From Candidatus Limnocylindrales bacterium (GTDB lineage: Bacteria > Chloroflexota > Limnocylindria > Limnocylindrales > CSP1-4), in assembly GCA_050008515.1 (NCBI GenBank), contig JBEKMM010000005.1:70888-134887 (forward strand): a stretch of 64,000 bases of DNA, written 5' to 3'. Positions 1 to 64,000 of this stretch are shown here, piece by piece. Made by a program: the position numbers and the translations under genes. A model generated the notes under the pieces. The model was not told the DNA's origin, did not search any database, and saw nothing but the letters and a program-made list of their open reading frames with translations. Position 1 is the first letter of the stretch; each line of letters begins with the position of its first letter.

Positions 1-1639
1 TGCAGACCGGGAAGATCGCCAGGGCCGGCGCCGCGTCAACTTCCGAATCACCCGTCATCTGGCCGGTATAGGGCACGGTGTAGATCGGCGGCCCGATCCA
101 ATCCGGCCGCGACTTCATCTCCAGGATCGGCCCCAGCGGCTTCACGATCTGGGACCGCTCCAGCACCAGCCAGCGCGCGCCGTAGTCGGCGGCCACCTCG
201 CGGATCACGGCCAGCGAGTCGTTGGGCGTGACGACGCCGCCGTGACCGGTGAAGTACTCGAACCCCGCCGGGTCGGCCGAGAGCAGCAGGTCGGTTTCGG
301 GGACGCCGGCCTGGTCGAGGGCCGCGCCGGCCTCGAGCCGCAGGTCGCGATCCTGATCCCAGGACCGTCCCGCGAGGAACGCGAAAGCGCCCGCGTTGAG
401 CAACACCGTAGCCACGGCCGCCGCCACGAAGAGCCGGGCGGCGCGGTCCTCCTGCCAGCCGCGCCGCCGACGCGCGCCCCACGTCGCGACGATCGCGACC
501 CCCTCCAGGCCGATGATGTAAGTGAACGGGACCAGCGCTACGGCCGAATGCAGGAAGGTCCCATAGGGCACGTGGACCGCGAAGATCAGCCCCGCCGCGG
601 CGAAGAGCAGGCCGGCGTAGACGAAGAACGGACCGAAGTCGATCGAGCGGCGGCGAGCCCACCCGCCCGCGAGCGCGAACGGCGCCAGCACGGCCGAGCA
701 GGCGAGGACGGAGAAGACCTGGATCGCCGACACGAGCCCCAGGATACGGCTCGTCAGCAGCGGCCCGAGCCCCTGGCTCAGGAAGCCCGCCAGCGAGGTG
801 TCGCTGGTGACGCTGTTCATCTGCTCGTAGTTCTGGATCAACAGGATTCGGCCCGAGCTCGACGACGGCGAGAAGCTGCCGAAGACGGCCAGCTGGCGCA
901 GATACCAGGGCGCCATGACGACGAGGAAGAGGCCGAAGCAGGCAAACGCGTAGCGCCACGGGATGGCCGGCACTCGGCCGCTCTTCGAGCGCCAGGCCCG
1001 CCATCGATCCCACAGGAAGGCGAGCCCGATCGCGGCGCCCAGCAGCACGCCGTCGTTGCGGGCCAGCGTCGCCAGGCCGACCGTCAGCCCCGCCAGCGCG
1101 AACGATCGGCCGTGGCCCCGCAGCCCGCGAGCGCAGAGCCACAGGGCGGCAGTGCCCAGCGGCTGGAACAGCGAGAAGTTGTCGGGCTGGGCCATGTAGA
1201 TGGCCGCGGCGGCCGGGACGGAGACCGCGATGGCGGCCGCCACGGCGATTCGATCGCCCGCCCCGACTTCCCGGGCCAGGAACCAGGTCATCGGCGCCGC
1301 CACCGCCCCGATGAGCAGGAAGGGGATCGCCGACGCCAGCGGGGTGGGGCCGAGCAGCCACATCGTCGGCAGCTGCACGAGCGAGGCGAGCGGCATCCAG
1401 TGGGCGTTGCTCGGGATCGGCAGCATCGGCTGGGCCGGAATCCGGCCGCCCACGTCCACGAACGACCAGATGAAGTCGATGTTGAAGCCGTGCCCGGCCT
1501 GCAGCGCCCGGGCCACGTCGACGTAGTAGTAGGAATCCGGATACGCCGCGTCGGGGTGCACGCCGAAGAGCACGACCCGAGCGGCCAGGGCGAACGCATA
1601 CAGAGCGATGGGGATCCGCACGGCGTCGCAGCGTAGCAT
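1..1639 (-). CDS. Polytopic GT-C family glycosyltransferase (COG1807 / PMT-ArnT-like), 3'-truncated at the window edge
   Basis: Hand-translated minus-strand frame with ATG at 1639..1637 (RBS-like GGTGGAGTGGG upstream) and no stop before position 1; this frame is absent from the ORF track because it runs off the edge. Product MLRCDAVRIPIALYAFALAARVVLFGVHPDAAYPDSYYYVDVARALQAGHGF..., with many TM helices, an acidic/aromatic first periplasmic loop, and a C-terminal soluble region. Divergent from a Dpm1-like GT2. Confidence 0.55.
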   Translation of the reverse strand, partial: MLRCDAVRIPIALYAFALAARVVLFGVHPDAAYPDSYYYVDVARALQAGHGFNIDFIWSFVDVGGRIPAQPMLPIPSNAHWMPLASLVQLPTMWLLGPTPLASAIPFLLIGAVAAPMTWFLAREVGAGDRIAVAAAIAVSVPAAAAIYMAQPDNFSLFQPLGTAALWLCARGLRGHGRSFALAGLTVGLATLARNDGVLLGAAIGLAFLWDRWRAWRSKSGRVPAIPWRYAFACFGLFLVVMAPWYLRQLAVFGSFSPSSSSGRILLIQNYEQMNSVTSDTSLAGFLSQGLGPLLTSRILGLVSAIQVFSVLACSAVLAPFALAGGWARRRSIDFGPFFVYAGLLFAAAGLIFAVHVPYGTFLHSAVALVPFTYIIGLEGVAIVATWGARRRRGWQEDRAARLFVAAAVATVLLNAGAFAFLAGRSWDQDRDLRLEAGAALDQAGVPETDLLLSADPAGFEYFTGHGGVVTPNDSLAVIREVAADYGARWLVLERSQIVKPLGPILEMKSRPDWIGPPIYTVPYTGQMTGDSEVDAAPALAIFPVC

Positions 1640-1782
1640 CGGCCGGGTCCCACTCCACCGGTACTAACGGCCTATGGGGCCTCCCCGACCTGCGGCGGGG
1701 CCCGCTGGAGGTCGTCCCGGGCGGCGCGGATGGTGGGCTGGAGGTGCTGCGGCGCGCTGGCTCCGCATCTAAACTCGCAACG

Positions 1783-2580
1783 ATGGTTGCCAGCAGCCTG
1801 TCGATCGTTCTGCCCGCGTTCAACGAGGAGGCCCGGCTCGGGCCCGCGCTGGACGAGCTTTTCGCGTATCTCTGCGAAGCGCCGAAGGGTGCGCTGCCCG
1901 AGAAGGTCGACGTGCTCATCGTGGACGACGGCAGCACCGACGGCACGGCCGCGCTGGTTCGGGCGCGGGCCGAATACGTCGGTGAGGTCAGGGCGCCGAA
2001 GGGCGACTGCCCCGAGCTGCGACTGCTGAGCGTCGCGCACGCCGGCAAAGGTTCCGCGGTACGGGTCGGGATGCTGGCCGCGCAGGGCGATCTGATCGTG
2101 TTCGCCGACGCGGATATGGCCACGCCGCCGGACCAGCTGCCCCGGCTGGTCGAGGCGCTGGAGAACGCGGATGTCGCGCTGGGGAGCCGGATCCAGCCCG
2201 ACGGTTCGGACATGCGCGCCTCGCAGCCGCGCTTTCGTAGGCTCGTCGGCAAGCTCTTCCGCCTCGCGGCGCGGATCTGGGTGACCGGCCCGATCGACGA
2301 CACGCAGTGCGGCTTCAAGGGGTTCCGGCGCGACGTGGCGCGCGATCTGTTCGGCCGGCTGCGAATCACGAGCATCGTCTTCGACGTGGACCTGATCTTC
2401 CTGGCCCGGCGGCGGGGCTACCGGATGGCGGTGGTGCCCGTGAGCTGGGCCGATCGACGCGGCTCGCGCATGCACGCCCGCCCGCGGCTGGCCCTTCGCG
2501 TCGGCTGGGATCTGCTGCGCATCAGGTTCATCCACCGCGGCCTCAAGCGGGTGGCCGTCGGGGGCGCGCCGGCGAAATGA
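1783..2580 (+). CDS. GT2 polyprenol-phosphate glycosyltransferase (Dpm1/Ppm1-like dolichyl/polyprenyl-phosphate mannose or glucose synthase)
   Basis: Motifs SIVLPAFNEE, VLIVDDGSTDGT, DAD and QCGFKGF in the 1744..2580 ORF. ATG 1783 chosen (alternative GTG 1744). Confidence 0.8.
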   Translation: MVASSLSIVLPAFNEEARLGPALDELFAYLCEAPKGALPEKVDVLIVDDGSTDGTAALVRARAEYVGEVRAPKGDCPELRLLSVAHAGKGSAVRVGMLAAQGDLIVFADADMATPPDQLPRLVEALENADVALGSRIQPDGSDMRASQPRFRRLVGKLFRLAARIWVTGPIDDTQCGFKGFRRDVARDLFGRLRITSIVFDVDLIFLARRRGYRMAVVPVSWADRRGSRMHARPRLALRVGWDLLRIRFIHRGLKRVAVGGAPAK

Positions 2581-2601
2581 ACGCGCCGCGGTGACCGGGC
2601 G

Positions 2602-3732
2602 ATGACCGAGCCGGTGGCGCAGGCGAGGTCGCGCTCGCGGCTGGCCGGGGCTATCGTGCCCGTCGGTTCGGTGGCGCTGCTGGTCGGAATGCTCGCCCTC
2701 GTTCTCGCGTCCGCGGGTCAGACCCTCGGCTACGACTACCGCTGCTACGAGGGCGCGGCCCAGGCCCTGCGTGACGGCAAGCCGATATACGACGTCACCT
2801 TCTCCGTCAACGTCGGCACGTGCCCGGGCACCTACACCTACCCGCCGGCCTTCGCCGCGGCCCTCGTTCCGTGGCTCCTCCTGGGGGGAGCGGCCGCGGG
2901 GCTGTGGTGCGTGGCGATGGCCGCGTGCTTCCTCGCCGGAGTGGCGCTGCTGCCGGTCCGTCGCGACGTGCGCTGGCTGATCGTGATCGTGGCCGCGCTC
3001 GACTGGCCGCTCCTGTACGCGGTCAAGCTCGGGCAGGTCGAGCCGCTCCTCTTCCTGGGCTTCGCGGCGGTGTGGCGGTGGATGGATCGGGCCGCCGTCG
3101 TGGGGGCGGTGACGGCGATCGGGGCGCTGGTGAAGGTGCAGCCGGCGCTGCTGGCGGTCTGGGCGATCTCTACGGGTCGATTCCGCGCGGCGGCGTTGGC
3201 GGCTGCAGCCGCCGTTGCGCTTGCTGCCGCGGCGACGCTCGTCACCGGCGTGGATGCCTGGGCCACGTACGCCACTCTGCTCCGGGACCTGGGCGGGCAG
3301 CTGACGACGCCCCACAACTTCGCGCCGGGCGCGGTCGCCCACATGGCCGGAGCGCCGGACCCGGTGGCCGCGGCCATCCAGCTCGCCTCGGCGGCTATGG
3401 CAGTGGCGGCGCTCCTGGTCGCGTGGCGATTCGCGAGCCCCGAGCTAAGCCTGCAGGTCACGATCGTGGCCAGCCAGCTCATCTCGTCGCCGCTGCGCGA
3501 CCACTACGCCGTGCTGCTCTTGCTGCCGACGGCCTGGCTCGTACAGCGCGGTCGAGCGTGGGCGGTCGTCTTCCCGCTTGTGGGCTGGATCGCGCTCTTC
3601 GGCAGCGGCGCCTGGCTCCCCGCGGCCAGCATCCCGATCACCTTCTTCGCCTGCCTGGCGGTGCTGCTCTGGGAGGCGCTGCTCGAACGGCGCGCTCGAA
3701 CGGCGCGCTCGAACGCCGCGCAGCCCGCATGA
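2602..3732 (+). CDS. Polytopic membrane protein, DUF2029/GT87-like (PimE-type polyprenol-P-sugar dependent glycosyltransferase family)
   Basis: 376 aa with about 9 TM helices and a TYTYPPAFAAALVPW motif. It starts 22 bp after the GT2 stop, consistent with an operon. Confidence 0.55.
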   Translation: MTEPVAQARSRSRLAGAIVPVGSVALLVGMLALVLASAGQTLGYDYRCYEGAAQALRDGKPIYDVTFSVNVGTCPGTYTYPPAFAAALVPWLLLGGAAAGLWCVAMAACFLAGVALLPVRRDVRWLIVIVAALDWPLLYAVKLGQVEPLLFLGFAAVWRWMDRAAVVGAVTAIGALVKVQPALLAVWAISTGRFRAAALAAAAAVALAAAATLVTGVDAWATYATLLRDLGGQLTTPHNFAPGAVAHMAGAPDPVAAAIQLASAAMAVAALLVAWRFASPELSLQVTIVASQLISSPLRDHYAVLLLLPTAWLVQRGRAWAVVFPLVGWIALFGSGAWLPAASIPITFFACLAVLLWEALLERRARTARSNAAQPA

Positions 3733-3834
3733 CCGCCTGAGGTCCGGGCCGCCGCCTGCGCCGCGCCCCGCCGGCCCTCGCGCCGCAAGGTTGCGCCGGC
3801 AAGCAGGCCGGGGGCGTGGTGCTATCCTCGGCGA

Positions 3835-5010
3835 GTGACCATCCCCTCCATCTCGGCCGGCGGGCCTGCCCGTCCGGACGAGCAGCGGCGCATCCTCGTC
3901 GCCCGCCGCCGAGCCTTCGATGCCATCGCGGGCGAGACGTGGGACGCGCTCGTCGGTCTGACCCCGGCCGCGACTCCCTTCTCGCGCCACTGCGTGCAGC
4001 GGGCGTGGTGGGACGCCTACGGCACCACGGCCCACGACCAGACGATGGTCGTCGTGGACGAGGCCGCCCCGGAGGTGATCGTCGGGATCGCGCCCCTGAT
4101 GCATCGCCACGAGCTGGAGCCGGGGGACGTGGCGGCGCGCACGACGATCCGCCATCAAGTCGGCCCGGTCCTCCGACCCGTGCCCGCCTCCGCGACCGCG
4201 GTCTTCTTCGGCGCCTCGTACCACGCCGACTATGCCACGATCCTGGCGGCGCCCGCGGACCTGCCGGCGGTTTGCGATGCCGTGGTGGCGGCCCTCGCCG
4301 CTGAAGATCCGTCGCGCTGGGACGTCGTGGACCTGCGCCGCCTCCGCGCCGGCGACCCGGCCACCGATGCGCTGGTCGCCGCCTTCGAGTGGGTCGCCCC
4401 GCGCGGCTGCTGGCTGGTGACGCGCGAGCAGGAGGAGGTCTGCCCGGTCCTGACGCTCCCGGCCGGCCTCGACTTCGAGGGCTACCTCGGGACTCTCGAC
4501 AAGAAGGAGCGCCACGAGATCCGGCGCAAGATCCGCCGGGCGGAGGCCGCCGGGCCCATCGCCCTGACAAGGTCGGCCGACCCCTTTGCGGACCTGGAGG
4601 CGTTCATCGACCTGCATCAGAAGCGCTGGGGAGAAAAGGGCCTCTTCCCCGCGACAGCGGGCGGAGCCGCGAGCCGCCGTTTCTTCGCGGAACTGTTCGA
4701 GAGCTGCGCGCCGACCGGAATCGTCGAGCTGGACTTCCTGACGGTCGGAGGGCGCCGAATCGCGGCCGGAGTGATCCTCGACGACGGCCACACCGTTTAC
4801 TACTACAACGCCGGCGTCGAGCCGGATGCCAGAGAGCTTTCTCCCGGAGTGGTCATGGTCGCGTCCTACATCCAACGAGCCATCGAGCTGGGTCGCACCC
4901 GCCTCGACTTCATGAGGGGCAACGAGCCCTACAAGTACGAATGGGGCGCGGTCGACGAACCGATCGAACGGCTGCTCGTCCAGCGGACGGCCGCACCGGA
5001 GGGCCGCTAG
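3835..5010 (+). CDS. GNAT-fold acyltransferase, CelD/BcsL / FemAB-like (Acetyltransf_6-type)
   Basis: 391 aa with GTG start. The C-terminal LDFMRGNEPYKYEWGA and overall length are typical of CelD/FemX-like proteins in glycan loci. Confidence 0.6.
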   Translation: MTIPSISAGGPARPDEQRRILVARRRAFDAIAGETWDALVGLTPAATPFSRHCVQRAWWDAYGTTAHDQTMVVVDEAAPEVIVGIAPLMHRHELEPGDVAARTTIRHQVGPVLRPVPASATAVFFGASYHADYATILAAPADLPAVCDAVVAALAAEDPSRWDVVDLRRLRAGDPATDALVAAFEWVAPRGCWLVTREQEEVCPVLTLPAGLDFEGYLGTLDKKERHEIRRKIRRAEAAGPIALTRSADPFADLEAFIDLHQKRWGEKGLFPATAGGAASRRFFAELFESCAPTGIVELDFLTVGGRRIAAGVILDDGHTVYYYNAGVEPDARELSPGVVMVASYIQRAIELGRTRLDFMRGNEPYKYEWGAVDEPIERLLVQRTAAPEGR

Positions 5011-5105
5011 CGATGGGCGCCGACGAAGACCTCCACGAGGAGCCCTGTGCCGAGCAGGACGGACGCGGGCCACTCCCCGGTGGGCGGGTTCGGGTCGTGG
5101 AGGTC

Positions 5106-6218
5106 ATGGCCACCGGCACCAACGGCGGAGCGCAAGAGCACGTCTTCTCCCTCGCCTCGCGGCTGAACTTGGCCCGCTACGACGTCAGGGTCGTCTCGCT
5201 CTCGCACGGCAGCAGCGTCCGCCGGTTGCAGAAGGCGGGCATCGAAGCGTCGGTGATCGACGAGCCGGACGACCGCCTGGCCGTTCTGGCGCTGGCCGAG
5301 GAGCTGGCCGCCTTCGAGCCCGAGGTCGTCCACAACCACATGTATCGCGCCGAGGTCGTGGGCACGCTGGCGGCGCTGCACCTGGGCGAGAAGGGTTGCC
5401 GCCGCCCGGCCGTCATCTCGACCGTGCATTCGAGCCGAGTCCGCTGCGTCGAGGACCGCGAGAAGCTCCGCCAGCTCACGCCGCTGATGGATCGCCTCAT
5501 CGTCGTGTCCAAAGCGATCGAGCGGAAGATCGCCGACGAGGGGCGCCGTGGCGCGCCGGTCAGCCTCATCTACAACGGCGTGGACCTGCAGCGCTACAAC
5601 CACCAGCAGCCGTGCTGCACGCTCCACGAGGACTACAAGATCGACCCCGATGCCCCGATCGTCGGCGTCGTGGCTAGACTCGAGGCCGAGAAGGGCCACC
5701 GCACGCTGCTCGACGCCTGGCCGCTGGTCCTCGCCGTCGTCCCCAATGCGTGGCTTCTCGTCGTCGGCGAAGGCTCGGAGCGCGACTCGCTCGAGGCCCA
5801 GGCCGACATCCTGGGCATCTCCGGGAGGGTCGTCTTCACCGGCCGCCGCGAGGACGTGCCGGCGGTCACGGCCGCGCTGGACATCTCGGTCCTGCCGTCG
5901 TACCGCGAGGCCCAGGGCCTGAGCGTTCTCGAGGCGATGGCGCTAAGCCGCCCGGTCGTGGCGTCGGCGGTGGGCGGCATTCCGGAGATGATCGAGGACG
6001 GGGTCAGTGGGCTGCTCGTCCCGCCCCACGACTGCGACGCGCTGGCGGCGGCGATCATCCGGCTGCTGACCGATCACCCGCTGGCCGACACGGTCGCCCG
6101 CCGCGGCCACGATCTGGTCCACGACCGCTTCTGCATCGAGCTGATGGTCAAGGCCGTCTCGGACAAGTACGACGAGGCCGCGGTCCGGATCCGCGAGTCG
6201 AAGAGCGTCGCGCGGTAG
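5106..6218 (+). CDS. GT4 (group 1) glycosyltransferase
   Basis: Only the C-terminal 370 aa of ORF 4389..6218 look like protein. N-term MATGTNGGAQEHVFSLA, EAMALSRPVVASAVGGIPE (E-X7-E) and GVSGLLVPP. Start ATG 5106 (alternative GTG 5097). Confidence 0.8.
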   Translation: MATGTNGGAQEHVFSLASRLNLARYDVRVVSLSHGSSVRRLQKAGIEASVIDEPDDRLAVLALAEELAAFEPEVVHNHMYRAEVVGTLAALHLGEKGCRRPAVISTVHSSRVRCVEDREKLRQLTPLMDRLIVVSKAIERKIADEGRRGAPVSLIYNGVDLQRYNHQQPCCTLHEDYKIDPDAPIVGVVARLEAEKGHRTLLDAWPLVLAVVPNAWLLVVGEGSERDSLEAQADILGISGRVVFTGRREDVPAVTAALDISVLPSYREAQGLSVLEAMALSRPVVASAVGGIPEMIEDGVSGLLVPPHDCDALAAAIIRLLTDHPLADTVARRGHDLVHDRFCIELMVKAVSDKYDEAAVRIRESKSVAR

Positions 6219-6247
6219 CGCTTCGCCATGGCTTCGCCACGGTGTCG

Positions 6248-7135
6248 TCAGGGCGCCGTCGCCCGCCAGTAGCGTTCGGCCGGCTCCGTCCCGGCCACCG
6301 TGCCGACCCGCACGGCCCGGGCTCGAATGACGGCGGCCATCTCCGCGTCGCTGCCGAACAGTCGATCGATCTGGCTGGCGTAGGCTCGGATGCCGGCGAG
6401 CTTGCGGTCAGCCAGGTCGCCGCTCAGCTCCACGCACTCTGGGACCAGCCTGATCCAGGGCGAGAGCCCGGCGAGCTGGTCGGGCCTGAGCTGCTCGAGG
6501 CTGTGGAACTCGGCCACCGCGGCGTACGGCAGATCCTCGTAGAAGACGAGCTGACAGTGGCGCTTCGGCGGGATCCCGCCATGCGGGTAGCGCCCACCCC
6601 CCAGCACGATGATGCCGGCCTGGTGGACCAGGCGATGGTCCACGTGCCCGCCGACGGCCAGCGGCAGGTACGCCACCGCGGGGCGCAGGGAGTCCAGGGC
6701 GGCCTCCAGGCACTTGTAGGGCGGCAGGTCGTCGGGCCTGGGCGGGCCCATCAGCTGGTCCTCGCCCTCGTAGCCACGGAACACCGCGTCGGGCTCGTCC
6801 GCCCGGAACAGCCGCGCACCGACGGTGACGGCATAGGCCGCGTCCTCCGCCGCGCGCTCCCTCATCACGTCGGCGGGGGCGAGCGAACCCCGCCGCTCCC
6901 CGAAGCCGAGGGCCTGGCGCTGGTATGGCGTCAGCTCCGCCCGCGAGCCGGCCCCGGAGTAGACGGTGGCGATGCCGACGCTCTCGCCGCGCTTCCGCAG
7001 CCGCGCAACCAGCCCACCGCAGGAGAGTGCCACGTCGTCGGGGTGAGGGGCGACGAAGAGGTGCGTCACCGGCGGTCCCGTGAAAGCCTGCCGGCAAAGC
7101 TCCGGCCCGCGGATCTCCCGGAAGAGGTCGGTCAC
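6248..7135 (-). CDS. PIG-L / LmbE family N-acetylglucosaminyl deacetylase
   Basis: HPDDVALSCGG motif and HVDH. Start re-assigned to GTG 7135..7133, which overlaps the pcm stop in a GTGA arrangement. The upstream 150 aa of ORF 6248..7585 is Arg-rich junk. Confidence 0.75.
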   Translation of the reverse strand: MTDLFREIRGPELCRQAFTGPPVTHLFVAPHPDDVALSCGGLVARLRKRGESVGIATVYSGAGSRAELTPYQRQALGFGERRGSLAPADVMRERAAEDAAYAVTVGARLFRADEPDAVFRGYEGEDQLMGPPRPDDLPPYKCLEAALDSLRPAVAYLPLAVGGHVDHRLVHQAGIIVLGGGRYPHGGIPPKRHCQLVFYEDLPYAAVAEFHSLEQLRPDQLAGLSPWIRLVPECVELSGDLADRKLAGIRAYASQIDRLFGSDAEMAAVIRARAVRVGTVAGTEPAERYWRATAP

Positions 7136-7854
7136 GGCCGCTGCCCGCGGAACCGCCCCGGCCAGTGGCGGCCCGCTCGCGCCAGCGCCTGCTCGTCGTA
7201 AGCCGCGGCGCCGATGAGCGGCACGAAGACGCAGCCACCGAAGGTCCGCTCCTCGAAACCCTCCCCGCGACGGATCACCTGGGTCAGCTCCTGGCCGCCG
7301 AGCGGCCCGACGGGTATGACCAGCCGGCCGCCGTCGGCGAGCTGCCGGCGCAACTGGTCGGGCACTCGGGGCGCGGCGGCGGTCACGATGATGCCTTCGA
7401 ACGGGGCTCCCAATCTCCAGCCGACACTGCCGTCGGCGACCTCGATCCGAATGCGATCGGCCAGCCGCGAGCCCGCAGCCAGGCCCGGCTCGTCCGGGCC
7501 CGTGTCGTTCAGGCTCGGAGAAGCCAGTCGAACGCGAGCGGCGGACGCAAGCTCGGGGTGGCGCTCGAGCGACAGCACCTCGCATCCGATCCGGGCCAGG
7601 ACCGCCGCTTGATAGCCCGAGCCGGTGCCGATCTCAAGGACCCGCATCCCCGCATGCGGCTCCAGGAGCTCGGTCATGAGGGCGACGATGTACGGCTGGC
7701 TGATCGACTGGCCCGAGGCGATCGGCAGGGCCCCGTCGCAGTACGCGTCGTCAACGAGGTTCGGCGGCAGGAACAGCTCGCGCGGCAGCTCGCCCATCGC
7801 GGCCAGGACGCGCTCGTCGCGAATGCCGCGGCCGCGGAGCTGGCGCTCGACCAT
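7132..7854 (-). CDS. pcm: Protein-L-isoaspartate O-methyltransferase
   Basis: MVERQLRGRGIRDERVLAAMGELPRELF... VLEIGTGSGYQAAVLA ... ATG at 7854..7852. The upstream part of ORF 7132..8256 was rejected. Confidence 0.85.
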   Translation of the reverse strand: MVERQLRGRGIRDERVLAAMGELPRELFLPPNLVDDAYCDGALPIASGQSISQPYIVALMTELLEPHAGMRVLEIGTGSGYQAAVLARIGCEVLSLERHPELASAARVRLASPSLNDTGPDEPGLAAGSRLADRIRIEVADGSVGWRLGAPFEGIIVTAAAPRVPDQLRRQLADGGRLVIPVGPLGGQELTQVIRRGEGFEERTFGGCVFVPLIGAAAYDEQALARAGRHWPGRFRGQRP

Positions 7855-7994
7855 CTCCGTGCGCAGCCGGCGGGCATCCTCGGCATCCACCCGTCGAAGA
7901 TACGCCCTCGCCGGGCGCGCGCACGCGAAGATGTGGGCGAGAGCGGGCTCCCGAGCGGCGAGTTCCGGTTCCGGTGGTTGGCCGGCCGAGTCTG

Positions 7995-8513
7995 CTACGA
8001 GGCGCTGGCGCTCGGCGCGGCGGTCGGCGTCGCTGCCGGCGTCGGGGTCACCACCGGCGTGGGCGTCGCGGCGGGCGTCGGCGTTGCCACGGGCGTGGGC
8101 GTCGCCACGGGCGTGGGAGTCGGCACCGGCGTTGGGGTCGCGGGCGGGGGCGAGTACGTCTGCAGGTTCAGCGGCGCAAGCGTGGGTGCGGGGCCCGCGG
8201 GGATGATGCCCGCCACGTACGAGCCGACCAGGATTCCGACCAGGCCCAGCGCGCACACCAGGGTGAACAGCGCCGAAGCGCGGTCGTCGACGTAGACCCG
8301 CTCGTGCGTGGCTTTTACCGAGCCCTGGGCATGGACCTCTTCCTGGGCCGGCGAACGACCGAAGCCGAAGCGACGCCCGGGCCTGCTGGGTTCGAACGCA
8401 GCCCCAGCCCCGGCCTCGTCGCCGGCTTCGAGGTCTTCTTCGAACTCTTCTTCGCCCGGCATGAATTCGTTGGGCTCGCCCTGCTCGAGGGTGTCCTTGT
8501 CCTGGTCCGACAT
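7995..8513 (-). CDS. Small single-pass membrane protein with acidic N-terminus and Pro/Thr/Val-rich C-terminal repeat tail
   Basis: Coherent C-terminal 172 aa of ORF 7995..9845 (MSDQDKDTLEQGEPNEF...). One TM (ALFTLVCALGLVGILVGSYVAGII), then (A/V)TPTP repeats encoded by a GC-rich tandem DNA repeat at about 8000-8150. Confidence 0.5.
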   Translation of the reverse strand: MSDQDKDTLEQGEPNEFMPGEEEFEEDLEAGDEAGAGAAFEPSRPGRRFGFGRSPAQEEVHAQGSVKATHERVYVDDRASALFTLVCALGLVGILVGSYVAGIIPAGPAPTLAPLNLQTYSPPPATPTPVPTPTPVATPTPVATPTPAATPTPVVTPTPAATPTAAPSASAS

Positions 8514-8662
8514 GCCCTGGCTTCGCTCCTGTGTTGGTTCGGCACCGGCGTGCCTTGTTCGCCGGGTACGGGCTGCCCGCACGGTGACGGGTCGGGCGCG
8601 ACCCTCCCGCGGCAGTTTAGCCGGATCGTCCGGTTCTCGCGTGGCGACGCGGCCCGACCGCT

Positions 8663-10480
8663 TCAGGCGTCGCGGATGGCGCGGACGCCCAGGCCGGCCA
8701 GGCCGGCGGCCACGGTCAGGATGCCGCAGCCCGCCAGCACGACGTCGAGGCCGAAGATCTGGGCGAAGAGCCCGCTCGTGACCATCGACACGGCGAGCAT
8801 CGCGTTCACCAGCGCGAGGCGGATCGCGACTACTCGCCCGAGCATGTCGTCCGGGGTGCGCTGCTGGAAGACGGTCTGGCTCGGGACGACGAAGGTGACG
8901 TTGGCCAGGCCGACGACCGCCGCCAGCGCCAGCGCCACCCACAGGCTGCCGGTCACCGAGAAGAGGATCAGCGCCGCGCCAAACGCCGTGAACCCGGCCA
9001 CGATCGCCGGCCCCTTGGGGAGGCGCGTCGCGACGGCCCCGATCGCCACGCCGCCGCCCACCAGGCCCACGCCCATCGACATCTCGAAGAAGCCGTACGC
9101 GGTCGGCGCGTCCAGCCTGCCCAGCGGCAGCGCGGCCACGAGCAACGGGGAGAGCGCCATCAGCGCCCCCATTCCATATTCCGCGATCGTGGCCTGGACC
9201 GTCGTCGCGAACAGGACCGTCTCCGCGCGCAGGAACCGCCAGCCGGCCACGAGATCGGCTCGCAGCGAGGCGCGCACACCGCCGGCCCCCGCCCCCACCG
9301 CCGGCACGATGCGCGGGATCGCGACCGCCGCCACCAGCGCACCCGAGGCGAGATAGCTCGCCCCGTCGATCCAGAACGCCAGCGCCAGCGACGATCCCAG
9401 GAACGCCACGAACAGCCCGCCCAGGCCGTAGCCCGCCAGGTCGCTGACGTTGTCCGCCACCCACATCGCCGAGTTGGCCGTGAGCAGGTCCTCGTCCGGG
9501 ACCACCTGCGGGAGCGCCGCCGCGCGAGCCGGCCGGAAGAACGACGAGGCGACCGCGATCAGGAAGACCAGCCCCACGACCAGACCCATGTGCAGGCCCG
9601 AGACGACCGGGATGGCGAACACGAGGGCGGCCCGCACCAGGTCCGAGCCCACCATCACCCACTTGCGGTCCCAGCGATCCACCAGCGCGCCGGCCAGCGG
9701 GCCCACCACCGACGTGGGGATCGTCATGGCGGCGAAGGTCAGGCCGAGCGCCAGCGGCGATCCGTTGGTGGCGCGCGCGACCAGGAAGACGAGCGCGATC
9801 TGGTGGACGCGGTCTCCGAGCGAGCTTACGACCTGGGCCAGCCACATGGCGGAGAACGGGCCGTTCGTCGCCAGCCGGACGTACGGGTGGGCCAGCGCCC
9901 CCGTACGAACAGGGGCGATGGAGACCGAGACCAGGACCGGCGCCCGGACGACCGCGGCGAAGACGAAGAAGGCCAGGCCGGCGCCCAGCAGCAGGTCGCC
10001 CACCGACGCGACCGACTGGATGATCGGGATCGGGATCGGGATGACGTCGGCCAGCGGACCGCCGTGGGCGAGGAAGCCGGCGTCAACGGGGCCGGTCAGC
10101 AGGACGTGGAAGTTCGAATGGACGGCGGACGGGTCGAAGCCGGCGGCAGCCAGGCTGGGCTGCCAGACCGGCATCCAACCGCCGTTGACGACGATGGCGG
10201 TGCCGTTGGCGATCGTGCCGAGCGCGGCGGCCGCGAACCCGGGCAGGCTCCGGTTGGCCAGCAGCGCGGCCGCGAGGTAGACGTACGTGACCAGGACCAG
10301 CCACAGCCGTATGTCGTTCGGAACGCCGCCCGCCGCCAGCGCCGCGTCCAGCCCGAAGCGCGCCCCGGCCGCCACGAGCAGCACCGGCCACCAGCGCAGC
10401 CGGACGTCGAGCAGGTTGTCCAGCCGTCCGCCCGCGGCCAGACCGAGCAAGAACCCGAGGAGTACGCCGAGGACCGGCAC
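8663..10480 (-). CDS. MFS transporter with an extra N-terminal ~190-aa polytopic membrane domain (apparent fusion)
   Basis: 605 aa. Residues about 200-605 have an MFS signature (NGPFSAMWLAQVVSSLGDR, 12 TM). The N-terminal domain is hydrophobic and of unknown function. There is no stop between the two parts, and the start is 4 bp from the HD-GYP stop. Confidence 0.65.
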   Translation of the reverse strand: MPVLGVLLGFLLGLAAGGRLDNLLDVRLRWWPVLLVAAGARFGLDAALAAGGVPNDIRLWLVLVTYVYLAAALLANRSLPGFAAAALGTIANGTAIVVNGGWMPVWQPSLAAAGFDPSAVHSNFHVLLTGPVDAGFLAHGGPLADVIPIPIPIIQSVASVGDLLLGAGLAFFVFAAVVRAPVLVSVSIAPVRTGALAHPYVRLATNGPFSAMWLAQVVSSLGDRVHQIALVFLVARATNGSPLALGLTFAAMTIPTSVVGPLAGALVDRWDRKWVMVGSDLVRAALVFAIPVVSGLHMGLVVGLVFLIAVASSFFRPARAAALPQVVPDEDLLTANSAMWVADNVSDLAGYGLGGLFVAFLGSSLALAFWIDGASYLASGALVAAVAIPRIVPAVGAGAGGVRASLRADLVAGWRFLRAETVLFATTVQATIAEYGMGALMALSPLLVAALPLGRLDAPTAYGFFEMSMGVGLVGGGVAIGAVATRLPKGPAIVAGFTAFGAALILFSVTGSLWVALALAAVVGLANVTFVVPSQTVFQQRTPDDMLGRVVAIRLALVNAMLAVSMVTSGLFAQIFGLDVVLAGCGILTVAAGLAGLGVRAIRDA

Positions 10481-10483
10481 CTG

Positions 10484-11818
10484 CTAGGTGGCTGCGCCGG
10501 CGATCGAGCCCGCCGCCTGGCCGATCAGCGGCACGTCGCGGACATCGTCACGTCCTGGGTCCGGGAGCCCGCGCGCCCACTTCGTCCGAACGAAGGCGTC
10601 TACGACCTCCGGGTCGAACTGGATCCCCCCGAACTTGCGCAGCTCGGCCAGCGCCTGCTCGGGCGTGAGCGCCGTCATCCGATACGGCCGGGGGGCCGTC
10701 ATCGCCTCGAAGGCGTCGGCGACGTGCAGGATTCGAGCCAGCTTGGGGATCTCCTCGCCCGCCAATCGGTCGGGATAGCCCGATCCGTTGAACCACTCGT
10801 GGTGGTGGAGGATGATCGGCAGCTCCGGGGCCAGGTGCTTGACCGGCCTGATGATGTCCGCGCCCAGGACCGGGTGCTTGTTCATCTTCTCCCGCTCCTC
10901 GCGCGTGAGCCGCTCCTGCTTGAGCAACACATCGTCCCGCACGCCGATCTTACCGATGTCGTGGAGGAGGCCGCCCCACTCCAGGGCCTCCAGGTCGTCG
11001 TCGCTCACCTTCATCGCCCGCCCGATGTCCATGGCGATCTCCTGGACCTTGTGGCTGTGGCCGCTGGTTAACGGGTCGCGCTTGTCCACTGCCTCCGCCA
11101 GGCTGGCCACGGTTTCGGTGAACATCTCCCGCACTTCCACGAAGCGCCGAAAGGCCAGCCTGGTCGTGTACAGCGGCACCGCGAACAGCAGCACCGCCCA
11201 CCAAGCGGAGAGGTACATCTGCGCCATAAGCCACGCGACCGGCGCGAGGGCCAGCATGTTGAGGTACGCGCCCCCGGATCCGCGCAGCTGCCTCGATACC
11301 GGTTGCCCCTCCCTCAGAGAGACGAACGTGGCCGTCAGGAGCACGTTCAGCGAGAAGCAGATGAAGGCCGCAAACGTCGTCGCGAGGAAATCCACAGCAG
11401 CGATCTCGCGAGAGGGGATTGCCTGCAGCACGGCTGCCGCGAAAATCGACGGCGCAACAATGACGCAGCGGTTAGCGACAACGCCGTACCACGGGACTTC
11501 GCCCCTGACTTCCCGGGCCTGAGTGGTTCCGATCAGACTGACCCATCCCGCGACGGCGGCTCCCCCAAGGGTCATGGTGGCGACAAGCGGAGCAAAGGCC
11601 ACGTCCAGCGAGCTGCCGCTCGGCATGCGCACTGGAAGCGAAGAACCAAGGAGAGTCAGGCAAACCCAGAAGGCGACACCTGCCAGAACGCCGCTGGAGG
11701 TCCTGTTGACAGATATGTCTTCGGTCGGCTTGCAGAAGTAAGAAACGGCCGCCAGCAATGCGGCCGTTCCGACCGTTGCGCAGACCAGCGTGACCAAGAG
11801 CCGTCGATTCATGGACAC
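10484..11818 (-). CDS. Membrane-anchored HD-GYP domain phosphohydrolase (likely c-di-GMP phosphodiesterase)
   Basis: N-terminal multi-TM sensor region, then HKVQEIA, HDIGK, and HHEWFNGSGYP (HD-GYP). Confidence 0.8.
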   Translation of the reverse strand: MSMNRRLLVTLVCATVGTAALLAAVSYFCKPTEDISVNRTSSGVLAGVAFWVCLTLLGSSLPVRMPSGSSLDVAFAPLVATMTLGGAAVAGWVSLIGTTQAREVRGEVPWYGVVANRCVIVAPSIFAAAVLQAIPSREIAAVDFLATTFAAFICFSLNVLLTATFVSLREGQPVSRQLRGSGGAYLNMLALAPVAWLMAQMYLSAWWAVLLFAVPLYTTRLAFRRFVEVREMFTETVASLAEAVDKRDPLTSGHSHKVQEIAMDIGRAMKVSDDDLEALEWGGLLHDIGKIGVRDDVLLKQERLTREEREKMNKHPVLGADIIRPVKHLAPELPIILHHHEWFNGSGYPDRLAGEEIPKLARILHVADAFEAMTAPRPYRMTALTPEQALAELRKFGGIQFDPEVVDAFVRTKWARGLPDPGRDDVRDVPLIGQAAGSIAGAAT

Positions 11819-11972
11819 CTCATCGACGGCGGAACGCTACATCCTGCGAGTATCCCGGCCAATCGGCCAGATGTACTCAGAACGGCCGGTAGCTGGCTTC
11901 AGCGGCGAGGGCAACGAGCAGCGTTAGCGAAAGTGCACGCAGAGTTGCGCGAAGGCGAGCACTCATGACAGT

Positions 11973-12050
11973 GACCACGGCTTGTTGATCCGCTCTGCCG
12001 ACCACGGCTTGTTGATCCGCTCTGGCGACCACGGCTTGTTGATCCGCTCG
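11973..12050. repeat. Three tandem copies of a 27-bp unit GACCACGGCTTGTTGATCCGCTCTG(C/G)C
   Basis: Direct reading: copies at 11973-11999, 12000-12026 and 12027-~12050 (the third diverges at its end). The site lies about 150-230 bp upstream of the HD-GYP start, in a 760-bp gene-free island. Confidence 0.85.
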
Positions 12051-12577
12051 GGGGACACGAGAGTCCGCTCCTAGATGGCGAGCAACGCGCGGCGGGTCGC
12101 ACTAGCTGCTAGGTCCCTGCTCAAGTGCCCGAGTTCGGCCGGGGCCGCCAAGCGTCCGAGCGTTCTCATCCGGAGGGCATGAGATGACGTCAGCCCCGGA
12201 CCTTTGGCAGGTTAGGAAGCCAAAAGTACTCGGGTCAATACGCTATCTGTCCTACCCTCGGGACGTCACCAGGTCAAATCGACCCCCAAAGGCGGCCGCT
12301 CGACCGCCAATTGCCCTCGAATGAAGCGCCCGTGATGCGCGTCGTGGTCGGCAGCGCTACTCCTTTCGCCCCGACCACTTACGGGTTTCGCAGCTCGGCC
12401 GGCAGTACCGCTGCCCGCCCGTGTGGATGCCATGGCCGCCAATGTCCGTAGTGGCGGCCGAATTCGTGGCCGAGGTCATCCCACTAATCGAGGCCTACAT
12501 CGCCAGGCACCCTGACCAGCTTACGACGCTGCGTTGCCCGCTGGCCCGCTGGCCCGTTGGCCCGCCGGCCGCGCCGG

Positions 12578-13882
12578 TCAGGTGCCCTGGGCGACCGTCT
12601 CCGGGGCCGGGGTGTAGCCCTGCGTCCATGTCGCGGGCACGTACGTCGGCACGACCTGGATGAAGATCTGCCCTCGGACCATCGGAACCGGCTGGCCCTT
12701 GTTCGGACCGGTCGCGTACGTGAGGAGCGTGGGAGCGTATTCCTTCTTCTTGGTCCAGATCGCCTGGGTCGCGATGCCGTTGTTGAAGACCATCGCGTTG
12801 CCGTGGCCGATGTACTGCACGTCCAGGCGGTGCTTCGTCAGGGCGGCTGGGCTGCCCCGGAGCATGCCGACGTTCATGAAGAGCAGGATGACGTTCGAGG
12901 GTGCGATGCGCTCATCGGTGGCGGCGTCCTTCTCGGCGCCTTCGATTTGCACCGTGCGCGGATACGTGTTCGTCTTCCAGTCGTAGGCGTAGGAGACGTG
13001 GTTGGCGCTGTAGGGGATGGTGATCGTGCCGCCCACGAGTCGGGAGCTGGCGGGGAGCGGATCCGCGAAGGTGAAGGGCGACGTCGTGAGGGCCGCCTTG
13101 CCGCCGAGCCTCTGCGTCAGCGCCTCCAGCTTGTTGTACGAGCTGTAGAGGTTGTGGGGCGCCGCTCGGAACGCCGTCCGCCACATGTAGCCGCTCATGC
13201 CGCCAAAGCGGAGCCCGTCGATGTTGTAGATGTACTTGCCGTTGTCGGTGGCCAGGCGGTTCATTGCGTTGGGCGCGCCCCACATGTGCACGTACGCGGC
13301 CTTGTACTCCTCCGCCCAGGCCACGAAGTAGAGCCTGGCGCTGCGGATCGGTCCGATGGCCGGCGGGGCCTGCGTCTGGAATAGCGCCATGTAGCGCGGA
13401 ATGCCGCCCTCGGCAGGACCCTGATAGACGATGTTGGCCATCGACAGTCCCGATTGCGGCCTGGCGCCCCAGTGGTCGTCGATCATGACGGCGATCGGTT
13501 TGCGCGTGGCCAGCTCGGCCTGGTCGGCGGGGAGCCACACCCCATCGGTGGTGGCAGCCACCATCGGCGCCGGGGTGGGCGTGGGGGACGGCGTCGGGAT
13601 CAGCGTGGGCGTGGCCGTCGGCGTCGGCGTGGCTGTGGGCGTGGGCGCGGCGGTGGCTTCGGCGATCTCGGTCGGGCTCGGGGTCGGCGTCGCCGAGCTG
13701 CTCGAGATCTGCGCGACGGCGATGCCGCTGCCCACCAGGGCGACCACGATCACGACGGCGGCCCCGACCACGACCGGACGGCGCGAAAGAAGGCTTCGCA
13801 CGAACGCGGGCGACCGCCCGACCGCGGCACGGCCGCGCCCGAGAAGGCTGCGAATGAGCACGAAGGGGCCCCCACCTTTCAT
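12578..13882 (-). CDS. DUF3048 domain protein (YerB-like), membrane-anchored with Pro/Thr linker
   Basis: N-terminal TM, PTPT linker, and IAVMIDDHWGARPQSGLSMANIVYQGPAEGGIPRYMALF typical of DUF3048. Confidence 0.65.
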   Translation of the reverse strand: MKGGGPFVLIRSLLGRGRAAVGRSPAFVRSLLSRRPVVVGAAVVIVVALVGSGIAVAQISSSSATPTPSPTEIAEATAAPTPTATPTPTATPTLIPTPSPTPTPAPMVAATTDGVWLPADQAELATRKPIAVMIDDHWGARPQSGLSMANIVYQGPAEGGIPRYMALFQTQAPPAIGPIRSARLYFVAWAEEYKAAYVHMWGAPNAMNRLATDNGKYIYNIDGLRFGGMSGYMWRTAFRAAPHNLYSSYNKLEALTQRLGGKAALTTSPFTFADPLPASSRLVGGTITIPYSANHVSYAYDWKTNTYPRTVQIEGAEKDAATDERIAPSNVILLFMNVGMLRGSPAALTKHRLDVQYIGHGNAMVFNNGIATQAIWTKKKEYAPTLLTYATGPNKGQPVPMVRGQIFIQVVPTYVPATWTQGYTPAPETVAQGT

Positions 13883-13939
13883 GCCCGGAAGCCTATCACG
13901 CTCGCCAGACGGCGACGTTTTCAGAATCTCCCGCGCCGG

Positions 13940-14143
13940 CTACGACTCGTATTCGAAGCCGAGCTTCATCTGGACGCGGTACTCCACGATCTCGCCGTTC
14001 TCGACGCGGGCGGTCGACTGGACCACCTCGATCGTCCGGATGTTGCGGACCGTCTTGGATGCCAGGGTCACGGCCTGGCGCGCCGCGTCGCTCCATGAAT
14101 GCGGGCTGGTGCCCACCATCTCTCGCACGATGATCGCGCCCAT
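13940..14143 (-). CDS. Dodecin family flavin-binding protein
   Basis: 67 aa MGAIIVREMVGTSPHSWSDAARQAVTLASKTVRNIRTIEVVQSTARVENGEIVEYRVQMKLGFEYES. ATG 14143 with strong RBS AAGGAGGAG. The rest of ORF 13940..14350 was rejected. Confidence 0.8.
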   Translation of the reverse strand: MGAIIVREMVGTSPHSWSDAARQAVTLASKTVRNIRTIEVVQSTARVENGEIVEYRVQMKLGFEYES

Positions 14144-14266
14144 CGGTCTCCTCCTTTGGCGGGCTAAGTGGCGCCCTACTGGCCGAAGTGTAGGGCCAGA
14201 GGGTCGCGTCCCCACGTCGGTTGGTGGCGCTGGTACTGGGCGCCGACCCACAGGGCGCCTCAAGTA

Positions 14267-14301
14267 TTGACAGTACTCAGCCGATGTTCGATTATCGAAC
14301 A
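14267..14301 (+). promoter_or_regulatory. Putative promoter (TTGACA -35) with a perfect 17-bp palindromic operator TGTTCGATTATCGAACA overlapping the -10, upstream of the XRE gene
   Basis: TTGACA at 14267-14272. Palindrome 14285-14301 (8+1+8, perfect). It sits 19 bp upstream of the XRE ATG with RBS GAGAAGGGAG. Confidence 0.5.
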
Positions 14302-14319
14302 CGAGAGAAGGGAGCTGGG

Positions 14320-14649
14320 ATGAATGACCTAGCGGCCCGCATTCGGGCATTGAGGGAACAGCACGGCTGGAATCAAGCGGACCTTGCCGAGGCAGCCGGC
14401 AACGGCTTGGATCGCGTGAAGGTCAATAAGATCGAGGGCGGGACGCGGAAGTTGAGCTCCATGGAGTTCGCGGCGATCGCCGAGGCGCTGCATGTTCGGA
14501 CGGATGATCTGCTGCAGCCAGAGCCCGCCGTCAGTGCGTACCGCGCCGAGAACGCCGATTCGCCGGCGGCGCGCGAGGCCATGGAATGGTTCGATGGGTT
14601 CATAAGGGACTACCGTCGGATGCAGCGTCTGGACCGCCTTGGTGCCTGA
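14320..14649 (+). CDS. XRE-family helix-turn-helix transcriptional regulator
   Basis: MNDLAARIRALREQHGWNQADLAEAAG... HTH_3 signature. ATG 14320 with RBS. The upstream part of ORF 14221..14649 was rejected. Confidence 0.8.
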   Translation: MNDLAARIRALREQHGWNQADLAEAAGNGLDRVKVNKIEGGTRKLSSMEFAAIAEALHVRTDDLLQPEPAVSAYRAENADSPAAREAMEWFDGFIRDYRRMQRLDRLGA

Positions 14650-14662
14650 GCCCCGGCCGAGA

Positions 14663-15421
14663 ATGGCCGCTCACGCACTCCGCCAGGAGTTGGCCCTCGG
14701 CCATGGATGGGTCGATCCGTTCGCCGCTCTGAGGCAGCGGGGCGTGGTGCTCGTCCGCCATGCCGTGAAGGATGAGGGAGATCTCGACGGCAACTACCGC
14801 CTTGTCGACGATCAGGCCTTCGTGTTTGTCAACTCAAGCCGCCCGGCCGTCCGGCAGCGATTCACGGCGGCCCACGAGTTGGCCCATCACGAGCTGGACG
14901 TGGCGTCGGTACGAGCCAACATCGTCGACGCGGATGTCTACGGCGTCCAAGGCACTCACCGAGACATGAACTTCTTCGCCGCGGCATTCCTGATCGACCA
15001 GGCGGGGGCATGCCAGATGAGAGACGAGGGCCTGGCTGGCGAGGCTCTCGTGGCGGCGACGATCGCCAGGTTCGAAGTCAGCTTCAAGGCGGCGGCCATC
15101 GAGCTGAAGTACCTACACCTGATCACAACGCAGCAGTACGACGATCTGGTCGCCAGGCACGCAGACGAGGAGTTCCGGGTAGGGGAGTTCGTTGCCCAGT
15201 TCGGGCACACGATGCCCACTGGCCCAAGTGTTTCTGAAGAACTGGACCCCAGCTTCCTGGCGATGGTCAAGCGCCGCTATGAGCGCGGCGGTCTGAACCT
15301 CACGGCGGTGGCGGCGGCTCTGCGCACGAGCATGCAGGGAGCGCAGGGTTGGTTAGAGGAAGCGGGCGCTAAAGGGCCTGTGGTCGTCCAAGACGACGGC
15401 GGGTTCTATTTGCCGGAATAG
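14663..15421 (+). CDS. ImmA/IrrE family metallo-endopeptidase (COG2856/DUF955)
   Basis: HEXXH as AAHELAHHELD, about 250 aa, immediately downstream of the XRE gene (alternative TTG start 14639 overlaps the XRE end). Confidence 0.75.
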   Translation: MAAHALRQELALGHGWVDPFAALRQRGVVLVRHAVKDEGDLDGNYRLVDDQAFVFVNSSRPAVRQRFTAAHELAHHELDVASVRANIVDADVYGVQGTHRDMNFFAAAFLIDQAGACQMRDEGLAGEALVAATIARFEVSFKAAAIELKYLHLITTQQYDDLVARHADEEFRVGEFVAQFGHTMPTGPSVSEELDPSFLAMVKRRYERGGLNLTAVAAALRTSMQGAQGWLEEAGAKGPVVVQDDGGFYLPE

Positions 15422-15429
15422 GGGGACGA

Positions 15430-16104
15430 TCAGGCATTCGCCCGCACACTGCTTAGCCGCTCGAGGAAAGCCTTCTGGCCTGGGGGTTCCGCGCTGAGCC
15501 ACAGATACCCCTTCATGCCGTGCGTGTGCACCATCGACTGATAGCCGCGCCAGGCTTCCATCGGGTCGAGGTAGCCCTGGTGGACGAACAGGGCGACGAC
15601 GGAGAATGGGTTGACCGTATGCACCTTCAAGAGCCGGGCGCTGACTGTTGCATCGTGATCGTTGGTGACGAAGGTCCAGCCAGCGGCAGCGTTGCGCCGG
15701 CGGAGGCAGACCACGATCGATTCAGCTTCGCCTAGGTTGTACCTGGCGTCATACGACAATCCATGCTTGGCTTCCCAGTCTCGTTGCAAGTCCAACACCG
15801 TCTGCAGTTCGTCTCTGTCCAGCAGCCCTTCCGGAGACCAATACCGGGGCAAGTGGAAAAAGCTCTCGATCTTCGGGGTGCCGTGCTTCTGATTGAGCAG
15901 CTCTCGATGGACCGCATCGGCCACGTGGAGACGTCCATCGAACGCCATCCGCAGGTGCTCTTCCCAGTCAACGCAGCAGAGGTAGCGGACGACGTGAGTG
16001 TCGACGACGACCTGTCTGGCCGCGAGGATTGTCAGATCCCCCGGCGCTGGTCGAGCGGCCGGTGGCCCGACGCCGGTCGCGGCTGACCCACCCGTTCCCG
16101 TCAA
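15430..16104 (-). CDS. PIN-like domain protein (DUF4411-like), hypothetical nuclease
   Basis: The frame continues from ORF 15430..16305, but a start must lie below the dnaB stop (16134); TTG 16104 is proposed. VVVDTHVV (β1 Asp), NLGEAESIVV and FVTNDHDA (TxD motif) fit a PIN fold. Convergent with and 8 bp from ImmA. Function is uncertain. Confidence 0.45.
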   Translation of the reverse strand: MTGTGGSAATGVGPPAARPAPGDLTILAARQVVVDTHVVRYLCCVDWEEHLRMAFDGRLHVADAVHRELLNQKHGTPKIESFFHLPRYWSPEGLLDRDELQTVLDLQRDWEAKHGLSYDARYNLGEAESIVVCLRRRNAAAGWTFVTNDHDATVSARLLKVHTVNPFSVVALFVHQGYLDPMEAWRGYQSMVHTHGMKGYLWLSAEPPGQKAFLERLSSVRANA

Positions 16105-16133
16105 GAGTGCTCGCCCCCGCGCGCCTGCACGTC

Positions 16134-17483
16134 TCAGACCGCCTCGGCGTAGCGCTCGGCCGCATAGCTCACGAAGCGGGTCTGGCTCTTCTTGAACCAT
16201 AGCTTGACTTCGCCCGTGGGGCCATTTCGATGCTTGGCCAGGCGCAGGTTCACGACCTCGCCGTCCGACTCGCTCTCCTCGCCGGGCTTGTCCCTCTCCC
16301 GCCACAGGAAGAGGACCAGGTCCGCGTCCTGCTCGATGGCGCCCGACTCCCGCAGGTCCGACAGGCGGGGCTCGCGCGACTCGCGCATCTCCGGCTGGCG
16401 CGAGAGCTGGGAGAGGGCGAGGACCGGCACCTTGAGCTCGCGGGCGAGGGACTTGAGCCCGCGGCTGATCTCGGACACCTCCTGGACGCGGTTGGCGTCG
16501 CGGTTGTTGGTGGTCGCCTGCATGAGCTGCAGGTAGTCCACGATCAGCAGGTCCAGCCCGTGCTCCGCCTGGAGCCGGCGGGCCTTGGTTCGAAGCTCCA
16601 TGGTGCTGATGGCCGGCGTGTCGTCGATGAAGAGCGGGGCTTCCGACAGGGAGTTCATCGCCGGCGCGATCCGGGCGAAGTCCATCTCCTCGAGAAAGCC
16701 CGACCGAAGCCGCTGCGAGTCGATCGAGGCGACGCTGGAGAGCAGGCGCAGGACGAGCTGCTCCTTGCTCATCTCCAGGCTGAAGACACCGACGGTCTTG
16801 CCCTCGCGCACGGCGGCGTGCTCGGCGATGTTGAGAGCCAGGCTGGTCTTGCCCACGCTGGGCCGGGCCGCCAGGACGATCAGGTCGTTCGCCTGGAAAC
16901 CGGTCGTGAGCAGGTCCAGGTCCGGGAAGCCCGAGGCGATGCCGATGATCTCGCCGCGGTGGGCGTGCAGGAAGTCCAGCCGGTCGTAGGCGTCGTGGAG
17001 GAGGGCCTTGAGGGCGCTGAAGCTGTCGCCCGAGCGGCGCTGGCTGACCGAGAACAGCTCGGCCTCCGACCGATCGATCGCCTCCTGGATGTCCGGTCCA
17101 TCCTCGTAGCCGATGGCTGCGATCTTGCCGGCCGCCTGGATCAGCCGCCGGAGGAGGGCCTTGCGCTCGACGATTCGGCCGTACTGGGCGACGTGGACCG
17201 CGGTGGGAGTGTCGTTGCCAAGGGTGGAGAGGTAGCTCGCGCCGCCCACCGCCTCGAGCTCGTTGGCGCGCTCGAGCGCCTCCGCGACCGTGACCACGTC
17301 GATCGGCTCGCGATGCTCGAAGAGATCCAGCATCGCCGCGTAGATGCGGCCGTGGGCCTGGCGGTAGAAGTCCTCCGCGTGGAGGAAATCCGCGACCTCG
17401 ATGATCGCGTCGCGATCGATGAGGATGGACCCGAGCACGGCCTGCTCGGAATCCATGTTCTGGGGCGGCAGTCGATCGATCAC
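16134..17483 (-). CDS. dnaB: Replicative DNA helicase DnaB
   Basis: PPQNMDSEQAVLGSIL N-terminus, Walker A GARPSVGKTSLAL, and full-length 449 aa with no intein. Confidence 0.9.
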   Translation of the reverse strand: MIDRLPPQNMDSEQAVLGSILIDRDAIIEVADFLHAEDFYRQAHGRIYAAMLDLFEHREPIDVVTVAEALERANELEAVGGASYLSTLGNDTPTAVHVAQYGRIVERKALLRRLIQAAGKIAAIGYEDGPDIQEAIDRSEAELFSVSQRRSGDSFSALKALLHDAYDRLDFLHAHRGEIIGIASGFPDLDLLTTGFQANDLIVLAARPSVGKTSLALNIAEHAAVREGKTVGVFSLEMSKEQLVLRLLSSVASIDSQRLRSGFLEEMDFARIAPAMNSLSEAPLFIDDTPAISTMELRTKARRLQAEHGLDLLIVDYLQLMQATTNNRDANRVQEVSEISRGLKSLARELKVPVLALSQLSRQPEMRESREPRLSDLRESGAIEQDADLVLFLWRERDKPGEESESDGEVVNLRLAKHRNGPTGEVKLWFKKSQTRFVSYAAERYAEAV

Positions 17484-17759
17484 GGGCGGCGGCTCTGCTG
17501 TGGGTGGCTATGGTGGGTTGCCGATATGGTGGCGCGGCCGCGAGCCGACGGATGAACCAACCGGCCCGGACGGCCTCGACCTATCCCCGAATTCGTGCCC
17601 GGTGTGGGCGGACTGTGGACTGCCGAATGTGGACAAACCTCCCACCGGCCCGACGGCCGAGGCCGAGGCGCCGCCGAGCACCAGAGCCAGCGCACGTAGG
17701 TGTGTGAGCGAGGAGCGCAGCGCGGCAACGAAGGCATCGGCTGGCCGACGGCGAGATGG

Positions 17760-18410
17760 CTAGTCCAGCCGGCGGATGACCCCGATGAGCTTGCCCTGGA
17801 TCCGGACGTCCGCGTAGAACATGGGCGCGTACGCCGAGTTGGCCGGCTGCAGGCGGATCCGGCCGGCTTCCTTGAAGAACTGCTTGAGGGTGACGGAGTT
17901 CTCTTCGACCTGGGCGACGACGATGTCGCCGTCGCGGGCCGTCTGCTGCGGCCGGATCAGGACGAAGTCGCCGTCCTGGATATGGGCGTCGATCATCGAA
18001 TCGCCGCGGACGCGCAGGACGTAGGCATCGCCCGAGGGGGCGAGCAGGTCCGGCACGGCCATGCTCTCCGACGCGTCCTGGTAGGCCTCGATCGGGCCGC
18101 CGGCGGCGATCTCGCCGACGATCGGCAGGACGTGGGCCTCCGTGGCGGTGGCCTGGGGCATCAGCTCGCCCGACAGGCCGAGGCGCAAAGCCGCAAGGGG
18201 CGTCAGGCGGATCGCGCGCGACTGGGCCGCCCCGCGCTCCAGGTAGCCTTCGCGCTCGAGCATCTGCAGGTGATGGTGGACCGCCGACGTGGAGGCGAGA
18301 TCCACCGCTACGGCGATCTCGCGGACGGACGGCGGATAGCCGCGAGTACGCAACGTCGCGGCGATGAAGTCCAGGATCTTGCGTTTGCGTTCGGCGTCGT
18401 GCTTGGTCAC
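17760..18410 (-). CDS. lexA: LexA repressor (S24 peptidase)
   Basis: Winged HTH N-terminus, AG cleavage site (EIAAGGP), RVRGDSM (Ser) and LKQF (Lys). GTG start 18410. Confidence 0.9.
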   Translation of the reverse strand: MTKHDAERKRKILDFIAATLRTRGYPPSVREIAVAVDLASTSAVHHHLQMLEREGYLERGAAQSRAIRLTPLAALRLGLSGELMPQATATEAHVLPIVGEIAAGGPIEAYQDASESMAVPDLLAPSGDAYVLRVRGDSMIDAHIQDGDFVLIRPQQTARDGDIVVAQVEENSVTLKQFFKEAGRIRLQPANSAYAPMFYADVRIQGKLIGVIRRLD

Positions 18411-18460
18411 CGGCGCCTCCTTCCCATCGGAGGGTACAGAACGCCCGTTCGATTGTCAAG
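18411..18460 (-). promoter_or_regulatory. lexA promoter with embedded LexA (Cheo-type) operator
   Basis: On the minus strand: TTGACA - ATCGAACGGGCGTTCTG (17 nt containing GAAC-N4-GTTC) - TACCCT - GGAGG - GTG. Operator core 18428-18442. Confidence 0.75.
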
Positions 18461-18601
18461 CCGCACAGGCGGTCGGCGCCCGGTGGGCCGGCGGCGCTCG
18501 GCGCGCGGTCCGGAAGGGCCATTACCAGCGCCGGCGGTTCGCGCCATACTCGCCGCAGAGCGGGAGCTCGGGTCCCGCCGGCGTTGCGGAGTGGTCGGCC
18601 C

Positions 18602-19609
18602 ATGAGAGCGCATCGAATCCTGACGGCCGCGGTCGTGGCAGTGTCGCTCGCGGCGGCGGCCTGCTCCGGGTCGAGCACGGCGCCGTTTCTCCCCACGGGC
18701 TCCACCGCGGGCTCCACCGCGGGCGCCACCTCGCCCGCCAATTCGCCCGCGACGCCGCCCGCTACCCAGGCCTCGACGTCGCAGGGGGCGCCCACGCAAT
18801 CCGCGGCACTGAACGGCTTCTATCTTCGAAGCTGGAATGTGGGCGCCTCCGATCCCGCCGGGCTCTACTTCGCCGTGCCCGAGGTGATATCCGATGGCCA
18901 GGTGAAATACCTGCCCGAGGTCCCCTGGGTCGACAACCAGCCGACGCTGATCTACACCGCGCCGATTGCCCGCTCGATCAGCCCGGCCGGCCAGGCCGCG
19001 ATCGTCGCGCTCGCCCAGGCGGACGGCCTGCTCGGAGACGCGTCCACCTTCGATTGCCCGCCCAGCGCCAGCGGCGAGCCCTCGATCGGTGGCGGCGTCC
19101 CCAATTTTGAGCTGAAGGTGAACGGCGTTTCGCACTTCATCTCGGGCTCGTGCGATCTCGAAGGGCCCAGTCCGGCCGCCGCAAGCCCGGCGCCGGGAAC
19201 CTGGGCCGCCTTCAACGATTTCGCGACTCACATCTACAACCTCTCCGGCTGGCTCGGTGCCGAGCTTGGCCCCGAGACTCCGTTCGAGCCGACGGCCCTG
19301 ATGGTCTGGACGGCCCCGCCCGCGGACGCGTGGTGGGGGCCGTACGAGCCCGACCCGAAGGCCGCCTCCAGGCCGTGGCCGCTCAGCACGCCGCTCGCCT
19401 CGTTCGGCAACCCGGTCCACTGGAGCGGCGCCGTTCTGGCCGATCCCAGCCGCTGCGTGCTCCTCACCGGCCCCGACGTCCACACGTTGCTGGCGGGCGT
19501 CCAGGGCGCGAACGACGACACGCGGTTCACGGACGGCACGACGACCAAGGTGGTGGCGGTCAGCGTGGTCATGCCGGGCGAGCCGACGGACACCCTCTGC
19601 GGGGAGTAG
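18602..19609 (+). CDS. Lipoprotein of unknown function
   Basis: MRAHRILTAAVVAVSLAAAACSGSS lipobox, followed by an S/T/A-rich linker. Divergent from lexA. Confidence 0.6.
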   Translation: MRAHRILTAAVVAVSLAAAACSGSSTAPFLPTGSTAGSTAGATSPANSPATPPATQASTSQGAPTQSAALNGFYLRSWNVGASDPAGLYFAVPEVISDGQVKYLPEVPWVDNQPTLIYTAPIARSISPAGQAAIVALAQADGLLGDASTFDCPPSASGEPSIGGGVPNFELKVNGVSHFISGSCDLEGPSPAAASPAPGTWAAFNDFATHIYNLSGWLGAELGPETPFEPTALMVWTAPPADAWWGPYEPDPKAASRPWPLSTPLASFGNPVHWSGAVLADPSRCVLLTGPDVHTLLAGVQGANDDTRFTDGTTTKVVAVSVVMPGEPTDTLCGE

Positions 19610-19635
19610 CCCGCGAGAGCCGTCTCGCTCCCAGG

Positions 19636-22236
<2,601 letters not shown>

Positions 22237-22295
22237 GCTCTCACGTCGCTGATGCTACGCCTGCCGAGCCCCCGTAACAGCGGGCTCCGACAGGA

Positions 22296-23210
22296 CTATT
22301 GACCGATCGCGACTAGCCAATCTGTCGCCCCCTCGAATAGGAGGCCGTCCCAGCCGGGCCGGAATTCGACCTTCGGAAAGCCGGCCTGGGACAGGATCGC
22401 CGCGATCTCGGGCTGCTCGAAGGCGCGCTCGGTGACACCGAAGATCGAGAGGGCGCCGGTCTCGACGTCGAGGACGAGATGGCGCTCGACGGTGGCGCGG
22501 GCGTCGGGATCCCAGGCCCGCTCGGTCAGGACGACGTGGGCCTCACGACCGAACAGATCGTCGGCACCGGCCCACCACGAGCTTGCGGGCGAGCGATCGA
22601 CAGTGGCGGCGTCGCGCATCTCCAGAACGAGCGGTGCCCCGGGGCGGAGCGACCGCCGCACACGGAACAGGATCTCGCGCAGGTCGTCGGGGCGGGGCAC
22701 GCCGCTCTGGCCGTAGAGGTAGATCGCGGCGTCGAACTCGGCGAGCGGCAACGGGACCTCGCGCACGTCCGCTTCGATGAAGGTGCACGGCATTCCGGCC
22801 GTGATCTCGATGGCGTGGCGGATCGCGGCGGGGGACACGTCCACGCCGGTGACGGAGATGGCCCGGCGGGCGAACGCCGCGGCCACGAGTCCCGGGCCGC
22901 AGGTGACGTCCAGGAGCGACGAGCCGGGCCCGATCCGAAGCCACTCGATGAGGCGATCCGTCTGCCGCTCGATCGTGTCCAGGCGCCGGCTGGCCAGCTC
23001 GTGGGCCTGGTCGAGATGCTCGCGCAGCATCCGCTCGCTGAACGCGGGGTCGCCCCACGGCAGGTCCGTGGCGTCGGCACTCCACGCCCGCAGCGGCTCG
23101 TGGGCGGCGATCCGGCGAAGGGCTTCGCGATGGTCGGCCACGGGCGCATTGTGACGCAGAGGTCGACCCGTGGCGGCCCCGGGTGTGCTAAGAATCGGCG
23201 GTGCAACCAC
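22296..23210 (-). CDS. Class I SAM-dependent methyltransferase
   Basis: Motif I LLDVTCGPGLVAAAFARRAISVTGVDVS. The start is uncertain (GTG 23210, or GTG 23141 which avoids overlap with the divergent gene). Confidence 0.6.
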   Translation of the reverse strand: MVAPPILSTPGAATGRPLRHNAPVADHREALRRIAAHEPLRAWSADATDLPWGDPAFSERMLREHLDQAHELASRRLDTIERQTDRLIEWLRIGPGSSLLDVTCGPGLVAAAFARRAISVTGVDVSPAAIRHAIEITAGMPCTFIEADVREVPLPLAEFDAAIYLYGQSGVPRPDDLREILFRVRRSLRPGAPLVLEMRDAATVDRSPASSWWAGADDLFGREAHVVLTERAWDPDARATVERHLVLDVETGALSIFGVTERAFEQPEIAAILSQAGFPKVEFRPGWDGLLFEGATDWLVAIGQ

Positions 23211-24010
23211 ACCCGCGGCCAGCGCACCCCCGGCAGGCGCACCCCCGGCATCTGGAGCGCCCGCGGCGCGACGCGCGACTCCCTATCGTCCTGGCCGTCC
23301 TGCTGGTCGGGGTCCTGGCCTGGGTCGCGGTCGGGGGCCCGCGGGCGCTCGGCGGCTCCGCCGGGGCCGGCCCGGTGGCGGCGGTCACGCCCTCTCCCAC
23401 TCCGACTCCGGTTCCGACTCCGACGCCCACCCCTCCGCCCCTGCCCGCGTGCGAGATGGGGGACGTGCCCGCCGTCCACGGCCAGCTCTCCGACTGGGAC
23501 CGGACGTTGCTCGACACGACATACATGCTCGACAGCTTGTACGCGCCCCCGGATCTGGTTCCGGTCGGCCAGGCCGGCCTGGATGGAACCGGCTCGGTTC
23601 GATCGTTCGTCCTCCCGGACCTCGAGGTGCTGTACCAGGCCGCCAAAGGCGACGGCGTGACACCCAGGGTCAACTCCGCCTACCGCAGCTACAAGGATCA
23701 GGCCGACACCTTCGACGCAACCAAGAAGTCCCTGGGCTCCGAGTACGCGCTCGCCTCGGTCGCGCGGCCGGGCCATTCCGAGCACCAGCTGGGCACCGCG
23801 GTCGACTTCGGCGGCGCCGCCGGTGCCTGGCTGGCGGTGAACGCCTGGAAGTACGGCTTCATCGCCAGCTACCCCGCCGACCTCAGCCCGGGCTTCACCT
23901 GCTACAAGGCGGAGGCCTGGCACTATCGCTACTTCGGTCGGGAGACGGCCGCCGCCATCCACGACTCCGGGCTGAGCGCCCGCGAATGGCTCTGGATCAA
24001 CGCCCGATAG
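23201..24010 (+). CDS. Membrane-anchored D-Ala-D-Ala carboxypeptidase family protein (peptidase M15B, VanY-like)
   Basis: TM, then PTPTP linker, then SAYRSYKDQ, ARPGHSEHQLGTAVDF and EAWHYRY. The start as called overlaps the divergent MT ORF by 10 bp, so the true start is uncertain. Confidence 0.65.
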   Translation: MQPHPRPAHPRQAHPRHLERPRRDARLPIVLAVLLVGVLAWVAVGGPRALGGSAGAGPVAAVTPSPTPTPVPTPTPTPPPLPACEMGDVPAVHGQLSDWDRTLLDTTYMLDSLYAPPDLVPVGQAGLDGTGSVRSFVLPDLEVLYQAAKGDGVTPRVNSAYRSYKDQADTFDATKKSLGSEYALASVARPGHSEHQLGTAVDFGGAAGAWLAVNAWKYGFIASYPADLSPGFTCYKAEAWHYRYFGRETAAAIHDSGLSAREWLWINAR

Positions 24011-24115
24011 CCGCGGGCGCCGCCCGCCGCCTCGTTGTCCACGGTCGCGCCTGATAGACTCACGATTCCCCGGAGCGGACCCGCCAGTTGGGTTGCCCGG
24101 CGGGGCCGAGGACTG

Positions 24116-24637
24116 ATGGCGAGCATGGGTCGAGTCGCAGCCACTAGGAGGCGTCGCAGCCGCAACGGCGGGCTGATGCGCGCTCTCAACTTGCTCGCCT
24201 TCATGCCGCTCGCCAGTCGCGTGCCGATGTACGCGCGCCTCATCTGGGCGCTTGTCATGGACCCGCGGATCCCGGCCAGCCGCAAGGTCGTCCTCGTCGG
24301 AGCTGCCGGCTACGTGCTCGTGGGTCGGGACCTGATCCCGGACGACATACCCGTCCTGGGCGGGCTCGACGATGTGGCTGTGGTCATCCTGGCAGTGGAA
24401 GTATTCTTCGACGGCATTCCCGACGAGATCCTCGAGGAGAAGCTCGAAGAGCTCGCCATCGACCGCGAGGCTTTCCGGCGAGACATGGGTCAGGTGCGAC
24501 GGTTCACCCCCGCACCCGTAAGAAGGATCATTCGTCGGCTGCCCGGTGCAATCGACTCGGCGGGCCGGCTGATCGCCAAAGCAGAGATCGGGCCGAAGGT
24601 TCGATCGCTCATCTCTAAGGAGGAATCGTTCGCGTGA
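24116..24637 (+). CDS. DUF1232 (YkvA-like) membrane protein
   Basis: LIPDDIPVLGGLDDVAVV motif. ATG 24116 chosen within ORF 24035..24637. Confidence 0.6.
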   Translation: MASMGRVAATRRRRSRNGGLMRALNLLAFMPLASRVPMYARLIWALVMDPRIPASRKVVLVGAAGYVLVGRDLIPDDIPVLGGLDDVAVVILAVEVFFDGIPDEILEEKLEELAIDREAFRRDMGQVRRFTPAPVRRIIRRLPGAIDSAGRLIAKAEIGPKVRSLISKEESFA

Positions 24638-25080
24638 AGGTCATCCTGACCGCCGACGTCGACAAGCTCGGCAAGAGCGGCGAGATGAAGGATGTCGCCG
24701 AAGGCTATGCCCGGAACTTCCTGATCCCTCGGAAGCTTGCAGTCCCCGCAGCGGGCGGCGCCTTTCGCGCCTGGCAGCACGACATCGCCAACCGCGAAGA
24801 GAAGCGGCAGCGCGAGCGCGAGGACGCCGACATCGCGGCCACCCGCATCGCCAGCACGACCCTGACGATGGGCGTCAAGGTGGGCGAGGGCGGGAAGCTG
24901 TACGGCTCGATCACCGCCAAGGACATCGCCGACGCGCTGGCCCGCCGCGGCATCACGGTCGATCGCCACAAGGTGGAGCTGCCCGACCCGCTCAAGTCGC
25001 TGGGCACGTACAAGGTGGCGATCAAGGTCTACCCGGGCATGACGCCCGAGGTCACGATCGTCGTCGAACCCAAGGGCTGA
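24634..25080 (+). CDS. rplI: 50S ribosomal protein L9
   Basis: VKVILTADVDKLGKSGEMKDVAEGYARNFLIP. GTG start with AAGGAGG RBS. Confidence 0.9.
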   Translation: MKVILTADVDKLGKSGEMKDVAEGYARNFLIPRKLAVPAAGGAFRAWQHDIANREEKRQREREDADIAATRIASTTLTMGVKVGEGGKLYGSITAKDIADALARRGITVDRHKVELPDPLKSLGTYKVAIKVYPGMTPEVTIVVEPKG

Positions 25081-25114
25081 GCCCCGGGGCGGCACCTGGC
25101 CGCGTTAGAAGCGA

Positions 25115-25143
25115 GAAACGGCGCCCAGATCGGGCGCCGTTTC
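25115..25143. terminator. Bidirectional intrinsic-terminator-like hairpin between convergent rplI and 25173..25886 gene
   Basis: Perfect 12-bp stem GAAACGGCGCCC / GGGCGCCGTTTC with a 5-nt loop. Confidence 0.5.
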
Positions 25144-25172
25144 GCACATGTCGCGGCTTGAGGCCGGGAGAT

Positions 25173-25886
25173 CTACCGCCCGATAACGCGGCGTCGCTTG
25201 ATCGAGGTGAAGGCGGCGGCCGCGGCGACGCCGGCGAGGCCGGCGAAGACGATCAGGAGGCCCCCATTGCCCTTGCTGTCGGCCGGGCCGGAGACGGCGG
25301 TCCCGGTCGGAGGTGGTGTGGCGTTCGTATTGACGTAGGTTCGGAACGCGAAGTCCTGCACGCAGTACTGGTCGTTCCAATTCGCGATCGTCTTCCAGGT
25401 GGTGTCGAAGATGAGAGCGGTTCCAGGACCGTAGTTGTCCGCGCAGGCGCCGTCCCACTCGAGGCCGCCCGTCCCCTGAATCAGGATGGCGTACTTGGTT
25501 CCCGCGACAACGCTATTGGCGGGCGAGAACTCGAACAAGTTCCAATCACCGTCGGCCGGGTTGGACAGGGTCTCGCTGGCCAGGATCGTGCTCGTCGGCA
25601 GGCCGCTGCCGTCGGTGCCCGTGATCTGGATGGTGATGCTGCCGGCGTGCGGCTTCGCGACCCCGGCCGGAACCACCTGCAGGGCGGTGTGGACCTGGAC
25701 TGCGTCCAACGCTCCCGACAGGCCGGCGGTGAAGGTTTGGGCGAGCAGCGTCTGGGGCGGCAGGGTCGCCGTCGTGGCGGTCTGATCCTGATCGAGAGTC
25801 CCCGGGACCGTGGCTAGAGCCGTTCCGGCCGTCATCGTCAGCAGGAACGCGACGGCCGCCGCGAGCGCTGGAATCCGGTGTTTCAT
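25173..25886 (-). CDS. Secreted protein with C-terminal TM anchor and basic tail
   Basis: ATG 25886 with GGAGGAG RBS. Signal peptide MKHRIPALAAAVAFLLTMTAGTALA. C-term GGLLIVFAGLAGVAAAAAFTSIKRRRVIGR resembles a sortase- or exosortase-type sorting signal without a recognisable LPXTG. Confidence 0.5.
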   Translation of the reverse strand: MKHRIPALAAAVAFLLTMTAGTALATVPGTLDQDQTATTATLPPQTLLAQTFTAGLSGALDAVQVHTALQVVPAGVAKPHAGSITIQITGTDGSGLPTSTILASETLSNPADGDWNLFEFSPANSVVAGTKYAILIQGTGGLEWDGACADNYGPGTALIFDTTWKTIANWNDQYCVQDFAFRTYVNTNATPPPTGTAVSGPADSKGNGGLLIVFAGLAGVAAAAAFTSIKRRRVIGR

Positions 25887-26149
25887 GCCTGTCTCCTCCG
25901 TGCTGCTCCCTGGCTCCGATCGAGCTATCCGGACCTCTGCCGGGCTGAACCCGGGCGATCCTCGCCGACCCGTCGCCATTCGCTCCCGGCCCGCCGTCGG
26001 CAGCTGCGCGCCGGGCCCTCACGATCGTATGGGCCTCGTGGCGCCGCCAATTGCGGGGCCGGCCCTGTGCCGGCGGGTGGGACCGAGAGGGTGGCGGCCA
26101 CGCTTGCAGTCCCGCCTGCCGGGACGGTCCCCGTCTGGCCGGTCCGGTC

Positions 26150-27466
26150 CTAGGGCGTCAGCAGACGCCAGCTCCGGCCGCCGTCGGCCGTGGAGTACAG
26201 CCTGGCGGTGGGGACCTGGTCGTTCGGGCCCGTCCAGCCGTGGGTCGCGTCGACGAAGTGGGCGATCGAGCCGTTGAAGGGCTGGGCGCCCTCGAGGGCC
26301 CAATGGTGGCCGCCGTCGATCGTGTAGATCGTCTGCGACGGACCCACGCCGCTGCCGGTGACCGTCCCCTCCGTTCCGATCCATTCCAGCGGCCCGAGGA
26401 ACTGGACCTGCGCGCTGGACAGGTTCGCGATGCCCGGGACGCTCGAGGTGTAGTTGGTCCAGGTATGGCCCTGGTCGGTCGAGTCCGTGTAGTTGTACTG
26501 AACTGTGCCGTAGTCAAGGCCCAGGTCGCCATACCACTTGGTCGTGCCCAGGAAGCTGATCACGGGCTCCGAGTAGTCGGTCGTCGGCAGGTGCCGATGG
26601 GTCCAGTGGCCCCAGCCGGTGATCGTGCTTGAGATCTGGTCGTCATACTCCGCGACCCCGATGCTCGGCGTCATGAACTGCACGCGATAGGCGTCGCCCG
26701 ACCCCGTGCCCGGATCCGGGGGCGTATAGGCGAGGGGCGCCGACCACGTGCGTCCGCCGTCGGTCGTCTCGAAGATGGAGGTATTGACGCCGTCGAACCC
26801 GGTCCGCATCCAGATGTAGACGAACGCGGTGTTCGCGTCCACGTAGTCGAAGGTCGCCGCCGGGTCGCCCGGGGCGCCGCAGAAATCCCCCGAGGTGCAG
26901 GGCGAGGCCATCACATCGTGGGCGATCGGCGTGAGGGCGGTGTAGGCCCAGGTCTGGCCGCCATCGCTGGTGCGCCAGATGTAGTAGGTGCTGGTCGAGT
27001 GGCCGACGTCGACGGCGGCGAGCAGCGCGTGATTGGCATCCAGCGCGCCGAGACCGCGGATCGTGCTGGCGATCAGCCTGCGGGGGTATGCGTTCGCCCA
27101 GGTAGACCCGTCATCGATGGTCTGCCACAGGCCGCTGTTGGTGAGGACCCAGCCGACGCCCGGCGCGACGAGGACGTCCTGCTTCACGGTCTGGCCGTGG
27201 ACCCAGGCGACGCGGGGGGCCGGAGTGGCCGCCGGGCCGGTCGTGGGCGTCGCGGCCTCGGTCGCCGACAGCGTCGCGGAGGGGTCTGTCGCGAGCGTTG
27301 GAGTGGGCGTGTCGGTCGGCGAAGCGGCGGGCGTCGCGGTAGCGGCGGCGAAGGTATCGGCGGGCGTGTCGGTCGGCGCTCCTGTGCTCGCGGACGAGCC
27401 GCATGCTGCGGCCAGCGCCAGTACCGCGGAGATACCGGCTAGTCGAAGAAGCGTCAGATATCTCAT
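26150..27466 (-). CDS. Lipoprotein with BNR/Asp-box repeats (sialidase/Ycf48-like beta-propeller)
   Basis: Lipobox LALAAACGSS and T/P-rich linker. Repeats DGGQTW, DGGRTW, DQGHTW, DGGHHW and DGGRSW. Confidence 0.65.
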   Translation of the reverse strand: MRYLTLLRLAGISAVLALAAACGSSASTGAPTDTPADTFAAATATPAASPTDTPTPTLATDPSATLSATEAATPTTGPAATPAPRVAWVHGQTVKQDVLVAPGVGWVLTNSGLWQTIDDGSTWANAYPRRLIASTIRGLGALDANHALLAAVDVGHSTSTYYIWRTSDGGQTWAYTALTPIAHDVMASPCTSGDFCGAPGDPAATFDYVDANTAFVYIWMRTGFDGVNTSIFETTDGGRTWSAPLAYTPPDPGTGSGDAYRVQFMTPSIGVAEYDDQISSTITGWGHWTHRHLPTTDYSEPVISFLGTTKWYGDLGLDYGTVQYNYTDSTDQGHTWTNYTSSVPGIANLSSAQVQFLGPLEWIGTEGTVTGSGVGPSQTIYTIDGGHHWALEGAQPFNGSIAHFVDATHGWTGPNDQVPTARLYSTADGGRSWRLLTP

Positions 27467-27612
27467 CGGCCCATGTTGCGTCGCCGGCCGCGGCTGTCCA
27501 GAGGTCGGACTACCTGTCCCAGTGGGCGCGCCGCGAACGGCTCGGCATTGCCCGGAAGGAGGGCCTGGCTCGCCCTCTCGCCAGGCGTGCCCGCCCGCGG
27601 CATCATTCGGCC

Positions 27613-28860
27613 ATGAGCGGCGGCCGGCTGTGCATCATCCACGTGGACCTGGACGCGTTCTTCGCGGCCGTGGAGCAGCGCGACCGCCCGGAGTTGCGCG
27701 GCAAGCCGGTGATCGTCGGCGGCGACCCGCGGTCCCGCGGCGTCGTAAGCACGTGCAGCTACGAGGCCCGCAAGTTCGGAGTGCATTCGGCGATGCCGCT
27801 GCGGACGGCGCTCTCGCTCTGCCCTCAGGGCGTGTTCGTGCCCGTGGACGGTGCCAAGTACCAGCGCGTAAGCCGCGAAGTCATGACGGTGCTGCGGCAC
27901 TTCACGCCCGTGGTCGAGCAGGTCTCGATCGACGAGGCGTTCCTCGACGTCGCCGGGTCGGAGGGGCTCTTCGGACCCGCGCCGGAGATCGCCCGCCGCA
28001 TCAAGGCGGAGGTCGTCGATGCGGTCGGTCTCACCGTCTCGGTCGGCGTGGCGACCAACAAGCTCATCGCCAAAGTGGCAAGCGACCTGCGCAAGCCTGA
28101 CGGCCTGGTCGTGGTTCAGCCTGGGGACGAGGCCACCTTCCTCGCCCCGCTGGAGATTCGGCGGCTGTGGGGGATCGGGCCCAAAACGGCCGATCGACTG
28201 CACGGCCTGGGCATTGCGACGATAGGCGAGCTGGCGGCGCTGCCGGTGGAGACGCTCACGCGCGCGCTCGGCGAGCACGGCGCCACGCTCCACGATCGGG
28301 CGCTCGGCATCGATCCGGAGCCGGTTCATGGGGGAGGAGAGGCCGCCAAATCTGTCAGCCACGAGACGACGTTCGCGGTCGACGTGACCGACGCCGCCGA
28401 GATCGAGCGGACGCTGCTGGCGCTCACGGAAGGCGTCTCGGCTCGGCTTCGGGCGGCCGGGATTCGGGCGGGGACGGTGGCTGTCAAGATCCGCGACTCG
28501 CAGTTCCGGACGATCACCCGCCAGAAGTCGCTGCCGGAACCTTCCGACCTCACCGACACGATCTGGCGGGCGGCGGTCGAGCTCACCCGGCCGGAGGTGC
28601 GCGGCAAGAAGATCAGGCTGCTCGGAGTCGCCGCGACTCAGCTCGGCCAGCCCGAACAGACCAGCATGTTCGAGATCGTGGACGAGAAGCAGCGGCGCGT
28701 GGTGGACGCCACCGATGCGGTCCGCCGACGCTTCGGCGATCGAGCCGTGACGCGCGGGAGCCTGCTCCATCGTCCAATGCCCTCGCCGTTCGAGCGCGAC
28801 CCGGCATCCGCGGTCGAAGGCCGCGTGGGGATCCCGCCGATCGAGGACGAGATCGAATAG
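27613..28860 (+). CDS. dinB: DNA polymerase IV
   Basis: MSGGRLCIIHVDLDAFFAAVEQRDRPELRGKPVIVGG... SIDEAFLDV. ATG 27613 within ORF 27403..28860. Confidence 0.9.
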   Translation: MSGGRLCIIHVDLDAFFAAVEQRDRPELRGKPVIVGGDPRSRGVVSTCSYEARKFGVHSAMPLRTALSLCPQGVFVPVDGAKYQRVSREVMTVLRHFTPVVEQVSIDEAFLDVAGSEGLFGPAPEIARRIKAEVVDAVGLTVSVGVATNKLIAKVASDLRKPDGLVVVQPGDEATFLAPLEIRRLWGIGPKTADRLHGLGIATIGELAALPVETLTRALGEHGATLHDRALGIDPEPVHGGGEAAKSVSHETTFAVDVTDAAEIERTLLALTEGVSARLRAAGIRAGTVAVKIRDSQFRTITRQKSLPEPSDLTDTIWRAAVELTRPEVRGKKIRLLGVAATQLGQPEQTSMFEIVDEKQRRVVDATDAVRRRFGDRAVTRGSLLHRPMPSPFERDPASAVEGRVGIPPIEDEIE

Positions 28861-28977
28861 GGCCGGCGGGGCAGCGACGGGCGCTAATCGAACGGGCGTC
28901 CGCTTTCGCGTGACACGCTAGCTGGCACAGCCGCCCGCCATTGTCGCGGCGTGACTGGACGCGCAAGACGAAAGCTC

Positions 28978-29032
28978 TTGACGCCGAACGTTTGTTCGAG
29001 TAGTCTCAGGCATGTAATAGAACGTCCGTTCT
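28978..29032 (+). promoter_or_regulatory. SOS promoter with two LexA (Cheo) boxes
   Basis: TTGACG(28978-28983) - CCGAACGTTTGTTCGAG (17-nt spacer; box CGAACGTTTGTTCGA 28985-28999) - TAGTCT (-10, 29001-29006), then a second box AGAACGTCCGTTCT at 29019-29032. Same architecture as the lexA promoter. Confidence 0.75.
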
Positions 29033-29088
29033 TACGCTCAAGTGCCCGCGAGCGAACGACGGCCCGCCAAAGCGAAGAGGAGTCCGCG

Positions 29089-29358
29089 ATGGCCATCGTC
29101 CGCATGGAACCCGTCAACGTCCACGTCCGAGCCGACTGGCTGGACGGAACCCCGCGCGAGATCACCTGGGGCGACGTCCGCCTGCCGGTGACGCGCCTGA
29201 CCGCGGTGCGCAGCGAAACCTCGGCCTATCGAGCCGCCGTCGGCCCTCGCACCTACTTCGAAGTCGAGACGCCGGGGGTCAAGCTGGCGCTCTGCTACAC
29301 GCACCGATCGCACCGCTGGACGGTCGATGGGGTGGACGACGAGGTGGGCCTGGCCTAG
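29089..29358 (+). CDS. Hypothetical 89-aa protein, predicted SOS-inducible
   Basis: ATG 29089 with RBS GAAGAGGAG, within ORF 28951..29358. MAIVRMEPVNVHVRADWLDGTPREITWGDVRLPVTRLTAVRSETSAYRAAVGPRTYFEVETPGVKLALCYTHRSHRWTVDGVDDEVGLA. No family recognised. Confidence 0.5.
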   Translation: MAIVRMEPVNVHVRADWLDGTPREITWGDVRLPVTRLTAVRSETSAYRAAVGPRTYFEVETPGVKLALCYTHRSHRWTVDGVDDEVGLA

Positions 29359-29364
29359 CCGGGA

Positions 29365-29955
29365 TCAGAGTCGAACCGCCACGAGCTCGCCCCCGCCGAT
29401 CGGAACGACGAGGCCCGAAAGCCGCGGATCGGCGAGGGCTCGAGCGCGGAACTCCTCGAGGGCGGAGGCATGAGAGGTGAGGTTGTCGGCGACGAGCAGC
29501 CCGCCCTGGCGGAGGGCATCGATTGCGGGGCCGAGGAGGCGGAGGTAGTCGTCCTTCTCGGCGTCGATGAAGACCAGATCCGCGTGACCGGCGAAGCCGG
29601 CCAGGCCCTCGCCGCCGTCGCCCTCGCGCAGATCCACGAACGGCTCCACTCCCGCGGCCGCGAAGGTGCGGCGAGCGATCGCAACCTTGGCGGGATCCAC
29701 CTCAAAGGTGGTCACGCGGCCAGCGGTCTTCGCCGCGGCCATGGCCAGCCAGAGCGTGGAGTAGCCGCTGCTCGTGCCCACTTCCACGATTGTCACGGCA
29801 CGAGTCGCAACGGCCAGGGTCAGCAGGAACTGACCCACGTCCGGTGCGATCGCGCGCAGCCTGGCGCCCTGTGGAGTTCCGTCCACCCGATCGGCGGCGT
29901 CGCGGGCCTGGAGCTCGGCCATCACAGCTCTCACGAGTTCGGTCGCGAGGTCCAA
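29365..29955 (-). CDS. Class I SAM-dependent O-methyltransferase (family 3, caffeoyl-CoA OMT-like)
   Basis: VEVGTSSGYSTLWLA motif I, and DLVFIDAEKDDY. Confidence 0.7.
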   Translation of the reverse strand: MDLATELVRAVMAELQARDAADRVDGTPQGARLRAIAPDVGQFLLTLAVATRAVTIVEVGTSSGYSTLWLAMAAAKTAGRVTTFEVDPAKVAIARRTFAAAGVEPFVDLREGDGGEGLAGFAGHADLVFIDAEKDDYLRLLGPAIDALRQGGLLVADNLTSHASALEEFRARALADPRLSGLVVPIGGGELVAVRL

Positions 29956-30124
29956 GGCTGCCTCCAGACGGGGTGCGATTCGCGGCTGAGTCGTCGATCA
30001 TGACCCGTTCGGCCGATCCGGGAGGGCGCTTGATCCCTCCTTGCGCCCGGAGCCCGCAGGGCGCGACGACGGCAGCGACCATCCAATCGAACGCCGCGGG
30101 CCCGCCAATCCCTACAATCAGCCC

Positions 30125-30799
30125 ATGGAGAAGCCGCAGAAGTCCGTCTCGCTCGCAGATCTGACCGTCGGCAAGTTCGTAGAGCGCCTCTCCTCGGCTG
30201 AACCCGTTCCCGGAGGAGGAGCGGCCTCGGCCCTGGCGGCGGCGCTGGGCGCGGCGCTGGTATCCATGGTCGCGGGCCTGTCGCTGGGTCGGTCCAAGTA
30301 CGCGGCCTACGAGGCCACGCTGGCCCGGGCCGACGCCGCGGGCAAGGAGCTCGCGGCGGAGTTGCTCGCTCTCTCCGATCGAGACGCGGAAGCCTATGCG
30401 GGCTATTCCGCCGCGCTCAAGCTGCCGCGGGACACGCACGAGCAGAGGGAGGCGCGGCGGTCGGCAATCCGGGCGGCGGCGCGGGTGGCGTCGGACGCGC
30501 CGTGGGATTGCGTTCGGGCGTGCCTGCGGCTGGCCGAGATCGCGGAGGCGATCGCCGGGCGAAGCAACGTCAACGCCTCGAGCGACGTGCTGGTCGCGGC
30601 GCTGCTCGCCGAAGCGGGCGCCAGGGGAGCGGCCGAGAACGTCCGCATCAACCTGCCGTCCACAGGCGACGAGGAGTACTCCGAGGCGATGAGCCGCCAG
30701 CTCGACGAGACGCTCCACGACATCTCGGCGCTGGCCTCCCGGACCCGCGAGATCGTCCTGTCGGGCGGGCCCCAGGACCCGGAGGCCGAGGCGCCGTGA
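30125..30799 (+). CDS. Cyclodeaminase/cyclohydrolase family protein (FTCD C-terminal domain / FchA-like)
   Basis: ATG 30125. FVERLSSAEPVPGGGAASALAAALGAALVSMVAGLS. Stop overlaps folD GTG (GTGA). Confidence 0.75.
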   Translation: MEKPQKSVSLADLTVGKFVERLSSAEPVPGGGAASALAAALGAALVSMVAGLSLGRSKYAAYEATLARADAAGKELAAELLALSDRDAEAYAGYSAALKLPRDTHEQREARRSAIRAAARVASDAPWDCVRACLRLAEIAEAIAGRSNVNASSDVLVAALLAEAGARGAAENVRINLPSTGDEEYSEAMSRQLDETLHDISALASRTREIVLSGGPQDPEAEAP

Positions 30800-31734
30800 G
30801 CGTCCACGGAGACGGGACGCCCACCGCCACCGCTACCGCGGCGTCGGCGGGTCCGCGGCTGCTGGCTGGAAGCCCCATCGCGGCCGAGATTCGAGCCGGC
30901 CTGACCGCCGACTTCGCCGCGTTCAAGGAGCGCTGGGGCTACGCGCCGACGCTCGCGGTCGTCCTGGTCGGCGCGGACGCGCCTTCGGCCGTGTACCTGC
31001 AGCAGATCCTTCGGACGTGCGAGAAGGTCGGCGTCCAGGGGCGGCTGGTGGAGATCGGCTCGGACGTGACTCCGGACGCGCTCTGCAACGAGATCGAGCG
31101 CCTCAACGCCGATCCGGCCGTGGCCGGGATCATCGTCCAGATGCCGCTCCCGGACCACATCCCGCTGCGGACCGTGATCGATTCGATCGACCCGGCCAAG
31201 GACATCGATGGCATCCACCCCCACAACGCCGGCCTGCTCTCGCTCGGCTACGACGGCTTCCTGCCGGCGACGGCCCAGGCCGCGGTCGAGATCCTCAAGC
31301 GCTCGGGGATCGAGATCGCTGGCAAGCGCGTGGTCGTCGTCGGGCGGTCGAACGTGGTCGGCAAGCCCGCGGCGCTGCTGCTCCTGCGCGAGCACGGCAC
31401 GGTCGGCATCCTCCACTCGAAGACCCGCGACCTGGGCCACTACACCCGCGACGCCGAGATCCTGGTCGTCGCGGCCGGCAGGCCGGGCCTGGTCACCGGC
31501 GAGATGCTCTCGCCGGGGGTCGTGGTCGTGGACGTGGGCATCAACGTGGTGGGCGACAGGCTCGTCGGCGACGTTGACTTCGAGTCGGCGAAGGATGTGG
31601 TCGGCGCGATCACCCCGGTGCCCGGCGGCGTCGGGCCGCTCACGAACGCGCTCCTGCTGGCGCATCTCCTGCGCGCGGCTACGGACCAGGCGGAGCGGCG
31701 CGCCGGGGCCGCGGCGAAGGCGGCCGCTCGATGA
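30796..31734 (+). CDS. folD: Bifunctional methylene-THF dehydrogenase / methenyl-THF cyclohydrolase
   Basis: GVQGRLVEI..., VVVVGRSNVVGKPAALLL, and PVPGGVGPLT. GTG 30796 (start uncertain by about 20 aa). Confidence 0.9.
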   Translation: MSVHGDGTPTATATAASAGPRLLAGSPIAAEIRAGLTADFAAFKERWGYAPTLAVVLVGADAPSAVYLQQILRTCEKVGVQGRLVEIGSDVTPDALCNEIERLNADPAVAGIIVQMPLPDHIPLRTVIDSIDPAKDIDGIHPHNAGLLSLGYDGFLPATAQAAVEILKRSGIEIAGKRVVVVGRSNVVGKPAALLLLREHGTVGILHSKTRDLGHYTRDAEILVVAAGRPGLVTGEMLSPGVVVVDVGINVVGDRLVGDVDFESAKDVVGAITPVPGGVGPLTNALLLAHLLRAATDQAERRAGAAAKAAAR

Positions 31735-33461
31735 CCGCCGCCGGCCCCATGCCCAACAGCCTCGAGATCGCCCGGTCCGTGACCCTGCGGCCGATCATGG
31801 AGCTCGCGCGGGAGCTCGGCCTCCACGATGACGAGGTCGAGCTGTACGGGCCGTACAAGGCCAAGATCAGCCTGGCCGGCATCACGCGCCTGGAGGCTGA
31901 GGCGGCCGCGTCGGGCAAGCACGGCAAGTACGTCGTCGTCACGGCCATCACGCCCACTCCGCTGGGCGAGGGCAAGACGACCACCAACATCGGCCTGGTC
32001 CAGGGGCTCAACCGGATCGGCCACAAGGCGGCGGTCTGCATTCGCCAGCCTTCGCTCGGCCCAGTGTTCGGGATCAAGGGCGGGGCCGCCGGCGGCGGAT
32101 ACAGCCAGGTAATCCCGATGGAGGACTTCAACCTTCACCTCACCGGCGACAACCATGCCGTCGGGGCGGCGCACAACCTGCTCGCCGCCTTCGTCGACAA
32201 CTCGCTGACGCACAACAACCCGCTCGGCATCGATCCGCTAGGCGTGCTCTGGCCGCGCGTCGTCGACATCTCCGACCGGGCGGTCCGAAAGGCGATCATC
32301 GGCCTCGGCGGGCGCGAGAACGGCTACCCGCGCGAGACCGAATGGCAGATCACCGTCGCCAGCGAGGTCATGGCGGTGCTGGCGCTCGCGTCCGACCTAC
32401 AGGACCTGCGCCGCCGGCTCGGCCGAATGGTCGTCGCCACCAGCTTCGACGGTCGGATGATCACTGCCGAGGACCTCAAGTGCGCCGGCGCGATGACCGT
32501 CCTGCTGCTCGACGCGATCAAGCCGAACCTGCTCCAGACCCTGGAGGGCGGGCCCGCGTTCGTCCACTGCGGGCCGTTCGCCAACATCGCCCACGGCAAC
32601 AACAGCGTCCTGGCCGATCGCCTGGCGCTCGCCACGTGCGAGATCGCTTGCACCGAAGCCGGCTTCGGTGCGGACATGGGCGCCGAGAAGTTCTTCGACA
32701 TCAAGTGCCGCCAGAGCGGCCTTCGCCCCGACGCGGCGGTCATGGTCGCGACGGTCCGCGCCCTCAAGATGCACGGCGGCGTCGGCCGGATCGTGGCCGG
32801 CAAGCCGCTCGACCCGGCGCTCGAAGCGGAGAACGTGGAGGCCGTTCGAAGGGGCTCGGCCAACCTGGCCGCCCAGATCGAGAACGTGCGCCACTTCCAT
32901 GTCCCCGTGGTGGTGGCCGTCAACCACTATCCCGGCGACACCGAAGCGGAGGTGGCCGCGATCCGGGAAGTGGCGCTGGCCGCCGGCTCGCGCGACGTGG
33001 TGGTGAGCCGCCACTTCGCCGAGGGCGGGGCCGGGGCCGAGGACCTGGCCCGGGCCGTCTGGTCGGCGGCGGAGGAAGGGGCACCGGACTTCACGCTGCT
33101 CTACCCCGACGACCTGCCGCTGCGCGAGAAGATCGAGACCGTCGCGGTCCGGATCTACGGCGCCCGCGGCGTCGACGAGCTGCCGGCGGCGAGCAAGGCT
33201 CTGAAGCTGTACGAGGAGCTGGGCTTCGGCAACCTGCCGGTTTGCATGGCCAAGACCCACCTCTCGCTCAGCCACGACCCGAACCTCAAGGGCCGGCCGA
33301 CCGGCTTCCGCGTCCCCATCCGCGAGGTCCGACTCTCGGCCGGGGCCGGCTTCGTCACCCCGCTCCTGGGGGAGATGCGCACCATGCCGGGGCTGCCCTC
33401 GCACCCCGCCGGCGAGTCGATCGACATCGACTCCGACGGCAACATCGTCGGCCTGTTCTAG
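31731..33461 (+). CDS. fhs: Formate--tetrahydrofolate ligase
   Basis: TPTPLGEGKTTTNIGL, and full length 576 aa. ATGA overlap with folD. Confidence 0.9.
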   Translation: MTAAGPMPNSLEIARSVTLRPIMELARELGLHDDEVELYGPYKAKISLAGITRLEAEAAASGKHGKYVVVTAITPTPLGEGKTTTNIGLVQGLNRIGHKAAVCIRQPSLGPVFGIKGGAAGGGYSQVIPMEDFNLHLTGDNHAVGAAHNLLAAFVDNSLTHNNPLGIDPLGVLWPRVVDISDRAVRKAIIGLGGRENGYPRETEWQITVASEVMAVLALASDLQDLRRRLGRMVVATSFDGRMITAEDLKCAGAMTVLLLDAIKPNLLQTLEGGPAFVHCGPFANIAHGNNSVLADRLALATCEIACTEAGFGADMGAEKFFDIKCRQSGLRPDAAVMVATVRALKMHGGVGRIVAGKPLDPALEAENVEAVRRGSANLAAQIENVRHFHVPVVVAVNHYPGDTEAEVAAIREVALAAGSRDVVVSRHFAEGGAGAEDLARAVWSAAEEGAPDFTLLYPDDLPLREKIETVAVRIYGARGVDELPAASKALKLYEELGFGNLPVCMAKTHLSLSHDPNLKGRPTGFRVPIREVRLSAGAGFVTPLLGEMRTMPGLPSHPAGESIDIDSDGNIVGLF

Positions 33462-33486
33462 GCCGCGGCCGAAGGCGGGGCCGACC

Positions 33487-34254
33487 ATGCTCACGCTGAT
33501 CCTCACCCGACACGGTCAGGCTGCCGAAGGTGACGTCATGCTCGGCGGACAGCTCGACCTGGCGCTGATGCCCCGAGGGCGGGAGGAGGCCGAGGCCCTG
33601 GCGCGGCGGCTGTCGGGCGTCCGGATCGATCGCATCATCGCCAGCCCGATGCTTCGCGCGCTCGAGACCGCCCAGACGATCGCGCGAGGCCGGCCGGTCG
33701 AGGTGGACGAGCGGCTGCGCGAGCTCGACTACGGGCGATGGGAGAGCCTGACCTACGCCGAGATCGATGCCCACGATCCGGAGCTGCGGGCGCGCTGGGA
33801 GCACGATCCGGCAGAGACTCACGCACCCGGCGGCGAATCCGGTGACGACGTGGCTGCCCGCGCCCTCAACTTCCTGGTCGACTTGATCGCGGCCGAAGAG
33901 GCGGCCGAAGAGGCGGCGGCCGAAGGCACGCCCGGCACCTTCCCCGCGCCCGGCACCCGAGAGGGCCGGCATTCGCCCGACCCCGGCGGCTCGCGGGCTA
34001 TCGTTTCGGAAGCCCAGGCCGAAGCCGAGGGCGAGCGTCGCGTCCTCGTCGTCGGCCACGGAACCTTCAATCGCATCCTTCTGTGCGTCGCCCTGGGCAT
34101 CCCCGTGCGCGACTACCGCCGCCGCTTCCTCCAGGACCGTACCAACCTGACCGTGCTGCGCTACGAGCGGGGCGACACGCCCGACGGCGCCCAGCTGATC
34201 CTCGCCAACGACGTCAGCCACCTCCGCCACCCCGGCGAGGCGCCCTGGGGCTAA
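33487..34254 (+). CDS. Histidine phosphatase family protein (phosphoglycerate mutase-like)
   Basis: LTRHGQ (RHG motif) and GHG later. It carries an acidic low-complexity insert. Confidence 0.75.
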   Translation: MLTLILTRHGQAAEGDVMLGGQLDLALMPRGREEAEALARRLSGVRIDRIIASPMLRALETAQTIARGRPVEVDERLRELDYGRWESLTYAEIDAHDPELRARWEHDPAETHAPGGESGDDVAARALNFLVDLIAAEEAAEEAAAEGTPGTFPAPGTREGRHSPDPGGSRAIVSEAQAEAEGERRVLVVGHGTFNRILLCVALGIPVRDYRRRFLQDRTNLTVLRYERGDTPDGAQLILANDVSHLRHPGEAPWG

Positions 34255-34374
34255 ACACCCCGCGCCGCCCCGAGTAGTCGCCGGCGAAGCGGACGGCCTC
34301 TGCGTCATCGGGCCCCGAGTGGCAGACTGGCGGAAGGGGAACGTCACGATCGGCCGAATGGAGGCCTGACCCGG

Positions 34375-35574
34375 GTGTTTCGAGCAGCGACGGCCTACGT
34401 CATCCTGTTCGCCGCCGTCGGCGCATACGCGCCGTTCCTGCAGCAGTACTACCAGAGCCTCGGCATCCCGCTGCCGGCGATCGGGCTGCTGGCGGCCTTC
34501 GCCTCGGCCATGGTCGTGGTCGCGGCGCCGTTCTGGGGCGCGATCCACGACCACGTTCCCGCCTCGCGGCTGCTCATCCCGTTCGCGGCGGCGATCGCCA
34601 CGGTCGGCGCGCTGGGCCTGGCCACGGCCGGAGCCACGCCGCTGATCGTTCTCGCGGCGGCGACATGGGCGATCGGCATGGCCGGCACGAGCCCGATGAT
34701 GGACGTCCGCGTCCTGTCGATGGTCGGCGCCGACCGGACCCGCTACGCCTGGATTCGAGCCTGCGGCTCCGCGAGCTTCATCGTCTGTGCCCCGCTCGTG
34801 GGCCTGCTCGTCGACCGCAACGGCATGAGCGCCATGTTCTGGGTCATGGTTCCGGCCCTGGCCCTGGTCGGCGCCTCCGTCATCGCCCTTCCTCCGCGCC
34901 TGGATTCCGTTCGCCCGCCGAGCCTCCGCAAGGCCCCGGGCACGGTCCTGCGCCATCGCCCGATCGCGCTCTTCCTCATCGGCTCGACCGTGGCGTGGAC
35001 CGCCATCTCCGCCCAGAACTCGTTCTTCTCGATCTACCTGCGGGACCTCGGGGCGCCGGACAGTGTGGTCGGCTGGACATGGGCCGTCGCCGCCACGATG
35101 GAGATCCCGGTCATGTTCCTGTTCCCCTGGCTGGCCAGACGCTACGGGGTCGAGCGCCTGATCGTCGTCGGGGCCGCGATCGCGTGCGCTCGCGAGGTCG
35201 CCAACGTCGTCTTCACGGCGCCGGCGCTGCTGCTTGCCTGCTCGCTCATGCAGGGCGCGGGCTACGCCCTGATCCTGATCGGAGGCGTGACATTCGTCTC
35301 GCTTCAGGCGCCGCAGGGGACCGCCGCCACGGCCCAGGGGATGTTCAGCGGCGTGGCCGGCAGCCTGGCCGCGATCCTGGGCGCGGGCGTCGGGGGTCAA
35401 CTGGCGGGCTTGCTGGCGATTCGCGGGCTGTACGCCGTTGCCGCGTGCCTGGGCGCGCTCGCCGTTGCGTTGATCGCCGTGGCCGTGCTACCCGTGGCCC
35501 GAAGCGGCGTGCCCCGGCCCGCCCCCGCCCCGGCCCCGGCCGACCTCGCCGAGGCTACAGACCCAGGCGCCTGA
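34375..35574 (+). CDS. MFS transporter
   Basis: 399 aa, 12 predicted TM, GTG start. Confidence 0.7.
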   Translation: MFRAATAYVILFAAVGAYAPFLQQYYQSLGIPLPAIGLLAAFASAMVVVAAPFWGAIHDHVPASRLLIPFAAAIATVGALGLATAGATPLIVLAAATWAIGMAGTSPMMDVRVLSMVGADRTRYAWIRACGSASFIVCAPLVGLLVDRNGMSAMFWVMVPALALVGASVIALPPRLDSVRPPSLRKAPGTVLRHRPIALFLIGSTVAWTAISAQNSFFSIYLRDLGAPDSVVGWTWAVAATMEIPVMFLFPWLARRYGVERLIVVGAAIACAREVANVVFTAPALLLACSLMQGAGYALILIGGVTFVSLQAPQGTAATAQGMFSGVAGSLAAILGAGVGGQLAGLLAIRGLYAVAACLGALAVALIAVAVLPVARSGVPRPAPAPAPADLAEATDPGA

Positions 35575-36358
35575 TTCGAACTCGGATCGTGTTCGCCACC
35601 ACCTGGGCCCCGAGGTCGCTGAAATGCAGGCCGTCCGTCGTGTACTTCGGATAGTAGACACCGTTCCCGTTCGCGAGGGGGGCGTGGATGTCCACGTAGT
35701 TGACCTTCTGGGAATTAGCCAGGTTGATGATCGCCGCGTTGAGAGAGTTGATCTTGGGCGCCATAGAGGTCCATGAGTCGGGCGGTACAAGGAGCAGGAT
35801 GACCGTGATCTTGTGCGCCTTCGCTCCAACGATGATGGCCCGCAGGTTGGCGATCGTGGCGCTGCCCTTGATGTTGTACCCGAGGTCGTTCGTGCCGCCC
35901 AGGACGAACAGCACATCGGGATGGTAGTTGTACACGTCGCTGGCGAGCCGGGCCCGCATCTGGGCGGTCGTGTTGCCGGGCACGCCGGCGTTGTGGAGCA
36001 GCTTGAGGACCGTGTCCTGGGCATCCAGCCGCGTGGGCCACGGCGTGTCCGGCCACGCGGTCAGCGAGTCGCCCAGGGCCACGAAGCTGCGAACCTTCAC
36101 GGGCTTCGGTGTCGCCTTCTTGGCGGGCGCCGGCTTGGGCTTGGGCTTTGCCGTTGGGGTCGCCGTCGGGGCCGGCGTGATGTCCGGTGAGGCCGTGTCT
36201 TCCGGATTCACCGTCTCGGTCGGAGTCGGGCTGGGATCTGCGTTGACGTTGGCGGCGATCTCGTTGTTGGGCGTCGAGCTGGCCGCCCCGGCTCCGGCGA
36301 TCGGCCCAGTCACCGAGATCAGCGAGGCGATCATCAGCAGCATCAGCACTCCGAGCAT
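35555..36358 (-). CDS. SGNH/GDSL hydrolase family lipase/esterase, membrane-anchored with P/T/K-rich linker
   Basis: ALGDSLT, GGTND and DGLHFS blocks. ATG 36358 chosen (alternative upstream start adds a basic cytoplasmic tail). Confidence 0.7.
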   Translation of the reverse strand: MLGVLMLLMIASLISVTGPIAGAGAASSTPNNEIAANVNADPSPTPTETVNPEDTASPDITPAPTATPTAKPKPKPAPAKKATPKPVKVRSFVALGDSLTAWPDTPWPTRLDAQDTVLKLLHNAGVPGNTTAQMRARLASDVYNYHPDVLFVLGGTNDLGYNIKGSATIANLRAIIVGAKAHKITVILLLVPPDSWTSMAPKINSLNAAIINLANSQKVNYVDIHAPLANGNGVYYPKYTTDGLHFSDLGAQVVANTIRVRIRRLGL

Positions 36359-36869
36359 CTCGCGCCGCCTGGGTTCCTTGGGCAGGAATCGTCGCCCCAG
36401 CTCAGCGGCCGCCGTCGCCAGGGCCGCTCCCTCGCCGCCCACGGAACCCGCGGCGGGGCGCGCCATGTGCCTGGACGACTCGGCGACATGGTGGGGGTCC
36501 AGGTGGGCCATCGGCCTGGGCGTGGCCGGGTAGAAGAGGATGGCGCGCAGCCAGCCGGGAATCCAGGAGATGCGGCGCGCACCAGCCGGTCGACCCACTT
36601 GGGCGGCCTGCCCCTGCGCGGCCCGATCTCGGATGGAGCCGCCCGATGGGTCGCGGCCGCGGATGCTGCTCACGCCGCGACGGTGCTAATCGGTTCGTTC
36701 AGCATGGGGACGCGCTCCGTGCCGTTGATGGCCGACAGCCCGGTCTTCCCCGGACGCCGGTTCAAGTCTGCCACGGAATGGGTCGATGGCGCACGCCGGC
36801 CGCCCGCCCGGCTCCCGTGCCCGGCCGATCCCGGGGCGGATTCGGCGCAGCCCGAGCGATTTCTTAGGC

Positions 36870-37529
36870 CTATTGCTCGGCCCGCCGCCAGCCGGGATGG
36901 CCCAGGCGCCACCACACGAAGGCGACGACGGCGAGCACGCACGCGACCAGGATGAGGGTGTCGAAGGGCCGGAGCGTCTCGCGGATCTGCCTCCAGTTCT
37001 CGCCCAGGACCGTGCCGGCGTAGACCAGGGCGATCGTCCACGGGATGGCGCCCAGGGTCGAATAGACGGTGAAGCGACCGAGGGGCATGTGCGACACGCC
37101 GGCGATGAAGCTGATCACGCTTCGAACGCCCGGCAGCAGGCGGCTGATGAAGGCGGTCGGCGAGCCCCAGCGGGCGAAGAAGCTCTCGGCCAGGTCGACC
37201 TCATGGGGGCGGATCAGAAGGAACCTCCCCCACCGATCGAGGAAGGGCCGGCCCAGCTTCGAGCCCAACGCGTAGCCGCACAGAGAGCCGGTCGTGTTGG
37301 CCAGGATCCCGATGACCACGACCACCCAGAAGTTCCACGGGCCGTGGGTCAGCGGCTCGATCTTGGTCGGGTCGCTCACGAGAAAGCCGGCGTACGGCAG
37401 GATCAGCTCGGACGGCAGCGGTAGCAGCGTCGATTCGATGACCATGGCGAAGGCGACGCCGAGATAGCCGACGGTGGCGTACAGCTGGTCGAGAAACGGG
37501 ATGACGATCGTGTCGATGAATGCGAGCAC
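36870..37529 (-). CDS. DedA/SNARE-associated family membrane protein
   Basis: Typical DedA length and topology. ESTLLPLPSELILPYAGFL. Confidence 0.75.
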   Translation of the reverse strand: MLAFIDTIVIPFLDQLYATVGYLGVAFAMVIESTLLPLPSELILPYAGFLVSDPTKIEPLTHGPWNFWVVVVIGILANTTGSLCGYALGSKLGRPFLDRWGRFLLIRPHEVDLAESFFARWGSPTAFISRLLPGVRSVISFIAGVSHMPLGRFTVYSTLGAIPWTIALVYAGTVLGENWRQIRETLRPFDTLILVACVLAVVAFVWWRLGHPGWRRAEQ

Positions 37530-37693
37530 GCGGCCCTCGAATGGTTGGGGTTGCGAGGCCGCCGGGTGACGGCGGGCGGAACGTTGGGCAGGATACCCGA
37601 GCCGCGGCGCCAGCGCCCGGCGCGCCCCACCCGAGCCGCCGCGCCCGCACCCGGTCGGCTCGCCAGGGGTCGCGGAGTTGCGCGCGGAGCCGT

Positions 37694-38500
37694 CTAGGCC
37701 AGCAGGACCGGCCGTTCCTGGCCGGAGCAGCGATCGATCGCCCGGCGGATCCGCACGGCGTCGGCCAGGCCGGCCCGCTGCAGCGCCCAGAGGGCCGGCA
37801 GAAGTCGCGGATCGCGGGCCTCGGCGGCGGCGTCCAGCTCGAGCCCGACGACCGCCGGCGACTCGAGGGCCCGGATGAGATGCGGTACCGCTCGCGGGTC
37901 GCGCCGGACCGCCAGGCCGAACAGGGCCTCGGCGCGCGTGGTGTGGTAGGCGTCCTCGGTTCGAGCCAGCAACGCCGCGCGAACGTCCGGGCCATCGTCG
38001 CTCGAGAGCGTGCCCAGCCCAAACGTGGCCCAGTCGCGCACCTCCGGCTCCGCGTCACCGGAGAGCTTGATCAGCGCGAACCTCACGTCGCGGCTCAGCG
38101 GCTGGGGGCTCAGCGTGGCGACGGCGAAGGCGACGGCGAGTCGGACGCCGGCGTCGGAATTGCCGGCCAGGGGCACGATTCGGCCGAGCGCGTCCGCGGA
38201 GCCGATATGACCCAGGGCAGCGACGATCGACGCCACTGCGCAGGAATCGGTTTCGACGGAGAGCGCGTCGAGCAGCGCCGTCAGTGCGGCGGGGCGTGCG
38301 CCCGGATCGATCCCCACGAGGCGGCCCAGGACGTCAGCTCCGAGGGTTCGCTCGTGGGCGGCGGCATCGCGGAGCAACCGCAGGCACAGCTGGAGCACGT
38401 CGTCGGGACAGTCCCTGACGATGCCGCCGATCAGCTCCCAGCGGCAGTCCTCATCGACGCTCGCGAGCGCAGCCTCGACGCGGACGTCAAGTGCCCTCAT
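37694..38500 (-). CDS. HEAT-repeat (PBS lyase-like) protein
   Basis: Repeated D.xVR..A..ALG.IG units. Weak. Confidence 0.45.
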   Translation of the reverse strand: MRALDVRVEAALASVDEDCRWELIGGIVRDCPDDVLQLCLRLLRDAAAHERTLGADVLGRLVGIDPGARPAALTALLDALSVETDSCAVASIVAALGHIGSADALGRIVPLAGNSDAGVRLAVAFAVATLSPQPLSRDVRFALIKLSGDAEPEVRDWATFGLGTLSSDDGPDVRAALLARTEDAYHTTRAEALFGLAVRRDPRAVPHLIRALESPAVVGLELDAAAEARDPRLLPALWALQRAGLADAVRIRRAIDRCSGQERPVLLA

Positions 38501-38775
38501 GGCGCACCTCGTGCAGTTTCGACGACCGTCCCCCGGCCGCGCGACTCTCTATTGGACGGGACCTCGGCGCGGCCCTTCCCCTGCCGCGTGGAACCTACGT
38601 TAACGATCCTGCAACCTTTGGGAACTCAGTCGCGCGGGAGGGAACGGCGGGTACGTCAGATGGGCTAGCGACCCCGTAACAACTCGATTGAGTGGGCCCG
38701 CAACTCCAGCTAGCTGGTCAGGCCGCTGCCCCGCTGCAGGATGCGCTTGGCCAGCAATCGGCGGCAACCTCTCGG

Positions 38776-40704
38776 TCAGCGACCCGCCGGATTCACCTCG
38801 AGCTGCCAGCCAGGCGGTATGACCATCGAGCAGGTCGTGGTTCGCTGGTCGACGCACCTGGCGAACGGCGCCCAGTCCGACGCCGCTGTCGGGCTGAGGT
38901 GGTAGCCGCTCAGGATGCCGCCTGCCAGGAGAAGGCAGGCCAGGCCGGCCGCGGCCCGTGTGAATTGTCCCGCGGGCCGGGAGATGAGCAGCGCCACGTA
39001 GAGAACGGCGATCGGGGCGAGGAAGTACCGGGGTGTGGCGCCGGGCCCGAGGAGCGTCCGAATGCTGAGGTCTATGCCGGTCATGGCCCACAGCGCTAGG
39101 ACCCAACCCCCGAGGAGGGTGAGCAGGAGCGCGGCCGCTTCGAGTCGAGGAAGGCGGATCCAGACGGCGACGAGCGCCGCAGTAAGCACTATCGCCACGA
39201 ACCACACCAACAGGTGAGGGGACGCGGTCGCCAGGTTCGTGGGCCCCAGGGCGGCCATGGCAGGTACGCGCTTGATGAGTACCAGGAGCGCGCTCACGGG
39301 TTGGGCCATGCCGGCGATGTTCCCGCGCCTGCTGGATGCGAGAAGGAAGCCGACCTGGACGAGAACGCCGGCCACCGCCACTCCGAGGAGGAGGACCGAA
39401 TGCCGGGATCGGTTTCGCAGTGCTCGGACCGCAAGGCTCGGGAGGCAGTAGAGCGCCGCGAACCCGGACAGCGCGGTCAGCGCGGTGAACGCGACCTCCC
39501 CGGCCTTGAGCTTCCGGCTCACCGGGTCGTAGAACATACCGAGCAGCACCAGGCCGATGCCCATCCACCAGTGGGCATTGGCCAGCACCAGGTAGGTCTC
39601 CCCGATCCCGGGTGCGCACAGGAGCGCCAGCAGGCACAGGACGCGCATGTTCGGCGAAACCGGGATCCGCCATCGGGACGAGAGCACGAAGCCGCACGAG
39701 ATGACGGCGGCAGCCGCCGCTACGGCGGCGTACACGGCCGGTTGTACGGAGATGGGCAGGGGCGCGGCCAGGCTGGCCACGACGCGCTGAAGCAGGAAGA
39801 ACTGGCCGTTGTACGGCTCGAACACGGCTCCCCAGCCGCGCTCGATCGCATCCTTGAAGAAGATCGTGCCGTCCTCCGCGAAGAACACGGGGGACGCAAG
39901 GCCGGTCGGCCTTCGCAGGATGAAGAGGTATACCGCGCCGGCCAGGATCGCCAGGGTCGATACAGGTGACGAGGGCGCCATCAGCCTCGAGAACTGCCCG
40001 CGCAGCGCCTCGAAGTACCAGTGGAGGTAGTGGGGCAGCCACTTGCGCAGCTTGAAGTTGCTCTTGCCGGCGGTCCGATCGCGCCACGTCGTTGGTACCT
40101 CAGCCAGCCTGCGGCCGGCGAGGGTCGCCTTGACCGAGAGCTCCAGGGCGAGCTCGAAGCCCGCCGTGCTCTCGATCGAGACGGTGTCGAGGAAGCGGCG
40201 GCTGTAGAGCTTGAAATTGTTGGTCGGGTCGTGGATCGGGACCCTGGCGAGCCAGTGCAGCGAGAGGCCGGCGGCACGGCTCATCAGGCGCTTCAGCAGT
40301 GGGCCGCCGACCTGCCTGCCGCCGCGCATGTACCTGCTCGCGGCCACGACGTCCGCGCCGTCGCGGGCCAGCGCCACCATGCCGTCCACCACCTCGGGCT
40401 CATCGGAACCGTCGGCCATGGAGATCAGCACGTAAGGCGCGCGGGCGGCGGCGAGGCCCGCCTTCATGGCGTTGAGGACTCCCCGACCGAGCTCGTTGCG
40501 CAGCGGCCGGAGCTCGGGTATCTCGGCCTGGAGGGCCCGCACGACCGGTACCGTCGTGTCCTCGTCGAAGTCGTAGACGACGAGGATCTCGCACGGCTCG
40601 TGGATGCCGGCGGCGAGCGCCCGGAGGACCGGCGCGACCGCCTCGCCCTCGTTGTACACGGGGATGACGACGGACAGCTCGGGCGCCTTGACGGCGGCCC
40701 TCAT
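38776..40704 (-). CDS. GT2 glycosyltransferase (Dpm1-like) fused to a ~410-aa C-terminal polytopic membrane domain
   Basis: LSVVIPVYNE, ILVVYDFDEDTT, and ISMADGSD at the N-terminus, followed by at least 10 TM helices. Confidence 0.7.
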   Translation of the reverse strand: MRAAVKAPELSVVIPVYNEGEAVAPVLRALAAGIHEPCEILVVYDFDEDTTVPVVRALQAEIPELRPLRNELGRGVLNAMKAGLAAARAPYVLISMADGSDEPEVVDGMVALARDGADVVAASRYMRGGRQVGGPLLKRLMSRAAGLSLHWLARVPIHDPTNNFKLYSRRFLDTVSIESTAGFELALELSVKATLAGRRLAEVPTTWRDRTAGKSNFKLRKWLPHYLHWYFEALRGQFSRLMAPSSPVSTLAILAGAVYLFILRRPTGLASPVFFAEDGTIFFKDAIERGWGAVFEPYNGQFFLLQRVVASLAAPLPISVQPAVYAAVAAAAAVISCGFVLSSRWRIPVSPNMRVLCLLALLCAPGIGETYLVLANAHWWMGIGLVLLGMFYDPVSRKLKAGEVAFTALTALSGFAALYCLPSLAVRALRNRSRHSVLLLGVAVAGVLVQVGFLLASSRRGNIAGMAQPVSALLVLIKRVPAMAALGPTNLATASPHLLVWFVAIVLTAALVAVWIRLPRLEAAALLLTLLGGWVLALWAMTGIDLSIRTLLGPGATPRYFLAPIAVLYVALLISRPAGQFTRAAAGLACLLLAGGILSGYHLSPTAASDWAPFARCVDQRTTTCSMVIPPGWQLEVNPAGR

Positions 40705-41741
40705 AGCGGGGTGGCCGCCGGTTCGAGCGGGCGATCCGGCCCGGAGGCCTCATCGGCCAGCCGGCCCAGGCCCACGTCCATGGCGGCCAGCGAGACCGCT
40801 CCCGCGATCGCGACGGGCAGCACGGACATGACGTGGGCAACCACCGCCAGCGCCAGCGCCGGGGCGGCCGCCACACCGAAAGCTCCGGCGGTTGTCGCCG
40901 CGGCCAGCTCGAAGGTGCCCACGTAGCCGGGCGCCGAAGGAAGCGCGGTCCCCAGCACCGTGACCGCTCCAATGAGGAGCGCGGCCGCTGGGCTCACCGA
41001 GATGCCGATCGCGCGCGCCGCGAGCCAGAAAGTGGTCGCATCGAGCATCCAGCACGCCGCGCTGATCACGACGGCCATGAAGACGGCTCGCGAGCGGCTG
41101 GGCCGGTCGATGCCGCGGGCGAAGTTGGCTAGACGCACCAGCATCGGCTCGGCCCGGGCGGCGCCGGGGAGATGGCCGAGCAGTCCGCGCAGTATCCGCA
41201 CCAGTGGCCCAAAGCCGACCACGATCAGGGCCGCCGTCAGAGCGGTAGCGGCCAGCGCGACGAGCGCCGTCGACTGCACGATCCAGCCTGGGGCGTTGAC
41301 GAGGGCCGCGGCCGCGAAGGCGACGACCGCCAGGGTCGCCGTGTCGACGATGCGCTCGAGGACGACCGAGCCGAAAGCCTCGGCCGCGTCGAGCTTCTCG
41401 CGACGGGCCACGAGGTACGCCCGGATGGGCTCGCCCAGCCGGGCGGGGAGGACGGCGTTGCCGAGATAGCCCACGAGCAGCACCGGGGCGATCCGCCCGA
41501 GTCGAATCCGGCCGCCGCCGGGCGGAGGGGGAAGGAGAAGGCGCCAGCGCACCGAGCGCAGCGTGACCTGCGTCGCCACGACCGCCAGGCAGGCCGCGAC
41601 CGGGATCGGGTTTGCGCCGGCGAGCAGCTTGACGCTGGCCCCCAGGTCCACGGAGCGGAGCACGAGCCAGAGGGACGCGAGGCTGACGAGCAGCCCAACT
41701 ACGCGAATGACTCGACCGTGCCTCCGACCGCCCATGCTCAA
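40701..41741 (-). CDS. Flippase-like / lysylphosphatidylglycerol-synthase-TM-region family membrane protein (UPF0104)
   Basis: 346 aa, about 8 TM. ATGA overlap with the GT2 fusion gene. This family is commonly paired with GT2 polyprenol-P-sugar synthases. Confidence 0.55.
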   Translation of the reverse strand: MSMGGRRHGRVIRVVGLLVSLASLWLVLRSVDLGASVKLLAGANPIPVAACLAVVATQVTLRSVRWRLLLPPPPGGGRIRLGRIAPVLLVGYLGNAVLPARLGEPIRAYLVARREKLDAAEAFGSVVLERIVDTATLAVVAFAAAALVNAPGWIVQSTALVALAATALTAALIVVGFGPLVRILRGLLGHLPGAARAEPMLVRLANFARGIDRPSRSRAVFMAVVISAACWMLDATTFWLAARAIGISVSPAAALLIGAVTVLGTALPSAPGYVGTFELAAATTAGAFGVAAAPALALAVVAHVMSVLPVAIAGAVSLAAMDVGLGRLADEASGPDRPLEPAATPL

Positions 41742-41762
41742 CTCATCGGGCTCCGCCGCCCA

Positions 41763-42782
41763 TCAGATTCGCCCGGCCTCGTACTCGCCCTTGATCCAGG
41801 GGATCACCTCGTCGAGCATCGTGTCCAGGCTCGTCGTCGCCTCGAAGCCGAGCACCTCTCGAGCCTTGCGGACGTCCGGGACGCGCATCTGGACGTCGTG
41901 CTCGAAGGGCGGATCCGTCACGTATCGGAACGGCCGGTTGCCGTTGATCTTGCGCCAGATCGTCTGAGCGAGGTCGAGCACCGTGGTGCTCTGGGCCGTC
42001 GATAGGTTGAAGTCCTCGTTGATCGCCTTGGGGCTCTCGACGGCGAGGCGGATGCCGTGGGCGAGATCGCCGCCGTACGTGTAGTGGCGAACCTGGTTGC
42101 CCTCGCCCAGGATGTGGAGCGGGTCCTGGCCCTTGAGCACCTTGGCCACCAGGTCGGGCACGACGTGGCTCATCGCCAGCTTGACGTTGCCCGACATCAC
42201 GTCGGAGTCGCGGAGCGCACGGCGCTCGCCGATGCCGACGCAGTTGAAGGGGCGCACGATCGTCGACGGGAGGCGGTACTGCTCCAGGGCGCCCATGGCG
42301 AAGTACTCCGACGCGAGCTTCTGGAAGCCGTAGGTGGAGACGGGCGGCGGGCTGGTCAGCTGCGCTCCCTCGGGCGTGGGGAAGACCGTCGCCGATTCGA
42401 AGACCATTGAGGACGAGATCACCGTCACGCGTTCGAGATGGCCGTTGCGGTGGGCTTCGATCGCCCCGCGGAAGGTCGAGGCGAGGATGGCCTCGTTCTC
42501 GGCGAGCAGGTCGAAGGCGAACTCGTGGAAGTAGCTGATGCCGCCGATCATCGCCGCCGCGGCCACGACCTGGTCGCAGTCGGCGGCCAGCTCTCGGACC
42601 AGCGCCTCGTCCTTGGCGTCGCCCTCCACGAAGCGGTACCGCGGGTGGCCGTCGTAGCTCTTGGCTGTCGGGCCGTACTTGCTGAAGTTGTCCAGCCCGA
42701 CGACGGTATGGCCGGCCTCGAGCAGCTCGGGGACGAGGTACCCGCAGATGAACCCGGCCGCCCCGGTGACGAGGATCTTCAC
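41763..42782 (-). CDS. NAD-dependent epimerase/dehydratase (SDR family)
   Basis: MKILVTGAAGFIC Rossmann motif and YGFQK (YxxxK). Confidence 0.8.
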   Translation of the reverse strand: MKILVTGAAGFICGYLVPELLEAGHTVVGLDNFSKYGPTAKSYDGHPRYRFVEGDAKDEALVRELAADCDQVVAAAAMIGGISYFHEFAFDLLAENEAILASTFRGAIEAHRNGHLERVTVISSSMVFESATVFPTPEGAQLTSPPPVSTYGFQKLASEYFAMGALEQYRLPSTIVRPFNCVGIGERRALRDSDVMSGNVKLAMSHVVPDLVAKVLKGQDPLHILGEGNQVRHYTYGGDLAHGIRLAVESPKAINEDFNLSTAQSTTVLDLAQTIWRKINGNRPFRYVTDPPFEHDVQMRVPDVRKAREVLGFEATTSLDTMLDEVIPWIKGEYEAGRI

Positions 42783-42804
42783 TTTGCCTCCGATGAAGCG
42801 GGCG

Positions 42805-44040
42805 CTACAGGCGGATGCTGCCGAGCGCGCCCCAGATGTCGACTACCTCACGCCCGGTGAGGTCCAGGTCGCGATAGACGCGATGCGGGGCGCCCAGCAC
42901 GAGGATCTCCGTCTCGGCAAGGACCTTCTCCAGGGGCACGAGGCGCGGATCGTTGACGTAAGGATCGGTGCAAAGCACTCGAGCGCCCGACCAGACCAGG
43001 AGCTTTCGCAGCTTGTAGCTCAGCGACGAACGAACGTCGTCGGACTCGGACTTGAAGGCCATGCCCAGCACGCCCACCGCTCTGCCGCGCAGGCTTCCGT
43101 AGCGCCGCTCCATCGCGTGGACCATGTAGGCGGGCAGCCCCTCGTTGACCTGCATGGCCGACTGGCCGAGCGGGAAATGGTCCGAGGTGAAAGCCGCCAG
43201 CTGCATGGTGTCCTTGAGCAGGCACGGGCCGGCCGCGAAACCCGGTTTGGGCAGATCGGCGGCGCGCGGGTAGTCGGTCCGGATCGCGTCGAGGACACGG
43301 CTGTAGTCGACTCCCTCGGCATGGGCGATCTCGAAGAACTGGTTGGCCACCGCGAACTTCATGTACCGCCAGGCGTTCGTGAAGAGCTTGGCGAGCTCGG
43401 CCTCCCTGGTCGAAGTGCGGATGACCCTGAACGCGAGACGGCAGTAGAGCGCCTCGGCCCGATCGCCGGCGGCGTCGTCGTCCGAGCCCACGATCTGGGG
43501 CAGCGTGGCCAGCTCCTCGAGCGCGTGCCCCTCGGCTATCCGCTCCGGGCAAAAGGCGACATCGACCTTGCAGCCGCGGGCCGCGAATGCGCCGGCGACG
43601 TATTCGCTTGTGCCCGGGTACACCGTGCTGCGCAGGATCACGAGCGTGCCCGGCTGCAGGTGCTGCGCAATCTGATCGACGGTCCGCTCGAAGATGGTCA
43701 TGGACGGGTTCAGGAACTCGTCGATCGGCGTGCCGACGACGACGATCACCTGGTGCGTCCGCTCGAGCAGCTCCGAGCTTGCGCTGAGCTCCAGCCGGCC
43801 CGTGGGCAGCAGCTCGGCCAGGAGTTCCTGGGCCCCGTTCTCCATGAACGGCATCTCTCCGCGACCGATCCTGGCGAGCGTGGCTTCCGCTATGTCGACG
43901 ATGCCGACCCGCAGCCCGGCCTTCGCGAACGCCAGGCTCAAGGGCAATCCGACGTGCCCGCCTCCCCCGAGGACGACGACATCCAGCTCAGGTTCGTGCC
44001 CTTCCCGAGGCTTGCCGGTAGCGGACAGCGGCATGGTCAT
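42805..44040 (-). CDS. Nucleotide-sugar (UDP-glucose/GDP-mannose) dehydrogenase family protein
   Basis: VVVLGGGGHVG Rossmann motif, and GFAAGPCLLKD (catalytic Cys region). ATG 44040 with AGGAG RBS. Confidence 0.8.
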   Translation of the reverse strand: MTMPLSATGKPREGHEPELDVVVLGGGGHVGLPLSLAFAKAGLRVGIVDIAEATLARIGRGEMPFMENGAQELLAELLPTGRLELSASSELLERTHQVIVVVGTPIDEFLNPSMTIFERTVDQIAQHLQPGTLVILRSTVYPGTSEYVAGAFAARGCKVDVAFCPERIAEGHALEELATLPQIVGSDDDAAGDRAEALYCRLAFRVIRTSTREAELAKLFTNAWRYMKFAVANQFFEIAHAEGVDYSRVLDAIRTDYPRAADLPKPGFAAGPCLLKDTMQLAAFTSDHFPLGQSAMQVNEGLPAYMVHAMERRYGSLRGRAVGVLGMAFKSESDDVRSSLSYKLRKLLVWSGARVLCTDPYVNDPRLVPLEKVLAETEILVLGAPHRVYRDLDLTGREVVDIWGALGSIRL

Positions 44041-44146
44041 CCACACACTCCTGGACAGATCAGCGGTCACCGCACTCTACCAGAGCGAGGTCTCCCCTGG
44101 CCCGCTCGCCGTCGCATGCAGACCGCGGCGGTCGTGCCGTGCGAAC

Positions 44147-45499
44147 CTACGCTGTCGCCTTCGGCCGAACCGTGGCCAGCAGCAGCACCACGGCCGCGGC
44201 TGAGCAGGCGGAGCCGAACCAGAACGGGGCCGGCGGGGCGATCGCGCTCCAGAGGATGCCGGCGATCACCGAGGCGGGCAGGATCATCAAGCCCTGGGTG
44301 GCGTTGAGGATGCCGAAGGCGGTCGCGCGCAGCTCGGTGGGGGCGAGGTCGGCCACCAGCGCCTTGCCGACGCCCTCGCTCAGCGCGTAGTAAGTGCCAT
44401 AGGCGACCCACAGCGGCACGACCCAGACGGCTTGCGTGGCGATGGCGAAGCCGGCGTAGCAGGCGGCGTACACGAGCCAGGCGAGGGCGATCAAGCCGCG
44501 CCGCCCGATCCGATCCGAGAGCGCGCCGGCCGGCCAGGCCACCACGGCGTTGGTGGCGTTGAAGGCGACGATCGTCAGCAGTAGCGCCAGCAGCGTGAGG
44601 CCCAGGTTCTGCGATCGAAGGGCGAGGAAGGCGTCGCTCGAGTTGCCAAGGGTGAACAGCGCGTTGGCCAGCATGAAGAGCCAGAACGGGCGGGGGAAGC
44701 GGCGCCATTCGGAGGTGCCACCGACGATTCGCCGGACGAGGCCAACTGGTGCGGGGGCGGCCGAAGCGGCCGGCGCGGCCGAAGCGCCCGGCGCGCCCGA
44801 AGCGGCAAAGGCGGCGGCCCCGCCTGCAGTCGGCGCCCGCCGGACGTCCCGAACGCCGACGACGATCGTCGCCACCGCGAGGAGCCCCGGCACCAGGGCC
44901 AGCAGCACAAGGACCCGGAACGCGTCGCCGGTGAGTCGGGTCGCGTCGCCCTCCATGGCCCAGATGACCGCGGCCGCGACCAGCACGCCGGCGAAGGCGC
45001 CGGTCGTGTCCATCGCTCGATGGAAGCCGTATGCGACGCCGCGGTACTCAGCAGCGGTGGAGTCGGCGATCAGGGCGTCGCGCGGCGAGGTCCTGATCCC
45101 CTTGCCGAACCGGTCCCCGACGCGGCCGACCAGCACCACGGGCCATGCCGTCGCCACGAGATACAGCGCCTTGGCGGCGACGGACGTCCCGTAGCCGATC
45201 CCCACCAGCAGGCGCCGGCGGCCGATGCGGTCGGACACCGCGCCGCTGATCAGCTTGAGGATCGAGGCCGTGCTCTCCGCCACTCCCTCGATCAGCCCGA
45301 TCGCCGCGGCCGGGGCCAGCAGCACGTTCGCGAGGAAGAGCGGGATGAGGTACACGAGCATCTCGCTCGAGATGTCCGTGAACAGGCTGACCAGCCCGAG
45401 CGCGACGACGTTGCGGGTGATGCCGCGCGTCAGCGCCCGCCGCCAGCGGGGCCCTGCGCCCGGGGCTCCGGAAGCTGTTGGCGTCGAGGCGGTCATCAC
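44147..45499 (-). CDS. MFS transporter
   Basis: 450 aa, 12-14 TM. GAVSDRIGRR motif A. Confidence 0.7.
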   Translation of the reverse strand: MMTASTPTASGAPGAGPRWRRALTRGITRNVVALGLVSLFTDISSEMLVYLIPLFLANVLLAPAAAIGLIEGVAESTASILKLISGAVSDRIGRRRLLVGIGYGTSVAAKALYLVATAWPVVLVGRVGDRFGKGIRTSPRDALIADSTAAEYRGVAYGFHRAMDTTGAFAGVLVAAAVIWAMEGDATRLTGDAFRVLVLLALVPGLLAVATIVVGVRDVRRAPTAGGAAAFAASGAPGASAAPAASAAPAPVGLVRRIVGGTSEWRRFPRPFWLFMLANALFTLGNSSDAFLALRSQNLGLTLLALLLTIVAFNATNAVVAWPAGALSDRIGRRGLIALAWLVYAACYAGFAIATQAVWVVPLWVAYGTYYALSEGVGKALVADLAPTELRATAFGILNATQGLMILPASVIAGILWSAIAPPAPFWFGSACSAAAVVLLLATVRPKATA

Positions 45500-45597
45500 C
45501 GGAGTCTAGCCGCCGGTCCGCACGGCCGCGCCCCGCGCCCGCCCCTCAACGCGCGCCCCGGCGCCGCCGATCCGCCCGCCTGGCGTACAGTTGGGCC

Positions 45598-46416
45598 ATG
45601 GCAACGATCGAGATCGTGGACGTCACCGACGAAGCTCGCTTCGGGCTGATCCCGCCCTGCGCCGATCCTTCGTTCGACCATCGCACCTGCGACTACTGGG
45701 AGGACGTCGATCGGGGGGCGAAGGCGAGCCGGCCGAGCTGGCTGCCCGCGGGTGCCGCTTCGACCGCCGGTTCGACCGCCTCGACCGCGGGTTCGGCCGA
45801 ACGCTCGGGCAACCCGTTCGCCCCGCCGCGAAGGTTCGAGTCGAACCCGTTCGCCCCGCCGCCGAAGACTTCGGCCAATCCGTTCGCGCCGGCCTTCTCC
45901 GCGCCGGCCCGCAACCCCTTCGTCGACGAGTCGACCGACCCGCCGGCCGACAACCCGTTCGCGCCGAGCCGCCCCGCCCGCCCGACGATCGCGGCCCAGG
46001 CCCCCCGCAAGCTGCAGCTGCTCGGTCGCGGGCTCGGCATCTTCGGCAGCTACGCCAAGCTGCTGCTCGTCGACGGCGACGCCGTGGCCTACTGCCAGTT
46101 CGGGCCGCTCTCCGCCTACCCGCGCGCGCTCCGAACGCGCGAGCTGTACCCGCAGCTGCCCGACGCCCCGCTGCCGGCGGTGATCGCCTGCATCGCCACC
46201 ACGCCGGCCTCTCGGAAGAGTGGCCACGCTCTCCGTCTCGTGGCGGAGGTCTGCGCCGACCTGGCCGGTCGTGGCTTCGCCGCGGTGGAAGCCTATCCAG
46301 AAACGCGGGCCGTCCTCGACGCGACCCCCGCCGCCAGGCCGCGGTTCTGGCTCCGGGCCGGCTTCGCCCTGGCCGTGGACGACGAGCGCTACCCGGTCAT
46401 GCGGAAGGAGCTGTAG
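45598..46416 (+). CDS. GNAT-like acetyltransferase with internal disordered insert carrying five NPF(A)P repeats
   Basis: ATG 45598 within ORF 45478..46416. Core ...AVIACIATTPASRKSGHALRLVAEVCADLAGRGFAAVEAYP. Insert GNPFAPP...SNPFAPP...ANPFAPA...RNPFVDE...DNPFAPS. Confidence 0.45.
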   Translation: MATIEIVDVTDEARFGLIPPCADPSFDHRTCDYWEDVDRGAKASRPSWLPAGAASTAGSTASTAGSAERSGNPFAPPRRFESNPFAPPPKTSANPFAPAFSAPARNPFVDESTDPPADNPFAPSRPARPTIAAQAPRKLQLLGRGLGIFGSYAKLLLVDGDAVAYCQFGPLSAYPRALRTRELYPQLPDAPLPAVIACIATTPASRKSGHALRLVAEVCADLAGRGFAAVEAYPETRAVLDATPAARPRFWLRAGFALAVDDERYPVMRKEL

Positions 46417-47064
46417 ATGCGGGTTCGGATCGTCGGGCTCCGGGCGGCCTTCCTCCTGGCCGTGGCTGCCCTGACCGTCCTGGCCGCCGCTGCCTCGGGC
46501 TGCACCTACAGCGTCGTGGTCCAGAGCGCGACGCCTTCGGCCGACCGACCCGGCCTGGCAACGGGAACCGAGGTGCCGATCGAGCCGACCGGGTGGCCGG
46601 GCGGCACGACCGGGGCGTACGGCCTGCGCATCGATCCGAGCTTGATGAGCAACATCCCCTCGATCGTGGGCGGCAACCCGCTGATCGAGGACGTGCTCGT
46701 CGAGTCCGCCGCTCTCGACGACTCCCAGTACGCGAGTTCGTTCAGCAGCTTCTACGTCGCCCACATCGGGACGATCACGGACCTCAACTTCGTCCAGGTC
46801 AGCATCGCGGCGCTCAAGCCCGACGCGCAGAGTGAGGACTTTTACACGGCCTGGCGCGACGACTGGTTCAAGGCGACCTGCTCGCAGGCCGACGGCATCG
46901 GCTCCACGGGCGTGCAATCGATCAACGACTGGCAGGTCGACGTGGCGACATGCACCGGCGGTGTGGACGCGTACGTCCTGAGCCTGGACAACGGCCTCCT
47001 CGTCTCCATCGTGGACCTGGGCCCTCGACGCCTCGGAAAGCAGCTTATTCAAGGGATCAACTAG
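46417..47064 (+). CDS. Lipoprotein of unknown function
   Basis: LAAAASGC lipobox, 215 aa. It starts immediately after the previous stop. Confidence 0.5.
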
Positions 47065-47066
47065 AG

Positions 47067-48764
47067 ATGGCTATGCAGACGAACGCAACCGGCGCCACCG
47101 CCAAATCTGGACCTCGAGCCGTCCGCGCGCCACGCGGGCCGGAGCGGAGCTGCAAGGGCTGGGCCCAGGAGGCCGCGCTTCGAATGCTCATGAACAACCT
47201 CGACCCCGAGGTAGCCGAGCGCCCGGACGACCTCGTCGTCTATGGGGGCACGGGCCGGGCCGCACGGAGCTGGGCCGCCTTCGACGCGATAGTGCGCGAG
47301 CTGCGCCGGCTCGAGGACGACGAGACGCTGCTCGTGCAGTCGGGCAAGCCGGTCGGCGTCTTCCGCACGAACGAATGGGCGCCCCGCGTCCTGATCGCGA
47401 ATTCGAACCTGGTCGGCAAGTGGGCGAACTGGGACACATTCCGCGAGCTGGAGAGGGCCGGCCTGACGATGTACGGCCAGATGACGGCCGGGTCGTGGAT
47501 CTACATCGGGACGCAGGGGATTCTGCAGGGCACCTACGAGACGTTCGCCGAGATGGCTCGCCAGCATTTCGGCGGGTCGCTGCGCGGGCGGGTGACCCTA
47601 ACCGCCGGCCTGGGCGGCATGGGCGGGGCGCAGCCCCTGGCCGTGACGATGAACGGGGGAGTGGCGCTGGTCGTGGAAGTGGACGTGGCCCGCGCCACGC
47701 GACGGCTCGAGATGGGGTACGTGGATCGGCTCACGGACTCGCTCGACGAGGGGCTCGCGTGGGCGCGAGCGGCCGCCGCGGAAGGCCGGGCGGAATCCAT
47801 CGCCCTGGTCGGCAACGCCGCCGAGATCGAGCCGGAGCTGGTTCGGCGGGGCGAGCGCTTCGACGCGGTCACGGACCAGACCTCCGCCCACGACGCGCTG
47901 AACGGCTACGTGCCGGCGGGGGTCTCCGTCGTGGAGGCGGTCGAATTCCGACGCTCGAACCCCGACGGGTATGTCCGCCGCGCCATGGCGTCGATGGCCG
48001 ACCACGTCCGGGCGATGCTGGCGCTGCAGCAGGCGGGGGCGATCACCTTCGACTACGGCAACAACATCCGCGCCCAGGCGCAGATCGCCGGCGTCGCCGA
48101 CGCCTTCGACATCCCCGGCTTCGTGCCCGCGTTCATCCGGCCGCTCTTCTGCGAGGGCAAGGGTCCCTTCCGGTGGGCCGCGCTCTCGGGCGATCCGGCG
48201 GACATCCTGACCACGGACCGGGCGATCCTGGAGCTGTTCCCGGAGAACGAATCGCTGCGGCGATGGATCGAGATGGCCGAGGCCCGCGTGCCCTTCCAGG
48301 GCCTGCCGGCCCGGATCTGCTGGCTTGGCTACGGGGAGCGCGCCCTGGCCGGGGCCGCGTTCAACGAGCTGGTCCGCTCGGACGCCGTCTCCGCCCCGAT
48401 CGTCATCGGCCGCGACCACCTCGACTCGGGCTCCGTGGCGTCGCCCAACCGCGAGACGGAGTCGATGCGCGACGGCTCCGACGCGATCGCCGACTGGCCG
48501 CTCCTCAACGCTCTCGTGAACACAGCCTCGGGCGCGAGCTGGGTGAGCATCCACCACGGCGGCGGAACGGGGATCGGGTACTCGCAGCATGCGGGCATGG
48601 TGGTCGTCGCCGACGGCACGGACCTCGCGGCGCGGAAGCTCGAGCGGGTCCTCACCACGGACCCGGGGATGGGCGTGATCCGCCACGCCGACGCCGGCTA
48701 CGAGCGAGCCATCGAGGTCGCGCGCGAGCGCGGGATCCGCATTCCGATGCTCGACGGGGACTGA
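47067..48764 (+). CDS. hutU: Urocanate hydratase
   Basis: Full-length 565 aa. [43 protein letters not shown]. Confidence 0.9.
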
Positions 48765-48776
48765 CGCGCCGGCGCC

Positions 48777-50072
48777 TCAGGCCGCTTTGACCAGGCCGGG
48801 ATTCTCGGCCTCCGGTTCCGCCGGCATCTCACGCAACGAGCGAACCGGCGAGAAGAGCACCCACAGCGACGAGGCGAACGATCCCAGCGCCGCGATGACC
48901 AACGCCACGCGGACCGGCAGCAGGGTCGCCATCACGCCGCCCATCAGCGACCCGATCGGGATCGTGCCCCAGACGATGAAGCGCATCGTGGCGTTCATGC
49001 GGCTCTGCATCGCCAGCGGGGTGATCGATTGGCGAAGGCTGATCTGGGCCACGTTGTAGATCACCTGCGTGAAGCCGACCACGAACCAGCCGCCGAAGAG
49101 CGTGATCGCCGCCCACCCGAGCGAGGCCGGCGTGAGCGTCATCAGCAGGAACGCCGGCGAGCTCAGCGCCGCCGAGACCACGATCGTGGGTCCGATCCCG
49201 ATGCTGCGCGGCAGGCGACTCGACATCGCCGCCCCCGCCAGGAACCCGAAGCTGGCCAGGCCCATGACCGTGCCGTAGAAGGCCGTCGGGAGATCGAGCT
49301 CCCGCCAGATCAGGACCGGGAAGATGCCGAAGAGGGCCGCCCCGAACAGGTTCGAGGTCCCGGTGCAGCCGGCGATCGGGCGGAGGTAGCGATCGCCCAC
49401 TACGTACCGCAGCCCGATGGCGATCTCCGACCGCAGCGACGTCGGCCGGCCGTTCTCGTCGAGGGCCCGCTCTGGCTTGGGTTCGCGCTTCTTGATGGCG
49501 CTGATCAGGCCGCCCGAGATGAAGAAGCTCAGGGCGTCGACGACGATGGCTATCGGCGCTGCCACGACCGCGATCATGTTGCCTGCCAGCGTCGGCCCGC
49601 CGATCTGCGCCGCCGAATAGCTGATCTGCAGGCGGGCGTTGCCCTCGACGAGGTCCGCGCGTTCGAGCAGGTCGGGCAGGAAGGACTGGTCGGCGATGTC
49701 GAAGAGGGCGGTGAAGGTACCCGTGATGAAAGCGACGACGAACAGCTGCGTCAGGGTCAGCGCACCGGCCACGTAGGCGACGGGGATGCTCATCAGCGCC
49801 ACGCCCCGACCGATATCCGCCGCGACCAGGATCGGCCGCCTGCGGACGCGATCGAGCCACGCTCCCGCCGGAAGCGTGAACAGCAGGAACGGGAGCATCT
49901 CGATGGCGGCGAGCAGCGAGACCTGGAAGACCGTTGCGCTCAGCATCTTCAGCGCGATGTACGGCAGGGCGATGAGCGTGACCTGGCTGCCGAGGACGCT
50001 GACGGTGGCGGCCGTCCAGAGCTTGCGGAAGTCGCCGTGGCGCCAGAGTGAAGGTCGAGCTACGCCTAACAT
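48777..50072 (-). CDS. MFS transporter
   Basis: 431 aa, 12 TM. Confidence 0.7.
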   Translation of the reverse strand: MLGVARPSLWRHGDFRKLWTAATVSVLGSQVTLIALPYIALKMLSATVFQVSLLAAIEMLPFLLFTLPAGAWLDRVRRRPILVAADIGRGVALMSIPVAYVAGALTLTQLFVVAFITGTFTALFDIADQSFLPDLLERADLVEGNARLQISYSAAQIGGPTLAGNMIAVVAAPIAIVVDALSFFISGGLISAIKKREPKPERALDENGRPTSLRSEIAIGLRYVVGDRYLRPIAGCTGTSNLFGAALFGIFPVLIWRELDLPTAFYGTVMGLASFGFLAGAAMSSRLPRSIGIGPTIVVSAALSSPAFLLMTLTPASLGWAAITLFGGWFVVGFTQVIYNVAQISLRQSITPLAMQSRMNATMRFIVWGTIPIGSLMGGVMATLLPVRVALVIAALGSFASSLWVLFSPVRSLREMPAEPEAENPGLVKAA

Positions 50073-50203
50073 GCCACTTCCATATCTCGCGGCATGGTAG
50101 CCAGCGCTTCCTTGCCCGGCATTAGGCGACCCGTCTCATTCCAGCTGTGCCACGATAGGCATCGGCTACACGGGTGGGCGGTTACTGTTGGATCGGAGGC
50201 AGA

Positions 50204-51166
50204 GTGACCAAGCTCGTCGAATCCGTTCCCAACTTCAGCGAAGGCCGGCGACTCGAGGTCGTCGACAAGCTGTGCGCGGCGGTCGAAAGCGTGCCCGGCG
50301 CCTGCCTGCTCGACCGCACCAGCGACGTCAGCCACAACCGCAGCGTCCTGACGATCGCCGGGGAGGCCGCTCCGATCCTCGAGGCGCTCGAGCGCGCCTT
50401 TGCCGTCGCCGTCGCCGAGATCGACATGGAGGCGCACGCCGGCGAGCACCCTCGCATCGGGGCCGTGGACGTGGTTCCGTTCGTCCCCCTGGGCGACACG
50501 AAGATGTCCGATTGCGTGGAGCTGGCGCGGGCCTTCGGGTCGCGGGTCGCCGGCCGCTTCTCGGTGCCGGTCTACCTCTACGGCGAGGCGGCCACGGCTC
50601 CGACTCGGGTGCGTCTGGCGGACGTGCGGCGCGGCCAGTACGAGGGGCTCAAGAGCCAGATCGGCGAGCTCGGCCGCGAGCCGGACTTCGGGCCCGCGAA
50701 GATGCACCCGAGCGCCGGGGCGGTGGCGGTTGGGGCGCGGCCGTTCCTGATCGCCTACAACATCAACCTCGCCAGCGAGGATCTGGAGCTGGCGAAGCGG
50801 ATCGCGCGCCGGATTCGCGAATCGAGCGGCGGCCTGCCGCGGGTCCAGGCGAACGGCTTCTGGATCGAGGAGATCCGGCGGGCCCAGGTGTCGATGAATC
50901 TGCTCGACTTCCGGACGACGCCGATATGGCTCGTCTGGGAGGCGGTTCGGGCGGAAGCTGCCGAAGATGCCGTCGACCCGGCCGAGTCCGAGCTTATCGG
51001 CCTGGCGCCTCTGGCCTCGCTCCTGGACGTGGCCGACCACGCCGGCATTCCGCAGAGCCGATCCACGGCCGAACGGCTGGCCGGCGCGGCCGACTTCCTG
51101 AAGCTTCGCGACTTCTCGCCGATGCAGGCCCTCGAGCTGCGCCTCGACGCGGTTCGCGGGCTGTGA
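50204..51166 (+). CDS. ftcD: Glutamate formimidoyltransferase (FTCD N-terminal transferase domain only)
   Basis: GTG 50204 with GGAGG RBS. KLVESVPNFSEGRR... No cyclodeaminase domain is attached. Confidence 0.8.
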   Translation: MTKLVESVPNFSEGRRLEVVDKLCAAVESVPGACLLDRTSDVSHNRSVLTIAGEAAPILEALERAFAVAVAEIDMEAHAGEHPRIGAVDVVPFVPLGDTKMSDCVELARAFGSRVAGRFSVPVYLYGEAATAPTRVRLADVRRGQYEGLKSQIGELGREPDFGPAKMHPSAGAVAVGARPFLIAYNINLASEDLELAKRIARRIRESSGGLPRVQANGFWIEEIRRAQVSMNLLDFRTTPIWLVWEAVRAEAAEDAVDPAESELIGLAPLASLLDVADHAGIPQSRSTAERLAGAADFLKLRDFSPMQALELRLDAVRGL

Positions 51167-51194
51167 GCCGGCAGGGCGCGGGCGGAGCGAGGCG

Positions 51195-52703
51195 GTGACC
51201 GGCCTGCTGGTCGAAGGGGCGAGCGGGATCGCCACGCTGGCCGGGGGCCTGCGGCGCGGTGGCGGCCAGGGGGAGGCGGGCGTGGTCTCGGGCGGAGCGC
51301 TCGCCGTCGCGTGCTGGGAAGGACGCATCCTGGCCGTGGGCGCGGCCGACGAGGTCAACCGCCAGATCGCGGCTGTGGGGCTCCCCATCAACGCGTTTCG
51401 CCGTCTCGACGCCCGTGGCGGGCTGATCACGCCGGGCCTCGTAGACGCCCACACGCATCTGCTATTCGCCGGTACGCGCGAGGGCGAGTGGCAGCTCCGC
51501 GCCGGCGGCGCCGGCTATCTCGAGGTCCTGGCGGCGGGCGGCGGGATCCTCTCCACGGTGGCCGCGACTCGCGCCGCCTCGGACGAGGAGCTGCTGGCCG
51601 GCGGGCGGACTCGCCTGGCCCAGATGCTCGCCAACGGAACGACGACGGCGGAGGCCAAGTCCGGGTATGCGCTGGACGTGACCGGCGAGCTGCGGCTGCT
51701 CGAGCTGACGGCCCGCCTGGGTCGTGATGGGCCCGTCGAGCTGGTGCCCACGTTCCTGGGCGCCCACGCCGTCCCCGCCGAGTTCCGCGGCGCGGAGGGC
51801 GCGCCGTCGGCCAAGGCGGCCAAGGGCGGCGCACCCGCAGCCAAGCGCGGCGCGCCGGCCGCCGGCCCAAACGGAACAGATGCCTATGTCGCCTCAGTCA
51901 TCGACGAGCAGCTGCCGGCGGTGGCCCGCCAGGGGATCGCCCGCTTCTGCGACGTCTTCTGCGAGCGGGGCGTCTTCTCCGCCGACCAGAGCCGCCGCAT
52001 CCTGCGCGCCGCCGCCGGCCACGGCCTGGGGCTCCGCCTCCACGCCGACGAGCTGGCGCCATCGGGCGGCGCCGAGCTGGCCGCCGAGCTGGGCGCCGAG
52101 CTGGCCACCGCGCCGGCCGCGGCCGCGAACCCGGCCGGCCCCGCCCCAGACGCGGGCGCCGCGACCCGCGCGGCCGCCGTCGACCCGACCACGTGGCGCG
52201 GCACTCCCGCCGCCGCCAACCCCGCGGGGCGCGGCTGCCTGTCTGTCGATCACCTCGCGGCGCCGTCGGAGGAGGGGATCGCGGCGCTGGCGCGCGCCGC
52301 CGCAGCGGGCACTCCCGTGGTCGCGACGCTGCTACCCGCCACGAGCTGGTTCCTGGGCAAGCACCACTTCGCCCCGGCCCGCCGTTTCATTGACGCGGGG
52401 ATTCCCGTGGCCCTCGCCTCGGACCTGAACCCGGGCACGAGCCCCACGCTGAGCCTGCCGCTGGTGATGTCGATCGCCTGCGTGGAGATGGGCCTGACGC
52501 CGGCCGAGGCGCTCGTGGCGGTGACGATCAACGCGGCCCATTCGCTCGGCCTGGACGGCGCGATCGGCTCGATCGAGCCCGGCAAGCAGGCCGACCTCGT
52601 CGTCTGGGACGTGCGCACTGTCGAGCAGATCCCTTACTGGCTCGGCGCCCGTCTCGCCCGCATCGTCGTCAAGCGCGGCCAGCCGGTGTTCGAGCGGGCC
52701 TGA
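51195..52703 (+). CDS. hutI: Imidazolonepropionase
   Basis: GLVDAHTHLLFAG, ...HADE..., and DLNPG. It carries two Ala/Pro-rich low-complexity inserts, so it is about 90 aa longer than usual. Confidence 0.85.
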   Translation: MTGLLVEGASGIATLAGGLRRGGGQGEAGVVSGGALAVACWEGRILAVGAADEVNRQIAAVGLPINAFRRLDARGGLITPGLVDAHTHLLFAGTREGEWQLRAGGAGYLEVLAAGGGILSTVAATRAASDEELLAGGRTRLAQMLANGTTTAEAKSGYALDVTGELRLLELTARLGRDGPVELVPTFLGAHAVPAEFRGAEGAPSAKAAKGGAPAAKRGAPAAGPNGTDAYVASVIDEQLPAVARQGIARFCDVFCERGVFSADQSRRILRAAAGHGLGLRLHADELAPSGGAELAAELGAELATAPAAAANPAGPAPDAGAATRAAAVDPTTWRGTPAAANPAGRGCLSVDHLAAPSEEGIAALARAAAAGTPVVATLLPATSWFLGKHHFAPARRFIDAGIPVALASDLNPGTSPTLSLPLVMSIACVEMGLTPAEALVAVTINAAHSLGLDGAIGSIEPGKQADLVVWDVRTVEQIPYWLGARLARIVVKRGQPVFERA

Positions 52704-52747
52704 CCGAGCCGGCCCGCCCGCTCTGGGGTCGGCTTCGCTGCCTGCCG

Positions 52748-53422
52748 TCAGACCTTGCCGCGCTGCTCCAGCAGGACCGTCGTCACTTCCGCGGGCAGCG
52801 ACGAGGGCATGAGCGCCAGCTTCGATTGGGGCGCCGGCGCCGTCGAGACGCCCATCTCGTGCAGGAACTTGGCCAGGGCCTCGTCCGAGTCGGCGTCCTC
52901 GCAGACCAGCATCGGGACGACGACCTTCGCGTCCAGCTGGGCCACCAGCTCGGCGGCCTTCGTGGCGGACAACGTGCCGCCGACGGGGATGCAGGCCACG
53001 TCCACCGGCCCGATGTCGGTCAGCTTGTCCTCGGTGAGGAGGTGGCCGATGTCGCCCAGGTGGATGACGTGGACGCCGTCCAGCTCCACGATGAAGGCGA
53101 TGTTGCGGCCCCGCTCGCTGCCCTTGTGCTCGTCACGGAACGTCTTGACGCCGGTGATCAGGACGTCCTTGATCTCGTACTCGCCGGGCCCGTCGAGGCA
53201 GAACGAATCTTCGAGGCTGCCCGGCAGCAGCGTCGAGCCGTCCCGGGAGACTCGGCCCTTCGCCTTGGGATGAGGGGCGTCGTCCGGATGGCTGTAGGTG
53301 ACGATGTCGCCGGTGATGCCGCGGCCGGTCGGCCCGACGATGGCCTGATAGGCGTCGGCGACCACGACCGCGTCTTTGCTGCGCATGCGCACGCACGTGC
53401 GCCCGTACCAGGTGAGTTCCAT
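52748..53422 (-). CDS. MBL-fold metallo-hydrolase (UPF0173-like)
   Basis: MELTWYGRTCVRM..., YSHPDDAPH, and HLGDIGH. Confidence 0.65.
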   Translation of the reverse strand: MELTWYGRTCVRMRSKDAVVVADAYQAIVGPTGRGITGDIVTYSHPDDAPHPKAKGRVSRDGSTLLPGSLEDSFCLDGPGEYEIKDVLITGVKTFRDEHKGSERGRNIAFIVELDGVHVIHLGDIGHLLTEDKLTDIGPVDVACIPVGGTLSATKAAELVAQLDAKVVVPMLVCEDADSDEALAKFLHEMGVSTAPAPQSKLALMPSSLPAEVTTVLLEQRGKV

Positions 53423-53772
53423 GAGCTGATTCTTGCACAAGCCGATCATCGGCCGCTCACCGGGGGCTCACCCCCCGCGCGCCACGCCCGCCCGCTCGCT
53501 CGCCGGCCGCGATGCGCGTCGACCTCCACGCCGGCCTACACAAAAGGAGGACCGGAGGCGCCTGCCCAATCGGCACCTCCGGTCGGAGGGAGGGAGGATG
53601 GAACTTCAGGAGGCTCGTCCAGTGTTCCGCCTCAGAATCTAAACCGGCTCCATGAAAGCGGCATAGATCAGAAGGTTAAGAAACGCACACCGTGGGACGG
53701 GCGCCTGGTGCAGATCCAGGATCGATCCCTGCGGCAACGGGCCCGAGGCGGCTTCGCCTGGCACAATTGCGC

Positions 53773-55093
53773 CATGCACAGCCGACATCTCCGCCTCGAC
53801 CTTTCGCTTCTGCTAGTCGCGGCGGCAATCGCTGCGGCCTGCGGTTCCACCACGATCACACCGGCCCCGACGCTCCAACCCAGCGCCAATCCGACGGCGT
53901 CCGCCTCGCCGACGGGCGTGGCAAGCCCGGCGTCCTCCGTCACGCCCGGCGCCACCCCCAACTCCTCCGCCAATCAGGCCACGTACGCTCAGATCGAATC
54001 GCAGGTGGAGGAGCTGCGCCAGCTGATGCCCAAATCCCCCGTCACGCCGACGTTGCTCGACGAACAGGGGGTTCGCGACTGGATGACCAGGGCGATCGAG
54101 AACGGCGTCGACAAGACGGCGATGGCCGCTCAGAGCCGGCTCTTCGCCCACCTGGGCCTGCTGCCCACGGGCGCTTCGCTCGAACAGCTCGAGCTCGATC
54201 TGAACTCCGGTCAGGCGATCGGCTTCTACGACCCCGACACGAAGCAGCTGTATCTGCTCTCCCAATCGGGCACGATCGGCCCCGAGCAGCAGCTGACCTT
54301 CTCGCATGAGTTCACCCACGCCCTCCAGGACCAGAACTTCGGGCTCGACAAGCTGGCCATCGACACGGTCGATCAGGGCGACCGCGATCTCGCCCGGACC
54401 GCTCTGCCCGAGGGCGACGCCACGCTGTCGATGACGCAGTGGGCCACCGCCCACATGTCGGTCGCGGACCTGCTGTCGGTCAGCCTCTCCGCCGGATCCG
54501 GCGCCCAGAACGACCAGCTCAACAACGCACCGGCGATCCTGCGCGAAGACCTGATGTTCCCCTACCTGGACGGGCTGGACTTCATCCAGGGCGTCTATTC
54601 CCGAGGTGGCTGGGCCGCCGTAGACAAGCTCTACGCCAAACCGCCCAGCTCGACCTCCCAGATCCTTCATCCGGATCTCTATACGAAGGGCATCGAGCCG
54701 GTGGTCGTGGCCCTCCAGGTGGTTCCCGCCCCGGCAGGCACCGGCTGGAGGCTGTCGATGCAGGACACCATGGGCGAGCTGCAGCTGCGGGTCTGGCTCG
54801 AAGGCGAGCACCCGACGGCCGCTCAGAAGAAAGCCGCCGCCGCCGCCGCCTCGATGTGGGCCGGCGACCGGATCGGCCTCTACGAAGGCCCGAGCGGAGC
54901 GTGGGCCGTGGTCCTTCGCACGCAGTGGCGGAGCACGGCGGGACGCACTGCCTTCGCCGCCGCCGCGACCCAGACGCTCGATGGGCTCTCCAGCCCGTCG
55001 GTCGTGTGCGGCGATGCCGTCCACGCGGACATCATCATCGGCTCGGACTGGACCGTCCTGGGAGCCTTCGCGACCTGCAAACCCGGGGAGTAG
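53773..55093 (+). CDS. Lipoprotein with HExxH zinc-metalloprotease-like motif
   Basis: ATG 53773 within ORF 52826..55093. LLLVAAAIAAACGS lipobox, S/T/P linker, and FSHEFTHALQD. Confidence 0.5.
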
Positions 55094-55154
55094 GGGCAGG
55101 CGCGGCGATTCGGCGCGGGCCGCGAGCCTGCGGCGATACCCGCCGCGCGCGTCC

Positions 55155-56864
55155 CTACATCGATTCGGGGGCGGAGATGCCGAGCAGGCCGAGGGCGTTG
55201 GCGAGGGTCGTCTTCGCGGCCGCGACCAGGGCGAGGCGCGCCGCCGATCGCTCGGGTTCGTCGGGGTCCACGACGCGGGCGTCGCGGTAGAAGGCGTGGA
55301 ACGTGGTCGCCAGCTCCGTGGCGTAGGCCGTGATGCCGTGCGTCTCCTCGCTCGCGGCCGCATCCTCCACGACCTCGGGCAGGCGCACGATCTGGCGGGT
55401 CAGCAGCGCCTCGGGCGCGCCCGGGAGGATCCCGGCCAGCAGAGCGGCGAGGCCTCCATGACCGGCTGCCGGCGGCTGCATGCCGGCCTCCTCGGCCTTG
55501 CGCAGGATCGACGCGATTCGAGCGTGGGCGTACTGGACGTAGTAGACCGGGTTCTCGTTCGACTGCTTCTTGGCCAGCTCGATGTCGAAGTCGATCCCGC
55601 TCGAGGCGGCGCGTGAGGCGAAGAACCAGCGGGCGGCGTCGACGCCGATCTCGCCCAGCAGCTCGTCGAGGGTGATGAACTCGCCGGTGCGCTTCGACAT
55701 CGGGACCTCCTTACCGTCCCGAACGAAGCGGACCCAGGCCGTGAGGATCATCTGGACGTGGTCGCGGTCGAAGCCGAGCGACTGAGCCGCGGCCTTGACC
55801 CGGGCCACGTAGCCGTGATGGTCCTCGCCCCAGATGAAGACAATGCGCTGGTAGCCGCGGCTGAACTTCTCGACGATGTAGCCGATGTCGGCCGCGAAGT
55901 AGGTCGGGGCGGCGTCGTCGGTGGAGCGCAGGATGACCCGATCCTTGTCGTCGCCGTACTTCGTCGACCGGAAGACGATCGCTCCGTCCTCCTCGTAGAC
56001 GTCTCCGGCAGCCCGCAGCCGATCGATCGCCTTCGCGACCCAGCCGTCGTTGTGGAGCGTGCTCTCCGATCGCCAGACGTCGAAATGGCAGCCGAGGTGC
56101 TCGAGGCTGGCTTCGATGCCGGCTCGAACCTGCTCGGAGGCCCATCGACCGGCCGCCCAGCTGGGATCCTCGTCCGACTTCTCGGCCTCGGCCAGGACCT
56201 CGGCCGGCAGCTCCCTCGCCAGGTCGTAGACGTAGTCGCCGTGGTAGCCGTCCTCCGGCAGCTCGCAGCCTTCGCGGATCGCCATCACGGACGCGCCGAG
56301 GTTCTTGACCTGGCTGCCGAAGTCGTTGAAGTAATACTCGCGCTCCACCCTGTGCCCGGCGGCGGTCAGCACGCGGCACAGCAGGTCCCCGGTGAAGGCG
56401 CCGCGGGCGTTGCCGATGTGGAGGGGCCCGGTCGGATTGGCCGAGACGAACTCGACGTTGATGTGCTCCGGATGGGCCGCCGCGACGTGGCCCCAGGTCG
56501 CGGGGTTGGCGAGGATGTGCTGCGCCGTGGCGGCAAGGGCGTGGTCGGCGAGACGGATATTGAGGAAACCGGGCGGCGCCACCTCCACCGAGGCGATCGG
56601 CGAGGCCGGGTCCGCGGCCGTCGTGGCGACGTGCGCGGCGATAGCCTGGGCGATCTGGAGTGGCGCGCGCCGGTACGGCTTGGCCAGCCGCAGGGCGATG
56701 GTGCTGGCGAAGTCGCCGAAGCTCGGGTCCGCCGGGCGCTCGATCGTGACGGGCGCGTCGTGCGGCTCGGTGGGTTCGGGCAGGTCGGCCTGGGCGCGCT
56801 CCCACGCGGCCTCGATGGCCTCGCGTACTTGTGATCGCAGGTTGGCGGTTGGGTCGGGGCTCAT
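55155..56864 (-). CDS. argS: Arginine--tRNA ligase
   Basis: Class I HIGH motif (PTGPLHIGNARG) and KMSKR-like SKR. Confidence 0.9.
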   Translation of the reverse strand: MSPDPTANLRSQVREAIEAAWERAQADLPEPTEPHDAPVTIERPADPSFGDFASTIALRLAKPYRRAPLQIAQAIAAHVATTAADPASPIASVEVAPPGFLNIRLADHALAATAQHILANPATWGHVAAAHPEHINVEFVSANPTGPLHIGNARGAFTGDLLCRVLTAAGHRVEREYYFNDFGSQVKNLGASVMAIREGCELPEDGYHGDYVYDLARELPAEVLAEAEKSDEDPSWAAGRWASEQVRAGIEASLEHLGCHFDVWRSESTLHNDGWVAKAIDRLRAAGDVYEEDGAIVFRSTKYGDDKDRVILRSTDDAAPTYFAADIGYIVEKFSRGYQRIVFIWGEDHHGYVARVKAAAQSLGFDRDHVQMILTAWVRFVRDGKEVPMSKRTGEFITLDELLGEIGVDAARWFFASRAASSGIDFDIELAKKQSNENPVYYVQYAHARIASILRKAEEAGMQPPAAGHGGLAALLAGILPGAPEALLTRQIVRLPEVVEDAAASEETHGITAYATELATTFHAFYRDARVVDPDEPERSAARLALVAAAKTTLANALGLLGISAPESM

Positions 56865-56945
56865 GAGCGAATGGTAGCGAGACGCAAGCAGTCACGTGAT
56901 CGGAGGCTGAGAGGCGTTTCAATCGGTTGCTGTGCCGGATCTGCC

Positions 56946-57782
56946 ATGCTGCGCCTCAGTCCGAAGCCCCATCGACTACCAACTCAGAGGCCAATCTTGT
57001 ACGCCCACCACGCCGAGACCATTCAGAGAGTGGTCGAGCACTTCCAGAGCGATGGCGAAGTGGAGGCGTTGCTGCTGGGCGGCTCGGTGGCGCACGGTTT
57101 CGAGCGCCCCGAGTCCGACATCGACCTGCTGATCATCGTCTCCGATGAACGCCACGCCCAGCGAAGCCTCCTTGGCCAGCTTGCCTTCTACAGCTCCGAG
57201 CTGTGCACCTACCCGGAGGGGTACGTGGACGGCAAGTACCTGAGCCCGGGCCTCTTGCAGCTGCTCGCCGAGAAGGGCAGCGAACCCGCGCGCTTCGCGT
57301 TCCAGGATGCGGGCGTCCTGTTCTCGCGGCTGGATGGTCTCGACGCAACCCTGACGAGGATCACGCGATATCCCCTGGAGGCCAAAGCGGAGCGCATGGT
57401 GCGCTTTGCCGCGCAGCTGGAAGCGTGGAACTGGTATGCGTCTGAGGCGCTCAAGCTCGACAATCCGTACTTGCTCGGCGTTTCCGTCGACAAGCTCGTG
57501 CTGTTCGGTGGGCGGCTGATACTCGCCCACAACGAGCTGCTCCACCCGTACCACAAGTGGTTCCCGCGGGTCCTCGAGAACGCTCCGGACAAGCCGGCGG
57601 ACCTCATGACCGCCATCGGCGATCTCCTCGCCGGCCCCTCCGGCGAGAACATCGGACGGTTCTACGAGATGGTCAAAGGTTTTCGGGAATGGGGCTCCCT
57701 GGACGTGAGCTGGCCCGTTCAGTTCATGGCGGACAGCGAGCTGAACTGGGTCAACGGCCCGACGCCCATCGACGACCTGTAG
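56946..57782 (+). CDS. Nucleotidyltransferase-domain protein (Pol-beta superfamily, aminoglycoside-NTase-like)
   Basis: LLLGGSVAHGFERPESDIDLLIIV. Start uncertain. Confidence 0.55.
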   Translation: MLRLSPKPHRLPTQRPILYAHHAETIQRVVEHFQSDGEVEALLLGGSVAHGFERPESDIDLLIIVSDERHAQRSLLGQLAFYSSELCTYPEGYVDGKYLSPGLLQLLAEKGSEPARFAFQDAGVLFSRLDGLDATLTRITRYPLEAKAERMVRFAAQLEAWNWYASEALKLDNPYLLGVSVDKLVLFGGRLILAHNELLHPYHKWFPRVLENAPDKPADLMTAIGDLLAGPSGENIGRFYEMVKGFREWGSLDVSWPVQFMADSELNWVNGPTPIDDL

Positions 57783-58019
57783 CGCGGCCCATCGCGGCAA
57801 CTGCGAAGGCCGCGCCCAGGCGCAGGTATCGCTCAACGTCACCGTGGGTGGCACAAAGCAATGTATGAGGTCGCGAGATGGGTTCGCGGCACCCGGCCGA
57901 GGCGTCGGGGCGTCGGTTTCACGCTCGGCGGCGGTCGTTCGGTGGCCGCCGCTTGGCTGCGCCGGGGCGGTCGCTCGGACAATGTCACTCGGGGTGACGT
58001 TGAGTGGAAACGGCGGCGC

Positions 58020-58140
58020 TGCCCGCACGCGCCGCCCGCACACGCCGCCCGCCGGCCCCCGCCGCGCGCCGGCCGCCCGACCCCCGCCGCCCGGCCCCCG
58101 CCCGGCCCCCGCCGCGCGCCGCCCGCCCGGCCCCCGCCGC
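58020..58140. repeat. GC-rich low-complexity CCGCC/GCGCGCCG repeat tract between convergent genes
   Basis: Direct reading: GCCCGCCGCGCGCCG-like units repeated at least 5 times. Confidence 0.6.
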
Positions 58141-58157
58141 CCTCTTCTGCGAGTGTC

Positions 58158-60551
58158 CTAGTACGGCCAGACCCAGTCGGCGATCTCGGGCGCGTCCTCG
58201 CCCTCGGCGCGGGTGTAGGCGCGGGCTTCGGTGCGCTTGTCCTGCATCAGCTGGCGAACGTGGCCGGCCCGCGGCGCCAGCCCGGGGATCCGGTCGATCG
58301 CGTCGATCACGAGATGGAAGCGGTCCAGGTCGTTGAGCATGACCATGTCGAACGGAGTGGTGGTCGTGCCCTCTTCCTTGTAGCCGCGGACGTGGAGGTT
58401 GTCGTGGCCGTGGCGGCGGTAGGTAAGGCGGTGGATCAACCACGGGTAGCCGTGGTAGGCGAAGACGATCGGCTTGTCGGCGGTGAAGAGCGAGTCGAAC
58501 TCCTGGTCCGTCATGCCGTGCGGGTGCTCGGTCTCGGGCTGGAGGCGCATCAGGTCGACCACGTTGACGACCCGGATCTTCACGTCGGGCAGATGCTGGC
58601 GCATCAGGTCGACGGCGGCGAGGGTCTCCAGCGTGGGGATATCGCCGCAGCATGCCATCACGACATCGGGTTCGCCGACCTGGTCGTTGCTGGCCCAGTC
58701 CCAGATGCCGATGCCGCGGGTGCAGTGGAGAATCGCCTCCTCCATAGTCAGCCAGTTCGGGGCGGGCTGCTTGCCGGCCACGATGACGTTGACGTAGTTG
58801 CGGCTGCGCAGGCAGTGGTCGGTGACCGACAGCATCGTGTTCGCGTCCGGCGGCAGGTAGACGCGGATGATCTCGGCCTTCTTGTTGACCACGTGGTCGA
58901 TGAAGCCCGGGTCCTGGTGGGTGAAGCCGTTGTGGTCCTGGCGCCAGACGAGGGACGAAAGCACGTAGTTGAGCGAGGCGATCGGGCGGCGCCACGGAAT
59001 GTCGCGCGTCACCTTCAGCCACTTGGCGTGCTGGTTGAACATCGAGTCGATGATGTGGATGAAGGCCTCGTAGCAGTTGAACATGCCGTGCCGGCCGGTC
59101 AGCAGGTAGCCCTCCAGCCAGCCCTCGCACTGGTGCTCGGAGAGGACCTCCATGACCCGGCCGTCGGTCGAGAGATGGTCGTCGCCGGGGATGACCTCGG
59201 CATCCCAGGCTCGATCGGTCACCTCGAAGATCGCCTGGAAGCGGTTCGAGGCCGTCTCGTCCGGCCCGAACATCCGGAAGTTGTCGGGGTTCTTGGCCAT
59301 GACGTCGCGGACGAACGTGCCGGCCACATACGTCGCCTCGCTCGTCGAGCTGCCCGGCTTGGGCACGTCGACGGCGTACTCGCGGAAGTCGGGCAGGACC
59401 AGCTCGCGCAGCAGCAGGCCGCCGTTGGCGTGGGGGTTGGCGCCCATTCGCCGCTTGCCGTGCGGGGCCAGCGCCGCGAGCTCGGGCAGCAGCCTGCCCT
59501 TCTCGTCGAAGAGCTCCTCGGGCTTGTAGCTGCGCAGCCAGGTCTCGAGCAGCGCTCGGTGGGCCGGGTTGGTCCGGGCAGCGTCAATCGGGACCTGATG
59601 CGATCGCCAGGTGCCCTCGACCTGCTTGCCGTCGACCATCTTCGGCCCGGTCCAGCCCTTGGGCGTCCGAAGCACGATCATCGGCCAGGCGGGCCGCCCC
59701 TTCGGCTTGCCCGATCGGGCGGCCTTCTGGATCTCGCAGATCTCGTCGAGGACGGTGTCGAGAGTCGCAGCCAGCGCCTGATGCACGACGGCCGGGTCGT
59801 CGGCCGTGACGAAGTACGGGTTGTACCCGTAGCCGACCATGAGGTCGCGCAGCTCGCCCTCGGGGATGCGGGCCAGAACGGTGGGGTTGGCGATCTTGTA
59901 GCCGTTGAGGTGCAGGATCGGCAGGACGGCGCCGTCGCCCTTGGGGTCGAGGAACTTGTTCGAGTGCCAGCCGGTCGCCAGCGGGCCGGTCTCGGCCTCG
60001 CCATCGCCGACGATGCAGCACACCAGGAGGTCGGGGTTGTCGAAGGCGGCGCCGTACGCGTGCGAGAGCGAGTAGCCGAGCTCGCCGCCCTCGTGGATCG
60101 AGCCGGGGGTCTCCGGGGCGACGTGGCTGGGGATGCCGCCCGGGAACGAGAACTGGCGGAAGAGCTTGCGCATGCCGTCTTCATCGCGCGTGATGCTCGG
60201 GTAGAAGTCGGTGTAGCTGCCCTCGAGATACGTGTTGGCGACGAGGCCCGGGCCGCCGTGCCCGGGGCCGATGATGTAGATGCAGTTGAGGTCGCGGGCC
60301 TTGATCTCGCGGTTCATGTGGGCGTAGATGAGGTTGAGGCCCGGGGTGGTGCCCCAGTGGCCGAGCAGCCTCGGCTTGACGTCGCCGGCCTCGAGGGGCC
60401 GCCGCAGCAGCGCGTTGTCGAGCAGGTAGATCTGCCCGACCGACAGGTAGTTGGCCGCCCGCCAGTAAGCGTCGATCAATCGGAGCTCATCGGCCGATAG
60501 CGGTCCGCTGGCGGCTCCCGCCGGTCGAGCTGTCGTGCCGCTGTCAGCCAT
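58158..60551 (-). CDS. Phosphoketolase (xylulose-5-P/fructose-6-P phosphoketolase)
   Basis: 797 aa. [29 protein letters not shown], and [22 protein letters not shown]. Confidence 0.9.
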
Positions 60552-60709
60552 GGTGGGGTCTCCTTGGAGTCGATTGGAGTCGATGCCGATCCGGCCTTCC
60601 GTTCGTCGCCGTCAATCTTGCCGGACTGGGGCAAATGGCGCGCGGGCGGTCGACCATGCGCTCGGCGGGGACGTCCGGGGCCGCGTCAGCTACGAGAACC
60701 TCTCGCTCC

Positions 60710-61468
60710 TCAGACCTCGAAGCGGTCGCCCTCGGTGACGATCTGGATCGGGCCGGCGAAGGCGGCCTGGCCGACGGCGAGCGCGTCGGCGCGCGAGTAG
60801 CCCATCTGGATGTGGGTCAGCAGGAGGCGTGCGGCCTGGCCGGCGGTCGCGGCCCGGCCGGCATCGGCGGCGGTCAGATGCTCGGCGCCCGCGGGAACCG
60901 GCCCGGCTCCGAATGAGGCCTCGGAGAGCAGCGTGTCGCCGGGGCGGATCAGCGGGACCAGGTCGTCGGCACGGCCGCAGTCGCCGGAGTAGACGAGGCC
61001 CGGGCCGGAGGGCGCTCCCGCGGCGCCGGCGATGGACACCCGAAACGCGTAGCTCTCCTCGGTGTGATGGACGAGGCGCGCCTCCACCTCGAACGGCCCG
61101 ACGCGCTGCAGCGCGGCCAGCGGCCCCACGTCCAGTGAGGCCGCGGCGAACCCGGCCTGGGCATGGAGCGCGTCCAGCCTGTCTCCGAGGCCCACCGGGC
61201 CCATGACCCGTACGCGTCGGGGCGGGTCGAACTCGAAGCGCAGGTAGTGGCGCAACGGGACGAGATCGATGAAGTGGTCGGGGTGGAGGTGGCTGACGAC
61301 GACCGCGGCGAGCTCGCTCGGCTCGAGCGTGGACGCCAGGTTCGGGAACGCGCCCTGGCCCAGCTCCAGGAGGAGCGCCGCCTCACCGGCGCGCACGAGG
61401 TAGCTCGACGCGGCCGCTCCGCGACGGTCGGTATAGGCGGGCCCTGCCCCGATGACGATCAGCTCCAT
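60710..61468 (-). CDS. MBL-fold metallo-hydrolase (RNase Z / beta-lactamase-like)
   Basis: VVSHLHPDHF (HxHxDH). Confidence 0.65.
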   Translation of the reverse strand: MELIVIGAGPAYTDRRGAAASSYLVRAGEAALLLELGQGAFPNLASTLEPSELAAVVVSHLHPDHFIDLVPLRHYLRFEFDPPRRVRVMGPVGLGDRLDALHAQAGFAAASLDVGPLAALQRVGPFEVEARLVHHTEESYAFRVSIAGAAGAPSGPGLVYSGDCGRADDLVPLIRPGDTLLSEASFGAGPVPAGAEHLTAADAGRAATAGQAARLLLTHIQMGYSRADALAVGQAAFAGPIQIVTEGDRFEV

Positions 61469-61514
61469 CGGGCAAGGGTAAGCGGGCGGGCGGGCGGCCG
61501 CTGTCGGCCAGGCG

Positions 61515-62407
61515 TCAGTCCCGCGCGGAAGTTCGGCCGCGGAACCGCTCGGGTAGGACCAGGTCGCCGCGGTCCACGGCCCGCTGAAGCGCCAATCGAT
61601 CGAAACCCGCGGCAGTCACGATCTCGCAGGCCTCCTCGATCCCGAACGCGAAGCAGTTGGGCAGGTGCGAATCCGATCCCACTGTGACCCGCTGCCCGCC
61701 CAGCTCGCGGAACCTGGCCACGACCCACGGCGCCGGGTACGTCTCGCCGGTCTGCTGGCGCAGCCCCGACGCGTTCACTTCGAGGGTCGTGCCGCTTTCC
61801 ACCAGCGCGACCAGGAGCGGCTCGTAGACCTCGGGAATGGCCGCGTAGTCGGCCGCGGGCCAATACGCGATGAGGTAGCGCTTGATCATGTCCAGGTGGC
61901 CCAGGGTGTCGAACAGGCCGCTCCGAATCGCGGCGGCGACTTCGGCGAAGTACGGCGCCACCGCTTCGGCGAGGGTCTTGCCGGCCACGAACGACGCGAT
62001 CCGCGACCGGGCGTATGGCCCATCCGACATGTTGTGGACGGAGCCGATCGAGTAGTCGTACGAGTGAGTGCCGAGGTGCTCGCGGATCTCGTCCTCGTAG
62101 CGGCTCTCGTACGTCAGCTCCACGCCGAATCGGATCGTGACCTTGCCGGCCCACCGTTCCGCGGCGTCCCGGACCACCTTCTCGCGGTGCCTGTACGAGG
62201 CGTACTGGTAGGCCGGCGCCCCCGGCATGAAGTCGAGGTGATCCGTGATGGCGATCTCGCGGACTCCGCGCTCGGCTGCCTGGGCGCAGTAGAGCTCCAG
62301 CGGCACGGCCGAATCGGGCGAAAGGTCGGTATGGAGGTGCGCGTCGAGCGGGACGTCGAACGCCTGGGCGGGCTGACGCCGGCCGTCCTGGGGAGCGCGC
62401 TTCTCCA

Positions 62408-62408
<1 letters not shown>
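61515..62408 (-). CDS. PHP-family histidinol-phosphatase-like protein (HisJ/HisK type)
   Basis: DAHLHTDLSPDS, TDHLDFMPG, and GSDSH. GTG 62408 proposed (1-nt overlap with upstream stop); the alternative 62462 would overlap the upstream gene by 54 nt. Confidence 0.65.
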
Positions 62409-63640
<1,232 letters not shown>

Positions 63641-63824
63641 CGAGCTTGCCGTCCTTCCGACCGATCGAGCGTGCTTCCGCCGTGGCTTGCCGACGCCCGT
63701 CCGAGCGCGCCTCCGCCCGATCGTTCAACCACCTCGGTCGTCATCGTCAGCCTCCGTGCGGCACCCCAGACGGGGCCATCATAGGCCGGCTATCCAGCGC
63801 CGCTTTGGGGACCGGCCCGTCTCC

Positions 63825-63911
63825 GTCATTTACGCCCACCAGGCGTGTCTGACATCAACTGCGCCGATTCGCCGTCACTTACGCCCACCAGGCGTGGCTG
63901 ACATCAACTGC
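63825..63911. repeat. Two 38-bp direct repeats GTCA(T/C)TTACGCCCACCAGGCGTG(T/G)CTGACATCAACTGC separated by 11 bp
   Basis: Copies at 63825-63862 and 63874-63911 (36/38 identical), about 190-270 bp upstream of the minus-strand Kbl-like gene start. Confidence 0.8.
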
Positions 63912-64000
63912 TGAGTCGGGTTGGCTATTCGTCAGTCCGGCTGCCTTTCCGGGTACTGCCGGAACTCCTCGACCATCTTCCAGAACTCGTCAACGTAACG

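Follow-up and report, generated by a model that had tools for sequence, protein, structure and literature searches.

The window analyzed here, a whole stretch of 64 kb, carries lexA on its minus strand and, on its plus strand, a dinB gene followed by a small gene that encodes an 89-aa protein. The genes, and the regulatory elements predicted around them, are as follows.

17760-18410, minus strand: lexA, 216 aa (LexA_DNA_bind 2.4e-20, Peptidase_S24 4.1e-32)
18411-18460, minus strand: lexA promoter, TTGACA-atCGAACGGGCGTTCTg-TACCCT, its spacer holding one LexA box at 18439-18450
27613-28860, plus strand: dinB, Y-family DNA polymerase IV, 415 aa, ATG at 27613
28978-28983, plus strand: -35 hexamer TTGACG
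28985-28999, plus strand: LexA operator 1, CGAACGTTTGTTCGA, core 28986-28997
29001-29006, plus strand: -10 hexamer TAGTCT
29019-29032, plus strand: LexA operator 2, AGAACGTCCGTTCT, core 29020-29031
29027-29058, plus strand: predicted 5'-leader hairpin
29077-29082, plus strand: Shine-Dalgarno sequence GAGGAG, 6 nt 5' of the ATG
29089-29358, plus strand: coding sequence of the 89-aa protein, most likely a divergent standalone ImuB-C-like (DUF6504 superfamily) protein

The 89-aa open reading frame runs from the ATG at 29089 to a TAG stop codon at 29356-29358 and is coding; its GC3 is 0.89, and of the ~80 nucleotides at which relatives differ, 46-50 are at third codon positions. In the window, the stop codon is followed after 6 bp by the end of a convergent methyltransferase gene.

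Promoter, operators and leader of the 89-aa gene

A sequence-only reading of this DNA had proposed a TTGACG-N17-TAGTCT promoter whose spacer is filled by one LexA box, a second box about 13 bp past the -10 hexamer, a good ribosome binding site before the ATG, and a lexA promoter with a matching layout. Each of these elements was located, the second operator at a measured distance of 12 nt from the -10 hexamer and the lexA promoter on the minus strand. Operator 2 is expected to lie over the transcription start and the early leader. The operator motif of the 89-aa gene, GAAC-N4-GTTC, is the motif found on the lineage's own lexA promoter. Perfect copies occur exactly three times in the window, two at the 89-aa gene promoter and one at lexA, compared to a shuffle expectation of 0.65. 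Sites with one mismatch are present at chance level (23 observed versus 17.9 +/- 3.9 expected). One of them, at 28890-28901, was considered as a third functional box and rejected for its lack of conservation and for the chance frequency of such sites.

We compared the upstream regions of 47 homologous loci, retrieved with the A3 subfamily alignment of the 89-aa family, which comprise 42 distinct upstream sequences from about 40 Limnocylindria (Chloroflexota) MAG species and whose protein identities extend down to ~33%. All 47 loci have a perfect LexA box in the spacer between the -35 and -10 hexamers, and both boxes are perfect in 46. Paired boxes are spaced 30-36 bp start to start, except for one subclade where the spacing is 42 bp; the second box is located past the -10 hexamer in 41 loci and upstream of the -35 hexamer in five (L040-L044). 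TTGAC(A/G) is kept at the same place across the 42 distinct upstream regions, while the -10 hexamer reads TATGAT or TATGCT in relatives, as opposed to TAGTCT in the window. Because the window's -10 hexamer is weak (3/6), a generic promoter scan of the window does not call this promoter. Within loci of ~14 kb, perfect boxes are found almost only at the lexA promoter and the 89-aa gene promoter, and each lexA with its start inside a fetched locus is preceded by one perfect box at a distance of 28-70 bp.

The conservation of the boxes at homologous promoters excludes their chance origin. The proposed LexA gating of the 89-aa gene is now backed by class-wide phylogenetic footprinting, by which LexA control is near-certain, and its proposed status as a core SOS gene is supported for the Limnocylindria lineage. 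The opposite reading holds that the palindromes are not LexA sites, or that the open reading frame is a non-functional frame downstream of dinB. It can draw on the missed call of the generic scan and on the 3 of 100 window shuffles that also had three matches to the bare 8-base motif. It is countered by the perfect boxes at the same promoter positions in 47/47 loci, by the same motif before every lexA with a fetched start, and by a protein kept to 33% identity with a constant length and third-position substitutions. The comparative data effectively refute this reading, and we assign it a negligible probability.

Two LexA sites on one promoter, as in the E. coli lexA, recN and colicin genes, lead to tighter and later-induced expression. 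The promoter of the 89-aa gene shares the two sites with these examples, but its operators are of the GAAC-N4-GTTC (Gram-positive/Chloroflexi) type, and the first occupies the spacer and the second the transcription start or leader, an arrangement that is class-wide.

Downstream of the promoter, the predicted leader hairpin uses the right half of operator 2 as its 5' arm and displays a conserved GUGCC in its loop. Per-sequence folds, with modest z-scores, predict a hairpin with this loop for 31 of 33 distinct leaders, and its stems vary between clades, G.U pairs included. RNAalifold, applied to a mixed-clade leader alignment, recovered the operator palindrome only and not the leader hairpin. 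The GGAG of the Shine-Dalgarno sequence is kept in relatives.

Similarity of the 89-aa protein to ImuB C-termini

We found 950 homologues of the 89-aa protein, nearly constant in length and all from Limnocylindria/Chloroflexota MAGs; these ~950 proteins are annotated only as 'hypothetical'. Three long multi-domain matches from the representative search (P0205, P0219 and P0252) were discarded as false positives with PKD- or Ig-like repeats, and two others (P0189 and P0208) represent fusion to, or miscalling with, the DinB C-terminus and FTCD_C. Neither Pfam nor NCBIfam has a family that matches the 89-aa protein above threshold, and a tblastn search of plasmids with one family member gave no match. 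Literature searches found no paper under the name 'DUF6504' and, among work on LexA in Chloroflexi and on Limnocylindria, nothing on the 89-aa gene.

The sole Pfam match of the window protein, even at E<=10, is DUF6504 (PF20114; 14.4 bits, E = 0.045), which falls below the gathering cut-off of 24.2 bits and agrees with the earlier view that the protein does not resemble SulA, YneA or ChiZ. Across 29 diverse family members, DUF6504 has an E-value below 1 in three (best E = 0.011), with scores of 14-16 bits. The model is itself narrow, since a bona fide ImuB C-terminus, from S. meliloti pSymA, scores only 21 bits (E = 4e-4) against the same cut-off. PGAP labels Sphingomonas ImuBs as 'DUF6504 family protein', one of the two being encoded directly upstream of an error-prone polymerase gene, and PF20114 is carried by most JGI 'protein ImuB' fragments. 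From the pSymA match, the PGAP naming and the JGI fragments, we conclude that DUF6504 is the ImuB C-terminal domain (ImuB-C).

To compare profiles, we used a reference set of nine ImuB C-termini (alignment A6), taken from S. meliloti pSymA and other plasmids. The family profile A2 aligns to A6 in hhalign over 75 columns (E = 1.7e-5, probability 78.6%, score 32.3), in a single register that pairs family columns 8-82 with ImuB-C columns 11-97. Four profile variants gave the same register (E = 4.6e-5 to 6e-4). Full-register comparisons score 24-32, versus 11.4 for a reversed control and at most 16.8 for 30 column-shuffled controls. The narrower sub-alignments A1 and A4 gave partial matches only (E = 0.0095 and 0.045). 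The hhalign probability drops to 28-50% with larger, less diverse (redundant) profiles and is lower in global mode too; a comparison to one lone ImuB-C sequence was uninformative. Reciprocal hmmsearch matches have E-values of 4e-4 to 2e-3, calculated on small databases.

The conserved residues follow the same register. All 29 members keep W77 and R41, and nearly all keep R54; W77 aligns with the Trp of the ImuB (H/K)RW motif and R54 with the Arg of RDYF. The published hallmark of the domain is a conserved C-terminal Trp together with conserved basic residues (PMC3765255), and the 89-aa family fits this description with W77 and its conserved arginines. The canonical ImuB signatures GPERI-x2-EWW and WFLHG-FA are missing, and the family has VRxExxAY and RWxV(D/E)G instead. 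A single loop, residues 41-54, brings together six conserved residues (R41, E43, A46, G52, P53 and R54); it is modeled at lower pLDDT and has the look of an interaction site. The AF2 model of the 89-aa protein (pLDDT 87.8) is a compact soluble domain of seven beta strands, without a hydrophobic helix, and when a bona fide ImuB-C is modeled with AF2, its strands fall at the aligned positions and in matching order. As modeled, the protein is all-beta, within the ~90-100 residues of ImuB-C and without a PDB relative.

The profile-level homology, which extends over the whole domain and applies to the C-termini of S. meliloti pSymA ImuB and M. tuberculosis Rv3394c, is of moderate strength and short of decisive. 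We consider it probable that the 89-aa protein is homologous to ImuB-C, and its most likely identity is a very divergent, free-standing ImuB-C domain, of a kind already known to accompany lexA and error-prone Y-family polymerases. The description of the protein as uncharacterised and of unknown function does not stand on this reading; the homology search that the sequence-only reading had suggested succeeded at the profile level (hhalign E = 1.7e-5) and stayed below threshold in Pfam, and the association of the domain with dinB and lexA is already published. Different from ImuB itself, the 89-aa protein lacks a fused (dead) Y-family core, its predicted partner polymerase appears catalytically intact, and no DnaE2 or ImuA is seen in the fetched sequence around its gene.

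An alternative is that the 89-aa protein is unrelated to ImuB-C and serves as an SOS effector confined to this lineage, for example a cytoplasmic checkpoint or division inhibitor with a function like that of SulA, tightly repressed because it is toxic and encoded near lexA like yneA, chiZ and divS. Division inhibitors of the SOS response often adjoin lexA and share no homology from clade to clade. The unusually tight control by dual operators, the confinement of the family to one class, the ancestral position near lexA and the sub-threshold DUF6504 membership are all compatible with such an effector, and distant subfamilies end in -AA, readable as a ClpXP-type degron. However, the ImuB-C profile match spans the whole domain in one register and above controls, the hallmark Trp and Arg positions are present, and the conserved neighbor is dinB, which lies between the gene and lexA. 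The protein also has no SulA family or LysM match (Pfam, E<=10) and no transmembrane segment in its AF2 model. An identity as cell-division inhibitor was set aside on the profile match and these missing signals, and we regard the unrelated-effector explanation as improbable.

The neighboring polymerase and its gene order

The window's DinB, predicted to be an active polymerase, has the catalytic motifs HVDLDAFF and SIDEAF. Its C-terminal extension contains three elements.

28657-28671, plus strand: candidate beta-clamp-binding motif QTSMF (QQLTLF in relatives)
28684-28755, plus strand: RecA-NT-like helix-strand motif EKQRRVVDATDAVRRRFGDRAVTR, conserved class-wide
28768-28803, plus strand: conserved extreme C-terminal tail HRPMPSPFERDP (ERPxRRFDFGERP in relatives)

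The consensus of the beta-clamp motif is QL[SD]LF. The RecA-NT-like motif, a concept described for Y-family polymerases (PMC6511836), matches residues 6-29 of E. coli RecA weakly (E = 0.006). By analogy to the UmuC and YqjW tails (PMC6511836), the extreme C-terminal tail is a candidate docking site for a small subunit. Pfam finds no DUF4113 match in the DinB tail, and recA is absent from the window and the fetched loci.

The tie between the 89-aa gene and the translesion polymerase, proposed from one genome, extends to the class: dinB is located directly 5' of the 89-aa homologue in nearly all loci, and in three loci other genes take its place. The order lexA, dinB, 89-aa gene, FTCD_C is found in most fetched loci, the most distant subfamilies included, and the ancestral order is lexA -> dinB -> 89-aa gene -> FTCD_C/folD/fhs. 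Co-transcription of the 89-aa gene with the folate genes was rejected in view of the convergent methyltransferase gene in the window. The sequence-only reading had contrasted the two-operator promoter with a dinB preceded by only a half-site. In the window, dinB indeed has no LexA box of its own, but the contrast is specific to this genome: lexA lies directly upstream of dinB in most relatives, and in about half of these the gap is 35-160 bp with no box between. In these, dinB is therefore probably co-transcribed from the LexA-controlled lexA promoter.

Standalone ImuB-C genes beside dinB and lexA were described in 2013 and 2019 (PMC3765255; PMC6511836; also PMC12926913). For such genes, dinB is the commonest partner, lexA is often present too, and the Geobacter lexA-imuB-C-polY operon is damage-induced (PMC6511836, PMC3765255). 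The 89-aa protein is like these proteins in its length, all-beta fold and conserved Trp and arginines, and in lying beside a DinB-type polymerase, predicted to be active, and lexA, under SOS control and without a nearby imuA or dnaE2. It is unlike them in a sequence too divergent for Pfam and NCBIfam, in a gene placed 3' of the polymerase with its own two-operator promoter and outside a single lexA-led transcript, in a structured leader, and in the -AA ends of its distant subfamilies. Its host also differs, as the published PolY-ImuB-C hosts are delta-proteobacteria, Deferribacteres, Planctomycetes, Clostridia and Actinobacteria.

A second alternative accepts the ImuB-C assignment and changes the role, so that the domain would be a non-catalytic sensor of damaged DNA, or act on the PHP domain of a C-family polymerase, and not be a stoichiometric DinB subunit. 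Aravind et al. 2013 proposed DNA-damage recognition and recruitment (PMC3765255), and in the modeled ImuA-ImuB-DnaE2 complex ImuB-C contacts mainly the PHP domain of DnaE2. The interaction-site appearance of loop 41-54 and the retention of the gene without an adjacent dinB in a few loci fit this role as well. Yet no dnaE2 is visible in the window, which has no ORF >=900 aa, or in any fetched locus; imuA is likewise not seen in the fetched sequence. The dinB adjacency is conserved class-wide, and the DinB terminal tail is of the type found in polymerases that dock small subunits (PMC6511836). The 89-aa protein has a calculated net charge near neutral, a value that gives no hint of DNA binding. 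We consider the sensor or PHP role unlikely, though less so than an effector unrelated to ImuB-C.

UmuD' of Pol V and YolD/YqjX are similar to the 89-aa protein in functional logic only, as small, LexA-controlled, beta-rich proteins beside a Y-family polymerase, and their partners share the RecA-NT-like motif and conserved C-terminal tail. The 89-aa protein has no Peptidase_S24 or YolD (PF08863) match and no self-cleavage site, and according to the ImuB-C literature its fold would not be SH3-like, unlike the SH3-like core of UmuD' and YolD. An analogue of UmuD or YolD by homology was rejected on the missing sequence matches.

A proposed role in SOS-induced translesion synthesis

We favor, with fair confidence, the reading that Limnocylindria have a lexA / Y-family-polymerase / ImuB-C module and that the 89-aa protein is its damage-inducible, ImuB-C-like accessory. 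In cells without DNA damage, both operators, at the spacer and the transcription start, would be bound by LexA dimers, and the promoter would be shut by occlusion and roadblock. Upon DNA damage, RecA-stimulated self-cleavage of LexA would free the promoter and yield a monocistronic mRNA with a structured 5' leader. We infer LexA binding and damage induction from the promoter sequence. The 89-aa protein would then partner the neighboring DinB-type polymerase, whose C-terminal extension would supply the clamp-binding motif, the RecA-NT-like motif and the conserved terminal tail. The outcome would likely be a PolY-RecA-[ImuB-C] complex for translesion or mutagenic synthesis, of a type that Timinskas and Venclovas put forward; in it, the 89-aa protein may physically interact with DinB and RecA and may alter polymerase activity.

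A further proposal, which we hold tentatively, is that the ImuB-C-like protein, and not the polymerase, is the tightly gated, limiting component and licenses DinB into a Pol V-like mutasome. DinB would be produced alongside LexA, both from a one-operator promoter, or without a LexA box in the window's genome. The two operators and structured leader would postpone and limit production of the small subunit. Licensing would proceed through the RecA-NT motif and conserved tail of DinB.

Among the modules of bacterial error-prone polymerase systems, ImuB-C is to our knowledge the one understood least, and we know of no standalone ImuB-C that has been biochemically characterized. The present assignment would extend the lexA/PolY/ImuB-C module to an abundant, uncultured class of soil and freshwater Chloroflexota, give a name and a regulon to a widespread hypothetical gene, and indicate that current Pfam and NCBIfam models miss such ImuB-C members (~950 'hypothetical' proteins). 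The natural design is clean, combining a partner polymerase predicted to be active, no DnaE2 or ImuA seen nearby, and a two-operator promoter on the small subunit alone; from this combination, we argue that the small protein may be the regulated step of translesion synthesis. DinB, RecA and the 89-aa protein would form a minimal three-protein system for ImuB-C function. If the small subunit is indeed limiting, it would be the third independently evolved small-subunit control of mutagenic synthesis, after UmuD' and YolD, and would offer a DnaE2-free setting for probing what ImuB-C does.

A dedicated promoter with two LexA operators

The 89-aa reading frame downstream of dinB has a dedicated promoter in which two LexA operators flank the -10 element. 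The promoter, boxes, ribosome binding site and start codon proposed by the sequence-only reading were each found at their positions when the window sequence was read:

28978-28983, +, -35 element TTGACG, 17-nt spacer to the -10
28985-28999, +, LexA box 1, CGAACGTTTGTTCGA, nearly filling that spacer
29001-29006, +, -10 element TAGTCT
29019-29032, +, LexA box 2, AGAACGTCCGTTCT
29077-29082, +, Shine-Dalgarno sequence GAGGAG
29089-29358, +, 89-aa coding sequence from the ORF list, ATG at 29089 and stop at 29356-29358, product starting MAIVRMEPVNVHVRADWLDG

The 64 kb contain three copies of GAAC-N4-GTTC, versus 0.65 expected. Two of these perfect boxes lie at the small-gene promoter, and the motif scan located the third in the promoter spacer of the minus-strand gene at 17760-18410, which is unambiguously lexA; the shared layout proposed for the two promoters holds. 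Copies with one mismatch appear at chance frequency in the window, and consequently only perfect boxes are informative. One such copy at 28890-28901 (GAACGGGCGTCC, within aatCGAACGGGCGTCCg), 30 bp past the dinB stop, is similar to the box of the lexA promoter, CGAACGGGCGTTCT; it was rejected as a further box, belonging to the chance-level class and not being kept in relatives. A generic promoter scan of the window did not call the small-gene promoter, whose -10 is weak here.

We then compared the window with 46 fetched loci (10 found by exact-protein look-up and 36 from species-level genomes), all from metagenome-assembled genomes (MAGs). In all 47 sequences, the homologous gene has a perfect LexA box between its -35 and -10 elements, and 46 of the 47 carry two perfect boxes, 30-36 bp apart, or 42 bp in the subclade L040-L044. 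The two-operator arrangement is invariant in the class. In that subclade (~6930-7003; L043: 1870-1939), a box occupies a TTGACA/TATTCT spacer, the other box lies upstream within the end of dinB, and the -10 stands just 7-9 nt before the ATG, a spacing suggestive of a leaderless-like transcript.

A 5′-leader hairpin is predicted at 29027-29058; operator 2 contributes its right half as the 5′ arm. The hairpin's GUGCC loop is conserved in 31 of 33 distinct leaders (equivalent positions, L001-L046), and its stems vary by clade (CGTTC..CGCTC/GAGCG..AACG in the window clade, CCUGUUCG/CGAGCAGG elsewhere). The G.U pairs in these stems point to an RNA rather than a DNA element, with modest statistics; folding z-scores are likewise modest, and RNAalifold on the mixed alignment did not recover the hairpin. 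The predicted structure may stabilise or modulate the mRNA.

Gene order and the neighbouring DinB

Searching all loci with the window's LexA, DinB and FTCD_C proteins (tblastn) revealed a class-wide order of lexA(+), dinB(+), small gene(+) and FTCD_C-folD-fhs, kept even in subfamilies 33-40% identical to the window protein. This order places dinB upstream, answering the question raised earlier of co-occurrence with dinB in relatives. Every fetched locus that includes the lexA start has one perfect box 28-70 bp ahead of it. In about half of the genomes (L007, L013, L016-L018, L026, L028-L036, L039, L041, L043 and L044), lexA precedes dinB on the same strand, across a gap of 35-160 bp free of LexA boxes, suggesting a lexA-dinB transcript or operon; in some others, one gene of ~1.2 kb is inserted. 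The small gene is in every case served by a promoter of its own. Genes other than dinB lie directly upstream of it in L001-L003, and in L004-L006 the upstream region has given way to an IS element, with the dual-operator promoter still kept.

Within the window, the cluster is broken. lexA (17760-18460 with its promoter) is 10 kb away on the opposite strand, and dinB (27613-28860) carries no full LexA box, as the sequence-only reading had noted; here dinB has lost its box and lexA has moved. The downstream genes are:

29365-29955, -, O-methyltransferase gene, convergent, between the small gene and FTCD_C, ending 6 bp past the small-gene stop
30041-33461, same strand as the small gene class-wide, FTCD_C-folD-fhs (one-carbon folate metabolism)

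The O-methyltransferase gene, wedged before FTCD_C, makes the small gene monocistronic here; L007 has a formyltransferase gene inserted at this side instead. Two further features were observed nearby. Upstream of the small gene, at a distance of 150-200 bp, the window (28909-28927, one mismatch), L001 (~5799-5817), L004 (~5821-5839) and L009 (~5853-5871) share an inverted repeat, GTGACA-N7-TGTCAC. It survives in L004, where the IS element took dinB's place, and is absent from other clades; it could be a second regulator's site or a remnant of the dinB terminator. Just upstream of the dinB start, in the opposite direction, begins a gene (26150-27466, -) for a 438-aa protein with a lipoprotein-like N-terminus (…LAAACGSS), a Pro/Thr/Ala-rich linker and weak BNR/Asp-box repeat signals.

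The small gene's conserved neighbour encodes an active DinB whose tail is extended. The window DinB is catalytically intact, with HVDLDAFF and SIDEAF present and an IMS match at 2.8e-55, and its C-terminal extension of ~60 residues (28657-28803) is conserved class-wide in three parts:

28657-28671, DinB tail, candidate clamp-binding-type motif EQTSMF (QQLTLF in relatives)
28684-28755, DinB tail, helix-strand segment ...DAVRxRFGdrAItRarLL, conserved class-wide
28768-28803, DinB tail, terminal tail HRPMPSPFERDP (ERPxRRFDFGERP in relatives)

The helix-strand segment aligned weakly with RecA 6-29, the RecA-NT oligomerisation motif (hhalign E = 0.006, against the E. coli RecA sequence), and Pfam DUF4113 was not detected in the tail. 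Timinskas and Venclovas (PMC6511836) associate this layout with Y-family polymerases able to bind RecA and to dock a small subunit.

Probable relationship of the small protein to ImuB-C

The small protein has 146 close homologues and ~950 in total, nearly all 86-93 aa long and all named 'hypothetical protein'. A full HMMER scan of 1.84 billion representatives gave 146 proteins at E<=0.001, and those inspected consisted of members of the family, fragments, fusions from gene calling and repeat-protein false positives. Named sources are all Chloroflexota or 'Candidatus Limnocylindria' MAGs; the exceptions, four bins with a different label at phylum level, we regard as mis-binned. Substitutions between relatives fall mostly at third positions and GC3 is 0.89, indicating purifying selection on the encoded protein. 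Window-clade proteins end in -GLA or -GLS, and distant subfamily proteins (P0137-P0258) nearly all end in -AA (...LETAA, ...SLRAA), which could be an ssrA-like ClpXP degron or, alternatively, the counterpart of the ImuB ...HG(L/I)F(A/G) C-terminus.

The homology search proposed earlier for the 89-aa protein yielded nothing by direct annotation and a positive link by profile comparison. Pfam and NCBIfam gave no family above threshold, and solved structures contained no relative by sequence or by fold; the AF2 model, a confident one (pLDDT 87.8), has seven beta strands. The sole Pfam signal was a weak one to DUF6504 (E = 0.045 for the window protein, 0.011 for the best relative, E<1 in 3 of 29 members), which falls short of formal family membership.

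DUF6504 is ImuB-C, the domain defined by Aravind, Anand and Iyer in 2013, with a conserved C-terminal Trp and basic residues as hallmarks (PMC3765255). In the S. meliloti pSymA ImuB (L047:25840-27393), whose gene immediately precedes that of a 1096-aa DnaE2, DUF6504 is the only Pfam family in the last 99 residues (E = 4e-4). A tblastn search of plasmids with this segment matched 695 records, and in two Sphingomonas plasmids (L048, NZ_CP065714.1 286758-289316; L049, NZ_CP024924.1 4132-5691) PGAP calls the whole ImuB 'DUF6504 family protein', a naming that hides its identity in public annotation. The downstream gene, in the plasmid where it is annotated, is an error-prone polymerase; at 852 aa, one of these two ImuB proteins is probably a fusion with an upstream module. 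PF20114 is also present in most metagenomic 'protein ImuB' fragments.

We aligned a diverse profile of the small-protein family with nine diverse ImuB C-termini (hhalign E = 1.7e-5, probability 78.6%, 28% identity, 75 columns), pairing family positions 8-82 with ImuB-C 11-97, essentially the whole domain. Four further profile pairings kept this register (E = 4.6e-5 to 6e-4), and two narrower sub-alignments matched only in part and more weakly (E = 0.0095 and 0.045). Full-register comparisons reached 24-32, versus 11.4 for a reversed control and at most 16.8 for 30 column-shuffled ones, and reciprocal hmmsearch was weakly positive both ways. The invariant W77 aligns with the Trp of ImuB 'RW', R54 with the Arg of 'RDYF', and 'P(R/P)xx(I/F)TW' near residues 22-27 with 'PPxxFTW'. 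Under this register, the strands modelled by AF2 for a bona fide ImuB-C (6-17, 27-30, 33-47, 60-68, 73-83 and 90-97; pLDDT 79.7) match the seven strands of the window protein. A 2026 survey models ImuB-C as a novel-fold beta-barrel without PDB relatives (PMC12926913). The gene encodes a small, soluble domain of beta strands that is related to ImuB-C; the evidence for this homology is moderate, and we consider it quite likely.

Proposed function and significance

With LexA dimers on both sites, RNA polymerase would be occluded and the start site blocked; basal expression should then be lower, and induction later, than at the single-site lexA(-dinB) promoter. Once RecA has mediated the cleavage of LexA, the small protein would accumulate and join DinB and RecA, forming or regulating a translesion complex; PolY-RecA-[ImuB-C] complexes were proposed by Timinskas and Venclovas (PMC6511836). 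Under the same family assignment, the small protein may alternatively sense damage or bind the PHP domain of a C-family polymerase, as ImuB-C binds that of DnaE2 (PMC12926913).

SOS-controlled modules of lexA, an active PolY and a standalone ImuB-C, without ImuA or DnaE2, are known from comparative genomics. Standalone ImuB-C is 'most frequently combined with a gene for DinB', often with lexA (PMC3765255), and operons of active PolY and standalone ImuB-C (with or without lexA) that lack imuA and dnaE2 were described in 2019 (PMC6511836). In Geobacter, the module is known at the transcript level too, its lexA-imuB-C-polY unit being damage-induced (PMC6511836). What is new is the family in Limnocylindria (Chloroflexota), ~950 proteins missed by current models; the arrangement of the genes, in which the small subunit has an invariant two-operator promoter to itself; the leader with its predicted structure; and the -AA C-terminus in distant subfamilies. 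The finding is solid and names a hypothetical gene, and would not greatly surprise specialists in the SOS response and translesion synthesis. It is of value mainly as a minimal system in which to learn the function of ImuB-C.
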